This document shows positions 1 to 32,968 of a stretch of DNA of 32,968 bases, piece after piece (positions within the stretch are counted from its first letter, which is position 1; every line of letters starts with the position of its first letter). Made by a program: the position numbers and the translations under genes. Below the pieces are notes generated by a model. The model was not told where the DNA came from, searched no databases, and saw only the letters and a program-made list of their open reading frames with translations. Source of the stretch: Macrostomum lignano (Eukaryota); assembly GCA_002269645.1 (NCBI GenBank), contig NIVC01000331.1:1-32968 (forward strand). Reading direction: 5' to 3'.

Positions 1-69
1 GTGCTACCTGCCGTCCCGACCAAAACAGAGCCTTTGCGCCATTCCCAGCTCTTTGCTCTTCCCATCCGA

Positions 70-383
70 GTAGGGAAACTGCTCTGTCATCAGGTGGAAA
101 CTCTGTCACCCAAGGTAGGGAAACTGCTCTGTCATCCAGGTGGAATCCAGGTGGAAACTCTGTCACCCAGGTAGGGAAACTGCTCTGTCATCCAGGTGGA
201 AACTCTGTCTCCCAGATAGGGAAACTGCTCTGTCATCCAGGTGGAAACTCTGTCATCCAGGTGGAAACTCTGTCATCCAGGTGGAAACTCTGTCTCCCAG
301 ATAGGGAAACTGCTCTGTCATCTAGGTGGAAACTCTGTCACCCAGGTAGGGAAACTGCTCTGTCATCCAAGTGGTTATCCAGG
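70..383. repeat. Minisatellite, about 45-bp composite unit (GTAGGGAAACTGCTCTGTCATCCAG + GTGGAAACTCTGTCACCCAG)
   Basis: Alternating 25-bp and 20-bp related subunits visible directly; explains the repetitive ORF 241..474. Confidence 0.9.
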
Positions 384-398
384 TAAAATCTCGGGCTC

Positions 399-665
399 CT
401 ATTCTACTAAAAAGTACAAGACAGTCCAGTCAAAGGCAGATTTGCCAGCCACAGTGTCAAAGTACTTAATATAGCAAAATTTGGGTGTTTTGCACACAGC
501 AACTGTCAGAGACAAGCGGCCCGCGGTCACGCAGTCCTTATCGCTTGGAACGCATTGGGCCGCTCGCAAGTGCGGGTTCAATCTGGCTGGGACCGGAGGC
601 GGCCTCCGGAAACGCTCGTAGGTATGTCTTTCATATAGCCTAACGGTGAATGGGGCTTCTAAATT
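399..665 (-). CDS. Candidate downstream exon of the unidentified minus-strand gene (NLEAPFTVRLYERHTYERFRRPPPVPAR...); 3' boundary uncertain
   Basis: T-rich acceptor GGTTTGTTTAG|AAT at 666/665 in phase 0, matching the phase-0 donor at 3603/3602; frame open to TAG at 399 and in frame with ORF 399..581; contains PPPVPAR. No family recognised; a plus-strand exon is an alternative reading. Confidence 0.3.
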   Translation of the reverse strand, partial: NLEAPFTVRLYERHTYERFRRPPPVPARLNPHLRAAQCVPSDKDCVTAGRLSLTVAVCKTPKFCYIKYFDTVAGKSAFDWTVLYFLVE

Positions 666-752
666 CTAAACAAACCAGTGGGGCAGTCTGATTTTGAATG
701 ACTCTCTGCCACCACGAGTGATGTCGTCCTGTTATGTCCACTTCTAATAAAC

Positions 753-826
<74 letters not shown>

Positions 827-836
827 TTAACTAACC

Positions 837-871
<35 letters not shown>

Positions 872-872
872 C

Positions 873-915
<43 letters not shown>

Positions 916-936
916 CAACTAACTAACTAACTAACC

Positions 937-967
<31 letters not shown>

Positions 968-968
968 C

Positions 969-1002
<34 letters not shown>

Positions 1003-1047
1003 ATAAATAAATAAATAAATAAATAACTAACTAACTAACTAACTAAT
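753..1047. repeat. (CTAA)n microsatellite with CCAA variants and a short (TAAA)n block
   Basis: Direct reading. Confidence 0.97.
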
Positions 1048-1318
1048 TATACGAGACACGTTTTGTCTTAAGTATAAATATGGAGTAAAATATTTTGAAG
1101 ACATATTTCTGAAGTAGGATTAGTACATAATTCAGAGTTCCGGAAGACATTTATTTTAATTTCTACTTCGATTTTAGAAACTCTTTCCTATAATTAAGCC
1201 TCTGCACGGCTTCTGTAAACAAGCTTTAAATAGCGTTTCAACTTTCAGCGGCTTTTAGGGCTTCAGGAAACACAGCAAGCTAAAAGCCTGCGCGCAGTCT
1301 TCCTGTTTTCCTGCTTTC

Positions 1319-3588
1319 ACTCATTTTCATCTGACAATTAATCAGCCGACTCATTCTCATCTGACACTTTATCCAACTGACTCATTCTGCTCTGATATTT
1401 TATCCAACTGACTCATTTTCATCTGACATTTTATCCAACTGACTCATTGTCATCTGACACTTTATCCAACCGACTCATTTTCATCTGACACTTTATCCAA
1501 CTGACTCATTGTCATCTGACACTTTATCCAACTGACTCATTTTCATCTGACATTTTATCCAACTGACTCATTGTCATCTGACACTTTATCCAACCGACTC
1601 ATTTTCATCTGACACTTTATCCAACTGACTCATTCTGCTCTGATACTTTATCCAACTGACTCATTTTCATCTGACATTTTATCCAACTGACTCATTGTCA
1701 TCTGACACTTTATCCAACTGACTCATTGTCATCTGACACTTTATCCAACTGACTCATTGTCATCTGACACTTTATCCAACTGACTCATCCTCATCTGACA
1801 CTTTATCCAACTGACTCATTCTGATCTGACACTAAATCCAACTGACTCATTCTGATCTGACACTTTATCCAACTGACTCATTGTCATCTGACACTTTATC
1901 CAACTGACTCATTCTGATCTGACACTTTATCCAACTGACTCATTGTCATCTGACACTTTATCCAACTGACTCATTGTCATCTGACGCTTTATCCAACTGA
2001 CTCATTCTGCTCTGATATTTTATCCTAACTGACTCATGCTCATCTGACGCTTTATCCAACTGACTCATTCTGCTCTGATATTTTATCCTAACTGACTCAT
2101 GCTCATCTGACACTTTATCCAACTGACTCATTGTCATCTGACACTTTATCCAACTGACTCATTCTGATCTGACACTTTATCCAACTGACTCATGCTCATC
2201 TGACGCTTTATCCAACTGACTCATTCTGCTCTGATATTTTATCCTAACTGACTCATGCTCATCTGACGCTTTATCCAACTGACTCATTCTGCTCTGACAT
2301 TTTATCCTAACTGACTCATGCTCATCTGACACTTTATCCAACTGACTCATTGTCATCTGACACTTTATCCAACTGACTCATTCTGATCTGACACTAAATC
2401 CAACTGACTCATTCTGATCTGACACTTTATCCAACTGACTCATTCTGATCTGACACTTTATCCAACTGACTCATTCTGATCTGACACTAAATCCAACTGA
2501 CTCATTCTGATCTGACACTTTATCCAACTGACTCATTTTCATCTGACATTTTATCCAACTGACTCATTGTCATCTGACACTTTATCCAACCGACTCATTT
2601 TCATCTGACACTTTATCCAACTGACTCATTCTGCTCTGATATTTTATCCAACTGACTCATTTTCATCTGACATTTTATCCAACTGACTCATTGTCATCTG
2701 ACACTTTATCCAACTGACTCATTGTCATCTGACACTTTATCCAACTGACTCATTCTGCTCTGATATTTTATCCAACTGACTCATTTTCATCTGACATTTT
2801 ATCCAACTGACTCATTGTCATCTGACACTTTATCCAACTGACTCATTGTCATCTGACACTTTATCCAACTGACTCATTGTCATCTGACACTTTATCCAAC
2901 TGACTCATTGTCATCTGACACTTTATCCAACTGACTCATTGTCATCTGACGCTTTATCCAACTGACTCATTGTCATCTGACACTTTATCCAACTGACTCA
3001 TTCTGATCTGACACTTTATCCAACTGACTCATTGTCATCTGACACTTTATCCAACTGACTCATTGTCATCTGACGCTTTATCCAACTGACTCATTCTGCT
3101 CTGACACTTTATCCAACTGACTCATTCTGATCTGACACTTTATCCAACTGACTCATTTTCATCTGACACTAAATCCAACTGACTCATTCTGATCTGACAC
3201 TTTATCCAACTGACTCATTCTGATCTGACACTTTATCCAACTGACTCATTGTCATCTGACACTTTATCCAACTGACTCATTCTGATCTGACACTTTATCC
3301 AACTGACTCATTCTGATCTGACACTTTATCCAACTGACTCATTCTGATCTGACACTTTATCCAACTGACTCATTCTGATCTGACACTAAATCCAACTGAC
3401 TCATTCTGATCTGACACTTTATCCAACTGACTCATTGTCATCTGACACTTTATCCAACTGACTCATTGTCATCTGACACTTTATCCAACTGACTCATTTT
3501 CATCTGACATTTTATCCAACTGACTCATTCTGATCTGACACTTTATCCAACTGACTCATTGTCATCTGACACTTTATCCAACTGACTC
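1319..3588. repeat. 31-bp minisatellite CCAACTGACTCATTGTCATCTGACACTTTAT, roughly 70 copies, intronic
   Basis: Direct reading; variants TTCTGA/TTTTCA/TTCTGC and a block of 32-bp units around 2020-2330; ends about 13 bp from the donor at 3602. Confidence 0.97.
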
Positions 3589-3602
3589 CTTCTCAGTCTC
3601 AC

Positions 3603-3920
3603 CGGATTTCTACTCCGGTCGCTCGGCGAGCCGCCAGCCTCCTCGCCAGTCCGCATCAGCAGGGCGGTGGAGGCAGCTGCGGCGGCCACCGCATGCGGAT
3701 TGGTCGGCGGTGGCCGTCTCGGCTGCCAGCTCAGACTCCGCCTCACGATGGAGTTGCACCGCTCCCTGGTGATGGTCAGCTGCTGCTCCTCATCCTCCGA
3801 GACCAGCTGCGAGGCTGGCTTATTAGCGCACGAGTTTGACACAGAGCTGGACTGGCTGCTCATGAACACCTGATCGTAGTCCTCGGCCATGGGACTGTCC
3901 ATGGCGACTCTCTTCTTCAA
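3603..3920 (-). CDS. Internal exon (106 codons, phase 0/0) of an unidentified Ser/Pro/Ala-rich protein
   Basis: ORF 3543..3920; good donor CCG|GTGAGA at 3603/3602; acceptor CAG|TTG at 3921/3920 has a weak pyrimidine tract, so internal ATG 3902 (MDSPM) is an alternative start. GC-rich coding-like composition. Confidence 0.6.
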
Positions 3921-4519
3921 CTGCCTGTACGCTATCGGCTCATATTTCCCAGCTATGCTGCAGTGCGGCCGCGTTGGTCGGTTTTAAATAATGTCTATTG
4001 CTGTATGTGCGAATAATATGTATACAGCTAGGTATAATGTTTGTTTATTCTCTTGCTAAAGTAAAGCGCACTGCACTGCACAAGCGAATTGGATTCGGTC
4101 AGGACTGAAGCTTTTCTTAATAAGCCTGGCGCTCTCTCTCTCCTCTCTCTCCTCTCTGGCTTTGTACGTTTTTTTCTAGCTGCAACCCCCAACCGCCTCT
4201 GACCCGAATGAATGGCCGGCTGTTGTGGCAGGCAGTTGCTTGATATGCATTCTGTATTTACAGCCAAGAACCAGGTGCAGCGCCGCTCAGTGCACTGCTC
4301 TGCTTTTTCTGTCCGCTTCTCTGCCTTCGATACAGTCCCTAAAGTCTTGAGCACTGCCTGAGCGTATGGCGCGACCCATTTGAACTTGAGCTCCGAGTTT
4401 GGTATCTTATTTATTTCGAGCTGATAAAGTTCGCATTAATGCGATCGAATACTGCTTTGAAAGGTGTTGCAGAATATTAAATAGGCACCTACTGGCGCGA
4501 TAAGGAAAGGAAATCCGCT

Positions 4520-4694
4520 TGATAAAAATACTTTTCTGTCAGACGGGAAACAGAGAAACCATTTCTTGTGGGCATTGTGTTTTGGCCGACACAGGCCTGT
4601 AAAAATAGGAATATGATAAAAATACTTTTCTGTCAGACGGGAAACAGAGAAACCATTTCTTGTGCATTGTGTTTTCTGTAAAAATAGGAATATG
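4520..4694. repeat. Two-copy tandem duplication, period about 94 bp, second copy with small deletions
   Basis: GATAAAAATACTTTTCTGTCAGACGGGAAACAGAGAAACCATTTCTTGTG occurs at 4521 and 4615. Confidence 0.9.
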
Positions 4695-4801
4695 CCAAAG
4701 TCGGGCACTCAATCATGCTTCGCCTGTTCCCGTGGGGACAGCGCTTGGCCAAAGAGACCGAATGAACAAAGATCTGGAGTACCAAATCTCTCGATTTCAG
4801 G

Positions 4802-5528
<727 letters not shown>

Positions 5529-5670
5529 TTCGCATACAAACTACACAAGTGCAGCAATTGGGGTCTTGGGGGAAAGAGTTTGCAGTCCAGATTCTCGTAG
5601 CAGATGTCCTTGGCTTAGTCCCCCAGTCCGCATGGCAACAGAGTTGCGCAGATAGCTGCTCATAAATCAC

Positions 5671-5751
5671 CTGGGCGCAGACAGGGGCTCTCTGCGTCTG
5701 TCTGTCGGCCGGCATCCCAACAACAAATTTTGACTTGTAAACGGTGGGCAT
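5671..5751 (-). CDS. Candidate alternative first coding exon (MPTVYKSKFVVGMPADRQTQRAPVCAQ) of the unidentified gene
   Basis: ACAATG start, 27 codons, then donor CAG|GTGATT in phase 0, compatible with the acceptor at 3920. Confidence 0.4.
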
Positions 5752-6160
5752 TGTCTGCTGTTAGCTCAAGCTATCTGTTGCACTTTCCCTCCCAGCCAAA
5801 AAAACGTGACGCGACAAAAATGCCTCTTACAAAAACTCTGCACCCAAAAAATGAACGTGGAATGCTGCGCAAGTGGACTTTTGTGAACAATAATAAACAA
5901 TAGGAATTGCTTAAGTTCTTTTGTTTACAGTAGGCTACTGGCTAATACGAGTACAGTATTTGCAGACTTGTATTTTTTTATTTAAATTTTTTAACTCTCG
6001 CATAACGATCTCGCATGAATGGTTTTGTGTCAATAGTTTTTCGAAGCGGATTTTTCTTGGCGGAGTTTGTCTATGGCAAAACCTCGTTGGACACTATGTA
6101 TTTTCCTGCGTTGCCGGTCAGTTCAGGTCAAATCAGCATGGGGCTGATCAAATCACGTAG

Positions 6161-7755
6161 AGATCAGACCCTCTCTGATTGATATGGGGATCAGATCCCC
6201 TGATTGATGTAGGGATCAGATCCCCTGATTGATGTAGGGATCAGACCCTCTCTGATTGATATGGGGATCAGATCCCCTGATTGATGTAGGGATCAGATCC
6301 CCTGATTGATGTAGGGATCAGACCCTCTCTGATTGATATAGGGATCAGATCCCCTGATTGATGTAGGGATCAGACCCTCTCTGATTGATGTAGGGATCAG
6401 ACCCTCTCTGATTGATATAGGGATCAGACCCTCTCTGATTGATATAGGGATCAGATCCCCTGATTGATGTAGGGATCAGACCCTCTCTGATTGATGTAGG
6501 GATAAGATCCTCTCTGATTGATGTAGGGATCAGACCCTCTCTGATTGATATAGGGATCAGATCCCCTGATTGATGTAGGGATCAGACCCTCTCTGATTGA
6601 TGTAGGGATAAGATCCTCTCTGATTGATGTAGGGATCAGACCCTCTCTGATTGATGCAGGGATCAGACCCTCTCTGATTGATGTAGGGATCAGACCCTCC
6701 CTGATTGGTGTAGGGATCAGACCCTCTCTGATTGATGTAGGGATCAGACCCTCCCTGATTGGTGTAGGGATCAGACCCTCTCTGATTGATATAGGGATCA
6801 GATCCCCTGATTGATGTAGGGATCAGACCCTCTCTGATTGATATAGGGATCAGATCCCCTGATTGATGTAGGGATCAGACCCTCTCTGATTGATATAGGG
6901 ATCAGATCCCCTGATTGATGTAGGGATCAGACCCTCTCTGATTGATGTAGGGATCAGACCCTCTCTGATTGATATAGGGATCAGACCCTCTCTGATTGAT
7001 ATAGGGATCAGATCCCCTGATTGATGTAGGGATCAGACCCTCTCTGATTGATGTAGGGATAAGATCCTCTCTGATTGATGTAGGGATCAGACCCTCTCTG
7101 ATTGATATAGGGATCAGATCCCCTGATTGATGTAGGGATCAGACCCTCTCTGATTGATGTAGGGATAAGATCCTCTCTGATTGATGTAGGGATCAGACCC
7201 TCTCTGATTGATGCAGGGATCAGACCCTCTCTGATTGATGTAGGGATCAGACCCTCCCTGATTGGTGTAGGGATCAGACCCTCTCTGATTGATGTAGGGA
7301 TCAGACCCTCCCTGATTGGTGTAGGGATCAGACCCTCTCTGATTGATGTAGGGATCAGACCCTCTCTGATTGATGCAGGGATCAGACCCTCTCTGATTGA
7401 TGTAGGGATCAGACCCTCCCTGATTGGTGTAGGGATCAGACCCTCTCTGATTGATGTAGGGATCAGACCCTCTCTGATTGATATAGGGATCAGACCACTT
7501 CTGATTGATGTAGGGATCAGACCACTTCTGATTGATGTAGGGATCAGATCCCCTGATTGATGTAGGGATCAGACCTCTCTGATTGATATAGGGATCAGAC
7601 CACTTCTGATTGATGTAGGGATCAGACCACTTCTGATTGATGTAGGGATCAGACCACTTCTGATTGATGTAGGGATCAGATCCCCTGATTGATGTAGGGA
7701 TCAGACCTCTCTGATTGATGTAGGGATCAGACCCTCCCTGATTGATATAGGGATC
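6161..7755. repeat. 27-bp minisatellite GTAGGGATCAGACCCTCTCTGATTGAT (25-bp variant ...AGATCCCCTGAT...), about 60 copies, intronic
   Basis: Direct reading; contains a 557-bp higher-order duplication. Confidence 0.97.
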
Positions 7756-7787
7756 ATGTAGGAATCTCCAACATTGAGAGAACGCAC

Positions 7788-7982
7788 CATTGTGAAGCTC
7801 CTTGGCCTGGAGGGCGCCTCGGGCAGCAACGGTCGGTGACTGCGCAGCCTCGGCCCGGCAGTCGGCAGCTGCAGCTGCTGAACTCCGCCAACTGTGTTGG
7901 CAGCCGTGACCGGCTCCGGGAGGCAGCCGTTGGTGACGGACCGAATTCGATGGTGCCTTCGCTGCTGGCTGGAGGTGGACAT
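7788..7982 (-). CDS. Probable first coding exon (65 codons, MSTSSQQRRHHRIRSVT...RPRSFTM) of the unidentified gene
   Basis: Kozak GCCGCCATG at 7982, donor ATG|GTGCGT at 7788/7787 in phase 0, promoter-like motifs just upstream; lies in ORF 7701..8096. Confidence 0.6.
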
Positions 7983-8026
7983 GGCGGCGCGGCAGCGATC
8001 AACCGTGCAAGGCAGAGGCGCTGGGA

Positions 8027-8097
8027 TATAGACGGGATGGAAACGGCAGGAGTCTTCTTCTCTCAGCCAATGGGAGCCGACTGCTCTGATTACCAAT
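8027..8097 (-). promoter_or_regulatory. Putative core promoter: TATA-like CTATAT (about 8027-8032) and two CCAAT boxes (8067-8071, 8093-8097)
   Basis: Motif spacing upstream of the ATG at 7982 fits a Pol II promoter; motifs are short, so inference. Confidence 0.4.
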
Positions 8098-8827
8098 GCA
8101 AGAGGTGCAGATCTATGCAGTTCGTTTGTTTACAGCACAGACTGCCGCTGTTGCCTGTCCTTGGAGCAGGCTGAGCCCATTAATTTAGGGCCTTGTCTTA
8201 ACTTGAGACAAATTTAATTCTCCATCGCCGAAACGCCTAATTTGAACAAATTCGCAGCCGAGGCTCGACTTGACTTGCAAAACACGCCGGCTGCACACGC
8301 GAACTGTACTTTTCCCTGTTCTACACTGACTACACTAATCTGTGGGAAATCCGGACTGTCAGTTGGGGAGCCGCATTAATCAAGTTACCATTGAGCATGC
8401 GTGAGCGATTTGACAGCGAGGCGATGTCGCGCAGATGCTGGATGGGGCAATAAATCAACGATGCAAATGATTTAAAAATTCCGTCAAAAACCTCTCGGAG
8501 AATGCTAGCATAAAAAGAGAATCGTGCCCGTGGACTCAGGAGGCTGCTGATTCACTGAAAAGTAATGTGATGAGAGCTGGCAAGTCTCCCCTGCCGTCAT
8601 TAGCAAGTTCGGCTCGAGATCTACCCTATAATGAAGCAAAAAAAATTGATAGAGTTTTTTTGCTGTTTTTAATTAATTCTGAAAATTGATAAACACTTGG
8701 GAGGGCAAATTATTGAAAACAAGAAGTCAATTTAAAATATTTGGCTGGTTTGGGCCGGGCGTGACAAAGAAGGAAATTTTTAAATTGCCTTTCATTTTTG
8801 CCTGTGGAAAAACAGTCACGTGACTAA

Positions 8828-9050
<223 letters not shown>

Positions 9051-9311
9051 TCTCAAGTTCTAGATAACAAAACATGTGCTTAACACTCTGCTAGAAGTAG
9101 TCTTGAACAAAATCTAAAGTTTCCTACCTTCAAGTACGTTGAAATACGTATATCTCAATATTAGAACACACAGTCAACAAACTAGATGCCGAAGAGCAGA
9201 AATTATCAATAATGCAACAAAAGTATTTAAAGAAATGTTACAAACAATGAAAAATAGCACAACATTCTACCGTTGTGTTTGTTGTCAATATTTAGAATAA
9301 GAACTGCAATA

Positions 9312-9610
9312 TTGTCAGACCCTACAATAACTACAACTTCAGAGATACAACTGTCAGACCCTACAACTGTCAGTCAACTGTCAGACTCTACAACTGTCAG
9401 ACCCTACAACTGTCAGACCCTACAACTGTCAGACCCTACAACTCTTAGACCCTACAACTGTCAGACCCTAAAACTGTCAGACCCTAAAACTGTCAGACCC
9501 TACAACTGTCAGACCCTACAACTGTCAGACCCTAAAACTGTCAGACCCTACAACTGTCAGACCCTACAACTGTCAGACCCTACAACTGTCAGAGCCCTCC
9601 ACACTGTCAG
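9312..9610. repeat. 16-bp minisatellite CTGTCAGACCCTACAA directly downstream of the antistasin-like gene
   Basis: Direct reading; abuts the TGA at 9607-9609. Confidence 0.95.
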
Positions 9611-9801
9611 GCTCCGCCACTGTTCAGCTGGAAGCGCGAAGTCTCTCTAACCGTGGCGCCGTCCTCTTGCACGCAGTCGCAGGCGCAGGCCATCTCCGCG
9701 GCCTCGGCAGCCTGGCTGACGCGCCGCCTGCATCGACAGTCGCAGGCCTCCCTGGCCGAGCCGCGGCATTGACACAGCGGGCAGCCGTCCCCGGACTCCA
9801 T
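9607..9801 (-). CDS. In-frame continuation of the antistasin-like protein beyond the internal TGA (MESGDGCPLCQC...CDCRC...CACDC)
   Basis: Starts immediately after TGA 9802-9804 in the same frame and supplies the GCxxCxC half of the interrupted domain. Whether it is translated is unknown (readthrough, nonsense allele or sequence error). Confidence 0.55.
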   Translation of the reverse strand: MESGDGCPLCQCRGSAREACDCRCRRRVSQAAEAAEMACACDCVQEDGATVRETSRFQLNSGGA

Positions 9802-10257
9802 TCAGTAGCCGAATTCCCGACACGACAGGCCGCAACCGCGGAGCCACTGGCAGCGAGGAGACGCAGGCGCGGTAGTTGTTGCAGCTGCCGCGGTTGTCGC
9901 AGTCGGCTGAGCAGTCAGCAGCCGGTCGGCCAAAGCGTTGAGTACGCTGCTCAGGTCGCTGGCTAGTTGACTCAACTTGGACACATCAGCGTCAGCGACT
10001 GCGCCTGGCAGCGCACTGTTGGAGTCTTTGTCTCTAACACTGCTGCTGCTGCTGCTGCTGCTGCTGCACATGCATTCGGGACAGCTGGCAGCCGCAGCGC
10101 CCGCCTGCACCAGCACGGCCGGGCGAACAGAACCGCAGGCAGTTTGGCAGGACGCCAAATTCCATCGGCACGCTTTGGCAGACGGCGGCGTGGACTGGCT
10201 GCCTACTACGAGTAGTTGCGGAAGCAGCAGCAGCACCACCACCGTTGGGAAATTCAT
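9802..10257 (-). CDS. Secreted Cys-rich protein with antistasin-like domains (putative protease inhibitor)
   Basis: Signal peptide MNFPTVVVLLLLPQLLVVGS; domain 1 C-x6-C-x3-C...C-x2-C-x-C (CRWNLASCQTAC...CPECMC); domain 2 CQWLRGCGLSCREFGY*MESGDGCPLCQC fits the antistasin pattern CxxxCxxG[FY]xxDxxGCxxCxC. Confidence 0.7.
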   Translation of the reverse strand: MNFPTVVVLLLLPQLLVVGSQSTPPSAKACRWNLASCQTACGSVRPAVLVQAGAAAASCPECMCSSSSSSSSSVRDKDSNSALPGAVADADVSKLSQLASDLSSVLNALADRLLTAQPTATTAAAATTTAPASPRCQWLRGCGLSCREFGY

Positions 10258-11112
10258 TTTCTAATTTATAATTTGTCCTGATATGTGTAGAAAATATTTA
10301 CGCAAGTAACTGTATTGTTTCTGCACAGACAAGTATTTTATTGATTTTTTAATGAGAGCCGCCTCTCAGCCATCTATGTACATTGAGGGACGAAGTTTAA
10401 TGTACATAAGCTGAGCCACTTTTTTCACTCCCTGTCTTCTCTGCCCTCTACGCTCGTATCTCTCTTGGTGGCGGAATCCTGACCAATCGATGCGAAGCTA
10501 CAATAAAGAATGTACACTGAAATAAAAGCTGAAATGTACATAGCCAAATAATCAATATCTATGACCTTTGGTCAAACAAATTATCCTGTAAAATATTGCA
10601 TGTAGTGAACGATTTTTAAGTGAGTGTTTTCATCTTCTCGTAAGCAGAGAAAAATTCAGTCTAGCTGACGAATGCTCAGGGTGTATATTTGAATGTTTTT
10701 ATAAGTACATTCAGAAATACTCAAGGTTGCTATGGACAAATATCCGAATTCGAATAGCTCGTATTAAAACCACAGTTTCAAATTCTCAACAATTACTTGG
10801 GTTTAATGCTATAAACACTGAATAGAAGGTTTAGTAGTTAAGGTGTTCTGATACTTGTGTAGGAAATTACTATTGAATGCTATTAAATATTTGTAAGCTG
10901 TCACCTGAATGGCTATGATTGTGACACCTCAGTATTCAAGAATAGCTGTAGGTAGAATATTATGAAGAAATAACTTTTTGAAGAAGTCGGATTTTTATCA
11001 CATTTCTAATAAATTACAGATGATAAATAAGAAAATATAAGAAGACTCAAATCCAGCAGCTCATAGAGCAGTTCACAGTCAGTCTCTCGTGCCTAGCAAC
11101 TGGCCTCCTCAC

Positions 11113-11237
11113 TCAGCCCATGACCAGGGAGAGGACGGCCATGACTCCGGCTGCGATGCCCGAGCACCCGGACAGGAAGCCCTTGGTGCTGTTGTAGGGC
11201 GCCCTGCTGGCGAAGATCTGGACGAGGACAAGGATGC
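11113..11237 (-). CDS. Exon 2 of a small four-TM (claudin/PMP22-like) protein: end of TM3, TM4, stop
   Basis: Strong pyrimidine tract then CAG|GC at 11238/11237, phase 1 matching exon 1; encodes ILVLVQIFASRAPYNSTKGFLSGCSGIAAGVMAVLSLVMG*. This frame is absent from the ORF track. Confidence 0.85.
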
Positions 11238-11592
11238 CTGCATTGCGGAGGGGGAGGGAGAGAAGTGCGAGCTGGACTCGAATCTCTGCAACACCAAAAA
11301 TCCGACTTAAGTAGATTTAGCTTGTCAGAGTTGACTTCTCAGATCACCTCTGGGTAGGATTTCCAATTACTCATGCGATGCTTTAGTGGAGAAGCAGCGA
11401 GTATCGCAGTGTTTACAACAGCTATTAATCCCTTTTTAACCTATCTGCTTTTAATTAAAAATCCGCCAGCTAATTAAATAGCTAAATATACATTCAGCAA
11501 CAGCCCACCACAAGCATGCAAAAGTACAACTACTGGTCGTAGCATGGGGGGCAATGGTCAGGATCTTTCATCGGTGGGATTTAGCATAGCAC

Positions 11593-11757
11593 CTTTAGCA
11601 CCAGGGGCTTTAGCACCAGGGGCTTTAGCACCAGGGGCTTTAGCACAAGGGGCGTTAGCATCAGGGGGCGTTAGCACCAGGGGCGTTAGCACCAGGGGGC
11701 TTTAGAACCAAGGGGCTTTAGCACCAGTGGCGACAGCACCTGAGGCGCCAGCACCAT
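11593..11757. repeat. 15-bp minisatellite GGGGCTTTAGCACCA, degenerating, intronic
   Basis: Direct reading; 1-bp indels break any frame. Confidence 0.9.
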
Positions 11758-11921
11758 GATCATCCTGAGTAGTATATATTCTAATCATCGGTTGGATAAA
11801 CTCTTGGAGACGCTGCATTGATCACCGATGCCTTGTCGGTAAGCTCACTTTGGCTGTCAATTCAATAGCAGTAATGTACATGGATGTACATGCAAGTAAA
11901 GGTACAAATCAATCATCTTAC

Positions 11922-12162
11922 CAGCCAGAATAGCGGCCACGGCGAACACAATTAGAACAATCTTATTGTTGGCCTCGTCCACAAAGATGTAGGCCGTGAT
12001 GAGCACGATGGCGCCAGTGTAGAAAAAGAAGGCCAGCACAGCCGTGGCCTGGCCGCCGGCGCTGCCCCAGCCAAACGAAGTGAACAGCAGCAGGCAGAAC
12101 CCGATGACTGTGAAGAAGAAGGCCAACTTCAACCACTTACTCTGGCTGTCGAGGTCTCCCAT
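11922..12162 (-). CDS. Exon 1 of a 121-aa four-TM membrane protein, claudin/PMP22-like
   Basis: ORF 11857..12162 with three hydrophobic segments; donor GCT G|GTAAGA at 11922/11921 in phase 1. Family assignment rests on topology and the W after TM1 only. Confidence 0.85.
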
Positions 12163-12222
12163 ACTGGCTTGGCTAGGAGTTGCACAATGATATAACTAAC
12201 TATTGCTTCAAACAGCCGTTGT

Positions 12223-12255
12223 AACTGCAAACCAGAGCTGCCAATGCCTTTTATC
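12223..12255 (-). promoter_or_regulatory. Putative TATA-like (GATAAAAG, 12255-12248) plus initiator-like (CAGTT, 12227-12223) core promoter
   Basis: About 29 bp spacing, about 60 bp upstream of the ATG; GA-rich tract further upstream at about 12362-12402. Confidence 0.35.
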
Positions 12256-14837
12256 GAGCGATTCTCGATTCCGTGCGCCCCCACCTCAGCGCCTCTGTCC
12301 ATGAGGGACAACGCCCCTTTGCTTCTCTGCGCTGCTGTCTGCATACCATATGGGGACACAGGGCGAGAGGAGAGAAGAGGAGAGAGAGAGCATAGAGAGG
12401 GGAAGGAAGCTTCACGGCGTTGTCAATGACAACCGATGCAAAACTTGCACAGGAGTAGAAAGGAAGTTTTGAAAAAAGTCTTTGCCGAGAGTCGTTACCA
12501 ACAGAGCGTGAGGGTGGAGCTGACAGGTAAATTGTACGTTCACCTGTAGGTGTACAGCATACTGTATTCGAGAGACGAGGACCTCAGTACAGTATCAACT
12601 TCCTACCGCACCTCCTCTCCAATGTTTACATTTTCTCTCCCTTTCATTCATTGCTGGGGTGTTCCTACAGTAAATAGCTGCATGCATTGGAATCCGAGTC
12701 GACTTATTTATGCGCTCCCATTATATATTTCTCTCAACTTTCGTGTGCAGAGTTTTGGGGGCAGCTATAATAGTTTCTCGGTCTCGGTGTTTGCTCAAAT
12801 CTTTACCTGACTGGTCTCTTTTTGGCCAGCCTAATTCTGTCGGCACTTTAACAAAATAAAGCTATATAAATATGTAAAACTGCATCTCCTTCTCTGGAGA
12901 TACCAGTTGCATGTACTTAATTCTGATCTTAGTACGTTACTTATGAACAAGCCATGAAATTAAAGTTATCTGTATTTCGCGAATTCGCCTCATTACGAAT
13001 CTATTTTCAAAGTTTTTTCAGACTAATAAAATGATATTTTCAAACTAATAAAATGACCATATTCATGTTCACAGCTTCAATGTACATAATATGGTCTGTT
13101 GCTTGCCGCTTTTATATGCTACTTGCATTATTGGTTCATTTCATTTAAATGATACATGTATGTGAGTGAAACCAGCTGTTACCATATTTCAGTACATCGT
13201 ATTTAGTATCACCTGTATTTAATCACTTTTCATACGTTGGACTAAACTCAAATCACATTTAAACACCATTAAAAGCAATTCATGGAAATGAACAATTCTT
13301 AAAAAACCGAATAACTTTTCCTGAGTTTTCAAATCTATACAAAAAACTATTTTAAATCCAATTCCAAGATGGATCTCGGGAAAAATCCTCTGCTAAGATT
13401 CTTCATTTGACAAGGAGATAGTTATGTGAATCAAACTACATCACATACACATGTCACGATTGGTGCTTGTACATATACATATGTACATCACATGTACATG
13501 TAGACAGAGTCAACTCATACAGGTTTGGGTAACCAAAACCATAAAGCTAACAATAAACAGTGCAAGAACTAAATTACCTCTCTAAAAATTGCCCTCCTAA
13601 AAAATGCCTCGCGAGCGTTTAAGGAATCATTGCTACTGTTGTTGCAGATTAGCTACATGTAATACATGTTACCTAAAGAAGCAAAATATGGTCTTAGTTT
13701 GAACAGAAATGATTCATCTGCCGATACAGTGTAGCAGATTTCCACGAGTAACACTTTAAGTTAGAGAAGTCAACTCTTTAAAGCAGTTAATAAGGAACGT
13801 AGGAACCTCTCAACTTTTATAATAAAGTAAATCTGTAACGTTGAAAGTAACGTAATTTTCGCGTCATACTTTTTGTATGACTGGCGGGATTTTAATTTAC
13901 AGCGTGAAAAGTTTTTTTGCTAGCTAGCTTAGCGAGCAAGCGAGTTAAAAGTTTAATATGATTTGGCTATTGATTCAATTTCGTTTGTTCCTTTCAATTG
14001 CTGTTATTTGATGGCTCTATACTACAGTACTATTCCAGGCTATAGCATGCTAAATTATGCATGCGAAATGCTAGTCTATAATAATTTAGTCTTACACCAT
14101 ATCAATAAATAAAATTAGAAATTACCTGGGCAACAATGCAGCTATGAGCTATTTAAACATATGTTTATTGTGCTTTTACATTGTTTGTTGCCCTATTTCT
14201 TCAAAATTTTCTTTTTTACCTATTAGTTCTTAAATAAAACAAAGTCAATGTAATATATTTTACAGTATACAAAAAAGAATATTATAATGAATTCTAGAAA
14301 ACTTGTTAAAACAATAACAATAACAATCACAAAAACAAGTATTTTGTCAAAAATAATTATAATTACCTTGATCAGTTTTTTTGAAATTTTATGTCTTTTT
14401 AGGAATATAATTTTTGTTTGATTTGGTTTAACTTTTGTTTAAAATTTAAATAGATCAGAATTATTTTAATATGTGATTCATTTGCACTTTATCTTTGTTT
14501 GAATTTTAATGGTTTTTGCATTTGTTTAGAAAGAAATTTAAAATTTTGTTTAGAAAATTTAAATATGTTATTTCAGTAGTCCTTGCTATTCTTAATTATT
14601 TGATTGGGAATAAATTGAATAAATAAATATGTATATAATTCATCATGCATAATTTAAACTATTTTAATGCTTATAATGTGTATATACTAGGTCTTCTTTT
14701 CTTCTTATTCCGCTTTTATCATAATTATCATTATACAAAACTAGCTATACATATATTAAAGGCAAAATATTATTGTATAGATAAATTTTGAACTTCATGA
14801 ATATTTTAATAAAAAATGACTTCGCAAATTTCCCCAT

Positions 14838-14849
14838 GATTGGCCAATC
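14838..14849. promoter_or_regulatory. Palindromic double CCAAT box GATTGGCCAATC upstream of PPP1R2
   Basis: Perfect 12-bp palindrome carrying CCAAT on both strands, 21 bp before the ATG. Confidence 0.35.
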
Positions 14850-14870
14850 GGGTCCAGCAAAGCCTAGCAA

Positions 14871-15111
14871 ATGTCCAACATTCCCCCGCCACTCAACCTG
14901 CGACCCAAAAAGGGCATTCTAAAGTCTCGCAGTCACCATCATCGTCTGTCGCAACAGCTGCGACCAGAGCATCAGCAGCAGCTGCAGATGCGGTTGAAAC
15001 AGCAGCAACAGCAGGATGGCCTGACACCAGACGAGAGCACAGCTGGCTCTGCCTCCCACAAGCTGTTCCAATGGGACGAGATGAATATTCTAGCCACTTA
15101 CCACCCTGCAG
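14871..15111 (+). CDS. PPP1R2: Protein phosphatase inhibitor-2, exon 1
   Basis: KGILK (SILK) motif and WDEMNILATYHPA hallmark; donor GCA G|GTAGAC at 15111/15112, phase 1. Confidence 0.95.
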
Positions 15112-15153
15112 GTAGACTTTGAGCTTAACTGACAATAACTGACTGTTGAGTGA

Positions 15154-17090
15154 GTGATCCCAGATCCTCCCAGTCCCTCAGGGTGACTCAGTGATCCCAG
15201 ATCCTCTCAGTCCCTCAGGGTGACTCAGTGATCCCAGATCCTCTCAGTCCCTCAGGGTGACTCAGTAATCTCAGATCCTCTCAGTCCCTCAGAGTGACTC
15301 AGTGATCCCAGATCCTCTCAGTCCCTCAGGGTGACTCAGTGATCCCAGATCCTCCCAGTCCCTCAGGGTGACTCAGTGATCCCAGATCCTCCCAGTCCCT
15401 CAGGGTGACTCAGTGATCCCAGATCCTCCCAGTCCCTCAGGGTGACTCAGTGATCCCAGATCCTCCCAGTCCCTCAGGGTGACTCAGTGATCCCAGATCC
15501 TCCCAGTCCCTCAGGGTGACTCAGTGATCCCAGATCCTCTCAGTCCCTCAGGGTGACTCAGTGATCCCAGATCCTCTCAGTCCCTCAGGGTGACTCAGTA
15601 ATCTCAGATCCTCTCAGTCCCTCAGAGTGACTCAGTGATCCCAGATCCTCTCAGTCCCTCAGGGTGACTCAGTGATCCCAGATCCTCCCAGTCCCTCAGG
15701 GTGACTCAGTGATCCCAGATCCTCTCAGTCCCTCAGGGTGACTCAGTGATCCCAGATCCTCCCAGTCCCTCAGGGTGACTCAGTGATCCCAGATCCTCCC
15801 AGTCCCTCAGGGTGACTCAGTAATCTCAGATCCTCTCAGTCCCTCAGAGTGACTCAGTGATCCCAGATCCTCCCAGTCCCTCAGGGTGACTCAGTGATCC
15901 CAGATCCTGCCAGTCCCTCAGGGTGACTCAGTAATCTCAGATCCTCTCAGTCCCTCAGAGTGACTCAGTGATCCCAGATCCTCCCAGTCCCTCAGGGTGA
16001 CTCAGTGATCCCAGATCCTGCCAGTCCCTCAGGGTGACTCAGTAATCCCAGATCCTCTCAGTCCCTCAGAGTGACTCAGTGATCCCAGATCCTCCCAGTC
16101 CCTCAGAGTGACGCAGTGATCCCAGATCCTCCCAGTCCCTCAGGGTGACTCAGTGATCCCAGATCCTCCCAGTCCCTCAGAGTGACGCAGTGATCCCAGA
16201 TCCTCCCAGTCCCTCAAGGTGACTCAGTGATCCCAGGTCGTCCCAGTCCCTCAGAGTGACTCAGTGATCCCAGATCCTCCCAGTCCCTCAGGGTGACTCA
16301 GTGATCCCAGATCCTCCCAGTCCCTCAGGGTGACTCAGTGATCCCAGATCCTCCCAGTCCCTCAGGGTGACTCAGTGATCCCAGATCCTCTCAGTCCCTC
16401 AGGGTGACTCAGTGATCCCAGATCCTCCCAGTCCCTCAGGGTGACTCAGTAATCTCAGATCCTCTCAGTCCCTCAGAGTGACTCAGTGATCCCAGATCCT
16501 CCCAGTCCCTCAGAGTGACGCAGTGATCCCAGATCCTCCCAGTCCCTCAAGGTGACTCAGTGATCCCAGGTCGTCCCAGTCCCTCAGGGTGACTCAGTGA
16601 TCCCAGATCCTCCCAGTCCCTCAGGGTGACTCAGTGATCCCAGATCCTCCCAGTCCTCAGGGTGACTCAGTGATCCCAGATCCTCTCAGTCCCTCAGGGT
16701 GACTCAGTGATCCCAGATCCTCTCAGTCCCTCAGGGTGACTCAGTGATCCCAGATCCTCTCAGTCCCTCAGGGTGACTCAGTAATCTCAGATCCTCTCAG
16801 TCCCTCAGAGTGACTCAGTGATCCCAGATCCTCTCAGTCCCTCAGGGTGACTCAGTGATCCCAGATCCTCCCAGTCCCTCAGGGTGACTCAGTGATCCCA
16901 GATCCTCTCAGTCCCTCAGGGTGACTCAGTGATCCCAGATCCTCCCAGTCCCTCAAGGTGACTCAGTGATCCCAGGTCGTCCCAGTCCCTCAGGGTGACT
17001 CAGTGATCCCAGATCCTCCCAGTCCCTCAGGGTGACTCAGTGATCCCAGATCCTCCCAGTCCCTCAGGGTGACTCAGTGATCCCAGATCC
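15154..17090. repeat. 37-bp minisatellite GTGATCCCAGATCCTCCCAGTCCCTCAGGGTGACTCA, about 52 copies, filling the PPP1R2 intron
   Basis: Direct reading; period 37 (15154, 15191). Confidence 0.97.
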
Positions 17091-17150
17091 CCCTTTCGCT
17101 GATTCAGTGACTCAGTGCTCCCCGTTTGGAACCTACCGCACCCCAACCAG

Positions 17151-17563
17151 GCAAGGACTACGGCCACATGAAGGTGGACGAAGCGCCGACGCCTTACGAG
17201 GCGGCCCAGCCGGTCACCGAGGAAGATGAGGACCAGGACAGTGGTGGCGGCGGGCAGCCCCGGACCCGCCGCGCCAGCTTTGGTGACGCAGTGCCGGCCG
17301 AGTTGCTGGCCTCCCGGCTGCGCGCCGAGGCCGCCGATTCTGGTGGCGCCGGCGCCAACGCGCCATTGTCGCCGGTGCACGATTTGGACGCCGACGAGAG
17401 CGAGCTGAGCGCCGAGGAGCGGGAGAGAAGGCGCCAATTTCGGTTAAAACGGAAGCAGCACTACAATGAGTTCCAGGCGGCGCTTGTTGCTAGGCAACAG
17501 AGTCAGGAGGACGAAGATGACGAGGAGAAATGCGACGAAGCGGTTGGCATGGAATCCGGGTGA
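17151..17563 (+). CDS. PPP1R2: Protein phosphatase inhibitor-2, exon 2 (about 217 aa in total)
   Basis: Acceptor AACCAG|GC at 17150/17151, phase 1, giving HPAGKDYGHMKVDEAPTPY (GSK3-site PxTP) and FRLKRKQHYNE (PP1 active-site helix). Confidence 0.95.
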
Positions 17564-17589
17564 TCGGGGAGTCGGGGTACGCGGATTTT

Positions 17590-18017
17590 AAGATTGGGAT
17601 TGGGATTTTTGGGATCAGAAGTTGAAGATTGGGATTTTTGGGATCAGGAGTTGAAGATTGGGATTTTTGGGATCAGGAGTTGAAGATTGGGATTTTTGGA
17701 CTTGGGAGTTGAAGATTGGGATTTTTGGGATCAGGAGTTGAAGATTGGGATTTTTGGGATCAGGAGTTGAAGATTGGGATTTTTGGACTTGGGAGTTGAA
17801 GATTGGGATTTTTGGGATCAGGAGTTGAAGATTGGGATTTTTGGGATCAGGAGTTGAAGATTGGGATTTTTGGGATCAGGAGTTGAAGATTGGGATTTTT
17901 GGACTTGGGAGTTGAAGATTGGGATTTTTGGACTTGGGAGTTGAAGATTGGGATTTTTGGACTTGGGAGTTAAAGATTGGGATTTTCGGACTAGGGAGTT
18001 AAAGATTGGGATTTTTA
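17590..18017. repeat. 29-bp minisatellite TTGGGATTTTTGGGATCAGGAGTTGAAGA just 3' of the PPP1R2 stop
   Basis: Direct reading; about 14 copies with a GGACTTGGGAG variant. Confidence 0.95.
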
Positions 18018-19696
18018 CTCTGAAGTCGGGACGTGGACACTTTCTTTGAGAGTCCTATTCAGAGATCACGAGTCGAAAAAAGCAGTTCGAATGCACTTTC
18101 TGCAATACTAGCATAGGTTATTGTAGTGTTAGCAATCTTCATTCTGCTATATCTCCTAGCTATCTTCTTCACTTATCTCTGATCGAAAAGTAAATCATAG
18201 CTGTGAATGTATTTTTGTTAAGCTTTGGCACCATTTTTACATATCTCACACTTGTACGTTTAGTACTTGGAATTGGCAAATAATTGGCTAGCTTTGCTTA
18301 ACCTTTTGTTTATCGCATTAGCCGAATTTCTAAGAAAAATTAATTTCCTCATTTCAATAGTTTGCAAGGTTGTTTCTTTTAACTATTTTTATTGCTAAAT
18401 TTTGTCATCTGCAGAGAGAGCATTGTTGTATCAGATTATTTTCTTAGGACTACTAATATAAGTAGGCAGTTTGGCGCATGCAATCAATTGTTTAGAACAA
18501 TATTTTATCAGTAAAAATAATTATAATTGTCAAGATCTCCGCGCTGCCAACACACTGTTTATGTGTTGTGATGTATCCTAATTATTATGCACCCAAAATG
18601 ATACTACTTGGAGTAGTATATAATAAAAAACTGGCAAAGCCTGTCTGTCTTCTAGCAGACACGAGAATTGATTCCTGTTGTGAGGCCCTGATTGCAACAG
18701 GTCAATTATTAATGTATATTATAGCTTTACATTCCAATCAAAGGTTGAGGTAACTGCGGCCGACATTGTAGTTGAAGCTTCATCTGACTCACTTTTAGCA
18801 AGCGAAAGCAATCGTCATAAAGAGCTGCGCTTTCAAAACAAGCAAAAAATCGCACAACAAAACGCAAGCACAGAAAAAGCAAAGCAACTCAAATTTAGCA
18901 AAAATGAGGTGGTCAAATATTTGTAGTTGTTTGTAACACAATGAACTGCTGTGGATGCGCTACATATATAGTACTAATCAGTTTAAAAAACATGGAACTA
19001 TCCTTCAGTAAAAGAATCAGTGCGCTAAGACACGGACAGGTATGTACAATTATTCCATATGGCTGTGCTGAAGCAATACTTATTATTGATGTTAGGGCCT
19101 GCCGCATGCACAGTTATCACCGTTAGACTAGTTAAAGTTGCCAAGCGACTTTATACACGTAATTATTGTATGGAATCCTGATTTTGCTCATTTAAGTTTT
19201 CATATTCCATTGTATATCGCATCCGAAAGACAAAAACAGCAAAGCGGGTTGAACAACACTTAGAAGAACGGCAATTGCATTAAAAACTGACAGTCAAATA
19301 CGCACACTGCTGCTCTAAGTAGCGTATAAAGCGAATTTGATAGAAAAATGTGCTAAAAATTGATACTTACGTAAAAAGCGAAGTTTTGTGACTGCGCAGA
19401 TTTTATTCAGCATATAAAATATTAGTAGTAGCAAAAATATGTTAATCATGACACGCGCACGCAAACACGCGGTGTTGCGAATCGGAGGAACGCATTGCTT
19501 GACAAAGACGTGTTGAGTGATCATCATATATCGATATTTAACAGGATCAGACTATTGCTGGTTTGGATGGGGGGAATCATAGTGTTCATTATTAAGACCT
19601 TGACTATGCATATCAGCCTCCGGTTTCAAGCTGTCTATAAGCTAAATCGCATGATCTAAGAAAATGCCAGATTAGTGTGTTATTAATGATCCCAGC

Positions 19697-20508
19697 TCAG
19701 GCCAGAGTCTCATTGGCTGGCTGCCGCTTCTCCACCTGGACCTGCACTGGCGGGGTTTTTTCCGATACCCCGGAGCTGGCGGCCGACGATGCTGCTGGCG
19801 CCGTTTCCGCCACGTACGTCGAGGGCAGCGGAGGCCGCTCCTCCATGATGGGTGTCGCGCTGCCGCCAGAGCCGATCTCCGTGCTGCCGCTGCCGCCACT
19901 GCCGCCCGTCTTCGTCGAAGCCGTAGCCGTCCCTCCGCCGCCGATGCTGCTGCTGCCGCCGCCACCGCCGCGGAATGTCGACGTCGAGGTGGTCATCTGG
20001 TCGGAGTTGGCGCCGCCGCCAGGCAGTAGAGCAGCCCGGGAGCTCTCCTCCTCGTCGGCCTCCTCAAGATCTTCGCGAGCTTCGTCGAAGTCGCAGGCGG
20101 AGCCGGCGTACTGGGGCAGGTAGGCGCCGGGGTTGGCCAGCAGCATCCGCTGCAGGCTGGGCCGCCTGGGACCCACGCTGCCGCTGTAGCTGCCGCTGCA
20201 GTTGCTGCCGGCGCCGAGAGACTCGGAGCTGCCCATCATCACCATATGCTGTTGCATCATCCTGCCGCCATGGACGGGAGTTGGCCGGAGCATCTGGTGC
20301 TGCTGCTGCTGCTGCTGATAGTATTGCTGCTGTAGCTGGTGCTGGCAGCGGCCGCTGTGGCTGTGCGCTGGCGAGCCGGCCAGACTCGATGCCTGGCTGG
20401 CGCCGGCAGCGGCGGCCGATGGGGCGTACAGGCAGTAGGGACTGTCCGGGATGAGGTCGGGCGGGTTGCCGGGCCCGGTGTTCCAGTCCGACGTGTCCCA
20501 GTGATAGC
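19697..20508 (-). CDS. FAT1: FAT1/2/3-type cadherin, terminal exon (cytoplasmic tail)
   Basis: Acceptor CCGCAG|GC at 20509/20508, phase 1, encoding GYHWDTSDW, the conserved FAT1/2/3 tail motif; open to the stop at 19697 (ORF 19697..20293 is its 3' part). Symbol denotes the subfamily, not one-to-one orthology. Confidence 0.92.
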
Positions 20509-20836
20509 CTGCGGTTTCAAATGAATGTCCAGTAGTTAGCGATGGTATTGATTAGGTTTGCTACATTAAAAATCACCCATAAAGTGCTTGCAAATTTTCA
20601 AGACGAGCAATTTTTTCAGTGTGTTTTATAGTTCAATGCAGTTTGGTTAGGCGTGCGAAGTTTCACTGGAGTTTCACTGGCTGTCAAACCAAGTAGTTGG
20701 GACTGTCAAACCAAGTAGATTAATCAGGCGATCCTTGACCGAAGCTTACTACTTCCAGCAGGGGAAGAGAAAATCTCAAGCCTACAGAAAGAAAGCTAGG
20801 AGAAGTAAATCCCACTATAAGAACAAACCCAAGGCG

Positions 20837-21273
20837 CTGGAATCTCAAGCTGGGGAATCCCAAATTAGGGGAATCCCAAGCTGAGGGATCTTAAGTGGGG
20901 GATTCCAATCTAGGGAAAGCCCAATCTGGGGCAATCCCAATCTAGAGGAATCCCAATCTGGGGGGATTCCAAGCTGGGGAAATCCCAATCTAGAGGAATC
21001 CCAAGCTAGGGGAATCCCAATCTGGGAGAATCCAAATCTAGGGGAGTCCCAAGCTGTGGGAATCCTAAGGTAGGAGAATCCCAATCTGGGGGAATTCCAA
21101 GCTGGGGTAATCCCAATCTGGAGGAATTCCAAGCTAGGGAATCCCAATCTGGTAGAATCCAAATCTAGGGAGTCCCAAGCTGTGGGAATCCTAAGGTAGG
21201 GGAATCCCAATATGGGGGAATTCCAAGCTGGGGTAATCCCAAGCTGGGGGAATCCAAGCTGGGGGAATCCAAG
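20837..21273. repeat. 15-16-bp degenerate minisatellite CTGGGGAATCCCAA(G/T), intronic
   Basis: Direct reading; source of spurious ORF 20845..21450. Confidence 0.93.
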
Positions 21274-22025
21274 TATCGCAGACGAGAAACGATGCGGCTG
21301 TGTAAATGAAATTACAAAGCAGCATCTGACTAAAGAGTTAAACGCTGAAAATGCAACTACTAATAAGTAGTATACGAGTACTGAATATGAGCTAGCAAAA
21401 AAGCTATTGTCTTTTTCTTCCGAAACTAAAGTAGGAGGAAAAGCCGACAAAACAGAAACAAAGCAAACAGAAACTTATATAAGCATACACAGAACTGCCG
21501 AATATATGAATTATAATGCTTGTTTACTAAGTACCATATAATATAAAGCTATATACAAAAATCCAGACCCGAAACCGCCACAACGTGCAAGCGCGACTAT
21601 ATAGAGCAAAGCCAACACACCAATAGGGGACAAGAGACTGCCTAGGACTACTCCTATATTACTGGGATGCTACTCATAGTAGTAACAGTAGTTAGTGAGT
21701 TAGCGGCAACGCTTGTTAATACAAATTAATAATTAAGTAGTACATATTGTTATAAGGCATTACATTGCAATCGCAAATTATGCAAACGCTGTGTGTGGAT
21801 GCAAAATGAAGCTGAACAAATGAATGGCGTTATGGCTTTTTAGTGTTTGTTGTGCGCGCATGCGACTTTCCCGATGAAAGCGATTCTGGTCACACAGCAA
21901 CGTTTTCAACGGGAAAGTTCGCCGGCACAAATGAAATTTTAAAGACGCCAAATGAATGGGAAATTATTATAGGGTTGCAGGACTGGCTTAGGAGGGTTAC
22001 AACTCGGGGGGGGGGGGGTACCAAC

Positions 22026-22091
22026 CTTGCCGGGAGGCGTGCGAGCCAGCCGGTGACACGCTGCCACCAACACCACCAAAGTGGTGAACCT
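22026..22091 (-). CDS. FAT1: Candidate 66-nt cassette exon of the FAT cytoplasmic domain (EVHHFGGVGGSVSPAGSHASRQ)
   Basis: Acceptor ATTATTTGCAG|AG and donor CAAG|GTTGGT; phase 1/1, length divisible by 3, no stop; GC-rich island in an AT-rich intron. Confidence 0.55.
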
Positions 22092-22666
22092 CTGCAAATA
22101 ATTGGAGAGCGATGATGAGTACCTTCTTTTTTAAATAACAACAAAACAAAGGTAATTAGCTATATATCGGAGAGTTGCTGGGAACTTGGCTAAGGGAAAA
22201 TCGAAGAACAGCAGCAGCGGCAGCACCAATAGAAGCAGGGACAGGTAGTAATTTTCATAATTTCGAAGTGTTCAATTTCTCGATACTTAAATCTACTTGT
22301 AGTAGCATTGATAGCCTTTTATGAAAATTCTATTTAGCAAAACAGAAAATTAAAAAGCATCAAATATGCATAGAACACGCTAGCCAGCCGGCGCAATGCA
22401 ATGCAAATGCAAATGTGACTAATATTAATAGTATTAATAATAGTAAATACTAGTAATAAAATGCACGGACACGTCTAAAATCAAAACTTGACAGGCTTGA
22501 ACTACTTATAGTAGGTTGGGAAAAAACAAAGTTAGCACGCCTGCAACAAGCTGCTAAGATGTAAATACCGCCTGCGTCATCGGTTGCATACTACTTAGAT
22601 AGATTAGATATCAAGTAGTATATGTGAAGCGAAAAAGAAACAGACAGGCCTCCCCAGAGAGCTCAC

Positions 22667-24162
22667 CCTGCTCATCGATGATGTCGCCCAGAGCGGATCC
22701 GGCGCCCTGTCTGGCGTAGAGCCGGGAGCCTCGGCTATGCAGAAACGCCGGCTGCAGGTGGTGCTGCTGATGATGATGGTGCCCGTGATGCGGCTGCTGC
22801 TGCTGCTGCTGCTGCTGGTTGGGGCGCCGGCTGATGGTGGCGGTGCAGCTGGGCGTCAGGCAGCGGGTTGGCGTCCCGGCCGTGTCCGAGTAGAAGCTGA
22901 ACGGCCTCGGCGGATGCGGCTTATCGTAGGCGGCGTAGGAGGCGGCAACGGCGGCCGCCTCGGGCAGGTTGTGCTCGCTGCTGTAGCAGTTGGGCACGGA
23001 GTGGCGCAGGTCCAGCTGGCGCTGCGGCACCATGCAGGTCTCGCCAGTGGCCAGCGTCACCAGGGCCATGGCCTCGGCCGGGTCGTGGCTGGAGCACTGC
23101 CTGTAGGTGCCGCTGCCCAGGGTGCTGCCGCTCTTGGCTGCCGCGGCTGCAGCGGCAGCAGCCGACGACGAGGCGTGTCGATCTTTGCCGTGTCGGCGAC
23201 GAACTCCGCCGCCGCTGCCGCCGCCGCGCCGCCTGCTGCAGTAGGACACCACAAAGAAGATTGTCAAAGCCAGTAGCAATATAATTGAGATGGAGCTCAG
23301 TATGGCGACAACTTCGTGGAAGCTGAGGCCTAACAGGGCGGAGCTGCCGCTGTCAACGCCAGGCACGTGGAAAGTCTCGCAGCTGCGGCCGCTGTAGCCA
23401 AGCGAGCAGTTGCAGTAGTAGCTGCCCGGCTGGTTCACGCACACGCCTCGCCCGCCGCAGGGAGACCGGGCGCCGCCTCCGCCAGCTGGCGCGCCGCCGC
23501 CTGAGCACTCGTCGACGTCCACGCCGCAGGTCGGGCCCTGGTAGCCGGTGCCGCCGCAGTGGCAGATGGCGCCGCTGGGGCTCTCCTCGCATCTGGCGTT
23601 GTTCTCGCAGGGATTAACGTCGCGGCCGCAGTAAATTCCGAATTCGCAACGACTGCCGGACAGGCCGGCCGGACACTCGCAGGTGAAATGCCGGCCAGAT
23701 TGGTGGCAGGTGGCGCCGTTGAGGCAGGGCGATTCGGCGCACGGCTCCGTGTTGATCTCGCATTGGCGCCCAATGTAGGGGCTGGCGCACTGGCACTGGT
23801 AGCCGCCGGGGGTGTTGCTGCACACGCCGGCGTGCTGACAGGGGGCCACGGCGCACGCGGTGCCAAAGTACGTGTTCGAACAGCCGGTGGTGGCGCCCTC
23901 GGTGCCGCTGGTCAGGCTGACACGGGGCAGGTTGCCTGGCTGAGCCTGCTGCTGCTGCTGCTGCTGCTGCCGCTCGGAGACTGGCAAAGGCAGGCCGTTC
24001 AGCCGCATCTGGCCGAGGCAGCCAACGTAGGCGCGGCCAGTCGATACGCGCTTCTGCGTTGGCGCGTCCGACCAGGGTATGGCGCGCAAGGTTGGCTCGA
24101 TTGAGTCTACTAGGAGTTCGATAGTCCAGTTCCTCAGCGCCTGCTCGGAGCGGGCCACGCGG
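22667..24162 (-). CDS. FAT1: FAT-type cadherin exon: end of LamG, four EGF-like domains (last calcium-binding type), TM helix, start of cytoplasmic tail
   Basis: Acceptor CCCGCAG|C at 24163/24162 (phase 2), donor CAG G|GTGAGC at 22667/22666 (phase 1); GCLGQMRLNG LamG end, EGF Cys spacing, DVDEC, TM VVAILSSISIILLLALTIFFVV. Confidence 0.93.
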
Positions 24163-24276
24163 CTGCGGGTTTTCGAGGGAGAAGGGATAAGGGCTGCTGG
24201 TTGATACGATTCAGGATTCTGTGTGACCCCTGCGTGTCCTTGGTTGACCTTCCATTTTTTTCTCTTTCTATCTGTC

Positions 24277-24560
24277 TTGACTTGACCCCTTCGTGTCCTG
24301 ACTTGACTCCTTCGTGCTCTGACTTGACCCCTTTGTGCTCTGACTTGACCCCTTCGTGTCCTGACTTGACCCCTTCGTGCTGACTTGACCCCTTTATGTT
24401 CTGACTTGACCCCTTCGTGCTGACTTGACTCCTTCGTGTTCTGACTTGACCCCTTCGTGCTCTGACTTGACCCCTTCGTGTTATGACTTGACCCCTTCGT
24501 GCTGACTTGACCCTTCGTGCTCTGACAAAAACCCTTTTGTGTCCTGAGATGACCTCCTCA
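24277..24560. repeat. 21-bp minisatellite GACTTGACCCCTTCGTG(T/C)(C/T)CT, decaying toward about 24750, intronic
   Basis: Direct reading. Confidence 0.9.
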
Positions 24561-24829
24561 TTGTCCTTAGTTGACCCTTCTATATCTTAATTTGACTCAT
24601 GTGTCCTGAATTGACCTTTTCATGCCACAATTTAATCCATTTATACTCGTATCTTGGGTCGACCCAGTCATGCTCTGATTTGACCTCTTCATATGTACCG
24701 GTATTAGATATACATCCTTGTGTCCTGAGTTGACCCTTGTGTGTCCCGAGCTGACCCAAACATCTGCTTCGCTACAGAAGGCAAATAAAGTCCAGGCGAA
24801 GGTATTTCCATTGATATAGATCTAGCTAC

Positions 24830-25311
24830 CTCTCGGCCTCTCGCATCAGCCTCAGCCGCACTCCGTGCCATCGGCCGTCGTTCACTCGACGCCGACTGGC
24901 CGCCCACGGCCTGGGCTGCACGCGGCCATTCACCGCCGGGGCCACTTGGAGGGCGCCGTCCTGTCCGAGGCTTATCACAATGTCGCGCAATTGTGGCGCG
25001 TTCGGCGTCCAATGCACGGCGAACACGGGGCCAGGCTGGTTCTGCAGGCTGCGCATGCGGAATTCCAGATCGACGGCGAATGACCGGCCGGCCGGGTCGC
25101 CGCTGGCTGTTGACGCCGGCGACGATTCGTTCAACGACCAGGCAAGGTTGCCAGCGCCTCGAAGGTGCACAACTGTAGCGTTGCTGGCGCAGTCGGCGCC
25201 CGAGTCGTCCGCGCAGGCGCGAGCGTTGGCGCCCGCGTCCTGCTCCAGGCAGATGTAGTGCCCAGTGGGCAGGTGGTGGCAGCGCTGATCTGGCCGGCAG
25301 TTGCAGGCGGC
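24830..25311 (-). CDS. FAT1: FAT-type cadherin exon: EGF-like segment and laminin G domain
   Basis: Acceptor CCTCAG|GCC (phase 0), donor AG|GTAGCT (phase 2); LamG motifs LEFRMR and VNDGRWHGV. Confidence 0.9.
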
Positions 25312-25419
25312 CTGAGGAGGGGTTGAGAATGTTATTGTACTGCTAGTACATGTACACGTTCTGACGCCAAGAGGGTAGCTCACAAAGGTACAAAAAGAAA
25401 GTCACAGAGGCACCAAGAG

Positions 25420-25715
25420 AAGCAGTTCTCAGAGGGCGACAAAAGAAGCAGTTCATAAGGCGCCAAGGGAAAGCAGTTCAAGATAGGCGCCAAGGGAAAG
25501 CAGTTCAAGATAGGCGCCAAGGGAAAGCAGTTCAAGATAGGCGCCAAGGGAAAGCAGTTCAAGATAGGCGCCAAGGGAAAGCAGTTCAAGATAGGCGCCA
25601 AGGGAAAGCAGTTGATAAGGCGCCAAAGGACGCAGTTCAAGATGGCGCCAGCTGAAGCAGTTCAAGATAGGCGCCAAGGGAAGCAGTTCAAGAAGGCGCC
25701 AAGGAAAGCAGTTCA
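25420..25715. repeat. 27-bp minisatellite AGGCGCCAAGGGAAAGCAGTTCAAGAT, intronic
   Basis: Direct reading; source of ORFs 25380..25640 and 25453..25716. Confidence 0.93.
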
Positions 25716-25753
25716 ATGGTCCGTGGCCACAGCATAGGCCTCTAAAGTCTTAC

Positions 25754-26207
25754 CAAGCTCATCTGGCAGGTCCGCCCGGCAAAGCCATCAGTGCAAGCGC
25801 AGTAGGGTGCCAAGCGCACCCTTGGCGACAGGAAGCTGGCGTGAGCGGTCACTACGCGCAGATCGTTGCCAGGCAACGGTTCGGGCACCAGGTGGCACCG
25901 GCCGCCATTCAGACAGGGATTGGTCGGACAGTCGGTCAGGAATGCAACCGGCCGGCCGAGTTTCTCGGACAGGCCGTCTAATTTTAGTCGTTGCAAAGCG
26001 GCCGGACTAATATAGGCGCCAGCACGGGAATCGTACACGGACAGCATCACTAGGAGCGGCTGGTTGCGCGCCACAGGCGGGCTGGTGGCATCGGCGGCGG
26101 CATCAGCTGATCGACGCACCCGCAGCTGCTGATCCTGTTGCTGCACGGTGACTATGTACACGTTGTCAACTGGGAGGCCCAGCGTGGATGAAAAATAGTC
26201 GACCAGA
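25754..26207 (-). CDS. FAT1: FAT-type cadherin exon: membrane-proximal region and first EGF-like domain
   Basis: Acceptor TTTTGCAG|T (phase 2), donor TTG|GTAAGA (phase 0); TAHASFLSPRVRLAPYCAC resembles the FAT1 SFVTPR...CxC segment as recalled. Confidence 0.9.
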
Positions 26208-26301
26208 CTGCAAAAGAGTTCCAGATATGCTACTGTTGAGAAGCTGGTAAGTAGTATAGAGCGATTATTGATGGGTGATTTTGAATAGGATTTAGGGTAG
26301 T

Positions 26302-26625
26302 AGTAGGGTGCAGGGCGATTCTTATAGGGTGCAGGGCGATTCTTAGTAGGGTGCAGGGCGATTCTTAGTAGGGTGCAGGGCGATTCTTAGTAGGGTGCAG
26401 GGCGATTCTTAGTAGGGTGCAGGGCGATTCTTAGTAGGGTGTAAGGCGATTCTTAGTAGGGTGCAGGGCGATTCTTAGTAGGGTGTAGGGCGATTCTTAG
26501 TAGGGTGTAGGGCGATTCTTAGTGGGGTGTCGGGCGATTCTTAGTAGGGTGCAGGGCGATTCTTAGTGGGGTGTTGGGCGATTCTTAGTAGGGTGCAGGG
26601 CGATTCTTAGTAGGGTTTAGGGCGA
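26302..26625. repeat. 22-bp minisatellite GGGTGCAGGGCGATTCTTAGTA, intronic
   Basis: Direct reading. Confidence 0.95.
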
Positions 26626-26685
26626 GTCTGGACTGGCTAAATTTCTATAGGGACCAGGTCGCGCCTGAGGGATCAAGAAACGCAC

Positions 26686-27116
26686 CTGGCGTCCAGCCGG
26701 TTATAAAAGAATGCGTAGGCGCTCTCGTTGGAGATTCTCAGAACGGCCGCGTTGGCAATCATCTTGTCGGTGATCAGATTGACTCGGACTGAGATGTCCT
26801 GCTCCGACTCCAGGCCGTTGTAAGCCGCCCGCACTCTCAGCCGGTAGGTGCCGTGCGGCAAGCTCTCCCGGGTCACGATGGAGCCCTGGCGGGTCAGGCG
26901 AAACAAATCATCGTGGGTCAGCAGGGTCAGCTGTACATCTGCCGGCTTGTGGTGCAGCAGCTGGACATTGCCGATATGTACTGTAGGCTGCAGTCGGTAA
27001 TAGAAATTCGAGGTCATGTTGACCGCTAGAATTTTTGGCGGCACCGAGTCGGCTTTGACAATCCGGATGGAGACGGTGGTGTGGTTGCACCGGATGATGT
27101 CGCCGCTGTCGCACAC
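26686..27116 (-). CDS. FAT1: FAT-type cadherin exon: last, degenerate cadherin repeats
   Basis: Acceptor CCGCAG|GTG (phase 0), donor AG|GTGCGT (phase 2); GTYRLRVRA and ISVRV cadherin strands. Confidence 0.9.
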
Positions 27117-27174
27117 CTGCGGGTGTCAATCGCATTTGATACTTATAGATATCATTTACCTGTGCGATGCTTAT

Positions 27175-27505
27175 GTGACACCTTTATGACTCTCATGTGA
27201 CACCTTCATGACACTCATGTGACACCTTTATGACACTCATGTGACACCTTTACGATACTCATGTGACACCTTTATGACTCTCATGTGACACCTTCATGAC
27301 ACTCATGTGACACCTTTATGACACTCATGTGACACATCTATGATACTCATGTGACACCGTTATGATACTCATCTGACACCTTCATGACACTCATGTGACA
27401 CCTTTATGACACTCATGTGACACATCTATGATACTCATGTGACACCTTTATGATACTCAGGTGACACCATTATGATACTCAGGTGACACCGTTATGACAC
27501 TCATC
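27175..27505. repeat. 22-bp minisatellite GTGACACCTTTATGACACTCAT (two related 11-bp halves), intronic
   Basis: Direct reading. Confidence 0.95.
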
Positions 27506-27523
27506 TAAAACTGCTTAACCTAC

Positions 27524-27712
27524 CTGCACTCTAATCTTCTCCGTGCCGGTGACGTAGCCGCCCCCAGGCTTGGCCCTGACGCGGCCCCGGCTAATGCTGT
27601 AGCGCGGACTGCCGTCTAAAATCGACCAGCTGAACGGCGCCCCGTTGGGCGGCGCGTCGCAGTCGGTGACGCCGATCAAATTGCCGTCCGGCGGAAGGAA
27701 GCTGCCAGTGTC
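27524..27712 (-). CDS. FAT1: FAT-type cadherin exon: cadherin repeat (TDCDAPPNGAPFSWSI)
   Basis: Acceptor TTCTAAAG|GAC and donor CAG|GTAGGT, phase 0/0; NG(P/A)PF motif typical of the late FAT repeats. Confidence 0.92.
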
Positions 27713-27948
27713 CTTTAGAAAAATTTTTTTACAAAACTTTAGCAACTACTACTGACAATGGCATTCCATTAGTAGCATGGTAGGCAAATCATGCACCGAG
27801 CAAAGAAACAACAACCAGACTAATAACCAACAAAACAAGAAAAAGTAAAAACCTTTAATTGTTTAAGTATTGAAATGTGCATGCACTAATCTACTGGTAG
27901 TAAAAAGTTGTGCGTTTTGTCACGGACCTCCGCGATGCATTACTATGG

Positions 27949-28320
<372 letters not shown>

Positions 28321-29158
28321 CAGGACAACAATAAATAAATAAAATGTACAAAAGGTGTATAAAATACTGAAAAACTTTAACTTTTGTATTGCCAGTTTGC
28401 TGATAAATAAAAATTGAAACGACAGTTCCGATAACACTACAACAAGCAGTGCTTTGGTAAATATATTCCGCATATAAATGCAGAGTGCAAAGGCACGTAT
28501 GCTTGCTTAGTGAACTTTCATTCCTAGAAATCGCATTCACCATCACAACAAATTCCATAGACATAAAATGTAATACTTTAAGACACAGACAATACCAATT
28601 AAAATCCATACAACTTCTGCCAAATTCTTACCATATAGGGCTGCTGACTGACATTGCCTCTGTCATCAATCTAGTTTAGATAGTTGCGATAATAAAGATT
28701 CGAATAAGATAGGGTGAAAATCATTTTTCAAAAAGTAAGATAATTTTTTGCGCAACAAACCCATAGGAAACCTGCCAAATGCGCCATTTGAACAAGCCGC
28801 ATGCATACGCGTACAGTAGCTGGGGTTTAAAATGACGCCAACACAACCTCTCTACTACTAGCTGTGTGTTACAAGTTTTCCTAAACCGGGTTGGGGGTTT
28901 CATGAGCAGCAGATAAGAGGCCCAGGAAACCCGACTGACTATATCGTTTGATAATAATTTTCTTATCTAGAGAGCAGCAGATCCACTAGTGCGTTCTGGC
29001 TATTATTATCTATCTGTGCTCTGACTAAACTGCAATTCAAAACTATGCATGGGTTAACGCCTATTACAGATATTTTTAACATGCTTAGTGAACCGTTTTA
29101 GATTATCTGTAAAGCCTTAGAGGGGCTAATTAGAGAGGCCGGCAAGGCCCTTTAGAAC

Positions 29159-30047
29159 TGATTTTCAGAGTGGATTATTGGCGATTCTCAGAGTGGATTA
29201 GAGGCGATTCTCAGAGCGGATTAGAGGCGATTCTCAGAGCGGATTAGGGGCGATTCTCAGAGTGGATTAGAGGCGATTCTCAGAGTGGATTAGGGGCGAT
29301 TCTCAGAGTGGATTAGAGGCGATTCTCAGAGTGGATTAGGGGCGATTCTCAGAGTGGATTAGAGGCGATTCTCAGAGTGGATTAGGTGCGATTCTCAGAG
29401 TAGATTAGAGGCGATTCTCAGAGCGGATTAGGGGCGATTCTCAGAGCGGATTAGGGGCGATTCTTTGAGCGGATTAGAGCCGATTCTCAGAGCGGATTCT
29501 GGCCGATTCTCAGAGTGGATTAGAGGCGATTCTCAGAGTGGATTATATGTGATTCTCAGAGTGGATTAGAGGCGATTCTCAGAGTGGATTAGGGGCGATT
29601 CTTAGAGTGGATTAGAGACGATTCTTAGAGTGGGTTAGGGGCGATTCTCAGAGTGGATTAGAGGCGATTCTCAGAGCGGATTATATGCGATTCTCAGAGC
29701 GGATTAGAGGCGATTCTCAGAGTGGATTAGAGGCGATTCTCAGAGTGGATTAGAGGCGATTCTCAGAGTGGATTATATGTAATTCTGGGAGTGGATTATA
29801 TGTGATTCTCAGAGCGGATTAGAGGCGATTCTCAGAGTGGATTATATGTAATTCTGGGAGTGGATTATATGTGATTCTCAGAGCGGATTAGAGGCGATTC
29901 TCAGAGCGGATTATATGCGATTCTCAGAGCGGATTAGAGAAGATTCTCAGAGCGGATTATATGCGATTCTCAGAGCGGATTAGAGAAGATTCTCAGAGCG
30001 GATTATATACGATTCTCAGAGCGGATTAGAGACGATTCTCAGAGTGG
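29159..30047. repeat. 23-bp minisatellite GGATTAGAGGCGATTCTCAGAG(T/C), about 38 copies, intronic
   Basis: Direct reading; ends about 20 bp from the donor at 30068. Confidence 0.96.
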
Positions 30048-30068
30048 GTTTAGAAAGCAAATTCTTAC

Positions 30069-30568
30069 CTGCAGCACAAACGCGTACTCAGCCCGGTCGA
30101 ACTGAGGCACGCAGTCGTTCACATCCAGCACAGTGATTTTCACCGTGGTGCTGGCCGAAAATGACGTCGAACCGTGATCCGTGGCCATCACGGTGAGGGT
30201 GTACGAGTCCTTCAGCTCCCTGTCCGGGCTGGTGCGAACGACCAGCTGTCCGGAGTTGGTGTCCAAAGCAAACATTCTGTCTGGATCGCCGTCCAGTATT
30301 TTATAGGTGAGCCGGCCATTCTCACCAGAGTCCGCATCGTTTGCCAGCACTTTCACGCTCAGCGGGGTGCCAGGCGGTTCGTTCTCTTTCACTGAGACGC
30401 GAAATCCGTCCGCAGGAAATTCTGGCGCGTTATCGTTCTCGTCGATCACCTTCACCGTGACAACGGCTGTGGCGCTTAGCGGAGGCTCGCCAAGGTCGTA
30501 GGCTTTCACTGTCAGGTAGTACACCTGCTGGCGCTCGTAGTCTAAGGCTGACTTCACTGTCAGGGTGC
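30069..30568 (-). CDS. FAT1: FAT-type cadherin exon: about 1.5 canonical cadherin repeats
   Basis: LDYE, AYDLG, DENDNAPEF, DADSGENG, PDRE, DVNDCVPQF motifs; acceptor ATCCAG|GC (phase 1), donor CAG|GTAAGA (phase 0). The gene continues upstream beyond the window. Confidence 0.96.
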
Positions 30569-30602
30569 CTGGATTGGGTAAGGGGTGGGGGCGGCCGGTA
30601 CT

Positions 30603-32761
30603 GGATCACTGTGAATTAGTCATTCGGTCATTGGACACTATATGCATTGGTCACTGTGAATTAGTCATTCGGTCATTGGACACTATATGCATTGATCACT
30701 GTGAATTAGTCATTCGGTCATTGGACACTATATGCATTGGTCACTGTGAATTAGTCATTCGGTCATTGGACACTATATGCATTGGTCACTGTGAATTAGT
30801 CATTCGGTCATTGGACACTATATGCATCGGTCACTGTGAATTAGTCATTCTGTCACTGGACACTATATGCATTGATCACTGTGAATTAGTCATTCGGTCA
30901 TTGGACACTATATGCATTGGTCACTGTGAATTAGTCATTCTGTCACTGGACACTATATGCATTGATCACTGTGAATTAGTCATTCTGTCACTGGACACTA
31001 TATGCATTGGTCACTGTGAATTAGTCATTCGGTCATTGGACACTATATGCATTGGTCACTGTGAATCAGTCATTCTGTCACTGGACACTATATGCATTGG
31101 TCACTGTAAATCAGTCATTCTGTCACTGGACACTATATGCATCGGTCACTGTGAATTAGTCATTCTGTCACTGGACACTATATGCATTGATCACTGTGAA
31201 TTAGTCATTCGGTCATTGGACACTATATGCATTGGTCACTGTGAATTAGTCATTCGGTCATTGGACACTATATGCATTGGTCACTGTGAATTAGTCATTC
31301 GGTCATTGGACACTATATGCATTGATCACTGTGAATTAGTCATTCGGTCATTGGACACTATATGCATTGGTCACTGTGAATTAGTCATTCGGTCATTGGA
31401 CACTATATGCATTGGTCACTGTGAATTAGTCATTCGGTCATTGGACACTATATGCATTGGTCACTGTGAATCAGTCATTCGGTCATTGGACACTATATGC
31501 ATTGGTCACTGTGAATTAGTCATTCGGTCATTGGACACTATATGCATTGGTCACTGTGAATTAGTCATTCGGTCATTGGACACTATATGCATTGGTCACT
31601 GTGAATTAGTCATTCTGTCACTGGACACTATATGCATTGGTCACTGTGAATTAGTCATTCGGTCATTGGACACTATATGCATTGATCACTGTGAATTAGT
31701 CATTCGGTCATTGGACACTATATGCATTGGTCACTGTGAATTAGTCATTCGGTCATTGGACACTATATGCATTGGTCACTGTGAATTAGTCATTCGGTCA
31801 TTGGACACTATATGCATTGGTCACTGTGAATCAGTCATTCGGTCATTGGACACTATATGCATTGGTCACTGTGAATTAGTCATTCGGTCATTGGACACTA
31901 TATGCATTGGTCACTGTGAATTAGTCATTCGGTCATTGGACACTATATGCATTGGTCACTGTGAATTAGTCATTCGGTCATTGGACACTATATGCATTGG
32001 TCACTGTGAATTAGTCATTCGGTCATTGGACACTATATGCATTGATCACTGTGAATTAGTCATTCGGTCATTGGACACTATATGCATTGATCACTGTGAA
32101 TTAGTCATTCGGTCATTGGACACTATATGCATTGGTCACTGTGAATTAGTCATTCGGTCATTGGACACTATATGCATTGATCACTGTGAATTAGTCATTC
32201 GGTCATTGGACACTATATGCATTGGTCACTGTGAATTAGTCATTCGGTCATTGGACACTATATGCATTGGTCACTGTGAATTAGTCATTCGGTCATTGGA
32301 CACTATATGCATTGATCACTGTGAATTAGTCATTCGGTCATTGGACACTATATGCATTGGTCACTGTGAATTAGTCATTCGGTCATTGGACACTATATGC
32401 ATTGATCACTGTGAATTAGTCATTCGGTCATTGGACACTATATGCATTGGTCACTGTGAATTAGTCATTCGGTCATTGGACACTATATGCATTGGTCACT
32501 GTGAATTAGTCATTCGGTCATTGGACACTATATGCATTGGTCACTGTGAATTAGTCATTCTGTCACTGGACACTATATGCATTGGTCACTGTGAATTAGT
32601 CATTCGGTCATTGGACACTATATGCATTGGTCACTGTGAATTAGTCATTCGGTCATTGGACACTATATGCATTGGTCACTGTGAATTAGTCATTCGGTCA
32701 TTGGACACTATATGCATTGGTCACTGTGAATTAGTCATCGGTCATTGGACACTATATGCAT
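30603..32761. repeat. 45-bp minisatellite CATTGGTCACTGTGAATTAGTCATTCGGTCATTGGACACTATATG, about 48 highly homogeneous copies, intronic
   Basis: Direct reading; produces the 740-codon antisense ORF 30565..32787. Confidence 0.97.
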
Positions 32762-32968
32762 CACTTCAGCTACTAAAGCAGTCATAAGTCATCCCAAATC
32801 GTGACTGACAGCTTTTCTACTATGACATCGGGACACAAGCCGTCGGGTCACGCAGAAGTTGATTGTGGGGGGGGGCACGAATGAACGCGGTACGCGCGCA
32901 CTTTTAATAGCTAGCTCAGGCTACGAGATGGCAATGCTGGGAGAGAGAGAGATGGGGCTGCTACGGCT

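What the first reader, a model, noticed from the sequence alone, without database searches (positions are those of the whole stretch)
9607..10257. In-frame TGA in the middle of an otherwise intact antistasin-like domain
ORFs 9802..10257 and 9607..9801 are in the same frame, separated only by TGA (TAC TGA ATG). Read through, they give a 216-aa secreted protein whose second domain CQWLRGCGLSCREFGY-X-MESGDGCPLCQC has all six Cys at antistasin spacing, followed by a further Cys-rich segment. Stopping at the TGA would leave three unpaired Cys in a secreted protein. Options: programmed readthrough, selenocysteine, A-to-I editing of UGA to a Trp codon, a recent nonsense allele or paralogue (e.g. CGA>TGA), or a sequencing error. 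Against Sec: the position is not a conserved Cys and I found no convincing SECIS. Against classic readthrough: the +4 base is A, not C.
Basis: partly seen in the sequence, partly recalled or inferred. Interest (0 to 1): 0.7.

Follow-up and report, generated by a model that had tools for sequence, protein, structure and literature searches.

The report
Young nonsense allele in duplicated flatworm gene
The in-frame TGA is real, but it is an ordinary single-base C-to-T change (Arg CGA to stop TGA) in one of three near-identical copies of a small secreted cysteine-rich protein gene in the recently polyploid flatworm Macrostomum lignano, so no recoding is needed to explain it.

Summary
On the minus strand, 151 codons (10257..9805) are followed by TGA (9804..9802) and by 64 more in-frame codons that end at the gene's natural TGA (9609..9607). 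The stop splits a six-Cys module that scores borderline as Antistasin (PF02822: 21.1 bits against a 21.2 cut-off, measured on the intact copy).

The window is the whole contig NIVC01000331.1 of the Macrostomum lignano Mlig_3_7 assembly. Four contigs of that assembly carry this locus.
- Two contigs, the window and NIVC01004290, are identical over the 781 nt compared and read TAC TGA ATG.
- The other two, NIVC01004298 and NIVC01004065, read TAC CGA ATG and encode intact proteins of 217 and 216 aa. The NIVC01004065 copy is annotated as PAA48756.1.

The three haplotypes differ by about 1-2%, which fits the published S/L1/L2 subgenomes of this neopolyploid. The stop is therefore a recent CGA>TGA transition at a CpG in one redundant copy.

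Nothing supports recoding. No SECIS was found, the homologous residue is Arg rather than Cys, the context is UGA-A, the downstream RNA folds no better than shuffled sequence, and TGA is the normal terminator of this gene and of its neighbour.

The gene has no detectable relative outside M. lignano. This is an ordinary finding of low interest.

The parts
9805..10257 (-). 5' part of the CDS. It has 151 codons: a signal-peptide-like N-terminus, a first six-Cys module (10170..10066), a poly-Ser run, a predicted helix, a Thr/Ala-rich linker, and the first three Cys of the antistasin-like module.
   Evidence: It is 97% identical to residues 1-151 of PAA48756.1.
9802..9804 (-). Premature TGA (codon 152). 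The homologous codon is CGA (Arg) in NIVC01004298 and NIVC01004065. The changed base is window position 9804: T on the minus strand, with C in the intact copies. That C is followed by G, so it sits in a CpG.
9607..9801 (-). 3' part of the CDS, now downstream of the stop. It has 64 codons plus the natural TGA terminator (9609..9607). It holds the last three Cys of the antistasin-like module and a further CxCxC...CxCxC segment.
   Evidence: Its translation is identical to that of the intact NIVC01004298 copy.
9766..9852 (-). Antistasin-like six-Cys module (codons 136-164), interrupted by the stop.
   Evidence: PF02822, E=4.4e-4, 21.1 bits against a 21.2 cut-off, measured on the intact homologue's module.
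9331..9610 (-). 16-nt minisatellite (about 18 copies; unit GGTCTGACAGTTGTAG on the gene strand). It starts at the natural stop codon and fills the start of the 3' UTR.
   Evidence: It is present in all four copies.
11113..12162 (-). Upstream same-strand neighbour: a two-exon gene for a 121-aa transmembrane protein (P0002). The protein is identical in all four contigs. A UniProt model (P0003) fuses it to this gene through the AG acceptor just before the ATG at 10257.

Best explanation
The window is one of several near-identical copies (homeologous or allelic) of an intronless, lineage-restricted Macrostomum lignano gene. The gene encodes a secreted, cysteine-rich protein of about 216 aa. In the haplotype represented by this contig and by NIVC01004290, a single C>T transition at a CpG turned Arg codon 152 (CGA) into TGA. 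Translation most likely stops there. The product would be a 151-aa protein with a broken disulfide module, so this copy is probably null. The intact copies on the other subgenomes supply the function. The change is very recent: the copy carries no other disabling lesion, and its downstream codons are still identical in translation to an intact copy. This is the first step of loss of a duplicated gene, or a segregating nonsense variant, in a neopolyploid. It is not a recoding signal. What is shown: the sense codon in the other copies, the presence of the T in two contigs, and the absence of recoding signals. What is inferred: termination at the TGA, loss of function, and relaxed selection through redundancy.
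For: (1) One search gives a single hit, PAA48756.1 from M. lignano: 216 aa, 97% identical, and exactly 151+1+64 residues long. It has R where the window has the stop. (2) One search shows that the window is contig NIVC01000331.1 (32968 bp) of GCA_002269645.1, and that three more contigs carry the locus. (3) In some searches, the codon is CGA in NIVC01004065 and NIVC01004298 and TGA in the window and NIVC01004290, with identical flanking codons (TAC_ATG). (4) In some searches, the three haplotypes at the gene differ by 0.8-1.9%. This matches the published SNP divergence among the S/L1/L2 subgenomes of the DV1 line (1.4-2.4%, PMC10733133) and the 180 Mb of blocks at least 95% identical in this assembly (PMC5730564). 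(5) In one search, the changes specific to the window haplotype within the CDS are only a 3-bp indel, one synonymous change and the stop. One search gives 2 synonymous and 0 non-synonymous differences against NIVC01004298. (6) In one search, the two TGA contigs have different flanking haplotypes (window 22162-14663 equals NIVC01004065, while NIVC01004290 follows NIVC01004298 there). The T therefore appears in two separately built consensus sequences. (7) TGA is a normal terminator here: it ends this gene in the annotated intact copy and ends the upstream TM gene. (8) There is no SECIS or other Rfam element at E<=10 in 8500-10500. The 125 nt from the stop onwards fold no better than shuffled sequence (z=+0.36).
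Against: No reads, RNA-seq or proteomics could be examined, so termination and loss of function are inferred. A UniProt model built on the older ML2 assembly (P0003) shows the window's protein haplotype (STPPSAKA, nine Ser, N, R, D) but with Arg at codon 152. Either the T is polymorphic within this haplotype, or one of the two assemblies has a mixed consensus at this base. The downstream 64 codons carry no extra damage. That is what a very young mutation predicts, but it is also what continued translation would predict. With about 1 change expected in that stretch, the two cannot be told apart.
Confidence: 0.85

Rival explanations
1. Assembly or consensus artefact: the genome has CGA in every copy, and the T arose during Canu consensus building or polishing of this highly redundant, repeat-rich assembly.
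For: P0003, from an independent assembly of the same PacBio data, shows a window-like protein haplotype with Arg. The assembly is known to be partly chimeric: 36% of its length lies in S/L-chimeric scaffolds (PMC10733133). The four contigs here are mosaics of each other.
Against: The same T occurs in two contigs that differ in their flanks. From general knowledge, PacBio consensus errors are mainly indels rather than C>T substitutions, and polishing can only introduce a T that is present in the reads. P0003 could itself be a mixed consensus of the two haplotypes, which differ at only four positions in the CDS.
Confidence: 0.07
2. Functional recoding: the UGA is decoded to give the full 216-aa protein. 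The route would be near-cognate or programmed readthrough, selenocysteine insertion, or A-to-I editing to UGG.
For: The downstream frame is intact and completes a six-Cys module. No further lesions are present in this copy.
Against: The stop is not conserved: two of the three haplotypes have CGA. The homologous residue is Arg, not Cys or Sec. No SECIS was found. The context is UGA-A rather than UGA-C or CUAG (the context rule is from general knowledge). There is no unusual downstream structure. The sequences flanking the stop are the same in the sense-codon copies, so no dedicated signal has evolved. The intactness of the downstream frame is explained by the youth of the mutation.
Confidence: 0.03
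3. The truncated 151-aa secreted product (first Cys module, helix and linker) is itself functional. The TGA copy would then be a retained, sub- or neo-functionalised paralogue rather than a null.
For: The first 151 codons include a complete signal peptide, a complete first six-Cys module, and the only confidently predicted element, a helix at residues 92-115. The allele is represented in two of the four contigs.
Against: Truncation leaves three orphan Cys from the split module, which is usually harmful in a secreted protein (inference). No protein of this length is recorded anywhere. The divergence is too small to show any selection on the truncated form.
Confidence: 0.04

Closest known systems
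PAA48756.1, hypothetical protein BOX15_Mlig017015g1, Macrostomum lignano (contig NIVC01004065.1); UniRef100_A0A267DHX2
   Same: It sits at the same locus in a homeologous or allelic contig. It is 97% identical in protein and about 98% in DNA including the flanks. It has the same start, the same natural TGA terminator, the same 16-nt minisatellite in the 3' UTR, and the same neighbours (the TM-protein gene and the IPP-2 gene).
   Different: It has CGA (Arg) at codon 152 instead of TGA. It also carries four amino-acid replacements and two 3-bp indels.
Antistasin family (Pfam PF02822; the leech antistasin/hirustasin type of six-Cys serine-protease-inhibitor module)
   Same: It shares the six-Cys spacing C-x5-C-x3-C-...-GC-x2-C-x-C. 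The Pfam profile is matched end to end (1-26 of 26) with E=4.4e-4.
   Different: The score is 0.1 bit below Pfam's gathering threshold, and the hit appears only when the module is scanned on its own. The first Cys module and the C-terminal Cys segment do not match. No homologue links this protein to characterised antistasins. The structure model is too poor to compare.
Nonsense alleles or early pseudogenisation of redundant copies after whole-genome duplication (gene fractionation)
   Same: A single disabling transition sits in one of three copies that are about 98% identical, in a documented neopolyploid. The neighbouring genes are intact in all copies.
   Different: There is only one lesion so far, and whether it is fixed is unknown. 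The M. lignano subgenome paper read here does not contain the words 'pseudogen' or 'gene loss'.
Conserved stop-codon readthrough genes (as described in Drosophila and Anopheles) and selenoprotein genes
   Same: An in-frame UGA is followed by an open, protein-like frame.
   Different: In those systems the stop is conserved across homologues. Readthrough genes usually have a UGA-C context or a downstream structure, and selenoprotein genes have a SECIS element with Cys/Sec at the aligned position. None of these is true here.

Membership tests
Nonsense allele / nascent pseudogene of a duplicated gene | Homologous copies have a sense codon that is one substitution away from the stop | tested here: met
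   The codon is CGA in NIVC01004298 and NIVC01004065 and TGA in the window and NIVC01004290. The flanking codons are identical.
Nonsense allele / nascent pseudogene of a duplicated gene | Functional redundancy: intact copies exist in the same genome | tested here: met
   Intact ORFs of 216 and 217 aa lie on two other contigs. Polyploidy with three subgenomes is published.
Nonsense allele / nascent pseudogene of a duplicated gene | The variant is real in the DNA, and the allele gives no full-length product | not testable with these tools
   No reads, RNA-seq or proteomics were available. Indirect support comes from two contigs with different flanks sharing the T.
Antistasin family (PF02822) | Match to the Pfam profile at or above the gathering score | tested here: inconclusive
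   The isolated module scores 21.1 bits against a 21.2 cut-off, with full profile coverage. The whole protein gives no hit.
Antistasin family (PF02822) | Six Cys with the canonical spacing | tested here: met
   The module is CQWLRGCGLSCREFGY[R/*]MESGDGCPLCQC.
Antistasin family (PF02822) | Serine-protease inhibitory activity and the antistasin fold | not testable with these tools
   The AF2 single-sequence model has mean pLDDT 47.7, and below 50 across the module. No fold search was attempted.
Selenoprotein gene | SECIS element in the 3' UTR | tested here: not met
   Rfam at E<=10 over 8500-10500, both strands, finds no SECIS family. The 3' UTR starts with a 16-nt minisatellite.
Selenoprotein gene | The UGA aligns with Cys or Sec in homologues | tested here: not met
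   It aligns with Arg.
Programmed stop-codon readthrough | The stop codon is conserved among homologues, with coding constraint downstream | tested here: not met
   The stop is absent from two of the three haplotypes.
Programmed stop-codon readthrough | A stimulatory context (UGA-C / CUAG) or a stable downstream RNA structure | tested here: not met
   The context is UGA-AUG. The fold z-score is +0.36 against shuffles.
A-to-I editing of UGA to UGG | RNA reads show G at the edited A, and a dsRNA structure lies around the site | not testable with these tools
   No RNA-seq was available. The local fold is unremarkable. Editing would give Trp, whereas the other copies encode Arg.

The most novel reading that the evidence does not exclude
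The TGA haplotype is maintained rather than decaying. Either low-level readthrough of UGA-A still yields some full-length protein, or the 151-aa truncated secreted form has its own role. Under this reading, an orphan, Macrostomum-specific antistasin-like secreted protein would be diversifying among the three subgenomes of a neopolyploid.
Probability: 0.04. Interest if true: 0.4.

Novelty: already known. Interest (0 to 1): 0.08.

Why it matters
It matters little beyond genome annotation. It is a clean example of a single-step CGA>TGA knockout in one of three roughly 98%-identical copies, in a genome where early evolution after polyploidy is being actively studied. It also shows that in-frame stops in this assembly should first be compared with the homeologous contigs before recoding is invoked. 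The gene itself may interest Macrostomum researchers. It is an orphan secreted Cys-rich protein with a borderline antistasin-like module and no detectable relative among about 5.8 billion protein clusters. That point is independent of the stop codon.

Tried and rejected
- **Exact look-ups.** The 151-aa product, the 64-aa ORF, the NIVC01004298 product and a window-haplotype sequence with Arg at codon 152 are not in the collection. P0003 has no contig on record. There is therefore no independent DNA or transcript evidence for either allele.
- **Homology searches.** The 151-aa piece searched against 5.8 billion protein clusters, phmmer of the intact homologue against 1.84 billion representatives, and a PDB sequence search (chance hits only at E about 0.4) found no relatives outside M. 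lignano. Orthologue-based dN/dS and polarisation by an outgroup were therefore impossible.
- **Pfam.** The two halves and the whole homologue give nothing. Only the isolated module gives the borderline Antistasin hit.
- **Structure.** The AF2 single-sequence model of PAA48756.1 has mean pLDDT 47.7. That is too poor for a fold search, so none was run.
- **Literature.** Searches for the gene id and for Macrostomum with antistasin returned nothing relevant.
- **Intron skipping the TGA.** Rejected. The intact copies read the same bases as coding sequence, the annotated CDS is a contiguous 651 nt, and no GT...AG pair of plausible length brackets the codon.
- **Alternative genetic code.** Rejected. 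TGA terminates this gene and its neighbour.
- **dN/dS between copies.** The ratio is 0.27-0.34 on only 4-5 non-synonymous and 5 synonymous differences. It is suggestive of constraint on the gene family but far too few sites to test the segment downstream of the stop.

Full report
**Observation.** On the minus strand of the window, an ATG at 10257 opens a 151-codon reading frame ending ...GAA TTC GGC TAC TGA, with the TGA at 9804..9802. The very next codon (ATG, 9801..9799) continues in the same frame for 64 codons to a second TGA at 9609..9607. The N-terminus (MNFPTVVVLLLLPQLLVVGSQS) has the look of a signal peptide; this is read from the sequence, as no predictor was run. The stop falls after the third Cys of a module CQWLRGCGLSCREFGY-*-MESGDGCPLCQC.

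**Source of the window.** A search with the 151-aa piece against about 5.8 billion protein clusters returned a single hit. [quoted passage not shown] It is 97% identical and 216 aa long, which is exactly 151+1+64, and it has Arg where the window has the stop. A look-up of the upstream neighbour (the 121-aa transmembrane protein P0002) returned four contigs of assembly GCA_002269645.1 (Mlig_3_7). One of them, NIVC01000331.1, is 32968 bp long, and its reverse complement is identical to window 1113-22162. The window is therefore that whole contig. The composition fits this origin: minisatellites are everywhere, in line with the published 15% simple and tandem repeats (PMC5730564).

**The four copies.** Alignment of the gene from all four contigs gives the following.
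- The window and NIVC01004290 are identical over the 781 nt compared and read TAC TGA ATG.
- NIVC01004298 and NIVC01004065 read TAC CGA ATG and encode uninterrupted proteins of 217 and 216 aa.
- The difference is a single C>T transition, and the C is in a CpG. CpG is moderately depleted in the window (observed/expected 0.67 against 1.02 for GpC).
- Over 5.2 kb around the gene, the TGA pair differs from the two CGA copies by 0.8% and 1.3%, and those two differ from each other by 1.9%.

These figures match the published picture of the sequenced DV1 line. It is a neopolyploid with three homeologous 'haplovariants' (S, L1, L2) that differ by about 1.4-2.4% in SNPs (PMC10733133). Its assembly holds 180 Mb of duplicated blocks at least 95% identical.

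**Age of the stop.** Within the CDS, the changes private to the TGA haplotype are a 3-bp indel in the Pro/Thr stretch after the signal peptide, one synonymous GCA/GCG difference, and the stop itself. Against NIVC01004298 there are 2 synonymous and 0 non-synonymous differences. The 64 codons after the stop translate identically to that intact copy. With a divergence of about 1%, roughly one change would be expected in those 195 nt whether or not they are still translated. Their intactness therefore says only that the mutation is young.

**Real variant or error.** A chunked comparison shows that the four contigs are mosaics.
- From window 22162 to 14663, the window is identical to NIVC01004065, and NIVC01004290 follows NIVC01004298.
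- From 14162 to 2663, the window is identical to NIVC01004290.
- The switch lies in a stretch where all four are identical. That stretch includes a 37-nt tandem array in an intron of the IPP-2 gene.

Whether this reflects true recombinants or assembler chimeras (36% of the assembly by length is reported chimeric between S and L), the T is present in two separately built consensus sequences. That argues against a random error.

One caveat remains. A UniProt model derived from the older ML2 assembly (P0003; its origin is from my own knowledge of the accession series) shows the window's protein haplotype with Arg at this codon. Either the T is polymorphic within this haplotype, or one of the assemblies mixed two haplotypes that differ at only four CDS positions. 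Only reads can settle this.

**Recoding hypotheses.**
- *Selenocysteine.* No SECIS or any credible Rfam element was found at E<=10 across 8500-10500 on either strand. The 3' UTR begins with a 16-nt minisatellite. The aligned residue in the other copies is Arg, not Cys.
- *Programmed readthrough.* The stop is not conserved among the copies. The context is UGA-A. The 125 nt from the stop onwards fold no better than shuffled sequence (z=+0.36). The surrounding sequence is the same in the sense-codon copies, so no dedicated signal exists.
- *Alternative code.* TGA terminates this very gene in the annotated intact copy, and it terminates the upstream TM gene.
- *Intron.* The annotated CDS of the intact copy is a contiguous 651 nt.
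- *A-to-I editing.* This cannot be tested without RNA reads, but nothing calls for it.

**What the gene is.**
- The whole protein has no Pfam match.
- The isolated second module matches Antistasin (PF02822) over the full profile, at 21.1 bits against a gathering score of 21.2. It is antistasin-like by Cys pattern, but membership is unproven.
- The first Cys module and the C-terminal CxCxC...CxCxC segment match nothing.
- phmmer of the intact protein against 1.84 billion representatives found only itself. The PDB search gave chance hits only.
- The single-sequence AlphaFold model is poor, with mean pLDDT 47.7. Only a helix at residues 92-115 reaches confidence.
- Between copies, dN/dS is about 0.3 on very few sites.

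It is best described as an orphan, secreted, Cys-rich protein of M. lignano of unknown function, possibly a protease-inhibitor-like module.

**Conclusion.** The most likely mechanism (confidence about 0.85) is ordinary termination at a recently acquired nonsense codon in one of three redundant copies. This gives a truncated, probably misfolded 151-aa product with an odd number of Cys, which is effectively a null allele tolerated because intact homeologues exist. The rivals are an assembly artefact (about 0.07), a functional truncated form (about 0.04) and true recoding (about 0.03). The finding is real but ordinary. No step had to be referred: the organism is a free-living flatworm, and the protein is not a known toxin or effector.

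Noticed in passing
window 22162-14663 versus 14162-2663 (L004 compared with L002, L003, L005): The four contigs carrying this locus are mosaics. The window is base-identical to NIVC01004065 on one side and to NIVC01004290 on the other. The switch lies in a stretch that is identical in all four and includes the 37-nt x 52 tandem array (15153-17090). This is either homeologous or allelic recombination, or chimeric contig assembly.
   Followed up: partly
window 9331-9610 (minus strand; array starts at the stop codon 9609..9607): The gene's natural TGA terminator lies inside the first, degenerate unit of a 16-nt minisatellite (GGTCTGACAGTTGTAG, about 18 copies). The array therefore seems to supply the stop codon and the start of the 3' UTR, and it does so in all four copies.
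   Followed up: no
L003 11922-12575 (NIVC01004298.1): This contig carries a fully intact 217-aa copy of the gene, but no gene is called there. Only the NIVC01004065 copy is annotated. Absence of annotation in this assembly therefore does not track the stop codon.
   Followed up: partly
window 10258-10262 and 11113-12162 (minus strand): An AG acceptor sits 3 nt upstream of the ATG (ttataaattag|aaaATG). A UniProt model (P0003) splices the upstream 121-aa TM-protein gene onto it. This suggests a trans-splice acceptor or polycistronic precursor of the kind reported for M. lignano.
   Followed up: no
window 1319-3595, 6157-7756, 15153-17090, 29160-30047, 30606-32761 and others: Minisatellite density is extreme: 31-nt x73, 27-nt x60, 37-nt x52, 23-nt x39 and 45-nt x48, plus long tetranucleotide runs. 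These arrays generate spurious long ORFs, for example the 740-aa ORF at 30565..32787 and the 228-aa ORF at 4969..5655.
   Followed up: no
window 19697 to at least 30557 (minus strand) and 14871-17563 (plus strand): The neighbouring genes are a large cadherin + EGF single-pass membrane protein (Cadherin 2.1e-31, EGF 5.9e-22) and a protein phosphatase inhibitor 2 gene (IPP-2, 2.9e-21). Both are called in the homeologous contigs too.
   Followed up: partly
whole window: CpG observed/expected is 0.67 while GpC is 1.02. This is a moderate CpG deficit in a flatworm genome. It bears on whether CpG>TpG hypermutability applies, but was not pursued.
   Followed up: no
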